Shown: in pieces, positions 1-64,000 of the stretch
Position numbering within the stretch: the first letter of the stretch is position 1
Layout: each line of letters starts with the position of its first letter
Assembly (NCBI GenBank): GCA_051294905.1
Contig: CM119371.1
Span: 29,886,001-29,950,000 of the forward strand
Direction: 5' to 3'
DNA: 64,000 nt
Origin: Botryllus schlosseri
Taxonomy: Eukaryota
Notes under the pieces: generated by a model
What the model was told of the DNA's origin: nothing
The model's database searches: none
Seen by the model: the letters and a program-made list of their open reading frames with translations, nothing else
Translations under genes and position numbers: made by a program

Positions 1-2985
1 TGAACTAATGTTGTTGGTATAGGCTGCGGTCATGAGGTGATGTTGATTACGAAGTATATTGATCACGTGATTGATCCTTAGTTATTGTGTGTACCCCAAA
101 TTCTTATATATGACCGATTCGAGGTAATCCTAACGTTTACGGTGAGTGCGACTTCAAGATATCGTTATTCTTATGGCCGCGGCGGTGATTCGTACTTTCG
201 GGTATAGGCCGCGGGCGGCATGTCGTACTTCCAACAGAAAGGGTGTGAAATAGTTTGCTAAATATAGGAATCACTTGCAAGGTAATATTTCGGTAATTAG
301 TTTACCACAGAGCCGGCGGTAGACGGCGATTCGAATACCAACAATATCCGCGTTCACATACTAACACTTCAAAAAGGTGTGAAATATTTGTAAAATCCTA
401 CGAGCGCTCACAAGATAACACATCAGACATAGCCATCTCTCGCGGTTTGGTGTTACAGAGGTAGGAATCACGCACAAGTAATATTTTGGTAATTAGTTTG
501 TCACAGAACCGGCGTAGACGGTGATTCCAATACCAGCAATAGCCGCGTTCACAAACTAACACTTTAAAAAGGCGTGAAATAGGTTGCAAATCCCGCGATC
601 GCTGACAAGATAACACCTCACACATAGCGATCACTTGTGACTTGCTGTTACATACATTCCAATCGCCACAATGTAATATTTTGATAATCAGTATGTCACA
701 GAACTGGATTTCACTGGTAAAATTTAATAACTAACGAATAACAGAACCGTCGCAGACGGTGATTCGAATACCGACAAATTCTCACTTATTTCTGATCCAA
801 CCCTAATCCTTTGCGAAGTTGACGCTTATTCAAAAAGGTGTGAAACAATTGTAAAACCCCACGTCGCTGACAGGATAACGCATCAGACATAGCGATCTAG
901 TTATAGCACGTTGTCGGAATCCATTCGCGTTCTATAGGTAAACTGAGGTAATCCGAAACGAAATATTTTGACTTGGCGTAGTGTGAATTGAAATAGGATT
1001 GACAAACTTGACTACCATCTTTCCAAGTGCCATTTCGATATTATACGCACATTGATGTGAAACAACTAATGAAACATTACAACTCTATTCACGATCCGGC
1101 TTTCCGTTTGTCAAAGAGATATTTTAACATCTTACCATACTCAAAAGAATTATTCACAACATTAACCGGTGTTGAAAATATAGTTTTCACTTACTTGATT
1201 TTATCACTACAACTCGCAAACTTGAATTAATTCATCCTGGTTGTATTCATATGACCGATAATTTTTATTCAACTGTAAAAGTCGTTACTATTCTGTAAGA
1301 TAGAGGAATTACTACGCGGTATATTCTGCAAGACAAAGTAATTATTACTCGATATGTTTTGTAAGACAAAAGTAATTACTCTTCGGTACAGGCGACTTGA
1401 GATTAACATAATATGTTTGAGTATACGAGATTTGAAAGTCTGACCAACGTAGTTGAGAATTCATATCTTACAATCGAAAGCTGGTGTTATATCGAAAGTT
1501 ATCATTCTGTAATTTATCATTGACCGTACAGAGTTGCTGACATTCCAATGTCTTTTACGCTGTAATAAACGGATTCATTTGTGATAATTTAATTCTCGGT
1601 TATTGTTCAGACATTCAAATCTCGTATACTCAAAATGTAATTGGTTTATGTCAAGACGTATATGCAGCGATTAGTAAATACTTTGTCTTACAGAATAGTA
1701 ACGACCTTTACAGTTGAATAAAAATTATCGGTCATATGAATACAACCAGGATGAATTAATTCAAGTTTGCGAGTTGTAGTGATAAAATCAAGTAAGTGAA
1801 AACTATATTTTTAACACCGGTTAATGTTGTGAATAATTCTTTTGAGTATGGTAAGATGTTAAAATGTCTCTTTGATAAACGGAAAGCCGGATCGTGAATA
1901 GAGTTGTAATGTTTCATTAGTTGTTTCACATCAATGTGCGTATAATATCGAAATGGCACTTGGAAAGATGGTAGTCAAGTTTGTCAATCCTATTTCAATT
2001 CACACTACGCCAAGTCAAAATATTTCGTTTCGGATTACCTCAATTTACCTATAGAACGCGAATGGATTCCGACACCGTGCTAGAACTAGATCGCTATGTC
2101 TCATGCGTTATCCTGTCAGCGACGTAGGGTTTTACAATTATTTCACACCTTTTTGAATAAGCGTCAACTTCGCAAAGGATTAGGGTTGGATCAGAAATAA
2201 GTGAGAATTTGTCGGTATTCGAATCACCGTCTGCGACGGTTCTGTTATTCGTCAGTTATTAAATTTTACCAGTGAAATCCAGTTCTGTGACATACTGATT
2301 ATCAAAATATTACATTGTGGCGATTGGAATGTATGTAACAGCAAGTCACAAGTGATCGCTATGTCTGAGGTGTTATCTTGTCAGCGATCGCGGGATTTGC
2401 AACCTATTTCACGCCTTTTTAAAGTGTTAGTTTGTGAACGCGGCTATTGCTGGTATTGGAATCACCGTCTACGCCGGTTCTGTGACAAACTAATTACCAA
2501 AATATTACTTGTGCGTGATTCCTACCTCTGTAACACCAAACCGCGAGAGATGGCTATGTCTGATGTGTTATCTTGTGAGCGCTCGTAGGATTTTACAAAT
2601 ATTTCACACCTTTTTGAAGTGTTATTATGTGAACGCGGATATTGTTGGTATTCGAATCGCCGTCTACCGCCGGCTCTGTGGTAAACTAATTACCGAAATA
2701 TTACCTTGCAAGTGATTCCTATATTTAGAAAACTATTTCACACCCTTTTTGCTGGAAGTACGACATGCCGCCCGCGGCCTATACCCGAAAGTACGAATCT
2801 CCGCCGCGGCCATAAGAATAACGATGTCTTGAAGTCGCACTCACCGTAAACGTTAGGATTACCTCGAATCGGTCATATATAAGAATTTGGGGTACACACA
2901 ATAACTAATTATCAATCACGTGATCAATATACTTCGTAATCAACATCACCTCATGACCGCAGCCTATACCAACAACATTAGTTCA
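1..2985. repeat. Long inverted repeat / foldback element: arms 1-1300 and 1686-2985, ~385-bp spacer; left end runs off the window
   Basis: Position n pairs with 2986-n with only scattered mismatches (mirrored ORFs 398..634/2352..2588 and 1027..1230/1756..1959). Arms contain internal diverged repeats. The right flank 2986-3280 is a run of CATCACCRC motifs, probably the element terminus. Confidence 0.93.
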
Positions 2986-3655
2986 CTACGACACAAGAAT
3001 CCGTGGGCACATCATCGCCACCGCATATATATGAAAGGGTACCATCATCACCGCATAGGCACATCATCACCGCAGCCTATACCTGAAAGTACGACTCACC
3101 GCCACGAGTTTTCACGGCACATCATCGCCGCAGCCTATACCTGAAAGGGTACCATCATCACCGCACCCATAAGAACACATGGCACATCACCACCACAAGG
3201 GGGGTCTAAAAGGGTACCATCACCACCCCGGGTTTTTAGGCACATCACCACCCCGCCCATAAGAGCCCCAGGCACACCCAGACCGATCATGTATACTACT
3301 CACAGTTGCACACTGAATGGAAATTAAAGCAGATAATACAAAAGGCAAGCGAAAAAATGGGGTGGCATGTGGCGGAAGGCCAGATCGATAAGTTAGGTCG
3401 TGGTCCGGTAATCCTGTACTCTGACTAGTATTCATTGTCGAGAAATTGCTTGTATTTCGACTTGAATGCGGACATGCTCGACGACTGTCGGATAGCCGGC
3501 GAGATGCTGTTCCACGTACAAAGAGACACGCTTTGTTAGTGCGTGTTTCCTATTAAGAAATACGTTGCTGTGCCGATCGCAGACGCTATCAATGTCTTAC
3601 TATTAAGAAATGAAATACAATAAACATTGGCACATACGTAACCTACATCCTGAAC

Positions 3656-4711
3656 CAGAGGTGTCAAACTCAAATTACGTCGCGGGCCGGATTCAAACCT
3701 TCAAATGGCTCGCGGGCTGCACCAGTCAACTGATTCCAAAATGTTACCTCATGCCTTTGCTTTTCACATTAATACTTTATAATCAAGCACGCATCGATAA
3801 TTTCAATTATGAACGGCAATGATAATTATGAACCGTGGTACAATGTAATATGCTATTGTAATAGTATACATTGCATCACGGCTCACAGGGGTTTTAATCT
3901 ATAGCAAGTAGCAAAACATTTATTCGCAATCAATGGAGGCACCCGAAAAGTCTTCGAGCTCAAAAAATATTCTATTACAATGGATGTTGCATTGAAAGCT
4001 ATATTCATGTTCTGCACCACGAACCAGCTGTTTAACAATGGATTTGATGAAAATACGATGATTGGCCGGTTGAATACAGTTATGACACGCCAAAACATTG
4101 GGTTAACGACGATATAAGTCGGCATTTCTATGCTCCTTTAGAATAAGTCGTAATCTGACGTTAGCCCTTTATATACGTTACGAGGAATGCAAGAGATTAA
4201 ACTGTAAACGCGGACGTTGCAATTTGGTTCATTAATTCAATCACGATTCGTGTGTATCTGGATTCCGGGGACCTTTTTAGCCGGAAGCGACACAGCAGTG
4301 CTACCATAGATACTTTAATTATAGATTTCTGTTTAACTAATATATTCTTCATGTAAACTGCACATAAAAGAGTCCCACTTTGGCGTTTTTACTTCTGTGA
4401 ATAACTTTACTTCTTGGTCCATTTTTTCATAAAACTGTGAACTCCAGGTGCACTTTTTTGCCTTCTCGAAATTGGGTGTCAAAGTCAATGTCTCCGACTT
4501 GCTCGTAGTGGTTACTAGAGTGAAACCACAACACCGTAGTCGGGTGACTTTATGTTGTGGTCTACGAACATACTCGACATTTGCTGTCCTGAGGGAATAT
4601 TTCATGGAAGTATTTCCTTCAAGACATCTCTACATTTGTTACAAATGTGCTGGATTACATAAGCTTTTTCTACTCAAAATTGCTTCGCGGGCCGGATGTT
4701 TGACACCCCTT
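3656..4711. mobile_element. Non-autonomous hAT-type element (MITE)
   Basis: TIRs CAGAGGTGTCAAAC / GTTTGACACCCCTT; 8-bp flanks TCCTGAAC / TCCTAAAC (1 mismatch); subterminal GCGGGCCG motifs. Confidence 0.8.
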
Positions 4712-6146
4712 TCCTAAACTATAATCAAATACAATCTTAAACTTGTCAATGTGTCTTCCCGGTTTTTATATATATTATATTTATAGATTTACTTTAACAC
4801 TAACAAGATATCAAAACAGTGATTCAAGGAAAACAGTAAGGCAATGATTGAAATAACCTAACTGCAATGTACTAACCTAACAGTTTATTCAAGCGAACAA
4901 AATAGAAGGTCCCGACGCACAGGGCAACAGAATACGGATGACTATCGTCGTTTACTCGACGCGTAGTATAACACAATTAGGTAATTGTAATCAAGTAATG
5001 ATAATGTCCAATCCCGATACATATCATCTCCCCCCTTTCATTCGAAGCGCAAGCACCCTTCGCTCATTCCGGGATAACACGTGAAGGACATTGTCGATTG
5101 CGCGAACTTCGACGTGGTAGATTGTGGTTAACATCCATCACTCACTTCTCTCCCTCTCATTCTGTGGTTGACGAAACGTGATCCTTTCTCAGAAATCGTC
5201 GATTTCGCCACCATATCCGGCCGTATACTCAGTTTAACCGAATCTTACCAATGGTACTGATGCCTAGATGATGCACACGTTTAGTGATCGGGTTTTGAAT
5301 TCGAACGAAAGCTCCTATTTTGAATGGCGACAGCGGATGTGCATCTCTTTTATAATGACTTGTCCCATTTGCAGACGCTCGGCCAACAGGAGTAGCCTAC
5401 ACACAAAAAAAAATTACCTCGATTTACCGCGAAATGTCTGGAAGCAGGGTGGCCAGCCAATTGGCAGTAATATAACATTACCGTCACTCAATGTAAATTC
5501 AACTTACACCCGTCCGGTAATCTAGCTTTACACGCCAGACTGTAATGTTACAGTCACCTCTGGTATATTCAATCTACATTCTCTCCTGTACATTTACGAG
5601 GAGACTGTCATTTTACCTCCTACCTATAACCCTACATGCTGTCCTTTGTAAATCAGATTACATGTCAGCTTCTAAATTCACGTACATCCATACCTATCCC
5701 AAAGCAACGCGATGCCAAAATACAGCAAGTTTCTTCACGCTCTAAAAACGACATTGGGACAACTGTATATTCATTCATGATTGACGATGAAAAAGTATTG
5801 CTGCTGGAGGTCTAATTCTTCTGTAGGAGGAATGCAAATATAGCACAAGTGGTCCCAAGAAAAGGTGAATTAATTCCACCGCCGGATAAACTTCCAATTG
5901 TTTCTTTTTCTCGTCTTCATTCCTTCTGTGTGACTAGTATCTTGCAGTTCCACTAAAAAGAACTTATGCGTAAGTCGCTATATTAAGCAAAGTTCCTAAT
6001 CTAGACATGACATTACAATAACTACTAAGACAAATAGGCTAACAAAAATATAACAATTTTTGAAGTACCGGTACTGGTACATTTTGTGACGACGGCTCCG
6101 CCTTTTACATGATATAGCAGAGATTCATGACTTACTTCATCTAATG

Positions 6147-6675
6147 CAGCGGTTCTCAACCTTTTTTGACATGCGCCACCCTCGGCGATGGCCAAAAAGT
6201 TTACGCCCCCTGCACTTATCGTCACGTCAAAAAGAGCACATCATCTAATACAGAGATAGGCAACCTTTTTGCTAATCACGGTCACATTTCAATTACTTAG
6301 GTAGCCTAAGGCCGCATTCCAGGGAATAGCCGCCGCAGAGCAACCTATATTGCATCCAAGTCTGCCTTAAGTAGTGCAGTTCGCCAGCTATTACCAACAG
6401 CTACCCAGCGCACCGAGCTTTAGGCTACTGCCAAATCTATGAAGTAATGAATGACTTACACGTGGGAATTGCTCTAAATCTTCAAAGAATATCAAAAATC
6501 TGCTCAAATGAAGTTGAATGCGACTGCTGGAGTTTGAATTTGGCGAGCTTTCTTGAATACGAATTAAGTTTGTTCTTCAACAATCGTCTTCTGAAAATGG
6601 TTGTGAAACACATGTTTAGTCAGAATTCAGACAGACTTAGTCAATTTCTCGCGCCCCGCAGGTTGAGAACCACTG
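6147..6675. mobile_element. hAT-type MITE
   Basis: TIRs CAGCGGTTCTCAACCT / AGGTTGAGAACCACTG; perfect 8-bp TSD ATCTAATG. Confidence 0.9.
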
Positions 6676-7098
6676 ATCTAATGTATTGAAGCAAAAGGTT
6701 CCTCATTTGAGGTGGCATGTGTGCCAAACAAATCCAGCAGTGGATGGAAACATCTCTATGCTATGGCCCGAAAATTACATGAACAAACCAACAGTTTCAA
6801 CTCCTCTGTGGCGGAGTATGTGGTGTCACAGGTCACTATTATGTAAGTCGACTAATATCCAAAAATAGAACAGAGAATGCGGCGAATGAAATATTTCAAT
6901 AATGAAATCAAAGTCATCCCGATGGTGTGCACAGTCGTAGATATTCACGGTAACAAATACTATGTAGTACTGTACCTTTTACGATGCGTATCCCATTCAG
7001 CATTCCTAGGAATCTTCAAGGATCCACTTTCTTCAAGCACAACAAGCTTCGCTCCACCCGGGTTGGAATCCCGGTACGTTTAGCGAGACACCGATGAC

Positions 7099-8373
7099 CA
7101 GGCCTGTTTATTTTTGGATTTCTCCAAAAATAACAAAAATAGCTTATTTTTGGATGTTTTCAAATTTTATTTTTGGAGGATCTCCAAAAATAAGAATTGA
7201 AGGTGTTTTGAGCCCGATTACTACTGAAAAAATCCACCAAAAGTATGTTATTATCATGTATTTAGGTCCTCCAACACATAGATATCATCAGTGATCTTGA
7301 TCTAACTTTCCAATACATTCTTCACAAATTTAGTCTTTGGCCTGGAGGATGCCTTCTAGAGAATATTAATCACTGCGAGACGCCCCCCCCCCCCCCCCCT
7401 TGATTTTCGAGATATCGGCCCCGAACGTCGCAATTGTGGGAAACATCGAGGTTAGGGGTCCAAAAATCGAGGAATGTCTAACTCTTCAAACTTTCCAATC
7501 TTCCAAGCCTTTGCTCCTGAAAAGCGCTCGTCAGTAATGCGCTTGAAACCTCTGATCCTCCACGAAGTTGCGTGCCTCATTGAACTTGACATCCCAACAC
7601 CCTCTGACCAGAAAACCTTCTTTGTGGCGGTCCTCGTCCCAGTCCTCACCTGGACACAGGCGTTCGACCAGGCGCATGACCTCCTGCTGCTCCATGATCA
7701 GAACATCAAGACCATGAAGCTTCGTGACGGTGGTGCTCAGCTGTGTGCGAGCGTGACCATGCGATCGAGAACGATCAGATGGATCCACCACAGCAGCGAA
7801 GTTGCACACGTCGGACTGTTTTCGTCCATAACATCAAGGAGTTTGGTACGGTTTTCAGTCAACCAAGAGACCACCCTCTTCATTGACAATAAACGAGCGT
7901 CAACAAACTTGGGTCACACGCTTTCCATCTACTCTGGATCAAGTTGTGTTGCCGTCTGAAGCATCAGCAGATGAGTCCCGTCATCGTGTGGACGAAGTGA
8001 TTGCGACAGAGGTGGCTGTATATGATTTCGCCGTTCCCTTTGCCTCACTCAAGCTGCCTTCCCGTCTTCTCTACGTGTCGCACTGTGAAACTTATAGCAG
8101 TACAAAGGCGGAGGGGCGGGCAGGCAGGCAGGCAAGGTCAGCAGAAACGTGAAGTGGATTGAGTGGAAGTAGTTTTAGCGTTTCGGTGACCCCTTCCCTC
8201 ACATAGGTGCTGTTTTGTGTGTTTTATGAGTTTTCTGATCGTTTACATCGCTCTGACTTGTATATTTCACTGAAAAACATCATCCAAAAAAATCTTATTT
8301 TTGGATGTTTTCAAATCTTATTTTTGGAGAATCTCCAAAAATAAAACCCAACATCCAAAAATAAACAGGCCTG
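7099..8373 (-). mobile_element. Internally deleted DNA transposon (hAT-like) carrying a decayed coding remnant
   Basis: 21-bp perfect TIR CAGGCCTGTTTATTTTTGGAT; perfect 8-bp TSD CCGATGAC; subterminal TTTTTGGA repeats; GC-richer core ~7530-7990 reads on minus RRQHNLIQ/MESV*PKFVDARLLSMKRVVSWL...WW with stop and frameshifts. Confidence 0.85.
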
Positions 8374-9364
8374 CCGATGACCGATTCCATATTGGCGCTC
8401 CACCCTTTGCTCAAATCTCAATAATGGCCAGACGACGATACGACACTCGAACGATTTCAAATCGAGTGGTATTCATCCGCTGACATGCCACCAATAATAT
8501 TTACCGGCCACGTTATAATGTTTGATTTAGGTCGTATTTTTTCATACAGAAACAATTATCATTACATATAGTCCCTTTCTTTTCCATCTAATCTCGTATA
8601 AATTGATATATATTCCACGTGATGTTCACTACTTACTATGCATATACTTACCCAGACGCTGCTTGTGATGTCACAGTTGTGCGTTGGTTGTTTACTACGA
8701 AACTCAGAAAAAGCGGTAACTCGTAACCCTAACCTACTGTAACCTATGACAGATCGCCATGTCCGCCATTAACAAATGGTCAACTTAGCATGCGGTGCTG
8801 ATATTTCCAGTTTCCCGAACAATATTATACATCCTAAACTGATATTTTAACTTATCAGTCCTATCCCTGGTAACCAACGAAACCGGCCGTATAGCCATAG
8901 CCTTATAATATAATATAGTGGCTATGGTGTACCACATTAGCTACGATTGTCAGTTGTTTCTTTTACCCCAGTATGTACTTTACTGAAATTGGTACTAGGG
9001 TCAACAATTTCCGTATGATAGACCCCAGTCTCGCGAACGTGGTTGAATCAGGTCAAATCACCACAAAAAATGATATCAGTAACATTCAGTTCCACGTATA
9101 ACATTGGCCGCAGCGATTTTCAAGCTAATCAATTTTGCCAATAGCCTGATATACTGCAGGAACGATTAACTGCCAGTAATTTTGCGAATAAATTCTGGTA
9201 ACTTGACTTTACACCTAAAATAGGGTAATATTACACATCAAAATGTAAAATTACAAGCTACTCACAGCTATTGGCTGCGACTAGTAATCCGTTGCAAAAT
9301 TTACAGAGATTTCCCAGTAAATCTACCAGATTTTTTTTGTGTGTATCTATCAGTGTACTACACG

Positions 9365-9630
9365 AGGTATTTGTCCCGCAATATGAAAACAGGTCGGTTG
9401 AGACATCCTCGAATACTCTGCTAGGATATGGTTCAATTTCCATTAATTCTTTCGGTAAACTTTGCAAATGTTCCTGGCATCTCCCGCATGTCTGTCCCAC
9501 ATTCTCTGTGTCCGTGCTCACTGCTCATACCGGCCCAGTACAAAGTTCGACTCGCCCGCATTTTCGTTCTGACTATGCCTTGATGAGCATCATACAATCA
9601 TGCAAGTGCTTCTCCTTTAAATCCCTGCGG
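9365..9630 (-). pseudogene. Gypsy/Ty3 LTR-retrotransposon integrase relic (zinc-binding domain and start of core)
   Basis: Minus strand reads AHQGIVRTKMRASRTLYWAGMS, then after a frameshift TDTENVGQTCGRCQEHLQSLPKE...PYPSRVFEDVSTDLFSY, matching the H..G..YWPGM..CxxCQ..P..DLF pattern. Confidence 0.8.
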
Positions 9631-12338
9631 GACTACAATTCGTGCATTGTGTAGAACCAAACCAGGGATATCTTGAAACTCTAGATATCCCTGAACCAAA
9701 CCATCGTCTATATACTGAGATCATTCCAAATCTTCCAGTATAGCTGCAAGGCAATCGGTGCTTTTTAGCGGTTAGCAGGGAATCCATTTCGTATATTCTC
9801 GAGCAGAGGTGGCCAATCTTTTGACTTTTCACGGCCACATATTGATTAATCATGTAGCCTACGGCCGCGTTCCAGGGCATAGTGGTAAGGAATTAGCTGA
9901 CCGTCAAATACCCATGTTAAACTGTCCGTGTCCATGTCTATTTACGGTGAACCCCGGATTAATCTATTTATTCGTATCGGCTTAGGCTACTATACGTACC
10001 GAAATCGCGAGTGGTCACTGGTCATGTCATTTGAATGGTCAGATTCACGAATGAATTTCGTCATCGATATTTGTAGTTTCTCATATTACTTTCAAACATT
10101 TATCCTTTCTCAGCCCATGTGATCAGATTCACCGGTAGAGCTGATGGAGGGGTATCCTCGAAAAATTAGGGCAAGTTATAAATGATGATGCATCATAGGG
10201 TGGACCAATTGGTATTAGTCCGTTTGTTGCATGCTGTTATTACTTGACCTCCCATCAGGATTGTAGGCATTGGGGAAATATATTGGAATCGCCCAAACGT
10301 ACCAGAAACGAATTTATTTCGTGAGGAGCGCACGATTCCGAATTGGTACATCCATATGGGGCGCATCATTTTCCTGTCGTTTAGGATCTGTACTGTGGGG
10401 CTCCGATTGCAACGGGCGCTATTATATTAAATTCGAAAAATGAAGATGCATTGAATCACGCATGACACGAGAAAAATTTCAAGTTTTATTAGAATCTCAA
10501 TTCGCAAATTCAATTTGCATGTCGACGGCCGCCAACAGCACATGCTAATTGAATTACGTGTCGACGGCCGTACCAATTTCCTTCTATGGTCGCAGGTTGG
10601 ACATCCCAGCCCCTGGTCTCGAGTACTGACTGATAATTACTGTCGGTGAGTGCAACTTGTCACATGCGCAACAAGACCGGCTCTTCCAGTGCGTTGAACG
10701 ATCCACCGGCGCGGCGTTTCTGGCGCGATATGTTCACTGTCGCACTTACTCGACGCGATCGCCCTCCATATTATAGCTTCATTTCTTTATGCAGTACGTG
10801 GAAACAGGACCGAAACAGCACTTCGTAAGCCCCCCTCCCCCAACGTTGGTCTTGGGCCCCCATAGGATGATAAACCAGACTTCTGGCTACGCCCCCCTGA
10901 CTTCTCTTCAACCTTTACGTCTTACCGGTACTTAGCGACAAGATTTGTTCTACTGTTTGGAGCGACAGCTTATAACGCTTAATCGCGCGAAAATTTTATA
11001 TCGTACAGGATTGAAGCGGTCAATATGATCGGGAATTGGATATATATCGCCTCACTACCATAAGCACCGAATTTTGCAAGTTCACAAACTGTATCGCTTC
11101 GAAGTATCAAAAGTCATTCACAAATATTTTTCCAATAGTTTGCCTCCTGTGTTTGATGACTTTTTCATGCCTGCTAAAAATGTCCACTCCCACTACACGA
11201 GATCCTCGTCTATATAGGAAATATCTATCTAGGAAATATTACAGGAATTCTAGTACAAATTCTAGAATCAGAAGTTTTCTAATTCGATTATCTGACTTTT
11301 ATGATTAATAAAAAGTGCACTTCTTTACGGATTTCAAAATATGGTAACCCTAGGCCAGGGGTTTTCAACCGGTGGCCCGTGACGTCTTTCATTATTAACG
11401 CAATTACTACTGGCTACATTAATATTGTTACATATTTATTGTATTTGTAATTGTAATTGACTACTCATTCTTTGTTATGTTCTAGATTCTTGATATATGC
11501 TCGAGTTGATTATGTTTTATATATGTTTTGAATCGGTATTCGGCTGGAGTCTTGTTCTAGAGAATCCTGCTGTATTGTAGTAGGTACACATTTAAAGAGT
11601 GTTTTATAAATCACTGCGAATGGTTTGAACAGAATCAAGAACAAGGGACGGGAAATCAAACGGCGAAAACTGGGTTTGTAGTTCTGCGTGGAAAATGAAT
11701 TGGCTTTCTCAGATATAAATGGCAAACCGATGTGTCATATTTGTCGAAGAACGGTTGTCGTAACGAAGTGTAGAAGCTTAAAATGATACCGAGACAGTTT
11801 CTTCTGTATAGCGGTTTTTAGTTATAAATATATCGCCTGATCTTAGAAAACGTTACCAGCTAGGTGTCAAGCTGGAAGTCCATATTCAGGGGAGTTGTTA
11901 AAATTGCCAACTACGGTACAAACGCATCGTTCAAAATTGCTTGGTATATCGCTAACCCCAGGAAATATGCTAGAGCAGTGCTCTTCAACCGGGGTTTTCG
12001 TACACCCTAGGGTGTACCAAAATTTTAAAAGGGTGTACCACTCACATGGGGTGTACAGGGGTGTACCAGATCCGAATTAAAATGGACCGATGACTATATA
12101 GCTATCACAATAAACAGGAAATTGTATGATTAAGAACATCTATGTTGACCGGACGTGCATTATCGTAAAATATGTTCATATCAGCTGTACGAGCATGTAA
12201 GCTATATATATTCCTTTTGATGTATCATAAGCATGTGTTTGTGCACATCACTTGAATGTTGGTATGGACTTTTGGATTCCTTTTGGAGTAGAAAAGGATG
12301 GAGATGACATGTGTTCCGCTTGCAATATCCGTCTATAA

Positions 12339-13512
12339 CAGGGGTGGGCAAACCACGGCCCGCGAGAGTCACACCGTTCTGTGCGGCCCGCGAGAGTCCA
12401 AAGAAAATTATTAAAAATACTGATAAAATACGTACTAAAAATCGAATTAATGCTGGGACTTGATAAAAATTTTCTTAGTATATTTCGCTATGATATTTCT
12501 AAGACAGTGGTTCTCAAACTGACCCCCCCCCCCCCCCCCCTTGAGGGGTGAAAGCATCTGAAGATGGAGGCGAAGCTGAGTTCAACTGAAATTTTTTTTC
12601 GCGCTTCGCGCAATCTATATTCCGTTCATGCTTGTTACTCTGTATTTTTTTTGTCTGAATTTCATATTTCAAAATCTCTCATCTACAGTCGTAACCTTCC
12701 ATGCCATATAACTATCCGTTAGGTTTGCTAGCATCGGTTGCGTTTTGAGATATGACGATAAGGGGGGTGCGAACTCTTTTACCATCATAAGGGGGTGGGG
12801 TGACGTGTCTTAAAAAGTTTGAGAACCACTGTACTAAGGTGAATACTTCCTCTATCATTTTTATGTTTAATTTCTGGCGCGACATCCCGATCTCAAGGCC
12901 CCACGCAGGTTGAAAGGTTTCAACTGCTAAACATCAAATAAATCCTACACGAGATTGACATGATTCGGATCACGAGTGTGATTTCAGATTGACCACTCCA
13001 ATTTAAATATTCCAGTCATGTGCGTATAAAAAACGATTCGCGCGTGTCTTAGGTAGATTCGTTCTCTGCATGTATAGAATTAGGCTATTTAAATTTTATC
13101 TACACATAGTAAAGCGTGTTTGAAGCTAACATGGTTATGGTGCTGTCAGCATTGTGTGTCCTGGAACTGAACCAGAAGTGGAATTAGTAAATCTATGAAC
13201 AGATCGCTGCTCACAGATTTAAATTTCAATTCTGTTCTAAGAACCGGGACAACCGACTTCCATCTCTATGGTTTTGACAAATTGGTTATTGAGGTCTCAC
13301 CACTGTTTCTGACGCGTGTACGGTATCATCAAAGCAATGTTTGGAATGTTTTAAAAAAGGATATATATCATCTCCATGTCCTTACTATATAATCAAATAC
13401 CAATATTGCGTTTGGTTTATAATCCCAATTCTATGTAGTATAGTGCGGCCCGCGAATGGATTCAGATGTTGAATGCGGCCCGCCATGCAGCTCAAAAGTT
13501 TGCCCACCCCTG
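12339..13512. mobile_element. hAT-type MITE nested in 11976-14718
   Basis: TIRs CAGGGGTGGGCAAAC / GTTTGCCCACCCCTG; perfect TSD GTCTATAA. Confidence 0.9.
12505..12831. mobile_element. hAT-type MITE nested in 12339-13512
   Basis: TIRs CAGTGGTTCTCAAACT / AGTTTGAGAACCACTG; flanks TTCTAAGA / TACTAAGG (6/8). A related copy lies at ~60047-61276. Confidence 0.8.
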
Positions 13513-15829
13513 GTCTATAATGATGCTTGAGGAAACCACTACGACGGTTCAGAAATATTGAATTTGTACTAAGCTCCTTATAAATAGCGCGGTGTACATC
13601 ATTACAGGGGCGTAGCCAGGGTGTCTCGAGGGGATCTAGTTTGAGAACCACTGTGATAGCTGGTGGTCTGGATCCTCGAGCCCAGATTAGTATTTAGCAT
13701 TTCAAATACGTTGCAGCATTGTTCATCCTTATTTCAACAGGCCAGCACCTGCAGACATATGGTCGCATGCAGCCGTTAAACAATGTTTATGCAAAACATA
13801 TTAATTAAATTAGAGCGTGTTTTAGCGTCCGTTAATATGAAATTTGAATTAACGACTAGGTTCTCAAATCTTTGAGAGATTTTAAACTTGAAAATTTTAT
13901 TCACGCTTGCGCGATTCAGGGGACCAGGACTTTTCGCATTTCATATATAGTGTAATCTGAGTCCCACCGAACAAATGCAAACCGTAAAGGAAAATGATGA
14001 ATCCCATGAAGTAATACCAAGACGAATTCGTATGCGTGTATGCCTACACCCCCTCCATCAGCTCCATCGCTTAATCATTCACGTTTGCCAAGAATGGATA
14101 AATAGTTGACAGTAATATATGAAACTACTCATATTATAGACGAAATAAATTTTCCACGTGTAAAAGTTTTTAGCGCCCGCGCGACTACTGTTACAATTAA
14201 AAACTTCTATACGCAAGGTATACCTCAAGAAATCAGTGATGGCGCAGATCACCACAAGCGCTCTCCGCGGTGTGACGTTGCCAGTATCCAATTCGTCAGC
14301 CCCCCCTAAAATAACGTTGGTCTTGGGCCCCCATAGCGTCATAAACCAAACAGTAGACCCCTCATCACGGTCTACGTTTGAACCGCTACTTTGTCTGCGA
14401 AATTTGTTATACACGCTAGTGGGCTAGTTTATAGCGTAAGATCGCTCGATAATTTATGTTTATTCAAGAAATAATTTCGGGACCCCTTCGAGTTAGAGTC
14501 CCGATTATATGACGTCCAGATGGGCCATTACGACTCTACGCCGGAATGCGGTAGTATGCTATGTAAGGAATCGAAGCACGGCCGTGAATAACAAGGAGGT
14601 TGAACACCCCTGGTCTAGGCTTACTATACGGAATCAATGAGTTATCCGGTCAGGGGTGTACCAGCTTCAAGAAAACCTTAAAAGGGTGTACCACGACGAA
14701 AAAGGTTGAAGAGCACTGTGCTAGAGAAGGTGTTATTTCAATAAGACGTCGGCATACTGTGCGAATACCCGCTGTTTACGAGTCTTAGCAGCAAGGACAA
14801 CATCACCTGATAAATTTCGAAGCTACAGTTATCTGATGCAACCGTGACCAGAAGAGTAACAGCAATGTCAGTCGATCTTTTATCGCATGTTCTGAAACAC
14901 GTTGCCGCGCAGTGGCGGCTCGTGACAATATCGGGTGGTGGGGCAAGGGCTGCAAGCGACTTTTTATCAACATGACGTCACAATGGCGTTTTCCAACGTA
15001 AACAAGTGACTTGGTGGTACGGTAACACGAACTTCCCGACAACAGTGATTTTAACGTATGTGCCGCGAGAGGTCTGCCGGTGAGCTGTGACCAGAAGTGT
15101 GGTAACTGCGTAAACGGCGTACGGAACAAAGATTCGACACGGTTCATGTTCGCACTATACCTGACTAATTATCTGCAGAAATGGAAATGACTAACTCGAG
15201 AGATTGCGTAAGGTCATCGAGTTCGAACACATACGCAATTGTTATCTCCTAGATTGGACAATGGACATGTCATATTGAATCCAAAACATCATTCTGAAGA
15301 ACTACGGATAGCAGCCTCGGAAATTCGGTCCCGGTACAGCTTGGGAGATTTTGGCCTTGAGGCTGGAGACTGTCACACGACACATACGGCTTACGGTCTA
15401 TAGTGTCTATATGTCTGCTGCAAAATCGCCTTCGGAAAATATATTACCGAATAAATACGTGGATGAAAGCCGAAAACTAGGTACACTGTTACATGAAATC
15501 ATCGAGAAGCAGCCTCATCATGACCGTTTTCGGTATGGCACACTGTCAAAATTAATACGAACAGACCAACACCGAATTTTGCCTAAAATTTACTGAGGAA
15601 TAGGCTGATCAAGCGATCAGCTGCTGTTAGCCGCCATCGAAAACGAAACAGCTATCGCGCTTGACAGGGGTTGTAATTGTGAGCAAATGGCCTGAAGGCC
15701 ACAATTTCACGGTGAAATTGACATTAGAGAATATAAAATAAAACTAAATATTTGAATGCAAACCGAGGATGTTAGTAAACTGTTTCATGATATCATCTCA
15801 TCACCTATCTCAGTATGGAACACAGCGTT

Positions 15830-16450
15830 AACACAGATACACCGGCTTTTGCGTGAAATCCGCAATGCGTTAGGTAGGCTAAGTGTCAGATCAGCGCAAA
15901 TCTCTACCATACTCGACCTTGATAACGAAATTGCTGCCCTAATCATTGAGTGACAACCTTGAGACTTGGCACAGCGTTCGATACTAAAATCAAGACATAC
16001 CATGTAAAAGCTTATGACGGATCTAGCTTAGGAGCATCGTTAAAATCAATAGAGACCAATACCGGCTTTGCGTAAAATAAGTTTGCGATAAATGACGAGT
16101 CAGCTCTCACTCGACTTAGGAAACGAAATTACCACTAACACAGTTCAGTGTCAAACTTGAAACTTGGTACAGCGTTAGATACTAACATTAAGACTTACCG
16201 TACCAAATGTCATGACCGATCTCGGTATGGTACATCGTCAAAATCAATGGATACCAATAACGGCTTTTGAGTAAAATCTGTTTGCGATACATGACGGATC
16301 CGCACACACTCAACTTTGGAAACGGAATTACTACCCTAAACTTTGAGTAGAAACCCTGAAACTTGGGACAGTGTTAAATACCACCATCACGACATGACAT
16401 ACCAAGTTTCAAGAATTATCATGGTGTGAAACACCATCAAAATCGACCTA
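15830..16450. repeat. Three diverged tandem ~200-bp units
   Basis: Motif GA(A/G)ACTTGG..CAG(C/T)GTT...TAC recurs at ~15961, ~16159 and ~16358; CGGCTTT...GT(G/A)AAAT recurs at similar spacing. Confidence 0.6.
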
Positions 16451-17038
16451 TACCAGCAAAGGTCGACCAAACGCATACGACGGTAACCGAGTTCAGATAT
16501 AGATACGATTGTTACATCACACCTTAGGGGTAACCATGCTATGTTGCCCTACCTGCTCGGTAATTTTATGAATAGGAGAGAGTAAATCACTGTTTCTTTA
16601 TTGTGCGCGGCTTTGAGAGAATAGGAAGTGAAAGCTTGTTACGAGCGCTACCGGGGCATGCCCCGGCTAGGCATTCGCAAAGCGAAAAAACGGAAGAGAA
16701 TTCGATTTTCGCAGAGACTTCGCTATACATGGGCATTTACAAGCGAAAGGACAAGAAGTATACGATTTTTGCTGGGATTTCGGTACATATAGATTGTTGT
16801 GCGTCTATAAATGGTAAAGAATTGTTATTGAACAGAATTTTAGGTGGGGCAATGCCCCAGTTGCCCTATAGGACGAGCCGCAACTGTTGCCGCGTATAGA
16901 CTCACTTTAGCCACCTAGCATTGGACGAATCCTCCGACTTCACAGAAATTGCATAGCTAATTATCCAGCTGCATTTTATCAGAGTGGACATATTCGCAGA
17001 GGAAATGTTGGCAGGGCAAACGTGGGGATGGGACCAGC

Positions 17039-18653
17039 CCCAGGTAGCACGCCTACTTGGGTACCACAAGGTATCAAGGTGAGATGAATTGTGGTAACCA
17101 GCTGGGGAAACCAAGCGGGAACCGTACATTTTTGGCCCCATATTACAGAGGTATTTTCTGGGGGACCATGTGGGTAACCCACTTAGCTGGCAGCGAAGAC
17201 AATATTACGACCCCGGTCCTTGTAGCAGTGTAAGTGGGCCGAGAAGTCGACGTAGAGATGTGCTAGGCGATGTTAGATAAACCCTACAAGTTAGTTAACT
17301 TAACATTGTATAATGTACAGTACATACCTGGAACCTGCTACCTCCAATCACGCAAACCAATATATACGGTAATCTGAGTATATAATAACCTTTACGGTGG
17401 GTGAGTGAGGCCGTCATCACTGTTTAAGTGTAATCGTTGAGTTATATTTTCAACTGAACAAGACACACACAATGTACAATACGATAAGATAGAAAGCGAT
17501 GTAATGAACGGATAGGAGGATGCCGACCGACGCGCAGTTGCCGTCTTTTAGACTGACATCTACCTCGGCTTAGCGAGTGCCCGCCGTCACAGTTACTCTC
17601 GATGTTGATCATTTTCGAGGCCAGGGCCCTTGCTAGCGATTTCCATAACTTGTGTGTGAGTGAATTCTTTCGTCGAGTCATTCTCGGGTCTCATGTCGCA
17701 AGAAGAGGAGCCCGGACAAACCTCCGACGGGAGTCGAACCGAGGCCGCCCGATTCTTAGGCGCTTATCGTCACCAGTACCCGAATTCAATTCATATGGAG
17801 GTGGAATTCAATTTGGAAATGTCCCAGCGACCAGCATCGCAAATGAATAAATCGGAAACCGATTATTATATGACTTTACTATATAGATGAACAAACCTTG
17901 CTGAAGGAAAATATAAAAGAAGCATCTATTTCGGAAAACTACTCGGTCACATGTGGGAGCCGTATGAAAAGTCGACCATTCTTCATTGACGAAAATAACA
18001 AGTTCCAATTATTTGATCACAGAAATTTTACGAGTAAAATTAATCTTGAGTTAAAAATAATAGATACAGATAAGGGATAAAGGTAATGGGATCTACGCAA
18101 GAAAATTATAACGCACGCTGTGAGGAATTGAGTACTCTAGCAACGGAAATTTAAGTTCACTTCAGTGTGACAAACGGTCAATTTTAAATAGTTCAAATCA
18201 CATTGACGAGGTAAAGCATGGTAGGGGTTTTAATGTTCGAGGTTCGAGCAACCAACAGGGATAGCATAATAGCTAGAAAACTTTACTACATACGGAACCA
18301 CCTTTATTATTCGATGAAATAAACCAAATAACATTGATGGAAAATAAGGTTGGTTCCTGTGTGGGTGATATATGGGAAATCTGAGCTCCTCTATAAGTGG
18401 GTTTCTCATGTTTCAAGATGATTTGATATCAAAAACTCAACAAGTAAACCTTCCCCGATTTCAAATTGATAGGTACAATTAGAAGAGACTTATTGCAATC
18501 TACCTGGGATTGGTATGGTATAACCACGCATCTTTATGGATGGAAATCCCGCTTGGTTTCGATGTGGGTTACATGTTACTAACCCATTCCGATCATCCAT
18601 CCCACCTAACCACTTAAATTCCACCTGGATACCAAGTGGGCGTGCTAGCTGGG
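17039..18653. mobile_element. CACTA/EnSpm-like non-autonomous element (CCCAG termini)
   Basis: Imperfect TIR CCCAGGTAGCACGCCTACTTGG / CCAAGTGGGCGTGCTAGCTGGG, further subterminal inverted similarity (AAACCAAGCGGGA / TCCCGCTTGGTTT), 2-bp TSD GC. Confidence 0.6.
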
Positions 18654-18877
18654 GCGTAAATCATCAACTTGACCAAGATTACTTCTGTAAATATGGTGCA
18701 GGTCTCCAGGCATGGAAGGAAAGGAGAAGGGTTGATTGGTTTGCTCGGAAATGACCACGAACGCCGGACTTCTTCACATATCACTGAGAGCTCAAAGTGG
18801 CCGCTCACGAAAAAGTTACCGTAATTAAACCTTCTCGCTCACGCATTCAAACACGCAGTTCGGTTATATAGTGGAAG

Positions 18878-19493
18878 CATAGTGTCCTATATGGTGTCGA
18901 CACAAGCAAATCGCACGGTTCAATGAAATTGTATCACGTCACAGTTCCCATTTGGCTACAGGCAATTTGACGGTGATTTTTGACCGACTTGCCGAGCATC
19001 AAATTTGATAAAACGGGTATCAATCGAAAGCTGCCGCCGTACTGATTACGAAAATATAAATTTTATTCCGCTCGCGGCCCTGGAACCCCCACAATCAGCC
19101 TCTAATTTTTCATTGTTATGGAGATTGGCATTGGGACGCAACAATGCTGTCTGGCGAAACGACAGACGCAACAATACTGTCTGGCTCCCTTTTTCTCGAG
19201 CACCTGTCTCGTTTCGCTAGACAGCATTGTTGCGTCCCAATGCCAATCTCCATAACAATGAAAAATTCGAGGCTGATTGTGGGGATTCCAGGGCCGCGAG
19301 CGGAATAAAATTTATATTTTCGTAATCAGTACGGCGGCAGCTTTCGATTGATACCCGTTTTATCAAATTTGATGCTCGGCAAGTCGGTCAAAAATCACCG
19401 TCAAATTGCCTGTAGCCAAATGGAAACTGTGACGTGATACAATTTCATTGAACCGTGCGATTTGCTTGTGTCGACACCATATAGGACACTATG
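18878..19493. mobile_element. 616-bp palindromic MITE, P-superfamily-like termini
   Basis: Near-perfect ~290-bp inverted arms starting CATAGTGTCCTATATGG; 7-bp direct repeat GTGGAAG on both sides. Confidence 0.85.
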
Positions 19494-20510
19494 GTGGAAG
19501 GGTTGGTTGGCGCATATACCGAATTGGCAACGAGTGTATTGCACGCTTCATTACTAGCGCCGCTGGAAGAGACATATTCTAACAACAAACAGCAACCGCA
19601 AATTTACGAACGCTGTCCATTAATGCCTTAGACTACATATAAATATACTAAATGCCCGCATACGACTGGTAAATAGGCTGCATTAGCCTAAATTTGTTAG
19701 TAGCCTATAAATATATGACAATAATGTTCTGCGGCCCGCCGCGAATATTGCTGTTGAAATGCGTACCGTGATACAAGGGAAGTTGAGAACCCCTGCCCTA
19801 GGCAATGACATATATCATTGCCATAGGTCACAAAACTGTGCACTGCAATGTGAAGGGTTCCCTACTATTACCGAGAATGCTATTACCGAGATGGACATTA
19901 CCGAGAATGCTATTACCGAGAATGGACATTACCGAGAACGGACAATACCGAGAATGGACATTACCGAGAACGGACAATACCGAGAATGGACATTACCGAG
20001 AACGGACAATACCGAGAATTGACATTACCGAGAATGGACAATACCGAGAATGGACATTACCGAGAATGGAGAATACCGAGAATGGACATTACCGAGAATG
20101 ACATTACCGAGAATGCTATTACCGAGAATAGGTATTACCGAGAATGGCTATTACCGAGATTACTATTACCGAGAATGTCTATTACCGAGAATACTATCAC
20201 CGAGAATGACCATTACCGAGAATGGACATTAGCGAGAATGCTATTACCGAGAATGCTATTACCGAGAATGACCATTACCGAGAATGGACATTAGCGAGAA
20301 TGCTATTACCGAGAATGGACATTACCGAGAATGCCATTACCGAGAACGGACATTACCGAGAATGGACAATACCGAAAATGGACATTACCGAGAACGGACT
20401 TTGCCGAGAATGTATATTACCACATCATCGTAACATATTTGATGGGACTGACACTGTATGACTATGGTACCGAACAGTCAGTCAGGTTTATTAATATTTT
20501 CATCGTTTTT

Positions 20511-20740
20511 ATTATTATGTTCTTGGGATTGCTGTATGATACATGGTGGATCCGACCCATTAATGACTTTCAAGGAACACCGACATCTAGTTTTGTCGTA
20601 ATGAGTGCAAATCCAGTACGAGATGCCCTTTGACAATTTCGTTTTCCGAAATATGAATTCACCGACGGCAATTAAAACATATTTCCTCGTGGGGAAAGAA
20701 TATATTTTCCCAATATATTAGGACCTGATTGCTCCGCCAT
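20511..20740 (-). pseudogene. FLYWCH-type zinc-finger remnant (probable MULE transposase N-terminus)
   Basis: MAEQSGPNILGKYILSPRGN/fs/LIAVGEFIFRKTKLSKGISYWICTHYDKTRCRCSLKV...EHN; homologous to 27211-27440. Confidence 0.65.
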
Positions 20741-23022
20741 TTAGCCACTCACGTCTCTTAGCTGACCAACACTAGGGTTAGCAAATTCTGAAGACAGGAA
20801 GTTGACCCATTCAATAAGATAGATATAATTTCTACAACTGAATTGATACAGCAGCGTTGAAGCCGAAAATCGTTAAAAGGCATCTAGCGAATTGGATAAG
20901 CAATTTGGATCTGACTTCCCTCTGATATTTGCATCTGAAGGTTGGTGGTAATTCTTCGACCCATCCTGCTGCCAATTGTCAGCTATTGTGAGCGCTCGCT
21001 TCGCGTCGGAATTGGCCGGCATTTTAGCTCAATGTTGCGTGAATCGGAAAGTATAACACAAGTACATAATTAGCTGATAAATCGCGCACATGCTTTTCTG
21101 GGTCAACTCGGAATAACAAACAACAATGGCTTATTCCCGCTTATTAAAAGGTGTAATATTCAATCTCTACCAAAGAAGCTTCTCCATCTCCGAAAGACAA
21201 CCAAATTTTGTCTGCCCCATAGAAATGTACCAGTTCCACTGCGGTCATTGCCTCGAATATTTCAATGACTTCTTTATCTCGGAAGAGAAAGCGCACAAGT
21301 ACGACAAACGTGCGTCCACCTCTTCCAATTACTCTGGTCAACAAAATAAAAAATCTTTTTATAGGCAGAACATCTGAGAGCCGCTTTTGGGGTTTTCTGG
21401 GTTGCTGATTACGAATATCACATTCATTTTGTCAGATTGGCTCTTTTTCAGATGATATTTATACCCCTGAAAAAGCCCAAAATTACTGTAGTCACCCACA
21501 AATATTTCACTTGCTAGGAAGAAAATCGTAATTTTTTCTAATTTTATACTGCGCATAAATGACTATGATGAAACCTCATGTCGTTCTCAGTCATTCTATC
21601 AATATTAACATGACATGATGCGAAATATGTATTTGTCAAAAAAGCAGTTTGTGAAGCCTAAAAATTGTACTTTTGCACAACGGAAATACATATTCCTCTG
21701 TATCAATTGGTCATTCTACCAAGATTAAAGAGGAGTATAAAACTATAAAATTTGTCCTTGAAAAGCTTAACTGTAATATTAAAGTGCGTCTCATTTCTCT
21801 TGACTGGTAAATGGATAATTTTTCCGCTGAGTCAACAAAGTGGGTAGTAACCCTAGTAACCCTAACAAACGACAAGCTTAAATATGGTATCTGGTATATT
21901 CGAATTGGAAAGAAAGATTGCAATTTCACATTTGGAAGGAGTTTACTACATGTAATTTCTCTTAAGATGTAGTAAATAAAACCTTTTAGATGATCACAAA
22001 GCACCCAACTGCAAACAGTTGGTCCGAAAATTCGTAGCTGCATTTCAAAATCTTGAGCACAAACATGAGCCAAGAAACACCCCCTGGCTACGCGCCTGTC
22101 GCCACCCCATGCAAAAATAAAAGTCGGCACCTATATGCCTGATCTGACGTGTGGAACAGTACCCCACCGGATATCCGACAGTCGTCGACCATGTCTGCAT
22201 TCAAGTCGAAATACTAGCAATTTCTACTAAATGAATACTATAGTCTGCCCTCAACATTACCGGGGGACCACGACCTGACCTATCGATCACGCCTGCCGTG
22301 AATCTAGACCTGTGGTTCTCAACCGAGGTTCCGCGAAGCATTTTCAGGGGGTACGCGAAACCTCTAAATTTGCAAAATGATTTATAACCTAATATCAGGC
22401 AAATTGTGAGGCAGTTTCGCTTCATAAGTGCAAAAGCTTCAGTACTCACATCAACAGAACGGGGTTTGATATGAAATATACCGTAGCCTACTGTGCAAAC
22501 TCCTTTTAATTTCCAATAGCTCACTGATACTAACATTTTGCTGCTGAGAGATGTTATGTTGGGGTTTGTGCGAAGAAAAGTTAGAGTACTAAAAGATCAG
22601 TCAGGGTGACTTTGAAATGTTGGGATTTGAAGTTCTTTGTACCCGCAAAATTGTAGACAATAGTTTGGGATAGAAATTACAGACTATAAATCCCTAATCC
22701 GTCCCAGCAAAGTTATTGAAACCTCGCCACGAAGTATATTTTCCTCTGTGATACACAATATACATAACCCTCTAGATTTTCGAAAATCACTTCCTCAATA
22801 TTGGGGCCATATGTTGCGAATATATCCAAAGATATCGTCGGAAGCTTTTACGCGTTAATAGTATATTCGCGACCACCTATCTTTGAGGAAACATATTTTA
22901 GGCAGTCGTTCAGATCAAATCACAGGCGCGGATTTTCAAGCCACGGCCACGTATTTCAAAAAATGCAGCTACAGAATTCGTTTTGAAATATTAAAAGTCT
23001 ACCGAATTATGACATATATCAT

Positions 23023-24592
23023 CAGGACCGTAACTGCCGCACCCCAAACCCCCCAATTGGGGGGGGCCGAGCTCGAAGGGGGCCCAAAATTATTTCGTAA
23101 ATTAGCATAAATTATAGAGTATTTTTTTTGAAAATTTATGCAACTGCGCGCGATAAATGTCTTGACTTTTGGGTACTCTTCCCCCAGAAAAAATACGCAA
23201 GATTTATAGAAATGGGCATGTCGGCATTGGCCCTTACCGCGCCACGATTTAGCAAGAAATATAAAGTTTTAGGCCTTGTGACATGCGACTCCAAGAAGTG
23301 TGCCATGCAGAACGATCGGCAGCGAGAAAACCTTGGCCGAAAAGGACCGCCCTTATGCTGACCGAAAACTTCGTTATATATACAAAATACATATGGGTTT
23401 AATTGTCCATAGGTGCCTAAATGACTGGCGCCGAATGTTCCTGACTTGGCAATCTGAACCTCACAAGACAAATACCATCCCGCAGGGAAAAATTATATGC
23501 CAGTGAAGAAATACCAATTTGAAATCATGTGCGTCTTTTAGTTTAGTAGCCTACGTTTGGGCGATTCTATATATTTTGATATAGCAGACAGGAGGTCACT
23601 AAATAACATCATGTTACGGAGTTATACCAAAGGGCCCGACAGTTTCCAAGACACCTCACTCAACTCTACCGGTAAATCTGATTACGTGAGCAGAGAGGAG
23701 AAGAGATTGATAGGAATAAATATGCAATTCCCTATTTTATTGACCGACTTTATCATGAATTATCGGAAGTTTTCGCGCTTCGCGCTGGCTCACTGAACAG
23801 TGCGACTAATTTGGTGGCAAAAGCGAACAATGTGATTGGGGGTAGGTTTATCACCCTACGGTAGCCCAAGAAGCAAATTTTTTTTGGGGGGGCTGACGAA
23901 GTGCTGTTTCGTTCCTGCCAACGGGTATACGCCCGAAGGTGTTTAATTATTATTGAAGGGTCTTACCTTTTCAAACACTCCTCACCTGTAAATCTGATTA
24001 CGTGAGCAGTGAGAGGATAAAAATTGATAGCAACAATATGTGCAATTCCCGATCGTATTGACCGATTCAATCATGAAGTATCGAAAATTTTCGCGCTTCG
24101 CGCTGGCTCACTCAACACTACGGCTAATTTGGTGGCAAAAGCGAACAACGTGATTGGGGTAGGTTTATCACCCTATGCTAGCCCAAGACTCAAGTTTTTT
24201 GGGGGGGCCTGACGAAGTGCTGTTTCGTTCCTGCCAACGGGTATACGCCCGAAGGTGTTTAATTATTATTGAGGGGTCCTACCTTTTCAAACACACCTCA
24301 CCTGTAAATCTGATTACGTGAGCAGTGAGAGGATAAAAATTGATAGCAATACATATGCAATTTCCGATCATATTGACCGATTCAATCATGAATTATAGAA
24401 ATTTTTCACGGCTTGCGCGTCTAGGCGGGAAAGGCTGCCTCAGTTAAAGGCCCCAGTCTAGACGACAAGTATAGCGGGAAACAGCGGAAAGCGTGATGGG
24501 GGTCTGGGGGGCTTAAGTTAGTTTTATCATCATGTGGGGAACCCAAGACCAACGTTTTGGGGGGGGGCTGACGAAGTGCTGTTACGGCCCTG
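23023..24592. mobile_element. hAT-type element nested in foldback A, containing three ~315-bp tandem units
   Basis: TIRs CAGGACCGTAAC / GTTACGGCCCTG; perfect TSD TATATCAT; unit marker GTAAATCTGATTACGTGAGCAG at ~23672, ~23988, ~24304. Confidence 0.85.
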
Positions 24593-25350
24593 TATATCAT
24601 GGTGATATTTCAGGAAAATACAGTTTTTCCGGTTTAGCACTCTACAGTTAATGTGTGCACAAGACTGATGACGGTTGCATGATAATTGAGCTAAATTTGA
24701 CTTTACCTTGAGTCCATAAGCGCGAAGTTACAGCGTTATGCTGGTGCCCGACGTTCATCTTGATCTCCCCACGTCATACCATAAACACTCCTTGTAAGTG
24801 CACTTGGTGACATTTCACATCGCTTCATTTTCAACGGGTTCTCGTAACACGTGTAGCAAAACAAATCTAGGTCATTGCGACACTGTCTGTCTAGCTACAT
24901 CACTCATTTTTTAACATACGTAAATCAATGATGGAAAAAAATTCTCGGTAATAGCATTCTCGGTAATGTCCATTCTCGGTAATGGTCATTCTCGGTAATA
25001 GTATTCTCGGTAATAGACATTCTCGGTATTAGTAATCTCGGTAATAGCCATTCTCGGTATTAGTATTCTCGGTAATAGACATTCTCGGTATTAGTAATCT
25101 CGGTAATAGCCATTCTCGGTAATAGCCATTCTCGGTAATAGTATTCTCGGTATTGTCCATTCTCGGTGATGTCCATTCTCGGTATTGTCCATTCTCGGTA
25201 ATGTCCATTCTCGGTATTGTCCATTCTCGGTAATGTCCATTCTCGGTATTGTCCATTCTCGGTAATGTCCATTCTCGGTATTGTCCTTCTCGGTAATAGC
25301 ATTCTCGGTAATGGCATTCTCGGTATTGTCCGGATACGAATGTGAAGCAC

Positions 25351-28300
25351 GGTGTCCGGACAATACCGAGAAAACCATTACCGAGAATGCCATTACCGAG
25401 AATTGACACCACCGAGAACGGACATTACCGAGAATGGACACCACAGAGAATGGACGCTACCGAGAATGGACACCACAGAGAATGACCATTACCGAGAATT
25501 GACACCACCGAGAATGGACATTACCGAGAATTGACACCACCGAGAATGGACATTACCGAGAATTGACACCACAGAGAATGGACATTACCGAGAATTGACA
25601 CCACAGAGAATGGACATTACCGAGAATTGACACCACAGAGAATGGACATTACCGAGAATTGACACCACAGAGAATGAACATTACCGAGAATTGACACCAC
25701 CGAGAATGGACATTACCGAGAATTGACACCACAGAGAATGGACATTACCGAGAATTGACACAACAGAGAATGGACATTACCGAGAATTGACACAACGGAG
25801 AATGGACATTACCGAGAATTGACACAACAGAGAATGGACATTACCGAGAATGGACACTACCGGGAATGAACATTACCGAGAATTGACACCGCCGAGAATG
25901 GTCATTACCGAGAATTGACACCACAGAGAATGGACATTACCGAGAATATTGACAATACCGGGAATGGACATTACCGAGAATGGACATTACCGAGAATGGG
26001 CGTTACCGAGGATGAACGCCACCGAGAATGGACACTACAGAGAATGGACATTACCGAGAATATTGACACCACAGAGAATGGACATTACCGAGAATGGACA
26101 CCACCGAGAATGGTCATTACCGAGAATATGGACAATAGCGAGAATGGACATTACAGAGAATGGACACCACCGAGAATGGCCATTACCGAGAATGTATATT
26201 TCCGAATATGAAGAATGTCGTGAAATCTAAACCAGAAAATACCTAATATCAGGACGTTGGGATCAATGTTATTTATAGTTGTTACGCGCTGTTGTCCAAG
26301 GGACCGCGCAGTGAGTTGGGGAGTGCGCGCAGCCTCGTGAAAAATTAGAGAGTGATGCACATACGATTTGTGTTTGTTCAATGTGCAATGTGCATAACAT
26401 GCGTGCATTATAGGCATTGTGCACATGAGACAGGACAGAAATGTGGTAATCTAACCCGTTTACTGTAAAATGTCTCGTACTACTTTCTGCCACCGATAAA
26501 GTGATAAGCGTCGCATTGTTTCCTTCTCAACAATTAACAATTAATAATAACAATGTGTTGCTGGAAGGGGAAGGTGCAGAATAGCCTTATAAGGCTTTCT
26601 AAGTCGGGCAAAGTAAACATTATTGAGAGGACATTACTAGTAGCCTAAAGCAAACCGTTTACTGAAAATGACTAAGCTGCATCAACCGAAAATGTAGGCC
26701 ATGATCCGCCTAGATACTTGTTTATCCCCTTTTCGAGATTTGAAAGAATTGATGCCTTCTTGCTTCATACCAATCACAGCAGCTCGATGAGTTCCGCTAG
26801 TATTACAGATATCCGTTCCTTTGAAGAAAACTATTATGTCATAGTTTGCCTTTTCGCTTTCAAGCAGATAAAACGAATTGAGATAGGCCTACGAATCACA
26901 GCAGGTTGATGGGTTATTAGAGGTATCCATGCCAGAGAAGCGACGGAATTCCTTATCGAACCATAGTTTCTTTAGTGGCTCCTAATCATATTATGCTCTT
27001 TTAAGATTAGAATCACAGCAGGTTGTTACAGATTTGTGCGCCAGTGAAGCGAAATTATTCAATGTTATGCCGTAGTTGGAATCATCACCACACCAACGTG
27101 GAGTGTTCGAGACAATCAGCTGATTTAAAACCAACCGTATCGGTAAATCACATGCTTTACGACTAAAAGTCATGACAGGTGTTGGTCAGCTAAGAGAGGT
27201 GGACGACGAAATGGCAGAACAATCAGGACCTAATGTATTAGCAAAATACATTACTTCGACTTGAGGAAATAAGTTAATCGCTGTTGGCGAGTTCGTATTT
27301 AGGAGAATGAAAGTTTCGAATGGTACTTCGCGTACTGGATATGCACGCATTATGACAGAAAAAAATGTCGGTGTTCATTGAAAGTCCTTGAAGGATCATA
27401 GCCACCAATCGTTCTGAAGCAATCTCAAGAACACAATCACTGTGCTACGTTTGGCCTAGTAGAGGCAAAAGAAATGGTTCAAAGGTATGATGTTATTTAA
27501 TTATCGTTTTATGGGAAATGTATTCACGTCTAGCCAGACCAGTGGTTCTCAAACTGCGGTCCGCGAGACAATTTTTCGAGACCGCGAAACACGTTCCAAC
27601 AAATTCACTAATAATTTTGAGTTTCCTGTTTGGTATTCGGCTCGTTCGTGAATCGCGCAATACCGTTTGTGAACCGAATGCATAAAGAGTAGTGATCAAC
27701 CGTTTTCGGGGGTTTGGCTAATTATTTCAGGGATACATATATAGGTAGGCTATATTAACAGATGCAATCTTTTTTACTGTTGCGGATTGGATTGGCCACA
27801 TTGAAATTCTTGCTGATCTGGAATATTTTGTATTGCATCATCAGGTTTGAATCAGTGTAAGATAGTATAGCATTTTTGGTGTGTTGAGATGTCTAAAACT
27901 ATGGGGTAGAATCGAAGACTACTCTAACGATGTTCATATTGTTATTATTGTATCTTCACGACCTTGTTGTTCTATCTTAACCACCTAAATCTTTATAATT
28001 ACCACCCGTCAGACTAGATTATGTCTGCGATGCGTTTATATACCAACAAGACTAATCGATTCGCACAAGTCATCAATAGCGGCGCCGAAATTTGTTTGCG
28101 ATTCGCTTTTGCCGCTTTGTGACCAAGTCATTATTCACATATCAGCCTACTGAATTGAATAAAATAATCCATCTAACTCTATATTTTAATATATAACTTA
28201 ACTGGCATATGTTTATGCGTGTAGAGACGTAAACGCGAACTGGCATTTGTACGTACTAACGTACATAGATTTAACCCGATTAATCTACTACAATTTAAAA

Positions 28301-30957
28301 CATTGCCTGATTGCAAAAAAGCACACCTCTCCCCCTTTTGATTCACCCCTGAAGATTGATGACACTTTTGCGAATTGTCCATGAATAACGTCTTTTCATT
28401 ACCACATTATATCAAACATTGATAGTACGGATCTGCTTCGCGAATATATGAAGTATTTAACTCATTATTGTTTCTGCCTTAAGTATCACGAATGATCAAC
28501 AACGCAGTAATAGGCGGCCGCTGTTCCCACCCAGCATTTGGAATGTGCGACAACGTACCATCGGTGACATGCACCGAACCAACAATTCTGTTGAAGGCTG
28601 GCATCACGGCTTCCGCGTTCTAGTTGGGGGATGTCACGTAACCATTTGGAAACTTTTAGAGTGTATCAAGTGAGTATAAACAATGGAAGATGTATATGTG
28701 TACTTGGTTTCAACTTGAATATACATATATTTTTGAAGGAAGGATGTCATACAAAATCGAGTGCAGCTGTTACAAACTTCCACAGGCCAGGCAACGCCTA
28801 AAAGAAAGAAAAAATACGTCGACATTAGCGACAAATTGAAGCGGCTTTGTGATGCAGCGTGGTCAACCGACATGACTACAGATTTTCTGTCAAGAGTGGC
28901 ATACAATCTAAGTGAATAAATAGATAATAGCGATCACCACATATTTAGCATCCTTTCTGACGAAGAAACGCCAAGTCTGTGTTGGTGATCACCGCTGTAC
29001 CACCTATTTATCCTCTGGATGTTTCATTTTAGCATGCCACAGACAAGTAATAAAATGCAAATAACCTGGAACATGATTGCTTATAATTTTGGAGTTTCTG
29101 GGCTTACAGTAAATTTAGAACTTCTCAGTCTCTTATTTTTGCTAGCCGTAGAAGCTTTAAAACAGTAGGAAAGGAGCGACAAGGAAATATAGCGTGACTA
29201 TATGCAAGATAGCGTAATGGTTGGCTGTCAGTTGTCAGGTTGCTGAGTAAAACGGCAGCCTACTGACAAACTATTCTGCGATTGTAACAGGTAGAATTAT
29301 CATCATCGCGAAATGAAATTCGGGTCCAATTAGTACGGTACAGCGACGCAACATATCATTGAATATAGATATGATATATTGCATTACAAAGGTAAGTGCA
29401 TAATTCGTTGATTGTCCGATTGTTGAGCGAAGCCATTACCTAGGAATCACAATCGTCACGTTCATAATCGAATATATTTCTGCGTAGGAATATTACGCAG
29501 TGTACAGTTTGTCTAGGTTTGCTAACTGCTTTAGATGAAAAATGTACCTCGATCAATTGTATACGCAGCGATCAACGAAGTTTCTTTATCTTGTGTTGTT
29601 AAATCCTGATGAACGCGATAATAGACTTTTTAATCAACCCAGCTTTATTATCTACGCCCTACATTAAATTGTGTTTGCGCCCAAAATCACCACAAGACAC
29701 GTTCTCTTACGATAATTCGTGAGCCAGATTTTCGTGACGGTCACTACTGATTGAATACGCACTTTCTCCATAGTAATCATCTGCTACCAATATTAATTCT
29801 TGTCTACTTGATACACTCTATTCCCGAATTATCGCGTCAGCCTAAACATATGAATTATCGCGTCAGCCTAAACATATATGTTGACCAATGTGTAGAATGT
29901 CTAACCGTCTACTGAAAATGAGTAGGCCCATGCCGCAAATGAAAAATGTAGACCATGATTTGCCAGCATATTTGTTACTCCCTTTGCGAGCTCTGTGAGA
30001 GTTGATGCCTTCTCGATTTCAACCATATTACACTCTTTTGAGATATGCATGACAGCTGGATGCTACAGATTTCCGTATCAGTGAAGCGAAGTAGGCTAAT
30101 TCGTATGTCATGGTTGGTACACGAATCGGAAACGTTGTAGACAATCAGCTGATATTGTAAAACCGCTTTAAAACCAACCCTATTGATCGATGATCAGATC
30201 ACATGCTTTAGGAATTAGGACTATAAGTTCACGTGTACAATTTATGCATGCAGTCATGCAGGCATGTCATGCATATGTAGGTACAGATCGCGTGTATGTG
30301 CATCACGGCGTCGCCACATTCGGTATCAATTCTCAGGTATAATTTTCCCGACAACGTTCGTCTCAGTAAGTTAGATTCTCGACATTGGCAATTCTCGGTA
30401 ATGTCCATTCTCGGTAGTGTCCATTCTCGGTAATGTCCGTTCTCGGTATTGTCCATATTCTCGGTAATGACCATTCTCGGTGGTGTCCATTCTCGGTAAT
30501 GTCCATTCTCGGTGGTGTCAATTCTCGGTAATGTCCATTCTCTGTTGTGTCCATTCTCGGTAATGTCCATTCTCTGTTGTGTCAATTCTCGGTAATGTCC
30601 ATTCTCTGTTGTGTCAATTCTCGGTAATGTCCATTCTCTGTGGTGTCAATTCTCGGTAATGTCCATTCTCGGTGGTGTCAATTCTCGGTAATGTCCATTC
30701 TCTGTGGTGTCAATTCTCGGTAATGACCATTCTCGGTGGTGTCAATTCTCGGTAATGTCCGTTCTCGGTGGTGTCAACTCTCGGTAATGTCCATTCTCTG
30801 TGGTGTCAATTCTCGGTTGTGTCCATTCTCTGTGGTGTCAATTCTCGGTAATGTCCATTCTCTGTGGTGTCCATTCTCTGTAATGTCCATTCTCGGTAAT
30901 AGCGTTCTCGGTAATGTCCGTTCTCGGTAATGGTTTTCTCGGTATTGGTATAGAACC
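25351..30957 (+). mobile_element. Mutator-like (MULE) foldback element B with satellite TIRs
   Basis: 9-bp TSD GTGAAGCAC (25342-25350 and 30958-30966); GG...CC ends; ACCGAGAAT satellite arms ~25360-26200 and ~30391-30947 inverted; FLYWCH-like relic at 27211-27440. Confidence 0.85.
27211..27440 (+). pseudogene. FLYWCH-type zinc-finger remnant in foldback B
   Basis: MAEQSGPNVLAKYITST*GNKLIAVGEFVFRRMK/fs/YWICTHYDRKKCRCSLKV...QEHNH; contains stops and a frameshift. Confidence 0.65.
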
Positions 30958-31175
30958 GTGAAGCACGGTCCACAAATACTCTTGATTAGTCACTGCCGTT
31001 AGATACTGCTAGAGATCAAACTTTTCTGCATGAGTGAGTACGTGTCCATGTAACTGGATCGATAAACCAAGCAAAGCAGCGTCAACTCGTCAAGCAGATT
31101 TGAGTCCGGTTCTCAACTAAATTGTACCAGAAAGTTTTAACAATTTGCTTGCGGATTGTCTTGTCAGTTCACATC

Positions 31176-31469
31176 ATGAGTAAGTCAGTAAAAGTCTCCG
31201 TCGAATACTGTGGTAGCTGAGGATACGAAGGACGCTTCAATGATCTGCAGACAAAAGTTCAGGACGAATTCCCCGACGTGGAAGTCGAGGGGGTCGTCGG
31301 CCGTCCGCAATCATACGAAGTGTCCGTCAACGGAAAGCTCATCTTCTCCAAGCTCGAAACGTACGGATTCCCCAATGATAAAGACATCATTGACGCCGTC
31401 GAAAAAGCGTGCAAAGGCGAAGAAGTAGCTCAAATTACGGACAGTGCCAGCCCGTGCAATATTTTATAG
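31176..31469 (+). CDS. MIEN1: Rdx-family selenoprotein, MIEN1/SELENOW2-like, 97 aa, Sec encoded by TGA 31218-31220
   Basis: MSKSVKVSVEYCGSUGYEGRFNDLQTKVQDEFPDVEVEGVVGRPQSYEVSVNGKLIFSKLETYGFPNDKDIIDAVEKACKGEEVAQITDSASPCNIL: V.YCxxUGY, EV.VNG.LIFSKL...GFP and terminal CaaX (CNIL); SECIS downstream. Confidence 0.95.
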
Positions 31470-32170
31470 TTTTCAATATTTCATGGTATAGTTTTCGCTT
31501 CAACGGTGGGTGTAGTTGGTTAACGGAAACACGGATCACGATATCTTTTTGCTGGAACATCTTGATGTAATGTTTTCAATCTGAATCAATGGTTACGTCA
31601 CAACCATACTAATCAAATGCGTGCTTCAATTTTGTATTTCTCTATATGATTGATCATTGAGTACTTGAGTTTTGTAGGAAAGCGAGATTCTATATTGCAC
31701 CGCACACAGACATGTCCCCTTACAAGTGCGTATATATATATATATATTATTAAGGACATTTTACGAACAGCTGTGCCAAAATATAGGCATACTGGAAAGA
31801 TCTACTTGCTTGTTCATTCAGCCACTTGAGACTTAGGCTATGGTTTCGGAACAAAATCAAAGTTTAGGTTTTACTGTAATGGTAACCTTACTCCAAACAG
31901 ATGAAGAGTGTAAAAATCATGATGTTACATGTTGCAAAATTCACTCTTTGCTATTTCCAATGTTTAATCTTGAAATTTACATGACTAACTACTATCGTTA
32001 TAATTATATAGTGATATCCCACATTACACTGTTTCAGTGAAAGCGTTGACTGCATATATTCACATCAAGACTGGTGTGCATAGTTCATTTACGGTGTTTC
32101 ATTTAGTATCTTGCCATTTTGTGGTTGGTTTGCGTGAAAGTTTCATTTGTGCGTTTATACGTCTCTATCT

Positions 32171-32236
32171 ACAATGCATTTAATGACGGCATGATTGCAA
32201 ACCTTTCCCAATCATGCCCGACGAGACATTCATTGT
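32171..32236 (+). promoter_or_regulatory. SECIS element in the selenoprotein 3' UTR
   Basis: ATGAC core (32183), 10-bp perfect helix GGCATGATTG/CAATCATGCC, unpaired AAA 11 nt after the core, 3' CGAC completing the G.A/A.G quartet, lower helix ACAATG/CATTGT. Confidence 0.9.
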
Positions 32237-32261
32237 TGACTGGTAGACGATTGCTTACAAA

Positions 32262-32277
32262 TGTAATTTTTCAACAG
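32262..32277 (+). promoter_or_regulatory. Candidate (trans-)splice acceptor for MRPL37
   Basis: TAATTTTTCAACAG ending 8 nt before the MRPL37 ATG. Confidence 0.55.
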
Positions 32278-32285
32278 GAATTCAT

Positions 32286-33647
32286 ATGGCTAATCGCGGT
32301 TTTCGAGTAGCCAACGCGCTATGTCCGTTTTACGGAGCGTCAATCTCCATAATCCCAATTCGAACAATGAGATACCATGCGTGGGGCGGTATGAAACGCG
32401 GCAAGAACCGGATACCTCTCGACTGGCGTAAAGTGGACCACAATCCCGCCAAGATACCGTGGGCTTGGATACCGGATAAATGGAAACAAGAACACAACAT
32501 CGATTACGAATACGAGAAAGAGCTTGCAAAGTATATTCCAGGTTACGAGCCAAAGATACCAGACGAGGAACACCCTGATTATCACGAAACAGTCAACTAT
32601 TCATTTCACTCTGATACAAAACTAGTGGAAGGATTTCGGCAAGCTTTGTGCCTCACAAAATCCGTGTTGTATGAAGAAATGCCTCAAAATATTCAACAAC
32701 TTGAAAGCATCGATGAGATTCCCGATCAAGATGAAAAAGTGGTTCCGATCTTTCAAAAGGCCAACCTTTTTGACATCGACCCTGTTAATTTAGACTTTGA
32801 AAACAGCAAAGGCAGACGTTATCAAGATAACTTTTTAGTTTACCCCACCGTGCAGCGTATATGCCCCTCTGTGTTAGAAAATTTGATTAGACTCTGTTAC
32901 CAGCATCCTCTTTCGTCAAGAGTTATATCCACCAGAATTCTCGCTAAGGATGTGGAGTGCTCCACATACATGCAGAGAAAATGTGATGTTGACCCAGAAA
33001 TGACAAGCCTCATCGATAACAACTGGCTTGTATCGTTCAAATCGCAAGGGGGCATGCATCTTCTATCGAAATGTCCTTTAAAGCCGTTCGCGAATGCCAA
33101 AGAAATAGAAAATACAAAGTCGGTCGCTTTGCCGAATATATTCCCAGTGTTGCCGGTCGTAGATTTAATCAAAAAGAATATCTACAAAAACATAACCTCA
33201 ACTGGTCTTTCAAATGGTGCCACACTGTCTAACTTACACACTCTATTTCTGCTAAACCTGTCCGGATTGACCGCTGAAGAATTGTATGGGCAGATGATAT
33301 GTCAGTTATTTACCTGTCTGCATTCACGTGCTGTCGCCAAATATGGTGCAGAGCCCCTGGACCTCCCAGAACCGATATCCGCTCAAGCGATCGGCAGTGA
33401 TGGACAAAATTTTCATTTTGCATGCATGCAATTGAACACTACCATGATGGACAGTGACCAGGGTGTCAAAAATATGGTGTGGACCAACGCGCCTTACGAG
33501 GACTCGTCACTGGGTCGTAGGTACCTATCCATACCGATGTACGACAAATGCGCGCATAATCATTGGGAAAGTCAGGAGTACTATTCCGGTTATGATCCGT
33601 CTGTTTTTCGAACCTTTTTAGCTATGTGGCTCAACGGAACTGTGTAG
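32286..33647 (+). CDS. MRPL37: Mitochondrial large-subunit ribosomal protein mL37, 453 aa, intronless
   Basis: Longest ORF in window; Arg-rich, acid-free N-terminus; motifs QALCLTKS, LPEPISAQAIGSDGQNFHFACMQLNT, GVKNMVW and FRTFLAMWLNG recognisable as mL37. Confidence 0.92.
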   Translation: MANRGFRVANALCPFYGASISIIPIRTMRYHAWGGMKRGKNRIPLDWRKVDHNPAKIPWAWIPDKWKQEHNIDYEYEKELAKYIPGYEPKIPDEEHPDYHETVNYSFHSDTKLVEGFRQALCLTKSVLYEEMPQNIQQLESIDEIPDQDEKVVPIFQKANLFDIDPVNLDFENSKGRRYQDNFLVYPTVQRICPSVLENLIRLCYQHPLSSRVISTRILAKDVECSTYMQRKCDVDPEMTSLIDNNWLVSFKSQGGMHLLSKCPLKPFANAKEIENTKSVALPNIFPVLPVVDLIKKNIYKNITSTGLSNGATLSNLHTLFLLNLSGLTAEELYGQMICQLFTCLHSRAVAKYGAEPLDLPEPISAQAIGSDGQNFHFACMQLNTTMMDSDQGVKNMVWTNAPYEDSSLGRRYLSIPMYDKCAHNHWESQEYYSGYDPSVFRTFLAMWLNGTV

Positions 33648-33742
33648 TCGTCTGCTCAAACACAGTAAAATAACATTGAATACCAAGTTGCAAGTCTCTT
33701 TTGGCTTTGAATTTAAGAAGTTTCAGTGTATGCCTAGTAGAC

Positions 33743-35103
33743 CAGAGGTTCTTAAACTTGAGATACCAGAATGTTTGCAATCCCAACCAGGGTTGTAATG
33801 ACTCGAGTCGCGATTTTCTTATGACTCGACTCGAGTCAATCTGTGTATTGACTCGGACCAAGTCATATGACTCGAGTTTCAGACAGCCATGTCTGACATT
33901 TCGTTATATATAATTTCGAAGATTAGTAAAGTAACCACACTGTTGGTATTTCGCCTATTGGTACTGGTTCTTGAAAATATGACCAGAAACTGCTAAAGGT
34001 GAGGTGAGGATAATTAGTATATTTTAAATGCAAACCATTGGATATCACCAGACAGAGTTATAAAAAGTGCTTTTAACAAGACCGTGCAGTCAACGCAATG
34101 ACTTGGACTCGAGTGAGAATACCATGACTCGGACTCAGTGGTGAATTGAAAATGACTCGACTTGTGACTTGGTTAGTGGTTAAAACGCATTGTTTGTTGG
34201 CATGGAAGGTGTTATGGCTGCTGAGAGACTCTTCAAGTATGGCATTCGGATTATACACAGAGCAATAATTATGAGCAGGGGTTAAATCGTGTGGAGCATT
34301 GTAAATTTTGTTGAAACATAATCATGCGCAATGGCAACACGTAGCACATGGATATTTTAGTGGTTTGGGTTCCTAATACCTTCTATTACAGTTCGGTAAG
34401 GTTAAACGTACCTGACCATAAGCTAAATCAACAACCAATGGTACAACTACACACATTCACCAGTTACTCTTCATCTGATTAGTGCATGGTTCGGTACCCG
34501 TCGAAATTTAGCATCAGTATGTGGATGGTATCACGCAATTTTGACGCTTGAAATCAAAATATAATTAAGATTATTGCCATTGTTGAAACTTGGGAGTGTC
34601 AGCACAAATTAAAGTTATTCCTAGTTTTCGCGCCAGGGTTTTAATGACTGTAGTGGTGATATTTTGGTAACTCAACTTGACTCAGTTATTTTTTCAAATG
34701 CATTAAATGACTGGCCTCGAGGATTGACTTGAGTCATATGACTCGGGACTAGGCTGGCCGAGACCGACATTTCATTGTAACTTGGAAGAATAATAAACTC
34801 TATCAGGAAAATAGGGCCAGAAACTGTTGAAGGCCGAGGAAATTACTATATTATGATTGCGGGCAATCTATATAACTCAAACAGAGTTGAAAAAATGTAT
34901 CGAATTGAGCTGAACAGTGAACAAAATGACTTGGACTCTACCCTACTAGCAGACTTGGACTCGGTGGTGAATTGAGAATGACTCGAGTCAAAACTATATA
35001 AGTGAGATTATCTTGACTTGGTTACAACCCCGCTTCGTGACTCCCCTCTCCCCTCAGACGCTTTCGTGCCCTCATGGGGTCGGTGCCAGTTTGAGAACCA
35101 CTG
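33743..35103. mobile_element. hAT-type MITE enclosing a GACTCGAGTC-rich element (~33788-35031)
   Basis: Outer TIRs CAGAGGTTCTTAAACT / AGTTTGAGAACCACTG with flanks TAGTAGAC / TACTGGAC; inner ends CAGGGTTGTAATGACTCG / GACTTGGTTACAACCC. Confidence 0.7.
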
Positions 35104-35470
35104 TACTGGACAATGTGTATTCTGAGCAGAGCTGGTCAACGTAGCCATAATTGCAATTGCAACTCAAGTAGAAGTAGATCTAACACCTTAAATTTATACT
35201 CAAGTGCAAGTAGCCATTCACGAGACATGTTGAAACTACTCTGAGTGGAAGTTGGTAAATGTAGGTCTGAAAAGTTCCAGACTTGAGTTGGTCGAGGGGC
35301 GCATGCTTCGACAGCTAATCACAGGCAGGGATAGACGGTGACGAAGTATTTTTACTTTTTCAAGTACTTTCTGTCTTCTCGTACCACTTAAGTACGTTTG
35401 TTTTAATCCAAACAGATTTTTAGCTAAAACTGTTCACTCTTCACACTCTGATTACTCGTTCGCAAATACA

Positions 35471-35930
35471 CAGGGTTGTCACAAGTCAATCTCAATTCAC
35501 CACTGAGTCGAGTCCGAGTCATCAAGCAGAGGGTCGAGTCCGAGTAATGGTATTATGACTCGAGTCCAAGTCATTGTGGTGACTGCTCTGGTTCCAGTTG
35601 AAGTCTCGTTAAACCCGCTTTTTGTAATTCTGTTTTGGTGATATTGAATGGTTCGCATTTATCATAAACTAATTTTCCTCACTTTCAACAGTTTCTGGTG
35701 GCATTTCCAAGTATCAGCACCAATAGACAAACTCCCAATAGTGTGGTTACTTTACTATTCTTCAAAGTTACAATGAAATGTCGGTCTTGGCCTTCCGAGT
35801 CTCGTGTCATATGACTTGGTTCGAGTCATGCGCAATGACTTTAGTCCAAGTCGAGTCATTTCCATATTTTAGGAAAATAACTCGAGCCATCAGAAAATCG
35901 TTGAGTTGCACTTGAGTCAAGTCATTACTG
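35471..35930 (-). mobile_element. Inverted partial copy of the GACTCGAGTC MITE family
   Basis: Starts CAGGGTTGTCAC; reverse complement resembles 38801-39316. Confidence 0.7.
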
Positions 35931-37018
35931 CACATTCAGCTGACACAATCATATCCCACCCAAATCTAATTTACAATATTTGAAGTGTGGAAAGTCATTT
36001 TGCCTTGAAAACTAGAATTCGAAGTTGAAACTGCTCACGCGTACGCAATAACCAGAAAAGGTATTATACCAGGGTTGGTTCCAACATTAGTTCAATCTGA
36101 TACACTGCACGCGTTCACCAGTACTAAGGATGCAAGACAAATTAATAATAAAGACTGACAAGCTCAGAGATGAGATTGTGGTACAGCAGAAGCTCCAGGA
36201 TAAATCAATTCACAGACAGCAAGTCAAAAACTGATATCTGTATTTCAAAGTCGACCATGTATGAATTTCAAAATTTTGGTTCAGATATTACTCATCGAGA
36301 AGATTTATTTTGTATCAAACATAAAATCTTGCGCGCAATTTTCATACAACGTTCGTAAAAATTCTGACCATTGCCTGCCGGATTACCGATTCCAAAATAG
36401 GATATCAAATTTGAAAACAGTGAATCTGCTCATCATTGCAGAGCACGGTGTGCTCCAGTTACCTTGATTGAATTCCAGAAAAAAATTAAACAGATAACCC
36501 TGTAACAGTAATGTCTTTCAAACCCATCATATTAAAAGGTATAGCATAACAATTCAAAGCGTTTCAGACTACTATGGCTACTTCAGAATACGAGCCCTAC
36601 TTTCGTTGCTGCACGCCTACAACGCAATGTGGATTGAAATCAGAGGTGATCAAGTAATCATTGTTGCTACTCAAGCAGAACTAACTCCATAAGCAGCATC
36701 CATCGCTCTCCGAAACGTGAATTTCTCAACACAAAAGACCACGGGAGAGATGAATTCACTGCATCCTCTTGAGATAGTACCCAGGTGTTATGTAATCGAA
36801 ACCCGACCAATTGATCATCAACTTAGTTCGATTAGAACTAGGATACTCATGGTCAAATAATAAACGGCATGGTTCGACTAAAATTCCTAGCGTCTGCTCA
36901 GAATATTATAGTCGTAGTAACTTTTCCCGGCATCCAAAACTGTGCTCTGGCAGGGGCAAGCTTGCATGGGCAGACAAGCAACCGTCGCGCCTAAGATGAA
37001 AACAAATCCACCGTGACG

Positions 37019-40000
37019 TCACAAGTCACGGAGCCGCAAACAATCGCTGAGAATCTTCCAGACGTCGCTGACCGAAGATATCGTGAAGTCCTGCGTAAAG
37101 GATTTCAAAGTGTTGCTGTCATATTTGACGGTCCCTGTCACGAGGACCATGCACGTTGACTTGCCCTCGGTGAACCGGGTCAGGACAGGCTGGCAATCGA
37201 AACTGTCCACGGTGTGGTAGCATGTTGGCAGATCCTGTATGGAAATAATAATCGGTTCAAAGTAAGATGAGACCAGAGGTGAACAGTAACAAATTACTTT
37301 CTACTTTTTTGAGAGAGAATTTAGTCGGTTCCATGAACATCGAAAATACATAGATACATGAATACAAAGCAAAGTTAAGTAAGTATATATAATTTAATCA
37401 GAGGTGGTCAAAGTAGTCAAGAAAGCTACTCAAGTAGAAGTAGAAGTAGCGACGAAAAAATCTACTCAAGTACGAGTAGAAGTACTTCTTCAATGAGCAA
37501 CCTAAAACTACTTGAAGTAGAAGTAGATTTTACTGACTTTAAAAGTACTCAAGTAAGTAAGTAGTTGTGAAAACGATCGTAATTCGTTCACATGGATAGT
37601 AAAAAAGTGCAAATTGAGCTATGCGAAAGGTGACGAGCTTATTGATTCATATTGATGTATACCAGCAGGCAGGTCTCCAATTTTCGATATGCATTCGTCC
37701 ACATCATGGGATGAAAATGATAGTATTGATATGGAAATGCGATACTAATCCTCTGTTTACTCAAAAAGCACGTTTTAGAAAATATCATGGTACTGCGCAC
37801 TCCCCATGTTATAAGGCCTGTAGTTTAGTCGAAGAGCAATACGGAGATGTTGTATTGGATACGGTGTAAACACTTTGTGCGATTAGTAAACGTTAAAATG
37901 CTATATTGTGTAGCTTTATTTCTGGAAATTGAAGAATTTACTGCACTTGTTTTTATACTTCAACATGTACGTTATCCAGACAAAAGAACTGATATAAATT
38001 AGAAATCAAAATATATGGTACTGGGAATTGAAAGTGAAATATGAATCTAAAAATGGAACATGTATTTATAATGTCTTTAGTCCAGAAAGTTTCGAAGGTT
38101 GGTATGCTAAAACAGTTCTAAAACTAAAAAAAATTCAGAGTCCACTTTTCCAGATTAAGACAAGCCATGGACAGCTTGATTACAATATGATAAGTAAATG
38201 CTAGATTAGTTTCAAACTTTATGATACTGTGATGAAATACTTGATATGGCGAAGGGCTATAATACGGTGTGAACGGAACCACGCCAATCCGCTACCTAAA
38301 TTATATTCACCGATACTTTGGTAAAATCATAATAGTTACCCCCACTTCACTGCGCGCGAAGCGCGACTAAAATTCTGGGCTCAACTCAACTCTTATGAAA
38401 ATTAAATGTCGATACTCCGTGAAAACAGCACGAATTTCTCAAGCTATCTTCCTGATTGGAGGATTAAACTACTTCTACTTGACAAACTGAAAATAGCGAA
38501 AAGTAAGTAAGTAGATCACAAAATATTATGAAGTAGAAGTAGAAGTAGTGAAATTCAGTTCTACTTGAGTAAGTACCAGAAGTAGAGGAAAACTACTTGA
38601 GTACTTCGAAAAGGTAGAAGTACTTCGTTACTGACCACCTCTGAATTTAATTCAGAAACAGGCAGTAGCGAAGGGATCAGGAGATCTACAAGTCAGCTAC
38701 AGCCTGAAAGGATGGTTGTAATGTGAAACTTGAAACAAAATATAACACGTTTGCAATGTAAGAAAACAGATGAAAACTAAGTGAAAACATTCACAGTAGG
38801 CAGGGTTGTAATGACTCGAGTCACCATTTTCTGATGACTCGAGTCATTTTCTCAAAATACTGAAATGACTCGAGTCAATCTGTGTATTGACTCGAGTCAT
38901 TGCGCATGACCCAAACCAAGTCATATGACTCGAGACTCAGACGGCCAAGACTAACATTTCATTGTAATTTCGAAGAATAGTAAAGTAACCACACTATCGG
39001 GATTTCATCTATTGGTACTGGTACTTGAAAATGCGTCCAGAAACTGCTAAAAATGACGAAAATTAGAATATTATAAATGCGAACCATTCAATATCACCAA
39101 ACAGAGTTATATAAAGTGGATTTAACAAGCCTTTAACTGGAAACTGGACAGTCAACACAATGACTTGGACTCGACTCGAGTCATAATACCATGACTCGGA
39201 CTCGACCCTCTGCTCGGTGACTTGGACTCGGTGGTGAAATGAAAATGACTCGATTCAAAACTATAAAACTGAGATTGACTTGTGACTCGGAGCCTGGTGA
39301 CTTGGTTACAACCCTGGGCTGTAGTGAAGGGATCGGGAGATCGTCAAGTCAGCTACATCGTGAAGGATGGTTGTAATACGAAACTAAAAACAAATATAAC
39401 ACGTTCTCAAAGCAAAATATAACATGTTCAAGTACATGTTCACGGCTTAACAAAACAGATGGAAACTACATGGAAACATTAACAGTAGGTAACGATAACA
39501 CTTTGGCGCTGGTTACAGGAACACAAACTAGGCAAAGGAAAGGAAAGGACGTAGTTTATTTTTGTCCTGATGTTTTTTGCGGCATATATACCGACTCATT
39601 ATACACATAGACACGATCTGCGCATATGCATACCATGAGTTCATGATGTGCATATGCCGCTGGACAAGGAAGTGCAGATATAGCCTTTACGGCTTTCTAA
39701 GTCACGCACCACCTCTCCATGCTATCCCAGTAATGCATGAGCGCCAAGCAGGGAAGTCATGGATACCAGTGTTACTAATCAGGTCTTTGGTCTGACCCGA
39801 CCGGGGATCGAACCCACGACCTACCGATCAAGAAGCCGGACGCTTCACCATTACGCTATCTTGTCGGCAGAGATACTGATCAACAAATTCATAAAGAATT
39901 TTCATACTTTCCTACAAGATAATCGTAAAACATTTGTTTAAGGATATGGAGAGGTTTATCTTTAATTCGGTGCACTGATGTAGGTTTTGCGTATTTGTGG

Positions 40001-41053
40001 GTTTCCACTTAATGAAGTTGTTATGTTATTAGGCTACAAAGAAATACTTTTTTTTACACTTTTAATTTTGAAAAATAAAAAGTGGTTTGGGATAGGCCAA
40101 ATTTTCATAGTTGTTATGAGCAAAATTATCATAGGAATGGCGAGGAATTGCGTCTGTATCACAGTAACTGAATGTATTTACAAAGACTGCCCCGATGCCC
40201 TCGTCCGTCTTTTTGGGACAGTCGCGAAGGTGCATTTTGAAGGTAGTGCTCAGCAATAACTTCTCCAACAAAATCTACTGTTCGAAGATTTTTACTTGAA
40301 AAATCTGGAAACCTTTTGTTACCGTCACTATAAGTTCTGTACTTTTGACATGTTGTGCAAATCTCTATGTCCATTGTAATTGAGTAGACATTTTTAGCAT
40401 TAGTTCTACTCGAGGGGCAGCTCAGAAAACTTTGACCACCTCTGTCTGTGAGTAGGAGATGGTGGCAGTAGAGGTAGGCCTACTACTTTATCAAATAAGT
40501 TCAGTGGAGTGGTTACCGTATGTCTTTTGACGAAATCAAAAGTAATCGAGGTCAAACAAGCCAATGTTCATATTTCTCATTCAGCCAAGTAGAAACCTGT
40601 GTTCGCATCGAACTTACGATAGCTTTATGACTGAAATGGTCACATGGCAATGGCAACCAGGAAGAGTAGCCTTATTTCGAAAGTTAATTACAACAATACA
40701 TAATCTGGACACATGCAATTTGCATGATAAATCATCCACTACATGCGCCATACCTGGATAAACTTTTGTATATTGTCTTTGCCAACAACAGGATTACCGT
40801 CCCACACCAATTTCGCGTTTTCTTGATACAGCTTATTGATTATCTGTAATTGATTTTGGAATTCATTCTCATCACATGGGAATATTAAACCAGATATTGT
40901 ATCACTATCTTACGTGACGCTTTTTGTCGAATGTATCGTAGAAGATCTTGACAAATTTTTCGCCAGCCTCGATCGCAGTTTCTATGTCAGTTTTCTGTAT
41001 GTAGAAATAGAAACCGTGTTTAGAGCCAGGAACCTTACGCCAATATCTGTCAT
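37019..41053 (-). CDS. NXT1: NTF2-related export protein (p15/NXT), 133 aa; exons 41039-41053, 40914-40994, 40754-40843, 37019-37234
   Basis: Three GT..AG phase-0 introns join MTDIG / KTDIETAIEAGEKFVKIFYDTFDKKRH / IINKLYQENAKLVWDGNPVVGKDNIQKFIQ / DLPTCYHTVDSFDCQPV...VTGTVKYD...FTQDF...VWKILSDCLRLRDL. Exon 1 is the least certain (44-bp first intron). NXT1 vs NXT2 cannot be distinguished. Confidence 0.9.
37399..38643. mobile_element. hAT-type element in NXT intron 3
   Basis: TIRs CAGAGGTGGTCA / TGACCACCTCTG; perfect TSD AATTTAAT; AGTAGAAGTA/TACTCAAGTA subterminal repeats. Confidence 0.9.
38801..39316 (+). mobile_element. GACTCGAGTC-family MITE in NXT intron 3
   Basis: TIRs CAGGGTTGTAA / TTACAACCCTG; body similar to ~33788-34170; no clean 8-bp TSD. 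Confidence 0.8.
39534..39868 (-). mobile_element. tRNA-derived SINE
   Basis: Minus-strand head TAGCGTAATGG (A box) ... GGTTCGATCCC (B box); simple-repeat tail (CCTTT)n. Confidence 0.8.
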
Positions 41054-41358
41054 TTTTTCATCATTGGTTTATTAGCAATTTTATCAGTTCAATACACCAC
41101 AAAAGATGCGGTACAATGAAAAGAAAGGAAGATGTCGAAGCGACTAGGAGTTGTCTATGGAATCGGACACCCACCTTGTCGATATCTACCATAAACGAGC
41201 ACACTACACGGTACATTAGTCACATAACTAGAAGTCCAGAACACTCACAATTTCAGTTTTTTCACTCATTACGAACAGCGTGTTTTGTGTTTTCCTCTGG
41301 AGTTCAGCGAATTTACGTTGTCTTCACACAACAACACAGACACAGATTTATCTGTAAT

Positions 41359-44300
41359 CAGTGTTGCCACTCTAGGTACCAGGAAAAACACAAGATTATG
41401 TCGTGAAAAAACACTAGATTGGTGAAAAAAACACTAGATTAGTATATTGCAGGAAAAATTTGCTGTTGCCAAGTAATGATGATGACCAAGGTACAAATCC
41501 ATGGATAAGAAGTGTTCCGCACATGAACTCGATACATATGCATGATATACTGCATGATTTTTCGACGATAATTAATGAAACGAATTGATAATACTGCATA
41601 ATTATTCAACGAAAATTAATGAAACGAATTCATAATACTGCATAATTATTCAACGAAAATTAATGAAATGAATTCAATAGCGCAAAAAAATCAAATATTG
41701 TCACTTTCGAATTGTACGGGGTCATAAAAATTTATCATTCGATTGTATACCATCCATAAAACATGCGTATCTTTTGTGTGGCATCTTGGACACTACCTTA
41801 CATCTTCAACCAAACAATGGGGGGGGGGGGTTCATGTCCATGTGCATGTGCAGCATACTTCATATCCACGAATGCAGTGGAATGTGGCAATGCTAAGAGA
41901 TTCGTCATGAGCTTCCCCAGTAAAGGCAATTTTTATTCACCGAACGCATTGTGCACAGATTTCAATTTTTGCAAAAATTCTGTTGGAGGGCATTTTGACT
42001 GATAACCTGCAACTCATTTTGCGATGTTGCCAAAGCAGCCCATTCTTCCGACAAATCATCAAGCTCATCAAATAATCACAGAAGGAAATTGCACAGCTAG
42101 AGGAATGATTGATTTTACTATTCTTTGTGTTGATTAGGCTGTTAACGGATTCTATCTACAGGGTTGGTTCGATTGGTTTGAAATAAGGGCAGATTTGTTT
42201 GAAATGAGGAGAGTCTCATGTTTGAAATGAGGATAGTCATGTCAGAAATAAGGATAGTCATGTTTGAAATGAGGATAGTCGCTATATTCACTATAAAGTC
42301 AGTTGCAGTACCAGGCACGACTTCCCAGTGGTAACCCAGTCCGAACACACCCCAGACATGATGTTCAAACACGCACCAGACACGATGTACGAGTGTCAAT
42401 ACAGGCCTAACACGCCCGCACCATGTCTGAATGTCAACACAGACCGAACACGCCCCAGACACGATGTCTTAGTTTCAACTCAGATCCGAAAACAACCAAG
42501 ACACCATGTTTGAATGGCCGAACACGCCCCAGACACGATGTCCGATTGGCAGCACAGGCCGAACACACCCTAGACATGATGTCCAAACACGCCCCAGACA
42601 CGATGTCCGATTGGCAGCACAAGCCGAACACACCCCAGACATGATGTCCAAACACGCCCCAGACACGATGTCCGAGTGTCAACACAGGCCGACACGCCCC
42701 AGACATAATGTCTAAATGGCAGCACATGCCGAACACAACCCAGACATGATGTCGGAACACGCCCCACATACGATGTGCGATTGGCAACACAGTCCCAACC
42801 CCCAGACACGATGTTAATAAGGTTGGTCATGTTTGAAATAAGGTCAGTCTCGTGTTTGAAATAAGGATAGTCATGTTAGAAATGAGGATAGTCATGTTTG
42901 ATATAAGGATAGTCATGTTTGAAATGAGGTTAGTCTCATGTTTGAAATGAGGATAGTCATGTCAGAAATAAGGATAGTCATGTTTGAAATGAGGATAGTC
43001 GCTATATTCACTATGAAGTCAGTTGCAGTACCAGGCACGACTTCCCAATGGAAACCCAGTCCTAACACACCCCAGACATGATGTCAAAACACGCCCCAGA
43101 CACGATGTCCGATTGGCAGCACAGGCCGAACACACCCCAGACATGATGTTCAAACACGCCCAGACGATGTACGAGTGTCAATACAGGCCTAACACGCCCA
43201 AGACACCATGTCTGAATGGCAACACAGACCTAACACGCCCCAGACACGATGTCTTAGTGTCAACTCAGATCCGAAAACAACCAAGACACCATGTTTGAAT
43301 GGCCTAACATGCCCCAGGCAAGATGTCCGATTGGCAGCACAGGCCGAACACACCCCAGACATGATGTCCAAACACGCCCCAGACACGATGTCCGGGTATC
43401 AACACAGGCCGAACACGCCCCAGACACGATATCCGAGTGTCAACTCAGTCCGAACACAACCCAGACACCATGTTTGAATGGCCGAACACGCCCCAGACAC
43501 GATGTGCGATTGGCAACACAGTCCCAACCACCCCCCCCAGACACGATGTTAATAAGGTTGGTCATGTTTGAAATAAGGTCAGTCTCGTGTTTGAAATAAG
43601 GATAGTCATGTTAGAAATGAGGATAGTCATGTTTGATATAAGGTTAATCATGTTTGAAATGAGGTTAGTCTCATGTTTGAAATGAGGATAGTCATGTCAG
43701 AAATAAGGATAGTCATGTTTGAAATGAGGATAGTCGCTATATTCACTATAAAGTCAGTTGCAGTACCAGGCACGACTTCCCAATGGTAACCCAGTCCTAA
43801 CACACCCCAGACATGATGTCAAAACACGCCCCAGACACGATGTCCGATTAGCAGCACAGGCCGAACACACCCCAGACATGATGTTCAAACACGCGCCAGA
43901 CGATGTACGAGTGTCAATACAGGCCTAACACGCCCAAAACACCATGTCTGAATGGCAACACAGACCGAAGACGCCCCAGACACGATGTCTGATTGGCAAC
44001 TCAGATCCGAAAACAACCCAGACACCACGTTTGAATGGCCGAACATGCCTCAGACACGATGTCCGATTGGCAGCACAGGCCGAACACACCCCAGATATGA
44101 TGTCCAAGCACGCCCCAGACACGATCTGTCCGGGTATCAACGCAGGCCGAACACGCCCAAGACACCATGTCCGAATGGCAACACAGGCCGAACACACCCC
44201 AGACATAATGTCCAAACACGCCCCAGACACGATCTCCGAGTATCAACACAGGCCGAACACGCCCAAGACACGATCTCCGAGTATCAACACAGGCCGAACA

Positions 44301-45797
44301 GGCCCAAGACACCATGCCCGAATGGCAACACAGTTAGGCCTGTATTGACACTCGGACATCGTGTCTGGCGCGTGTTTGGACATCATGTCTGGGGTGTGTT
44401 CGGCCTGTGCTGTCAATCGGACATCGTGTCTGGGGCATGTTCGGCTATTCAAACATCGTGTCTGGGTTGTGTTCGGACTGAGTTGACACTCGGATATCGT
44501 GTCAGGGGCGTATTCGGTCTGTGTTGCCATTCGAGCATGATGTCTTGGGCGTGTTCGGCCTGTGTTGATACCCGGACATCGTGTCTGGGGCGTGTTTGGA
44601 CATCATGTCTGGGCAGTGTTCGGCCTGTGCTGCCAATCGAACATCGTGTCTGGGGCATGTTCGGCCATTCAAAAATGGTGTCTGGGTTGTTTTCGGATCT
44701 GAGTTGACACTAGTACATCGTGTCTGGGGCGTGTTCGGTCTGTGTTGCGATTCAGACATGGTGTCTTGGGCGAGTTAGGCCTGTCTTGACACTCGGATAT
44801 CGTGTCTGGGGTGTGTTCGGCCTGTGTTGCCACTCGGACATAGTCTCTTGGGCGTGTTCGGCCTGTGTTGATACCCGGACATTGGACATCATGTCTGGGC
44901 AGTGTTCGGCCTGTGCTGCCAATCGGACATCGTGTCTGGGGCATGTTCGGCCATTCAAACATGGTGTCTGGGTTGTTTTCGGATCTGAGTTGACACTAGG
45001 ACATCGTTTCTGGGGCGTGTTCGGTCTGTGTTGCGATTCAGACATGGTGTCTTGGGCGTGTTAGGCCTGTATTGACACTCGTAGATCGTGTCTGGCGCGT
45101 GTTCGGACATCATGTCTGGGGTATGTTAGGACTGTGTTGACGCTAGGACATCGTGTCTGGGGCGTGTTCGGACATCATGTCTGGGATGTGTTCGGACTGG
45201 GTTACCACTGGGAAGTCGTGCCTGGTACTGCAACTGACTTTATAGTGAATATAGCGACTATCCTCATTTAAAACATGACTATCCTTATTTCTGACATGAC
45301 TATCCTCATTTCAAACATGAGACTCTCCTCATTTCAAACAAATCTGTCCTTATTTCAAACCAATCGAACCAACCTTCCTCGATTCTATACACTCGAGACA
45401 CTCAAGTATGCTGTCCTCGGCAAATGAAAATCTTGCCCGAATCTGCAGACTAAGTTCAACAAGAAACGACAGAGCATGAGAGCGATATCGCTATTCATTT
45501 TTTCAGAGACTTTCGCTCATAAGTACGGATTCACAGCGCACCCTGTTACGTAATAATTGCATGTTACTGCATCACCACATAGAATTATTGAAAACAAACA
45601 CAGCCAGAGACACTAAATCGCCTTATCAGCGATAAATTTAGCGTATTATTTAGTAGTCTAACCTCAGAATATTCATTGTTCGCACAAATGCAGAAAAACA
45701 CTAGATTGGCAAAATGTTGCGAAAAAAAACACTAGAACACTAGGACGACCGAAAAATCACTAGATCTAGTGTTAAAACACGAGGAGTGGCACCACTG
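41359..45797. mobile_element. hAT-type element upstream of NXT, host to a foldback satellite
   Basis: TIRs CAGTGTTGCCACTC / GAGTGGCACCACTG; perfect TSD TCTGTAAT; AAAACACTAG subterminal repeats at both ends. Confidence 0.88.
42162..45374. repeat. Foldback element made of ~20-bp and 21-bp satellites, orientation flips at ~44335
   Basis: Ends GGTTGGTTCGATTGGTTTGAAATAAGG / CCTTATTTCAAACCAATCGAACCAACC; ATGTTTGAAATGAGGATAGTC and AACACGCCCCAGACACGATGT units; ~720-bp higher-order blocks. Confidence 0.88.
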
Positions 45798-46054
45798 TCT
45801 GTAATCCTAACCGAATGCCGCGGTGAGTCGCTGGACTCTACAGAACAGACCTATGGCTCTTTGCACGAGAGGTTGAGAGTATTTATACGACTGACAACGC
45901 AATGCTCAGCATTCTGACATTTGCATTATGTAAAACCATTAATACTACAATCCGTGAACACCATGAGTTGCGATATGAGTGTTTTATTACTACATCGACC
46001 CAGATTCCGAATCACGACAATTATGTATAACAGTTTGCACAGCGTAATCCGTCC

Positions 46055-46127
46055 GTCTCCGTAGCGCAATGGATAGCGCGCTGGACTTCTAATCCAGAGG
46101 TTCCGGGTTCGAGTCCCGGCGGAGATG
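46055..46127 (+). tRNA. tRNA-Arg(TCT), intronless
   Basis: Full cloverleaf: acceptor GTCTCCG/CGGAGAT, anticodon arm CTGGA-CTTCTAA-TCCAG (TCT 46088-46090), T arm CCGGG-TTCGAGT-CCCGG; TTTTT Pol III terminator at 46132-46136. Confidence 0.97.
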
Positions 46128-46851
46128 CTTATTTTTAGTGTTCGTTTGAAACTGACTAGTTTAGTCACTTTCAACAGGAATCCGAACAATCTTTCTCATG
46201 GGTGCAACGTTAGAATTTGACTTGTTGTTGCATTTATTGATCAACTTAATTTGTCATTTAAGAGATTCGGTTGCATTATCCGAGGGTTTTCTTTTAACCA
46301 CGTGCTCCTTACTACGCTCGACTATTTCGTATGGTTTATTCATTATATCGCAATCTTGTGGCGTTTCAAAATGATGAAATTTCTAATAAACTGAAGTCAA
46401 CCAGGGCTGATCTAGATGTGGGCGATGAGAAATAGATTTCAATAAAAGCGAACAAACAAACATATCCTATTTATCGTAGATATTACGTGTCCACGGCCTG
46501 ACGTATCGATCTCGCCTTTCGTGACATGCCACCCCATTTTTTGTCGCTTGCTTTTTTCTGTACTATCTTCTTTACTTCTCGTCATTCAGTGTGCATGCCG
46601 CCTCATTACATCGCCTAGGCCAAGAGCGGCCAACGCGTGGCCCGCAGACCCGCAAGGTAATTCGCGAAATTAGTTATAATGTCAAAAAAATAAAATTCCC
46701 AAGTATAGTTTATTGTCAACTTGCAAGGCCAACCAAATATTTGATTAGCCTGACCGGGAAATTTGGGATGGTGATGACTAAAATATAAGTTCCGACGCAT
46801 TATGGCGTAACCAGTGGCCAGCCGCCCCATTTTTCGTAGATCTTCGTATAT

Positions 46852-48448
46852 CAGGGGTCGGCAACCTTTTGCTAGTCGCGGGCCAAACTTCGGGTGTACA
46901 ACCTTTTGGCGGGCCGGATTCTTTCCTAGTACTATATTTTACGTTCACTTCGGTATATTATCGTACATTGCTGCAGTCTCAATCATACCAATCCGAAGAC
47001 ACATGTATTTACACTTCAACGACGCAGAATAGGCCTAATTGTGACAATTGACGCAGCTTTGCTTTGTGAAAGGTTTTTAACTTCTGGTAACAAGTCAGAT
47101 GAAACAAGAATCAGACCCTATTCAAAATGGACGTCCGAAATACGTGATCTTAGCTTGCTCTTCGTGAATTTCATTGTTCAAAACTATTGTTCACATGCGT
47201 ACGTGCTTCCAAAAATCGATGCAATTTTTTTTGCATTGCTGGTCAAGCTGGGATAAAGACCAATTTCACGAACGCACTCTTTGTCAAAGTCATGCAGTCA
47301 TGCTCTTGGTATAAAATTTGTCGTTCAATTCAACTGCATCGCATTTCAGAAAGGCCCATTTGAAATTTTCAGGCAATGGTTTTGCCGTCCACATTAAACA
47401 GAGTACTGAATAGTCAGAATTCATTTTGTAGAGAAGGAATGTCGGAAAAGCGGGTGAATATTCAGTAGTTAAATTTTGTATCACAGTTACAAATGTAATG
47501 TTGGTACTAGGTTTTCTCTCCTCCAGTATAGGAAAGTGAGCATAATTTTTTTTGTACTGTTGACATTTCAAGAGTCACAGATTTGTTTTGAATGCCCCTC
47601 AACATCTCATGTATGTAGTTGTTTTCCCCCTGAAGTTGCAAGTTGAATTTGTTCAGATGTGACGTTAAATGTACCAGGAAAGCAAGATGAGACACCCATT
47701 TTCGATTACAAGATTACGAGTCGGCGATATTTGTATTTTCGAGGAAAGTTGCTATTTCATTTCCCAGTTCATACACTCGTGTAAGCATAGCTGCTCGACT
47801 CAATGAGCGAGCATGACAGATATAGGCCTACATGACATCGCCATATTGATTCTCTGCTTCTAGTAATATCTGGCGTAACTGATTCAGTTGATGAGACAAA
47901 AATCATATCAACAGTTTTCCCCATTGTGGCCAAAACACTATTCAGGTTTTTTGTCTTGGCACACGATGCCTTCTGGAAAATCAAACCATAGACAGGCTAA
48001 CTAACATACGGAGGCTAGTTATCTATAATTGAATAGTTTGAGATTCCGTCATTGCGTCTCAGATGCTCCAAGCGTTTTTGAAGCAAAGGAAGAACACCTT
48101 TATTGTCACACGACTCACACCCCGTTAGAGTGATTAGCCCTTTAAAAAAGCACGAAACACCTTCGGTTGCGAGATACACCCGATTGATAAGTACTGATCC
48201 AGTCTAGTCTATCTCCATCTCCTACTTCAACCACCTTTGTTTTATGGCGTAACAATAGACTAATACGATGTAGGCTACTATTATATCGTACAATGCCGCA
48301 TTTTTTCATGCAGCGCTGCACTGCAGATTGAAACTCATTATGAAGCGGCGGGCCGCATTCTTGTGATAACCAATTATTATGTCGCGGGCCGTACGATTTC
48401 GCTTGGCGGGCCGGATCCGGCCCGCGGGCCGTAGGTTGCCGACCCTTG
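46852..48448 (-). mobile_element. 1597-bp deleted hAT (Buster/SPIN, GTF2IRD2-like) transposon, copy 1
   Basis: TIRs CAGGGGTCGGCAACCT / AGGTTGCCGACCCTTG; TSD TCGTATAT; minus-strand relics LAFLVHLTSHLNKFNLQLQG and SIFGSTYACEQ. Confidence 0.93.
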
Positions 48449-48583
48449 TCGTATATGAACATAAGTAGCATAGGCTATTTCGTTATAGATCTATTTGACT
48501 TGATATTTTTCTTGACACTTCGCGCAATTTATTGGCACTAGGTTTCTTTCTTTTAGTATATATTCGTCCCTTCCTGAAAATTA

Positions 48584-48940
48584 TGGCGGGGAAGATAGCG
48601 TAGTGGTAACGATAAGCGCCTACAAATCTGGCGGATTCCCGTCGGAGGTTCATCTGGGCCGTCGCCGGTCTTACGGCGATATAAAAGGCATAGGAAAAAA
48701 GACCCGCCGAAAGAAACCACTAGCACAAGGAATGGAAAGAACTAGTAGAAATGGCCGCGGCTTAAAAAAGGTCAACGTCCGAAAAAGAACTGTGACTTGG
48801 GGCACTCTAGGCCGAGGTGGATGTTAGATTAAAACGATCGGAACTGCGTGTCATTCGACATCCTCCTATCCGTTTATTACATCGCATTGTGTCTTATCGC
48901 ATTGTACATTGTGTATGGCTTGTTCAGATGAAAATTATAC
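48584..48940 (+). mobile_element. Degenerate SINE
   Basis: A-box-like TAGCGTAGTGG head; 3' part CATCCTCCTATC..TTACATCGC..ATTGTACATTGTGT shared with ~56615-56695 and (inverted) ~17440-17525. Confidence 0.6.
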
Positions 48941-51086
48941 CCCAACGATTATTGAAGCTACGCCCGATTTACAGAATTGAGTCTACTAGGCTATATTCGC
49001 AATTGTGAGTGAGCGTGTCGTCCTGTGCATGTTACTTCGGGTCTGCAGACGCAGAAAGATCGTCGGCGATGAAACCTTTGCACGAAATGATAGACGCATC
49101 GACACCGAAATCTTCGGATTCATATGTCCAAAGCGCCGAATATATGAGCCCAGCGGTATGCAGAAGCGACCCGCAATATATGCATATGAAAGTGACATTA
49201 TTATTGACGGAATTCATTTAGTACATTTGAAAATTTTTCGCGCTTCGCGGGATTAGCACACTGACTTTTCATGATATAATGTTATCGATTTCTATGTTCA
49301 AATAGGCTATGTCCATTGTTTAAAAAAATGTCCATTAAGGGGTTGAGCGAAAACGCCTTGGTGGGAGTTCTCCCCCATCACGCCCTATACCAATTTCGCT
49401 GGCTACTCGGTAATCGGTAGCCCGTATCATTAACATTACCATGCCCTTATACTTTCTTTACCTAATCCTCTTATCCTTATCCTCTTAACATGATGATTTG
49501 GATAACTGTTGGAAAATGTTTTCATTCAAAAATTTAACTAACAAACCAATTAGGCTACTGATAATGAAAAATAAGGTCTCGGCAATATATGCTACCAATT
49601 GCAAATTATAGTATCCTATCATCAGCAGTCAGAAGGGTACCTATACCACCTTGATACCGTACAATAGGCTAATTATATTCAGGTACCGTGATACAGGGGA
49701 TATTTGACAGAGTTGTTCCTATCATTTCACTCGTAAAAGTGGTGAAAAGATATCCCGCAACTTTACTTTTTAATGGTCGACCAGGGTAACTTCGAATAAT
49801 GCTTGCAAAACTGGATTTGAAGCTGTCACTCTCATTGAAAATAAGTGAACATTTTCATAGTCGCTTTACTAATAATTTCTTAAGTATTTTCGTACTGTGT
49901 CCCAAGGGGTTGAAACCTCTCCACGGAATCCATTTCTCTATTATGCGCGATTTTTGGCCTAGACTCTATCGTTTGAAAACGAAATCAAATGAGATTTCTG
50001 CAGCTGCATGTCAGAAGCAAGTTTTAAGATATGTTGTCGTGTTTTGGAAATCCGCGGTTCTGATTTGATCTTAACGAGAACCGAAAATTAACTTTCACAA
50101 AGATAGGGGAGGCGAACTGAATAATGCGTAACGCTTTCTGACAACGGCTCTGGGACCTGGGTACGACCGCAGCAGGCATTATAGACTACACCAAATATGA
50201 TATTTCAATGAACAATTGAACATATCCCGTCCAGCCTATCGATTTCTACACACAGCTTATCTTGAAGTTCTTCTGGAATAGCGCAGTTTTTGCAGTTTAC
50301 AGTAGGCTATATAGCCTATTTACACAAAGAAAATTGAGAAATTTGAAATGAATTTGAACTCAAACCTGAGGGGTACCAGCTGCGGGAGCCTTTGACTGAC
50401 CAAACGGGTACCGCGAGGACAAAAAGTTTGAGAATTACTGGCGCGCGTAATTGGTGTCTTACAAAAGCTTATAAATATAAAACGAAAGTTTTTGGACTGT
50501 GCGCACTGCGCAGTGTGCACTGTGCAGTAATGTGCTACAAATCGGCAGATCACGAGCCTGGTGTAAATGACTATAGTGAAACACCATGAAAATCCAAACA
50601 ACAGCATGCAATAACAACAACAACTACTACTACTACACAACTGCTAATCCCCAAGCGATGTCTACGGTATTCACAGCTACCTAACAGTATCGCGATCAGC
50701 TAAATAGCTTTTGCACATGTTTGATTGAAAGTATGTCGACCGAGATATTGTCATTTAACTATACTCGTCGTGTTGATGTTCAGCAGCTAAAGAAAAATCG
50801 CACGTTGTAGGTAGATATAGGGATTGAATTTCAGCCAATCTAATTGGAATAAGAATTACCTTTGGGCTTCGAATTTGCATTCGCATCAATGACTATAGGC
50901 CTAGTCTTTGATGAAATGCCGGAATCCTTTGAAAACAACTAGCCTATATTATATGTTGAGGGAATTCCATACCAAATACCAAGTTTATGTAACACCAAAC
51001 GATGATCCAATGAGAAACTATAGAAGGCAGGTGTAGCCAAACGTTTTAGCTCGAGAGTCGCATTCGACATCGGAATCCATATAGTC

Positions 51087-52142
51087 CTGAGGTCTCAAAC
51101 ACGCGGCCCGCCAGAGCATTTTGTGCGGCCCGCGACGACATTTTAGATTTTTACAAATTTGACAATATATAAATGTCAAATATATCTTTTCAGGTTATAA
51201 AGTGTAAATTCCCTCTAAAATTGCTCTGAAAGCCTGAAACTATTCATCAAACTTCACTATCACATCAATTGCAAACGCTACCATGCAGTGGAAGATTCAC
51301 TATTTCGCCACATTTTCACTTCATGATGATAAAACCTGACCCTTAGACGATTCGTGACTGAAATTTGTGAGTTGGATTTGGACGCGACCTTTCTTAAAAT
51401 TACTTGAACTCGGGTTGACTCGATGGAAAAATGAAAATGACTCGAGTGGACTCGGAATGCCGTGAGTTTGTTGGAACCATGGACGCAACAAACTAATCGC
51501 GTGTCATGGGAATAAATAGATCAGAAGGTCGCAGTTTGGTATTTCGCTAACTAAGCAAGTAGTTATGGCAGCCAGTGGCAATTTTTTAGTTACATCTTCG
51601 GTCGCTTAGTCGCTGAACCATGTTATTAAGGCCACTTCAAGGTACCGCTCCTATTTTTTTCCGCTCCTATTTTCGAAGATATTTGACCATGCGATTAATA
51701 GCCTACTTATCAGGAGTATACCCGAATCCTGGATTGGAATTACACTGTCCAACCCAAAAATGTTGTGATATCAGATCAGTCTCTATTATCAATCTGATGA
51801 ATTGGAAATATCGAAAGGCGATAACTTTAATGATGACATCATACATTTGTCCGCTCATATTGTGTCTATATCTTATAATTAATATATATCAAGTACAACA
51901 AGAATTTTATTTAAATAGTTTTAAATGTGATGATTTTTTTACTGCCAGGCCTATAAATTGATACTAGAGTAAATCACATTTTGACGATGTGTGTTTATTG
52001 TCAGCCTGTTGCCAGGACAATTCCATCCCGTCAAATAAGGCCTACTTGGAAAGACATATAATACCCCTATATATGCTGCGGCCCGTGGCGTCGTCAAAAT
52101 TGCAAAACTGGCCCGCGGGGACGTTTGAGTTTGAGACCTCTG
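51087..52142. mobile_element. hAT-type MITE
   Basis: TIRs CTGAGGTCTCAAAC / GTTTGAGACCTCTG; perfect TSD ATATAGTC. Confidence 0.88.
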
Positions 52143-55100
52143 ATATAGTCCATAGTAAAATCCACATTGGAAGCCGAAACGCTATCTTTTCTTTAATTAT
52201 ATTGTAACTGAAGACATGGAGATACATATATATACCAGGGATTGATAACCAGTCAGTCTAGATGTCCCTGATATATATAAAAGAAATGAAATATTGCTTC
52301 GATGAAAACGCAATTGGCAAAATTACCCTGCAGGTATAAACCGCTAAATCAGTGGCTTTAATAGCGACGACAGAAATTGTCATCTCTATTCCTCCTTTGC
52401 TTTAGTCGTAATGTGCGATTCGGTTCGCCTCGCGTATGCGTTGTGATATATAAAGCATAAACGATTCAACTGCACACGCGGACGTTGGAATTTGATTAAT
52501 TATTATTATATCACCACCCGGGGTTCTCTCGTGGCATGGGATCTTTTGAATCAGAAGTTATACAGGAGTGCGACCACGGATTCTTAATGAACTATATCAC
52601 ATTCTCCATGATGGAAACAGCATATAATGGTTCGCATTAGCGTTTTCGCTTCTGTGATTAACTATATGTTATGGTGTAGGCCTATTTTTCCATAAAACTC
52701 AAAATTCAGTGTGTATGTGCACGTTTTTGGCCTTTTCGGAATAAGGTGTCAATGTCACGAACTTTTTCCTAACGGTGACTAAAGTGAAACCGAAACACTG
52801 CCTTCAGATGTTTAAAATGTGTGCTGAACATTGAACATGTTCGAGATTTGCTGCATTGAGGGATTATTGAATGGAAGTAGTTTCTCTCTAAATCTCAACA
52901 TCTGATAGAAATGTGCTGGATAATCCAAGCATTTTGAAAATAACTCATGATTGCTTCGCGAGCCAGATGAAATCGTCTGCGGTGGGCCGAAAAGCCGAAA
53001 GCGTCCGCCGCAATCGCAAAGATACGAGGGCGAGATTTTTTTCATTGGCCGGCTTAGATGATAGGTAATAGTTACAAGCCATTCTGCTGTTACCTTGACA
53101 AGATTTAGTAAAGGGCGACGATCTGCGTTTTTGCGCATTTTCTGCAAGTCATGTCGCCGTCGAGGTGATTCGTTTCGTGGTGGAATATTAGTCCATCCTC
53201 AACATTACCGGACCACGACTGACCTATCGATCTCGCCTTCCATGACATGCCATCCCATTTCTTGCTACTTGCCTTTTTCTATATCTTCTTTACTTTCAGT
53301 CTGCATGCCTCCTCTTTACATCGCATAGGCCAAGGTGGGTGTCTGATTCAATAGACTACTCCAAGTCGCTTCGACACCTTCCTATCTTTTCTTTGTATCG
53401 CATTTTTGTGGTGCATTGAACCTATAAAATTGCTAATAAACCAATGATGATGATGATGATGGTGCCATTAGGGAAAATGGTTCCGTCGGTCCAGCTTTTG
53501 TTTAACATTTGGAATGCGTAGTGAGACAACTGCCGTATAGCCGTCATTGTAGACGTAGAAAAAGAAAGTATGTCGGGCGATCGCGAATATGGAGTACGAA
53601 GAAAGTTCAATATATACGCGGCCGCTGTGCTGATGATCGGCCCTGCCGTCAACGCGTTGCGAATATAAGCGAGCCAACAAGTGATGAAGGACGATGATCT
53701 ATACTAGGTGTAGCCTTCCGTATGCAGATTTAAGTTGTTGTAAAGCAGCGGTCGCCAACTCAAAACTGGTCGCGGGCCACTTTGCAAATTTAGTCGAGGC
53801 CGCGGGCCGCAAGAATGCAATATCGAGACAAAATATGCCACACTTTCAGCAATCAGATTTTTAAATCCGGATCAATGCAACGCTGTGTTCTCTAACATGG
53901 ACGTCGACGCGGGCATATAGTTACCACAAAATAAAGTAATATTTTATGAAAGGAATACAAATACAACAAAAATATAATGATCAACAAGTTCATTTTTTTT
54001 GAACTATGGGCTAATACCTGCTGACAACGACATTGGGGCTATATAGCGAGACAATTTACTATAGCTGAAATACTATATCCTCGTAAATGTTGATCTGATA
54101 AACGTTTTCTACGCGTCTCAGACTTTGCAGCAGTGTCATTGCACGTCAACGTCGTCAAGGCGGTATATGCCCACTGCTCACTCTTATCAGATGATTATGC
54201 CTCGATCGAATGTTGTTACCATCGCCGAAGCCGTTTCAGCAAGTGGGGGAATGGTGATGTTATAGGCACAAGAGAATAGCTTATTTTGAAGCCACAACAA
54301 CAACAGCAATATTTTGCAACTAGTCAATTTTAGCATTTTAAAATGACATACTCTGCGTTCTTCCGAAATCCGAAATCAGATCGCGCGCCGCAAAATATGA
54401 CCTCACGGGCAACATGCATGTGTGTATGAATATCGTGCGGTGCTAGAGACTACAGCAGCAGGTGTAAATTTCGCAAAACATCAGGGGCAAAAATTTAAAA
54501 AACACGTCCTATTCCTTTTTTCGAGACGCAAAAGTCATAACAACAAATATGATGCCGAAAAAGATGCCCAGATTTTGGAAAATAAACGAAACAGAAGCCC
54601 TGATGATGCTGGAAAACCTATTGATGGAAAAACTCAACAGACATGTCTGAATATAGAGAATAGTCAACTGCTGAAGCCTGGGCACAACAGAAAAATAGCT
54701 CAAGTAAATGTATATACATAATGTAATCTAACCCAAATATGATGCTACGTCAAATAAGACATGTATTTCGTAACAAAGACAGACGAGTCGAGAAGTCGAT
54801 TGCATTTTATTGTTATTATCTGATGTTAGGCTACTTCCTCCTTTCCTTCTCATTTTAGTTACATGTTCCATAGGCCAGGGGCCGGCAACCTTTCGTATGC
54901 AGCGTGACAAAATATGTCACTGTCAAAATATTACCAACTGGCGTGCCATGATCATCGTTTCAAGCGAGAAATCCCGCCAATCACTTTTCTAACGCTGACC
55001 ACAGCATCGGTTACGCCAGTGGTTACGAAAGTATTAGTCGCAAAGGATATATATATTTGGGTCGCTACCGCACCAGAGCTAATGTTTAATGTACGTAATA

Positions 55101-55375
55101 TATGTGCCAATCGCCAATTTCAATGATCCAGGGTTCTGTGAGTTTATAAATTTCCTGCAAGGAGCTCGTGATATATAGGAAAATGCTGGAAACCATCGAT
55201 GTAGGCCACGCATAGCACAGAATAAATAAAGTTGTATATGAAATATACTATGAAGGAGATACTGCAGTGATATCGACCTCACTGAATCAATTGTTTGGTA
55301 ATGAATCGTGTTGCATAGAACTGCGAAACGTACACTATATAGTTGTGCGCACCTTCTCTATTCTTTTCTGTGACG

Positions 55376-56700
55376 AGATATAGCGTAGCGGTCCACAGCT
55401 GCGACACCAATGCGTTGCGGGTTCGAGTCCGACCGAGGTCGACTCCAGAATATCTACCTAAGCGTTGGAGGTATAGCTAGGCCCATCCTCGCCATATTAT
55501 CAGTGTAAACGGTATCTTATATAAAGGCTAGAAGTGGGCCGTGCTACAAGTCAGCAGCTTTACGGGGCCCAGGCTCGATTCCGCGACGGAGGTTTTTACG
55601 GAAAGAGCTTGAAAGAGCGCACTTACAAGGAATGGAAAGAGACGAAGCATCTAAGACAGGGGCGGGCAACATACGGCCCGCGGGCCGGATCCGGCCCGCG
55701 AAGGGATTTTGTCCGGCCCGCGGACAGTTTTCCGTCATACATGATATAATGTGGCCCGCAGCCCCAGTCTGCCGAGATTCCCCACTACTTGCTTACTACG
55801 TCAAATTTTAGTGACTGTATGTTATTCTATACGTGTATCCGCAGCGTGCGAGAGTGGAGCTTACGCGAAGCGAGAAGACTCGCATTATCGGCATTTACGA
55901 TGTACTCAACTCTAATGTCGTTTGTGGTAATCATAGTGTTTGTCGAGTACAATGACCATTTACACCAGGCTGATATACCTTATTTTTGAATCCGTAACCG
56001 CCGACTTGTAGCACGGCACACTTCTAGACTTTCGTAAGACACCGCTTATGCCAGGGGTCGCCGACTCAAAACGGGTCGCGGGCCACTTTTCAAATTTCGT
56101 GGAGGATGCGGGTCGCATGAATTCAATATCGTGATTAATTAGGCCACACAGTTGAGCAACGACGCTCGTCACCTACTCAACCCTAATAATAAGCTGAGAT
56201 CTTGGTAAATTTGGGGTACCTGACTTATCGAACGCCTTGAAATAATTAGGGATTGCACTGTGTGTTGATTGATCAGTGAGAAGCAGACATGGCGGCGCCT
56301 GTATGACAATGTTATTCTCAAATCCACATTGTCTTCGCCATTATCGGCGAGAAATGGCTTTGAAGTGGCATTGCTGTCGTTAAAATATATTCATTAAATA
56401 CGATTTATTCTTTGTATATGTGGATAAATGGGCGAATAATGTATCGATTCAGCAATCCGGCCCGCCAAGTACTTAATTTTCCTATATCCGGCCCGCCGAG
56501 TGGAGAAGTTGCCCGCCCCTGATCTAAGAGAAGAACTGCGACATCTGTCACTATATGACGACGTGGCTGCCAGTTTAAGACACCGCAACTGCAACCGCAA
56601 CTATGGTCCTTCGGCATCCTCCTATCTGTTCATTACATCGCGTTGTGTCGTATCGCATTGTACATTGTGTGTGTCTTGGTCAGATAAAATATAATCTTAC
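55376..56700 (+). mobile_element. tRNA-derived SINE split by a MITE
   Basis: A box TAGCGTAGCGG and B box GGTTCGAGTCC at ~55381-55430; tail resumes after 56529 and matches the 48840-48940 tail. Confidence 0.65.
55657..56521. mobile_element. hAT-type MITE
   Basis: TIRs CAGGGGCGGGCAAC / GTTGCCCGCCCCTG; perfect TSD ATCTAAGA. Confidence 0.9.
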
Positions 56701-57531
56701 GATTATCTTATCTTAGGCTTACCATACGCCCGATCACAAAGTGGGAAAATTTCACCGGTTTTTGAGAATTCTACCCCGGTTTTGGAAGTTGCAAATTTCT
56801 GAAAAAGTGTCCTCTTTTTAGATTTCCAAAATATGCTAAGCCTATCTTATCTTATCTTAAAAATGAAAAAAACTTGGCCTGGTGTAAATGACCATAGTAG
56901 TCGACAAACACCATGAATACCACAGACAACAACAACAACCTTCTCAATTTCATACATGCACGTAAAACGTATAGGATACTAACATAAAAATGCATTTATT
57001 TCGATATGCGAGGGTTTTGACTACGTTTCAAGAAACTAGAGAAAATCGATTCGAATAAAATTGCACATATTGGTTTATAACAGTTGTTCTTATAACCGAT
57101 GTTCCACGAGCCTGTTTCAGGGGTTGCGTGGAAGTCAAGAAAGACGCGCGCTCAACTCATACGTATATGATTTGCAGTGATAAGCCCATTGGTCAGCATT
57201 GGTCGCAGGCAATTAGGCCCGATCGGTTGTCGAATTCTGGCAGTTTTGGCACCCGTCATGTGTAGTGGCGTACGCAATGGAGGTTGCCGTTCATAATCGA
57301 AACCCCGACAACCGACATTCTGAAATGCCGATTCTATCTATAGGCTCATTCGTAATTAAACCATTGGTATTACGTTGATGCGTTTCGAATAATACGATGA
57401 CACTTTCCAAGGTGAAGCCTCGTCTTTCTGAACTAGTACCTGAATGGAAACAACAGAAGCCACACTGATCTTCAATAAATAGGGCTATTCGTTATAATGT
57501 TTTTGTTTTGTGTGAAAATTATAGGTTAGTG

Positions 57532-59128
57532 CAGGGGTCGGCAACCTTTTGCTAGTCGCGGGCCAAACTTCGGGTGTACAACCTTTTGGCGGGCCGGATT
57601 CTTTCCTAGTACTATATTTTACGTTCACTTCGGTATATTATCGTACATTGCTGCAGTCTCAATCATACCAATCCGAAGACACATGTATTTACACTTCAAC
57701 GACGCAGAATAGGCCTAATTGTGACAATTGACGCAGCTTTGCTTTGTGAAAGGTTTTTAACTTCTGGTAACAAGTCAGATGAAACAAGAATCAGACCCTA
57801 TTCAAAATGGACGTCCGAAATACGTGATCTTAGCTTGCTCTTCGTGAATTTCATTGTTCAAAACTATTGTTCACATGCGTACGTGCTTCCAAAAATCGAT
57901 GCAATTTTTTTTGCATTGCTGGTCAAGCTGGGATAAAGACCAATTTCACGAACGCACTCTTTGTCAAAGTCATGCAGTCATGCTCTTGGTATAAAATTTG
58001 TCGTTCAATTCAACTGCATCGCATTTCAGAAAGGCCCATTTGAAATTTTCAGGCAATGGTTTTGCCGTCCACATTAAACAGAGTACTGAATAGTCAGAAT
58101 TCATTTTGTAGAGAAGGAATGTCGGAAAAGCGGGTGAATATTCAGTAGTTAAATTTTGTATCACAGTTACAAATGTAATGTTGGTACTAGGTTTTCTCTC
58201 CTCCAGTATAGGAAAGTGAGCATAATTTTTTTTGTACTGTTGACATTTCAAGAGTCACAGATTTGTTTTGAATGCCCCTCAACATCTCATGTATGTAGTT
58301 GTTTTCCCCCTGAAGTTGCAAGTTGAATTTGTTCAGATGTGACGTTAAATGTACCAGGAAAGCAAGATGAGACACCCATTTTCGATTACAAGATTACGAG
58401 TCGGCGATATTTGTATTTTCGAGGAAAGTTGCTATTTCATTTCCCAGTTCATACACTCGTGTAAGCATAGCTGCTCGACTCAATGAGCGAGCATGACAGA
58501 TATAGGCCTACATGACATCGCCATATTGATTCTCTGCTTCTAGTAATATCTGGCGTAACTGATTCAGTTGATGAGACAAAAATCATATCAACAGTTTTCC
58601 CCATTGTGGCCAAAACACTATTCAGGTTTTTTGTCTTGGCACACGATGCCTTCTGGAAAATCAAACCATAGACAGGCTAACTAACATACGGAGGCTAGTT
58701 ATCTATAATTGAATAGTTTGAGATTCCGTCATTGCGTCTCAGATGCTCCAAGCGTTTTTGAAGCAAAGGAAGAACACCTTTATTGTCACACGACTCACAC
58801 CCCGTTAGAGTGATTAGCCCTTTAAAAAAGCACGAAACACCTTCGGTTGCGAGATACACCCGATTGATAAGTACTGATCCAGTCTAGTCTATCTCCATCT
58901 CCTACTTCAACCACCTTTGTTTTATGGCGTAACAATAGACTAATACGATGTAGGCTACTATTATATCGTACAATGCCGCATTTTTTCATGCAGCGCTGCA
59001 CTGCAGATTGAAACTCATTATGAAGCGGCGGGCCGCATTCTTGTGATAACCAATTATTATGTCGCGGGCCGTACGATTTCGCTTGGCGGGCCGGATCCGG
59101 CCCGCGGGCCGTAGGTTGCCGACCCTTG
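57532..59128 (-). mobile_element. 1597-bp deleted hAT (Buster/SPIN-like) transposon, copy 2
   Basis: Apparently identical to 46852-48448 (same ORFs offset by 10680); own TSD GGTTAGTG. Confidence 0.93.
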
Positions 59129-59621
59129 GGTTAGTGGTTTCGTTATTTGAACACTCTGTTGATTCACACATTATTTTGTGCACCAGTATAATGTATTATA
59201 TATGCCTATAGTGAGATGTTTATCGTGGTAGATTTTCGTTTTATGAATTTGGGTTACATATTAGCGCAAGAGTTCCGCGGGTTATGAAGGTTAAGAAGCA
59301 CTGCATGGTTTACAAGTAGCCATAGACCGAATTCAGCCGTGGTGTAGTGTGTCGACTTGCTCAAAAAATAATTCGTGTCCCGGAGGCGTTATGATTTTCC
59401 ATTTTTAAGACTCTGTTTCACTTTTTGCAACCAGTATGGTTCCAACGAACCATTTGGGACAAATCTTCAGAATAACGTGAAGCATCATATTGTTAATTTA
59501 TTCGCTAAAAGCTTTTCGACTCAGTAGCGGACGTCAGTTGGCTAAGGGTGCATTTGGTTTGCTTCAAATGATTTCGTGTGCCATGAAATATCGTCTCGCG
59601 TGCATTTATCGCAATCTTGCG

Positions 59622-60032
59622 GGGAAGCGAGTGGCGCAATGTGCTCAGCGACGCGGTCACGACACCAATGGTTCTTGGTTCGAGTCTCGGCTCTACCATG
59701 TTTTGTTTCTATGTGTCGGAGGTTATCTGGGCTCCTCATCGCCGATCCCACTGTAACAGTGTGTTAAAAAGCCCAGACACAGAGCAAGCCACGCTTTCAT
59801 AAAGTCGGCAGCTGAGACCCGAAGACGGACGCATGCAAGAGAAAGAGTGAAAGAGTGAATGCGCTGAGTGAAAGTCGTCCAACGAAGCAATGCATGATGT
59901 TGAAGATACTGACTGTACGATGAGTCTGAACTGTACTATGAAACTGAACTGTACCTATATCTGTGTCGTGACGCACAAGGCCTAAACGGCGATAAGCGTC
60001 ACTGTAATACCCGTGTAATAATAATAATAATA
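59622..60032 (+). mobile_element. Full-length tRNA-derived SINE
   Basis: A box TGGCGCAATG, B box GGTTCGAGTC, (TAA)n tail, 14-bp TSD ATCGCAATCTTGCG. Confidence 0.9.
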
Positions 60033-60180
60033 ATCGCAATCTTGCGTGAAAGCATCTGAAGGGGGCGCGAAACTTCGGTCAACTAAACAAATTTTTCGCG
60101 ATTTACCTCCAATTCATAGTTATTGCTCTGTGTATAGTCCGAATTTCATAGTTGAGAATTCTCTCACCAACAGTCATAAC

Positions 60181-61140
60181 TAGGGCGGTTATTTTGACAT
60201 GTCAAAATTTGTCAAAGTTGTAGCGTTAGGTCAAAATTGTTCATTGAGTCAAAATTTTTTTGACGTCTGCATTTCGTTCGTATATTAGATTTTGCACTGT
60301 CGGTGAACGGCTATCTGTCTGCTACTGTCGGCTATATTTGATATTTCACAGCTTTCAGCCTGCTTTATAGGCCTACCGTTGTAAACGGCTTATTGTCTGC
60401 TCATTGTGAATCATAAATGGTCAAATAAAACAAATAGGTATACATGGTATTATGGTCAACGTACCGCAATATCCTAACTGAAGAAAGACTTCTTGGGCAT
60501 TGCATCATTCTTATATTGAGAAGCGCATGATGAAAAATTGTAATGTAGACAACATTTTCAGAATGAAGCAACAGGTGTGTCACCAGCAGTGTACGCACAA
60601 CTTGAGTGTTGTCAGCCAACAACTGCTGCTGTTGAACGTCCTTGGGAAGTTTCGTAGTAAGGACATGCACTTTCTACCCAAGAATGTAGGAAAGTATCTC
60701 TCGTTGTACTACAATTTTTTTAAATCATTTCTACCATGATACGTATTGTAAACACTGGAATTCTGCATAGAGCCAGATTTCATTAAAATAGATGTATTTT
60801 TTTTCATGTAAAAAGTTGCCTGTTTCTAAGCAAATTTTAATTATTTCTGCCAATCCACTATTGTGCGTGATGTAACTACAATAATTTTTCATAGGTTCAG
60901 ATTTCTTTAAAATGAAGTTTTTTTCATGTAAAAATTTGTTAGTTTTCGAGTCAACGAAAGTTTTTTCAGGCCAAACTACTTCGTTAGGACAGCCAGTTCC
61001 AACCAGAAATAAAGATAAGTGGTAAAATTTTAACATTATGTGGGAAGCACCTAATTTGCATACATTAGGTCAAAATTTGGTCAAAATTCAGTTTGTTTAG
61101 GTCACAATTTTCCTTTTTCAGGTCATAAAAACCCGCCCTA
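60181..61140. mobile_element. hAT-type element (TAGGG termini) nested in an older MITE
   Basis: TIRs TAGGGCGG / CCGCCCTA; perfect TSD GTCATAAC; GTCAAAA subterminal repeats. Confidence 0.85.
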
Positions 61141-64000
61141 GTCATAACCTTCCATATGCCATCAAATTATCTGTTGGGATTGCTAGCATTCTGATTGCAT
61201 TTTGTGATATGACGATAAGGGCCGAGCGAAATTTTTCAGTATCATAAAGGGGGCTATAAAAGTTTGAGACCCACTGTACTATAGAGACTTCTGTTCGCGA
61301 CTATTGTGTTAAACGCATCAGTGGCGTCATATACCTGGGAAACGTAATGTTCATTCTGCCGGGGCTCACCAGCAGTCTTTGTAGATAGGTTTGCCATTTG
61401 GCTATTGTCACGGCAAAATTGTTAAAATTCCGCTGTATTTTACGATTACACGCTCGATAAATGTTTTTTTTTCTTCAACAAAACACCGGTTTGGGGCAAC
61501 GACTTATATACGCGTTTCAACTTATCATCTACTAATTAAACTTTAGAACTATCGAAAGAGTGGAATCGCAAAATGTGCTTTGTAAGCACAGTTGGTTGGC
61601 TGCATGCTTACGAAAAGTCTGTGCTGCGACCTGTGATACTCTCTGAACTACAGTAGTGCGGCGTATCGAGGGTTTTGGAGGCCAGGAAACCCTTCCTATT
61701 TCCAACTTACTTGTGATACGATTGTTGACATACCATGTTCTTTCCAATCATCTACTAGTTCAATCTAGTTATATTTAGTTGCGGATTTTAAAGGTCATTA
61801 TAGTTCTATAGTTCTAGTTGCGAGTAGTTCTAATTATACATGGTTCTAGTTGCGCATTTTGAAAATCCAGCGTATAAGTCTACTGCCTACAACGACGGCG
61901 TGATGGCTTCACGCTCTGCGGCCTGCGGGTAACGATCACACTGCTTCAAAGTTGATCATTCGAAGTCCATTCGCATCTTCGTCTCTTCGTGCACACCAAA
62001 GTCATCCGGTTGTTGATCTCCACGAAAGTGTCATTAACATTTAGTAGGCCTATATATTCTACTGTTTAAAATCAAGTCAGTAATGCGAAGTCAAGATGCC
62101 GAAACTCATCCTCAACTATTGACAAATGCGTCAATTCATTTTGATCACTGATTATTTTATACCTATGTTATCCTTTATTTCCACCCAGTGCGTTTGTCTC
62201 TTCTTTATATTGCCTCGGACCTGGGTGTTTGATTGCAAAGACTACTCCGCATTCTCGTGGTGTTTTGAAATGATGAAGTTTGTTAATAACCGATACTGAT
62301 CCACACAAAATAATTAGTCTGCCCCATCGCATGAACAAAGAACATAAATGGCATTTGGCCGTTCGCAGTTTATCAAGAAAACTTATCTGAATTCCAGTGG
62401 ATTTTGCTATCGTTTCGCGCGGAGATAGCACGTAACACCGATCGTAAAAGATGTTTGATGAGTTCCGGAATACCGAAGATTTTAATTGTTACCATCAGCT
62501 CTTGAAGATCGACGGATGGCGACATTGAAGTCGACGGAGATTACGAACATTTTCGATGCCAGTGTCGGAGGCTGATATACCAGTAGGCTGAGTAGGCGAA
62601 GGTAGATAGAATGCCGCAAGTCGTTTCGCTTCAACAGTGTTCAGTGTATCGTGTTGTGACTCGTGCGTCTTGAAAGGATGAACAATTGAACATGAACATG
62701 CGGAACATGATAAATAAGTCATGGCCCGTAAGATTCATTACGTTCTATCTTATTGAGCTGGACGATTTCGATTCGTACCACATGCGATATCACGGATTTT
62801 ACGATACCAATAACCAAAGAATATATCTTTATATAACATAATAACATCTCCTACTTTATTCTTTACCCAAAACAACCCAGATGTATCGGTTTACGGCAGG
62901 CCTATGGCTATGCCCATTGCCCATGTCGTCGCGCAAGTTTTGATATCACAATACAAACACTTCGCCCAAAACCCATTGGTAGAGGTTGCCATGCGAAATC
63001 CTGGCCATCCGTATTGAATCAATGATATTGGTAAGGCTTTAGTACCCGACGGGGAGTCAGTTATCTTGTTCGGCATTTGTTTTCTATGTTCCGCTAAGCA
63101 TTTCCAAGCGTCTATTAGCCTCGAGGGGATGCTTGCATTGTATTGACGAGATCGGTAACTATTGAGATTATCTTGTATTATGGGAATGCCGTACTCTCTT
63201 ATCGCTCTCTATTCAGTCGCAAAGTAATTTAGACTTGAACCGTGACATTCTGTTTGATCTTAGCGATGATATCTCGCGGTGTTTGTTGTCGTCACACGTA
63301 ATCTGTTGCCGTAAATGTCGCGGCATCTGGCGATTTTGTCGGCTGTTGCGTGAAAGCGATTACCATTTCCCTATGCAAGATTATAGTTAAGGGATTTGCG
63401 GCGACCGGCGTTTTCGGAGTTGACAGGCTGCAATATACAGGCTATATGTCCTACGAGTGTTGAGTTGTTCACTTCATCAGTTGTATGAGTGTGTATTGAA
63501 AGTGAATTAATATTATAGCAGTGATGCAGGTATTATGTAATGTCTAGCTATTTCCAGTAGGCCTACGGCACAGAGAGCGATTAATTCAATGCTTGTATCT
63601 TTGCTAATCATAGGATATTGACCTGATTATTCTGAATGCAACTCTGTAAATTCTGTAAGGAAGATCTCCTGCAAAATTATAAAACCTGCAGATTTCGTTG
63701 CGATAGTCAGCAGTCACCAGCACTGCAATAAGCCATAGTAGAGTATAGTTTTGTTGTATCATAATAAGCCCGATACGTTATAGTAAAACGTGACGCCATT
63801 CTCATTTCCTGAATGATTTTCCAATCGTTCGATTATTGATTTTCCGTTTGGTGCATATTAGCATTTATTTCCATGTCAACTTCAGGCACTTAGCATGCAC
63901 AAATCCATTATTCTATGAGGTTGATAATGGCGTAAAAAAAAAAGGTATTTTTATTTTTATCATCAAAATACGAGAAATAAAGCAGTTAACCGTGATAATA

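Follow-up and report, generated by a model that had tools for sequence, protein, structure and literature searches.

[quoted passage not shown] 2006, PMC1488885). There, 41 of 55 upstream cDNAs were polyadenylated on the G of the AG, AATAAA was absent in 16 of 18 cases, and dicistronic RNAs were detected for no more than 11 operons. The same paper proposes that trans-splicing makes the upstream 3' end and, in the text available, leaves open both debranching and the mutual exclusivity of the two messages. A total of 1,310 candidate operons, 60% with a single-exon first gene, was subsequently reported (Satou et al. 2008, PMC2760879), and intercistron-less SL-resolved operons cover about a fifth of Ciona genes (Satou et al. 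2006/2008; PMC1488885, PMC2760879).

Two other systems are relevant. [quoted passage not shown] Within Botryllus schlosseri, the adjacent same-strand genes fuhc sec and tm, which are separated by a 227-bp gap and of which the second is without SL, have been considered a possible operon (PMC3691228). The pair analysed here consists of a predicted selenoprotein gene and the gene for the mitochondrial ribosomal protein MRPL37, located in a 64-kb stretch of Botryllus schlosseri DNA that is referred to, over its whole length, as the window.

Methods

RNA reads of four of the 24 listed runs were compared with positions 30970-33787 of the window. Run X22 is a single-cell run (1137 reads), run X24 is a bulk run (729 reads), and run X1 is a contig run that was presumed to be of RNA. 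Run X21, which has another organism label, covered only 31203-31238, a conserved stretch of 36 nt, had flanks that differ from those of the window, and was set aside as a paralogue or another species; record 2 of X1 was rejected as a paralogue. Branch points were predicted with a scan for yTnAy. A scan of the locus for bacterial promoters, which is irrelevant to a eukaryote, found nothing. The features of the locus are compiled in Table 1.

Table 1. Features of the selenoprotein-MRPL37 locus, in positions of the window
Feature	Position	Strand	Details and basis
Selenoprotein mRNA 5' UTR	31069-31175	+	contig X1 record 1, X24 depth; 5' end about 31069-31090
Acceptor-like motif TTGTCTTGTCAG	31156-31167	+	ends 8 nt before selenoprotein ATG; use not detected
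ORF, putative Sec-type MIEN1/SelW2 (Rdx family)	31176-31469	+	97 aa, intronless, CxxU, C-terminal CNIL
Donor-like GTAAGT	31180-31185	+	just after start codon; splicing to 32278 would keep the MRPL37 frame, not seen
Selenoprotein mRNA 3' UTR	31470-32277	+	808 nt; outron-equivalent for MRPL37; X24 depth, X22 peak
SECIS candidate	32173-32234	+	model match, 22.2 bits; below Rfam gathering score of 35
SECIS core	AUGA 32183-32186; 10-bp helix 32188-32197/32209-32218; AAA 32199-32201; GA 32220-32221	+	model match and fold
Predicted branch point CTTAC	32254-32258	+	A32257, 20 nt before acceptor G; yTnAy scan
Trans-splice acceptor TTTTTCAACAG	32267-32277	+	ends 8 nt before MRPL37 ATG; G32277 is also the upstream poly(A) site
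MRPL37 5' UTR, genomic part	32278-32285	+	8 nt, behind 25-nt spliced leader
MRPL37 (mL37) ORF	32286-33647	+	453 aa, intronless, PF07147
MRPL37 3' UTR	33648-33690	+	short; X22 3' peak, X1 contig end 33687

The two genes

The upstream reading frame contains a single in-frame TGA, at codon 15 (31218-31220). Its product matches the Rdx family (PF10262, E 1.6e-18), and human C17orf37/MIEN1 aligns with residues 4-97 (E 5.9e-25), the match of SelW to residues 6-69 being far weaker (E 1.3e-06). The second Cys of MIEN1 aligns with the UGA, homology extends on both sides of the UGA, and in a relative that is 70% identical (P0009) the same codon is read through. The C-terminal CaaX-type motif, a class of motif that serves as prenylation site, is CNIL here versus CVIL in human C17orf37/MIEN1. 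Since SelW2 is the Sec form and Rdx12 the Cys counterpart (PMC3316567), the upstream gene is, judged by pairwise matches and not by a tree, a Sec-type MIEN1/SelW2. The Rdx fold family is common to this protein, MIEN1/C17orf37/Rdx12 and fish SelW2 (PDB 2LJK; PMC3316567), as are the position of the CxxC/CxxU motif, the C-terminal CxIL and alignment over the full length. Tetrapod Rdx12 has Cys, whereas the Botryllus gene has Sec (UGA), like fish and frog SelW2; unlike MIEN1/C17orf37/Rdx12 and fish SelW2, it is intronless and, on the interpretation preferred below, operonic. Both SelW1 and SelW2 are listed for Ciona (PMC2874816), and no named ascidian MIEN1/SelW2 was among the matches of the protein search.

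A candidate SECIS element is located within the 3' UTR of the selenoprotein mRNA, as delimited by RNA reads. The model match had an E value of 0.49 in one search and 0.13 in another, and no core feature is missing: AUGA, the GA/GA core, a helix of 10 bp and the apical AA are all present. Folding of the hairpin region gave a z of -2.23, with 3 of 200 shuffles equally stable, and the lower helix of the centroid fold reaches 32236, the very position at which the SECIS had been said to end in an earlier note made from the sequence. The only polymorphism among the listed variants inside the element, at 32208, is in the apical loop. The UGA and the SECIS are 953 nt apart, a distance not far from the mean of 872 in mammals (PMC3316567). 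From the alignment at the UGA together with the SECIS, insertion of Sec at 31218-31220 is predicted.

The downstream reading frame gave a full-length, colinear alignment with named mL37 proteins (seven matches among 2817 candidates), with identities of 47% to Styela clava mL37 and 39% to Ciona. Four X1 pieces cover this gene, the last ending at 33687, and its 3' peak in X22 is located at 33414-33601 (depth 45-54). AGTAAA at 33664 is a probable variant poly(A) signal of MRPL37, and no poly(A) loose ends behind the gene were among the listed rows. The coordinates given in the earlier note for both genes and both acceptor-like motifs hold, as does its description of two intronless genes on the same strand; no splice joint in either gene was listed from the RNA reads.

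The junction between the transcripts

Poly(A) tails in X22 start directly after G32277 in 17 of 21 listed reads (95% interval of the fraction 0.58-0.95) and after 32276 in the other four. Because only 6 of the next 20 genomic bases are A, 32277 is a true end and not a product of internal priming. In X24, 10 of the 11 reads over 32284 carry the end of the template-switch oligo and a leader joined at 32278. The loose 5' parts of these ten reads, before 32276, have a median of 53 letters, the length expected of a 30-nt oligo followed by 23 letters of leader; the 5' end of the cDNA is therefore the leader. Counted with the shared AG, all 25 letters of this leader agree with the published Botryllus schlosseri SL (supplement of PMC3795323). 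The window does not encode the leader, its best match there having 16 of 23 letters. Poly(A) evidence is from X22 only and leader evidence from X24 only; as each end rests on one run and on the listed loose ends and variants, minor sites may exist.

Both mRNA ends meet at one phosphodiester bond. With poly(A) at 32277 and the leader at 32278 the intercistronic distance is 0 nt, and two predictions of the earlier note, a leader joined at 32278 and an upstream 3' end at 32277, about 40 nt past the SECIS, are thereby borne out. Its further statement that intergenic DNA is essentially absent stands for the transcripts and fails for the coding regions, since 816 nt separate the stop codon from the next ATG.

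Coverage of the 3' UTR is continuous, with unbroken X24 depth and a single X1 contig extending from 31069 to 32249. One selenoprotein 3'-end peak is seen in X22, with a depth of 285-499 at 32004-32191 and of at most 4.1 in the bins of 31064-31909. The only splice joint listed for the compared region, 31794/31845 with 4 reads, is on the opposite strand. An unspliced RNA spanning the junction was found in no contig (X1 has nothing in 32250-32461) and could be represented by at most 1 of the 11 X24 reads; among the reads and contigs compared, none was recognised as dicistronic.

Two sequence features noted earlier carry little weight by themselves. Neither AATAAA nor ATTAAA occurs in 31460-32300, in agreement with the reported absence of AATAAA from 31470-32280; both are also absent from 33640-34300, after MRPL37, so a missing AATAAA alone is a weak sign. 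Acceptor-like motifs are common next to ATGs: of the 1315 ATGs on the window's + strand, 82 have one at most 12 nt before them, and the occurrence of two such motifs at this locus is therefore not evidence in itself.

The 5' end of the selenoprotein mRNA

Contig X1 record 1 begins at 31069, five molecules start at 31090, and X24 depth is zero in 30970-31063, 29 at 31106 and 49 at 31159. The earlier note had also proposed trans-splicing at the acceptor-like motif that ends at 31167, and this proposal was not upheld. The 49 X24 reads at 31159, all of which have C in place of T at that position (49/49), cover sequence upstream of the proposed cut after 31167, and the X1 contig from 31069 crosses the site. 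No loose read ends at 31166-31168, and no SL reads joining at 31168, were among the listed rows (the smallest X24 row listed has 9 reads). The site is not detectably trans-spliced; reads run through it and the 5' UTR is retained.

Mixed loose ends were observed before 31089 (12 reads, agreement 0.64). Their median of 54 nt is the length of the oligo plus leader. The consensus agrees with the oligo-leader form in 14 of 30 letters, a value reached by 455 of 20000 shuffles in a post hoc test, and the window has CG, not AG, at this position. These ends may just as well stem from divergent alleles or from a mixture as from a leader on some molecules.

The donor-like hexamer at 31180 could in principle be spliced in cis to 32278, which would produce the MRPL37 mRNA and leave the selenoprotein ORF nested in an intron. 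The hexamer has a perfect +1..+6 donor consensus and the joint keeps the frame of MRPL37, yet 0.2 such hexamers would be expected in 1.2 kb, the frame fits by chance in one of three cases, and the exon side, TGA, is poor. No such joint was listed (threshold 3 reads), and so the cis-spliced upstream exon of MRPL37, which the earlier note had set against an operon, did not appear. As the main route to MRPL37, cis-splicing is refuted by the SL on 10 of 11 reads, and it is scarcely conceivable as an explanation of the locus.

Resolution of the two messages

The zero-gap pair is probably transcribed as one pre-mRNA that is resolved by a single trans-splicing cut. Transcription would start near 31069-31090 and run to about 33690. 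The spliceosome would form a branch between the intron part of the leader RNA and an A of the selenoprotein 3' UTR, for which A32257 is the predicted candidate, and join the leader to 32278, releasing an upstream RNA that ends in ...CAG-3'OH. This RNA would then be debranched and polyadenylated without AAUAAA. Candidates for yTnAy were found at 32232, 32239 and 32257; only for 32257 is the AG at 32276-77 the first one downstream, and A32257 is predicted to be unpaired. About 970 oligo-dT-primed reads are located upstream of A32257. The captured molecules were thus passable by reverse transcriptase, which fits an unbranched product and is silent on earlier branching.

Upstream depth exceeds downstream depth 5.2-fold in X24, 8.4-fold at the 3' peaks of X22 and 4.5-6.9-fold in X1, depth being a rough measure here owing to divergent haplotypes and filtered reads. 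Since one cut yields one of each message, an unevenness of 5- to 8-fold counts against a strict one-to-one output; to explain it, the messages would have to differ in stability, or some cleavage would have to occur without leader transfer. In the single-cut explanation, a longer life of the selenoprotein mRNA would account for it. Trans-spliced mRNAs of Ciona are on average 2-3 times less abundant (PMC1488885).

The unevenness, seen in three runs, is also what would favour mutually exclusive processing, a possibility raised in PMC1488885. Most pre-mRNAs would then be cut at 32277 by splicing-independent cleavage and polyadenylation, which destroys the acceptor, and a trans-spliced minority would give MRPL37 while its branched upstream part is degraded. 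The 4 of 21 poly(A) reads that end after CA can be counted for this scheme; however, the shift of oligo(dT) or the trimming that PMC1488885 describes would account for them too. The other 17 ends coincide exactly with the splice bond, which has a G on either side, an AAUAAA-type hexamer is absent 10-40 nt upstream, and independent cleavage at the same bond was argued to be unlikely for Ciona (PMC1488885). Mutually exclusive processing is accordingly considered unlikely for this pair.

Alternatively, in a hybrid arrangement, a separate promoter within the selenoprotein 3' UTR may drive most transcription of MRPL37, which would then be a monocistronic gene with a short outron. Ciona outrons average 438 nt with a peak near 100 nt (PMC4691747), and such lengths would fit the 808-nt UTR. 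The bin 32076-32176 is 67% G+T, a feature reported for outron starts, and X22 template-switch ends are listed at 31981, 32067 and 32121 with 4-5 reads each. These ends are, however, few relative to bin depths of 30 to 499, and they are scattered, as is expected of short cDNAs in 3' libraries. X24 depth has no clear step up inside the UTR, and a separate promoter would leave the upstream poly(A) site on the acceptor G unexplained. This arrangement is judged quite improbable.

A coupling of Sec decoding to operon resolution had been suggested in the earlier note and is compatible with the single cut. SECIS folding or SBP2 binding near the branch region would tune trans-splicing, so that MRPL37 output would depend on selenium status. 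From the end of the SECIS match it is 43 nt to the cut, 23 nt to the predicted branch A32257 and 5 nt to a weaker branch candidate, A32239. Against tuning, the SECIS overlaps neither the best branch candidate nor the acceptor, Ciona operons generally show the same pattern at the junction, and the geometry is partly forced, because a SECIS has to be placed in the 3' UTR, which in turn can extend no further than the acceptor. Such tuning is very improbable, and the same slight probability is given to the version in which the spliceosome makes the selenoprotein 3' end and SECIS-bound factors 23 nt from the branch point gate the cut, selenium thereby controlling MRPL37. No evidence of coupling was found in the data compared, the junction behaving like the ordinary ones of Ciona (PMC1488885). 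Under the single-cut explanation the SECIS is likely a passenger, which only restricts the cut to positions 3' of about 32236. One upstream 3' end of Ciona operon 15 is 67 nt short (PMC1488885); a 3' end displaced to that extent would cut the SECIS, so the placement of the SECIS is a constraint.

Comparison with known operons

The pair shares with the operons of Ciona poly(A) addition on the acceptor G with 1-6 nt of microheterogeneity, an SL on the downstream message, the lack of AATAAA and a single-exon first gene (PMC1488885, PMC2760879). The first gene in Ciona is mostly not trans-spliced (14 of 20), and the same applies to the Botryllus selenoprotein gene. The pair differs in its 25-nt stolidobranch leader, that of Ciona being 16 nt, in having a selenoprotein upstream with a SECIS near the cut and, unlike Ciona, in that no dicistronic cDNA was seen. 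The Ciona class is delimited by less than 100 nt between same-strand transcripts, and there are 0 nt here; the lack of AAT(T)AAA up to 40 nt from the poly(A) site of the upstream message, which is typical of the class and not required, was also observed. In spacing, in the SL of the downstream message, in poly(A) addition on the acceptor G and in this lack of AAT(T)AAA the locus agrees with the class, and the assignment of the locus to the Ciona-type intercistron-less SL-resolved operons is well supported. [quoted passage not shown] The fuhc sec/tm genes resemble the pair in being adjacent on the same strand, and differ from it in their gap and in the missing SL of the second gene (PMC3691228).

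A metagenome scan gave three loci, from 58 candidate stretches, that are 28-35% identical to MRPL37, none with an Rdx match (best E 0.26); two of the three have interruptions of the kind found in multi-exon genes, and in none is an ascidian origin apparent. One of the two supplementary files of Satou 2006 contained no match for selenoprotein, MRPL37 or C17orf37, and the SLOPPR supplements none for five gene names; these lists may use model ids, so the blanks say nothing on the conservation of the gene pair. In the literature searched, mostly open-access papers and including the available part of PMC4528330, no description of a selenoprotein in a trans-spliced operon was found. The same searches gave no paper on a zero-gap operon with a stolidobranch leader, which Gasparini and Shimeld 2011 (botryllid SL) may show.

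Significance

For annotation, the locus illustrates how a UGA hides the first gene and how the end of the selenoprotein gene is marked by no poly(A) signal. It is also a compact test case for two questions that PMC1488885, in the text available, leaves open: whether both messages come from a single pre-mRNA, and whether debranching of the upstream product takes place. Since Sec read-through needs an intact 3' end, it provides a functional read-out that is inherent in the upstream product. With this pair, an operon type known from Ciona gains a new example, and the link to selenium is unsupported. The read evidence, which extends to the single base, indicates that zero-gap operons of the Ciona type also occur with the stolidobranch leader, in another ascidian order.

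Splicing signals and read ends at the selenoprotein gene

A perfect donor consensus, GTAAGT, is located at 31180-31185, directly 3' of the selenoprotein ATG. This donor-like site precedes the MRPL37 acceptor, which is trans-spliced all the same. A hypothetical cis joint between the two was computed to be in frame with MRPL37, and no such joint was found in the RNA reads.

In the bulk RNA run X24, 12 reads carried mixed loose 5' parts at 31089 (median 54 nt, agreement 0.64), which may reflect allele divergence, a cap site, or a leader present on some molecules. Ten X24 reads each at 32106, which is the G of an AG, and at 31668 departed from the window sequence into unrelated sequence, and the best match of the departing parts elsewhere in the window was 18/30. 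These departures may represent an allelic insertion or a library chimera.

Surrounding features

Tandem array, near-identical frames and NTF2-domain frame in the window
Feature	Position	Strand	Details
Tandem array	30389-30944		16-bp unit, ~34 copies
Near-identical frames, pair 1	46930-48474 and 57610-59130
Near-identical frames, pair 2	401-730 and 2205-2585	- and +
NTF2-domain frame	37022-37300	-	PF02136, E 5.6e-07

Between the end of the tandem array and the downstream 5' end of the selenoprotein transcript lie ~125 nt, and similar arrays are present at other places in the window. The near-identity of the paired frames points to a duplicated segment or repeat in both cases. The NTF2-domain frame, which is presumably NXT1-like, points toward MRPL37.

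Relatives of the selenoprotein

Reads (X21, a run labeled as another organism) and a contig (record 2 of contig run X1) of a paralogous Rdx/SelW-type selenoprotein matched only the CxxU-coding stretch at 31194-31238. The selenoprotein relatives P0009 and P0015 were found on contigs of 1182 and 1155 nt, and the similarity of these sizes to that of the selenoprotein contig here (1175 nt) hints at a conserved mRNA length.

Follow-up and report, generated by a model that had tools for sequence, protein, structure and literature searches.

Two closely spaced genes lie on the plus strand of the 64-kb stretch of Botryllus schlosseri DNA analysed here (the window): an intronless gene for a small Rdx-family protein with an in-frame TGA codon and, directly downstream, the gene for the mitochondrial ribosomal protein mL37. 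Their features, in order of position, are:

31069..31175, plus strand: 5' UTR of the Rdx gene (X1 contig start at 31069; read starts piled at 31090)
31176..31469, plus strand: intronless coding sequence of a 97-aa SELENOW2/MIEN1-type Rdx protein (reading frame, Pfam, PDB and reads)
31209..31220, plus strand: C-G-S-U redox motif, made up of the Cys12 codon to the TGA, the putative selenocysteine Sec15 (frame and alignment of relatives)
31455..31466, plus strand: C-terminal CNIL, a predicted geranylgeranylation (CaaL) box (frame and relatives; PMC6738349)
32172..32235, plus strand: SECIS element, type I-like (fold, Rfam, our own pattern and chance tests)
32249..32284, plus strand: interval with the mRNA 3' end (X1 contig end at 32249; X22 depth 0 at 32284)
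32267..32277, plus strand: T-rich tract and AG, a candidate trans-splice acceptor for mL37 and candidate poly(A) site for the SELENOW2 gene (sequence; PMC1488885)
32286..33647 (also given as 32247-33647), plus strand: intronless mL37 (MRPL37) gene, mitochondrial ribosomal protein of 453 aa (Pfam, relatives and reads)

With the TGA read as selenocysteine (Sec), translation gives a 97-aa frame running from ATG 31176-31178 through TGA 31218-31220 to TAG 31467-31469. This confirms a sequence-only reading of the locus, which had extended a 63-aa open reading frame upstream through TGA 31218 to ATG 31176. Codon 15 is the in-frame TGA and Cys12 is encoded by TGT 31209-31211; the protein starts MSKSVKVSVEYCGSUGY and ends SPCNIL, so the CNIL terminus given in that reading (codons 31455-31466) is also borne out by the frame. 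The 63-aa open reading frame begins at an in-frame GTG at 31278 (codon 35). ATG 31176 is the sole ATG from 31069 to the coding start; the frame has no other ATG, and no joint at the AG immediately before ATG 31176 appeared among the read tables listed.

The protein belongs, by sequence comparison, to the Rdx family and to its SELENOW2/MIEN1 group. Residues 6-76 match positions 1-73 of the 74-position Pfam Rdx profile (PF10262; E 1.6e-18, 67 bits against a cut-off of 22.6), while 11 other long frames of the 64-kb window gave no Pfam match. Against PDB sequences, residues 4-97 match human MIEN1 (2ljk, E 5.9e-25), which has Cys opposite U15; the match to mouse SelW (2npb) is weaker (E 1.3e-6). 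In a profile search, those of the best 120 of 506 matches that carry names are called MIEN1 or selenoprotein W2a, including a 'MIEN1-like' protein of Styela clava (53% identity) and fish selenoprotein W2a/MIEN1 proteins (~50%). The relative P0001 is 70% identical, has equal length and keeps the CNIL end; the Styela clava protein likewise terminates in CNIL, although the N-terminus of its database entry is substituted. A 48-row tree groups the window protein with P0001, Styela clava, the metagenomic locus L001 and unnamed rows at a support of 94/84, just below the starred level; its backbone does not resolve the split between SELENOW2 and MIEN1. The sequence-only reading had offered both names: the family holds, as the two PDB matches show, but SELENOW2 is the more apt name for the window gene, because MIEN1 has been proposed to originate in jawed vertebrates (PMC13134290).

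Reads of four runs (of 24) were placed on 30900-33900. No run that contains this stretch is recorded as RNA; one of the four, X1, was taken to be RNA by guess, and expression is judged from the raw reads of the same-label runs X24 and X22 together with an X1 contig. This contig runs from 31069 to 32249, differing from the window by 3 letters and 6 gaps; 5' UTR, TGA and SECIS all lie in it without a splice. In X24, raw RNA reads are present in 30 of 30 bins, with no splice joint in the gene among the rows listed. Single-cell 3' reads of X22 pile up at 31910-32313, with a peak at 32112-32212, and their depth falls from 198 at 32208 to 107 at 32235 and 0 at 32284; extrapolation of this depth puts the 3' end between 32257 (flat) and ~32278 (linear). 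Given the X1 contig, the X24 coverage and the X22 3' pile, the UGA and the SECIS share a single unspliced transcript whose 3' end lies shortly after the SECIS. This settles two of the checks proposed earlier; the transcript does not end before 32171, and the TGA is not spliced out in the X1 contig or at any joint listed at 31218-31220.

Among the 40 of 222 differences between reads and window that were listed, 23 lie in the 3' UTR (including one in the SECIS) and one in the coding sequence. The SECIS difference, C32208A, falls in the apical loop and leaves the predicted fold the same. The coding difference, at 31223, is silent, occurs in 8/71 X24 reads and apparently comes from a paralogue. 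Over 31194-31238 only, a second X1 contig and reads of X24 and X21 (organism B, 460 reads) also match the window and then diverge into other Rdx-like sequence, which suggests that this species has a paralogue and organism B a relative. We excluded these partial matches as support because the codon at the Sec position could not be read in them.

The hairpin in the 3' UTR lies 714 nt from the stop codon, in agreement with the SECIS-shaped hairpin noted earlier at ~700 nt. Helix I has 5 pairs (32172-32176 with 32231-32235), the core consists of AUGAC (32183-32187) and CGAC (32219-32222), and all 10 pairs of helix II are standard (32188-32197 with 32209-32218), leaving an apical AAA at 32199-32201, 12 nt past the core GA. 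The fold has a z-score of -4.19, and none of 200 shuffles was as stable. We searched both strands of the 64 kb with a SECIS pattern of our own; on the plus strand this hairpin was the sole match at 0-1 mismatches, and among 2000 shuffled 3' UTRs the pattern was matched perfectly by 2 and with one mismatch by 16. The minus strand held matches at 18842-18804 (0 mismatches) and 13904-13861 (1 mismatch), with a 9-pair stem, which may be due to chance. Rfam SECIS_1 picks the same 62 bases with a score of 22.2 bits (E 0.63), under its gathering score of 35. Judged by its anatomy (RUGA/GA core, helix II, and apical AA 11-12 nt above the core), the hairpin is a SECIS element, the weak Rfam score being its one blemish.

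The published consensus for the 3' core strand is KGAW (PMC3753652), from which the CGAC of the window departs, as the sequence-only reading had remarked. We considered this as a reason to doubt the SECIS and rejected it, since a related locus, L002, has the same AUGAC/CGAC core and CGAC is thus no defect. This locus comes from a scan of metagenomes, in which 4 of 22 pattern matches were confirmed as related loci (L001-L004); as L004 is a near copy of L003, three are distinct. All three carry TGA at the Sec codon and a downstream SECIS-like hairpin. L001 has its hairpin 54 nt past the stop and a protein ending in CIIL, L002 has a hydrophobic tail replacing the CaaX box, and L003 (like its near copy) has four exons, three introns and a CTIL end. 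Its hairpin matches Rfam SECIS_1 at 31 bits (E 0.008); no Rfam SECIS match was obtained in L001 or L002 at E up to 10, so the hairpins of these two rest on our own pattern. Counted from the core, helix II is paired at 10 of 10 positions in the window, 8 in L001, 8 in L002 and 9 in L003, and positions 3-5 vary in base pair among the four elements yet stay paired (a MAFFT alignment of the four hairpins did not track structure). In L003 (1048-5146), one of the three introns splits the Cys codon of CxxU; the window gene has none of them.

C12-G-S-TGA15 aligns with the CxxC of MIEN1 and with the TGA in L001-L003, so that TGA or Cys stands at this codon in these relatives, as the earlier reading had asked to be checked. 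At E up to 0.001, HMMER matched 347 proteins among cluster representatives; in the best 150 of these plus P0001 (151 rows), positions 12/15 are C/W in 42 rows, C/C in 31 and another pair in 40, with both positions gapped in 38, and a Cxxx terminus is present in 76. Among the best 120 of the 506 profile matches, the residue at the Sec site is W in 80, C in 1 and G in 1, while 6 begin just past the codon and 32 are without the motif. A genuine Trp form among the relatives was considered and rejected: P0018 shows W where L002, at 94% identity, has TGA, and the W in relatives is thus most likely TGA as read by gene callers. The 38 of 120 that begin past the codon or lack the motif also agree with the earlier statement that gene callers truncate such proteins.

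These W residues are relevant to one rival explanation, in which the UGA is bypassed, be it by splicing, by editing, by decoding as Trp or Cys, or by a restart at GTG 31278 that yields the 63-aa protein. The 80 relatives with W among the best 120 of 506 could suggest a tryptophan reading, codon 35 does offer an in-frame GTG, and GT and AG dinucleotides flank the TGA codon. However, the W appears to be a product of gene calling, as P0018 and L002 indicate, and neither a joint nor a base change occurs at 31218-31220 among the 40 of 222 differences listed. The 63-aa form would lack CxxU as well as the strand and helix with which the Rdx match (Pfam residues 6-76) begins, and under any such bypass the SECIS would serve no purpose. 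We therefore regard bypass as extremely unlikely.

Instead, we read the locus as a SELENOW2/MIEN1-group gene of an ascidian, expressed and made of a single exon, with a predicted geranylgeranylated CxxU oxidoreductase as its product, and we give this reading a probability of about 0.9. The UGA is most likely read as selenocysteine, because the mRNA carries both an in-frame UGA and a SECIS in its 3' UTR. In the known eukaryotic pathway, the UGA is recoded with SBP2 bound to the core of the SECIS (PMC2761289, PMC3753652); here, a SECIS-binding protein and the Sec elongation factor would presumably do the same. Sec-type SPS2 has been reported from styelid and pyurid ascidians, including Botryllus and Halocynthia (PMC4561486).

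Such a gene could also derive from an intron-bearing SELENOW2 gene as a processed (retro)copy or pseudogene, with the UGA a plain stop or the copy idle. The window gene indeed lacks introns where the L003/L004 relative has three, and selenoprotein retrocopies, of SPS2, have been reported in the ascidian lineage (PMC4561486). In addition, the end of a repeat element lies ~100 nt upstream of where the transcript starts. A 16/32-bp satellite unit forms arrays at 24941-26205 and 30389-30944 in a head-to-head, inverted arrangement, with arms (25507-26013 and 30391-30897) that are 94% complementary. Each array ends in a common short motif, the last one stops ~100-125 nt before the transcript start, and together they are probably a mobile repeat element. 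Nevertheless, the gene is transcribed with its own 3' end and its frame is otherwise intact. The listed differences between individuals (40 of 222) cluster in the UTR rather than in the coding sequence or the stems of the SECIS, P0001 keeps both length and CNIL at 70% identity, and the neighbouring mL37 gene is intronless too. A dead copy is thus very unlikely, although an origin by retroposition may be historically true without the gene being dead.

As a selenoprotein of this group, the product would be a thioredoxin-like, membrane-tethered thiol/selenol oxidoreductase, a prediction made by analogy with its relatives. MIEN1 itself has a thioredoxin-like fold and a disulfide of -225 mV (PMC3527542, PMC6738349), and in the window protein Cys12 and Sec15 would cycle via a selenenyl-sulfide. 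At the C-terminus, GGTase-I would modify Cys94 by analogy with Cys112 of human MIEN1. In CNIL, the Cys, the Ile at a2 and the Leu at X fit a CaaL box, and the Asn at a1 lies outside the aliphatic set quoted for this position (PMC6738349).

It is possible, though doubtful, that the protein is a true selenoprotein and yet not prenylated, and/or that its gene stands alone, merely near mL37 and in no operon. On the first point, the non-aliphatic a1 of CNIL would speak against prenylation, as would a sister group in which a hydrophobic tail replaces the CaaX box. This clade unites P0012, P0194, P0201 and L002 at a support of 99/98 (L002 lies in another group of the tree than the window protein), and several of its members end in a predicted membrane-spanning tail. 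Such a tail is predicted to be a second way of anchoring the Rdx domain, and the swap indicates that the anchor can vary in the SelW family. Against this, the X position is Leu, CNIL recurs in relatives by sequence comparison, and a terminal Cxxx is found in 103 of the best 120 of 506 profile matches; a terminal CaaX box is, on this comparison, the family norm. The a1 position of CaaX boxes is permissive. Our preferred reading is that the protein is probably geranylgeranylated at CNIL, as predicted from MIEN1. We found no literature on prenylation of a Sec-containing member of the family, in a search that covered few subscription papers.

Directly downstream, the mL37 gene, which the sequence-only reading had passed over, is closest, among named relatives, to those of Styela clava (47%) and Ciona (38-39%). 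These matches place the window in a stolidobranch-type ascidian, probably a styelid. It has its own pile of X22 3' reads, the second in the region, at 33425-33626, its contig ends at 33687, and its raw-read depth is several-fold under that of the upstream gene. The mL37 ATG (32286) lies on the same strand, 51 nt past the end of the hairpin and 64 nt past the SECIS core, and is preceded by an AG (32276-32277) that is 55 nt past the end of the core and 8 nt before the ATG. Neither AATAAA nor ATTAAA occurs in 31470-33800. Operons of Ciona have a similar architecture, being described as free of intercistronic DNA, with poly(A) added at the G of the acceptor and 16 of 18 without AATAAA (PMC1488885); 60% of them begin with a single-exon gene (PMC2760879). 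We therefore consider it probable, by analogy, that SELENOW2 and mL37 belong to a Ciona-type operon in which the SELENOW2 gene is the cistron nearest the 5' end. Each precursor would either be cut and polyadenylated near AG 32277, giving the SELENOW2 mRNA, or be trans-spliced there, giving the mL37 mRNA.

The alternative of a stand-alone gene draws on the lack of a leader at 32277: neither a spliced leader nor a poly(A) loose end was seen there among the rows listed, at a depth of ~10, and a pair of Botryllus genes that are closely spaced yet have no leader has been reported (PMC3691228). However, less than 40 nt separate the end of the X1 contig from the mL37 ATG, which leaves no room for an mL37 promoter outside the upstream transcript. 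The operon thus stays an inference, since the layout fits and no leader or poly(A) junction occurs among the rows listed. As for the metagenomic loci, mL37 was not found near the gene in any of the four, with only ~2.9 kb downstream covered in L003 and L004.

If the operon is real, the SECIS-bearing end of one mRNA is also the acceptor region of the next, and one precursor probably gives only one mRNA. SECIS-binding proteins on the nascent RNA might tip the choice between polyadenylation and trans-splicing, forming a SECIS-gated operon switch; we regard this as a long shot. If true, the balance between a prenylated selenoprotein and a mitoribosomal protein would be set by selenium status. L002 (287-3800) has a comparable arrangement, in which a TMEM87-like gene, a SelW-family gene with SECIS and an eIF3K-like gene form a compact run on the same strand, with the AG-ATG of the eIF3K-like gene ~40 nt past the SECIS core. 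To judge from its sequence this looks like an operon of another tunicate-like genome, and compact genomes would yield a SECIS ~40 nt before an acceptor and start codon anyway. We found no report of a SECIS at an operon or trans-splicing junction in a literature search covering few subscription papers. The probable mL37 operon is nonetheless a small, testable case of a SECIS beside a trans-splice site.

The locus also bears on annotation and on the history of the family. Gene callers truncate or bend SELENOW2 proteins at the UGA, and the locus therefore needs a Sec-aware gene model. The window gene is an outgroup to the vertebrate SELENOW2/MIEN1 duplication, and its sequence suggests that the cancer-linked MIEN1 descends from a selenoprotein that had a CaaX box and lacked the tyrosine motif. 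The combination of Sec and CaaX is common to the whole family, and fish would be easier for testing it.

Compared with Ciona operons resolved by the spliced leader with zero gap (PMC1488885, PMC2760879), the window shares a same-strand pair with a single-exon first gene, the absence of AATAAA, and an acceptor AG where the upstream mRNA appears to end. It differs in that the upstream 3' UTR ends in a SECIS, and its leader junction and poly(A) base are predicted here.

Human MIEN1 (also C17orf37 or Rdx12) matches the window protein over its full length to a C-terminal PCxIL, and both are acidic with a redox motif at the same place. The CaaL box of MIEN1 is CVIL, reported to be geranylgeranylated (PMC6738349), against CNIL in the window protein. 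MIEN1 differs in having CxxC and a 20-residue N-terminal extension. Its ITAM-like YxxL/YxxI tyrosines are both Phe in the window protein, with positions assigned from the alignment; because of this, the ITAM/Syk-type signalling of MIEN1 probably does not apply here.

The closest likeness is to SELENOW2 itself. SelW2 was reported from fish and frog as a selenoprotein whose Cys form is Rdx12/MIEN1 (PMC3316567), and a 2026 study assigns every invertebrate member to the SELENOW2 branch and has MIEN1 arise in jawed vertebrates (PMC13134290). The SELENOW2 proteins of invertebrates, lampreys, fish and frogs (PMC13134290, PMC3316567) share with the window gene the Rdx fold, an N-terminal CxxU, the UGA with a 3' UTR SECIS, a length of ~95-100 aa and a terminal CaaX. 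The window gene differs from its relatives in being a single exon (the L003 relative has three introns), in its stop-to-SECIS distance of 714 nt (51-127 nt in L001-L003) and in abutting mL37. Among ascidians, Ciona intestinalis has Sec-containing SelW1 and SelW2 genes with SECIS elements, and its SelW1 likewise has the whole open reading frame in one exon but carries two SECIS elements (PMC2874816), where we found one. Six other invertebrates are reported to have one to three SelW genes (PMC3473315). The core of the sequence-only reading, a UGA-recoded SELENOW2, thus stands on frame, family, transcript and relatives, but it is of less note than that reading took it to be, given the published Sec-containing SelW2 and a CaaX box in 103/120. 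With Sec-containing SelW and SelW2 published for Ciona and invertebrates placed in the SELENOW2 branch, the window gene is a further case of a known family: real, but ordinary.
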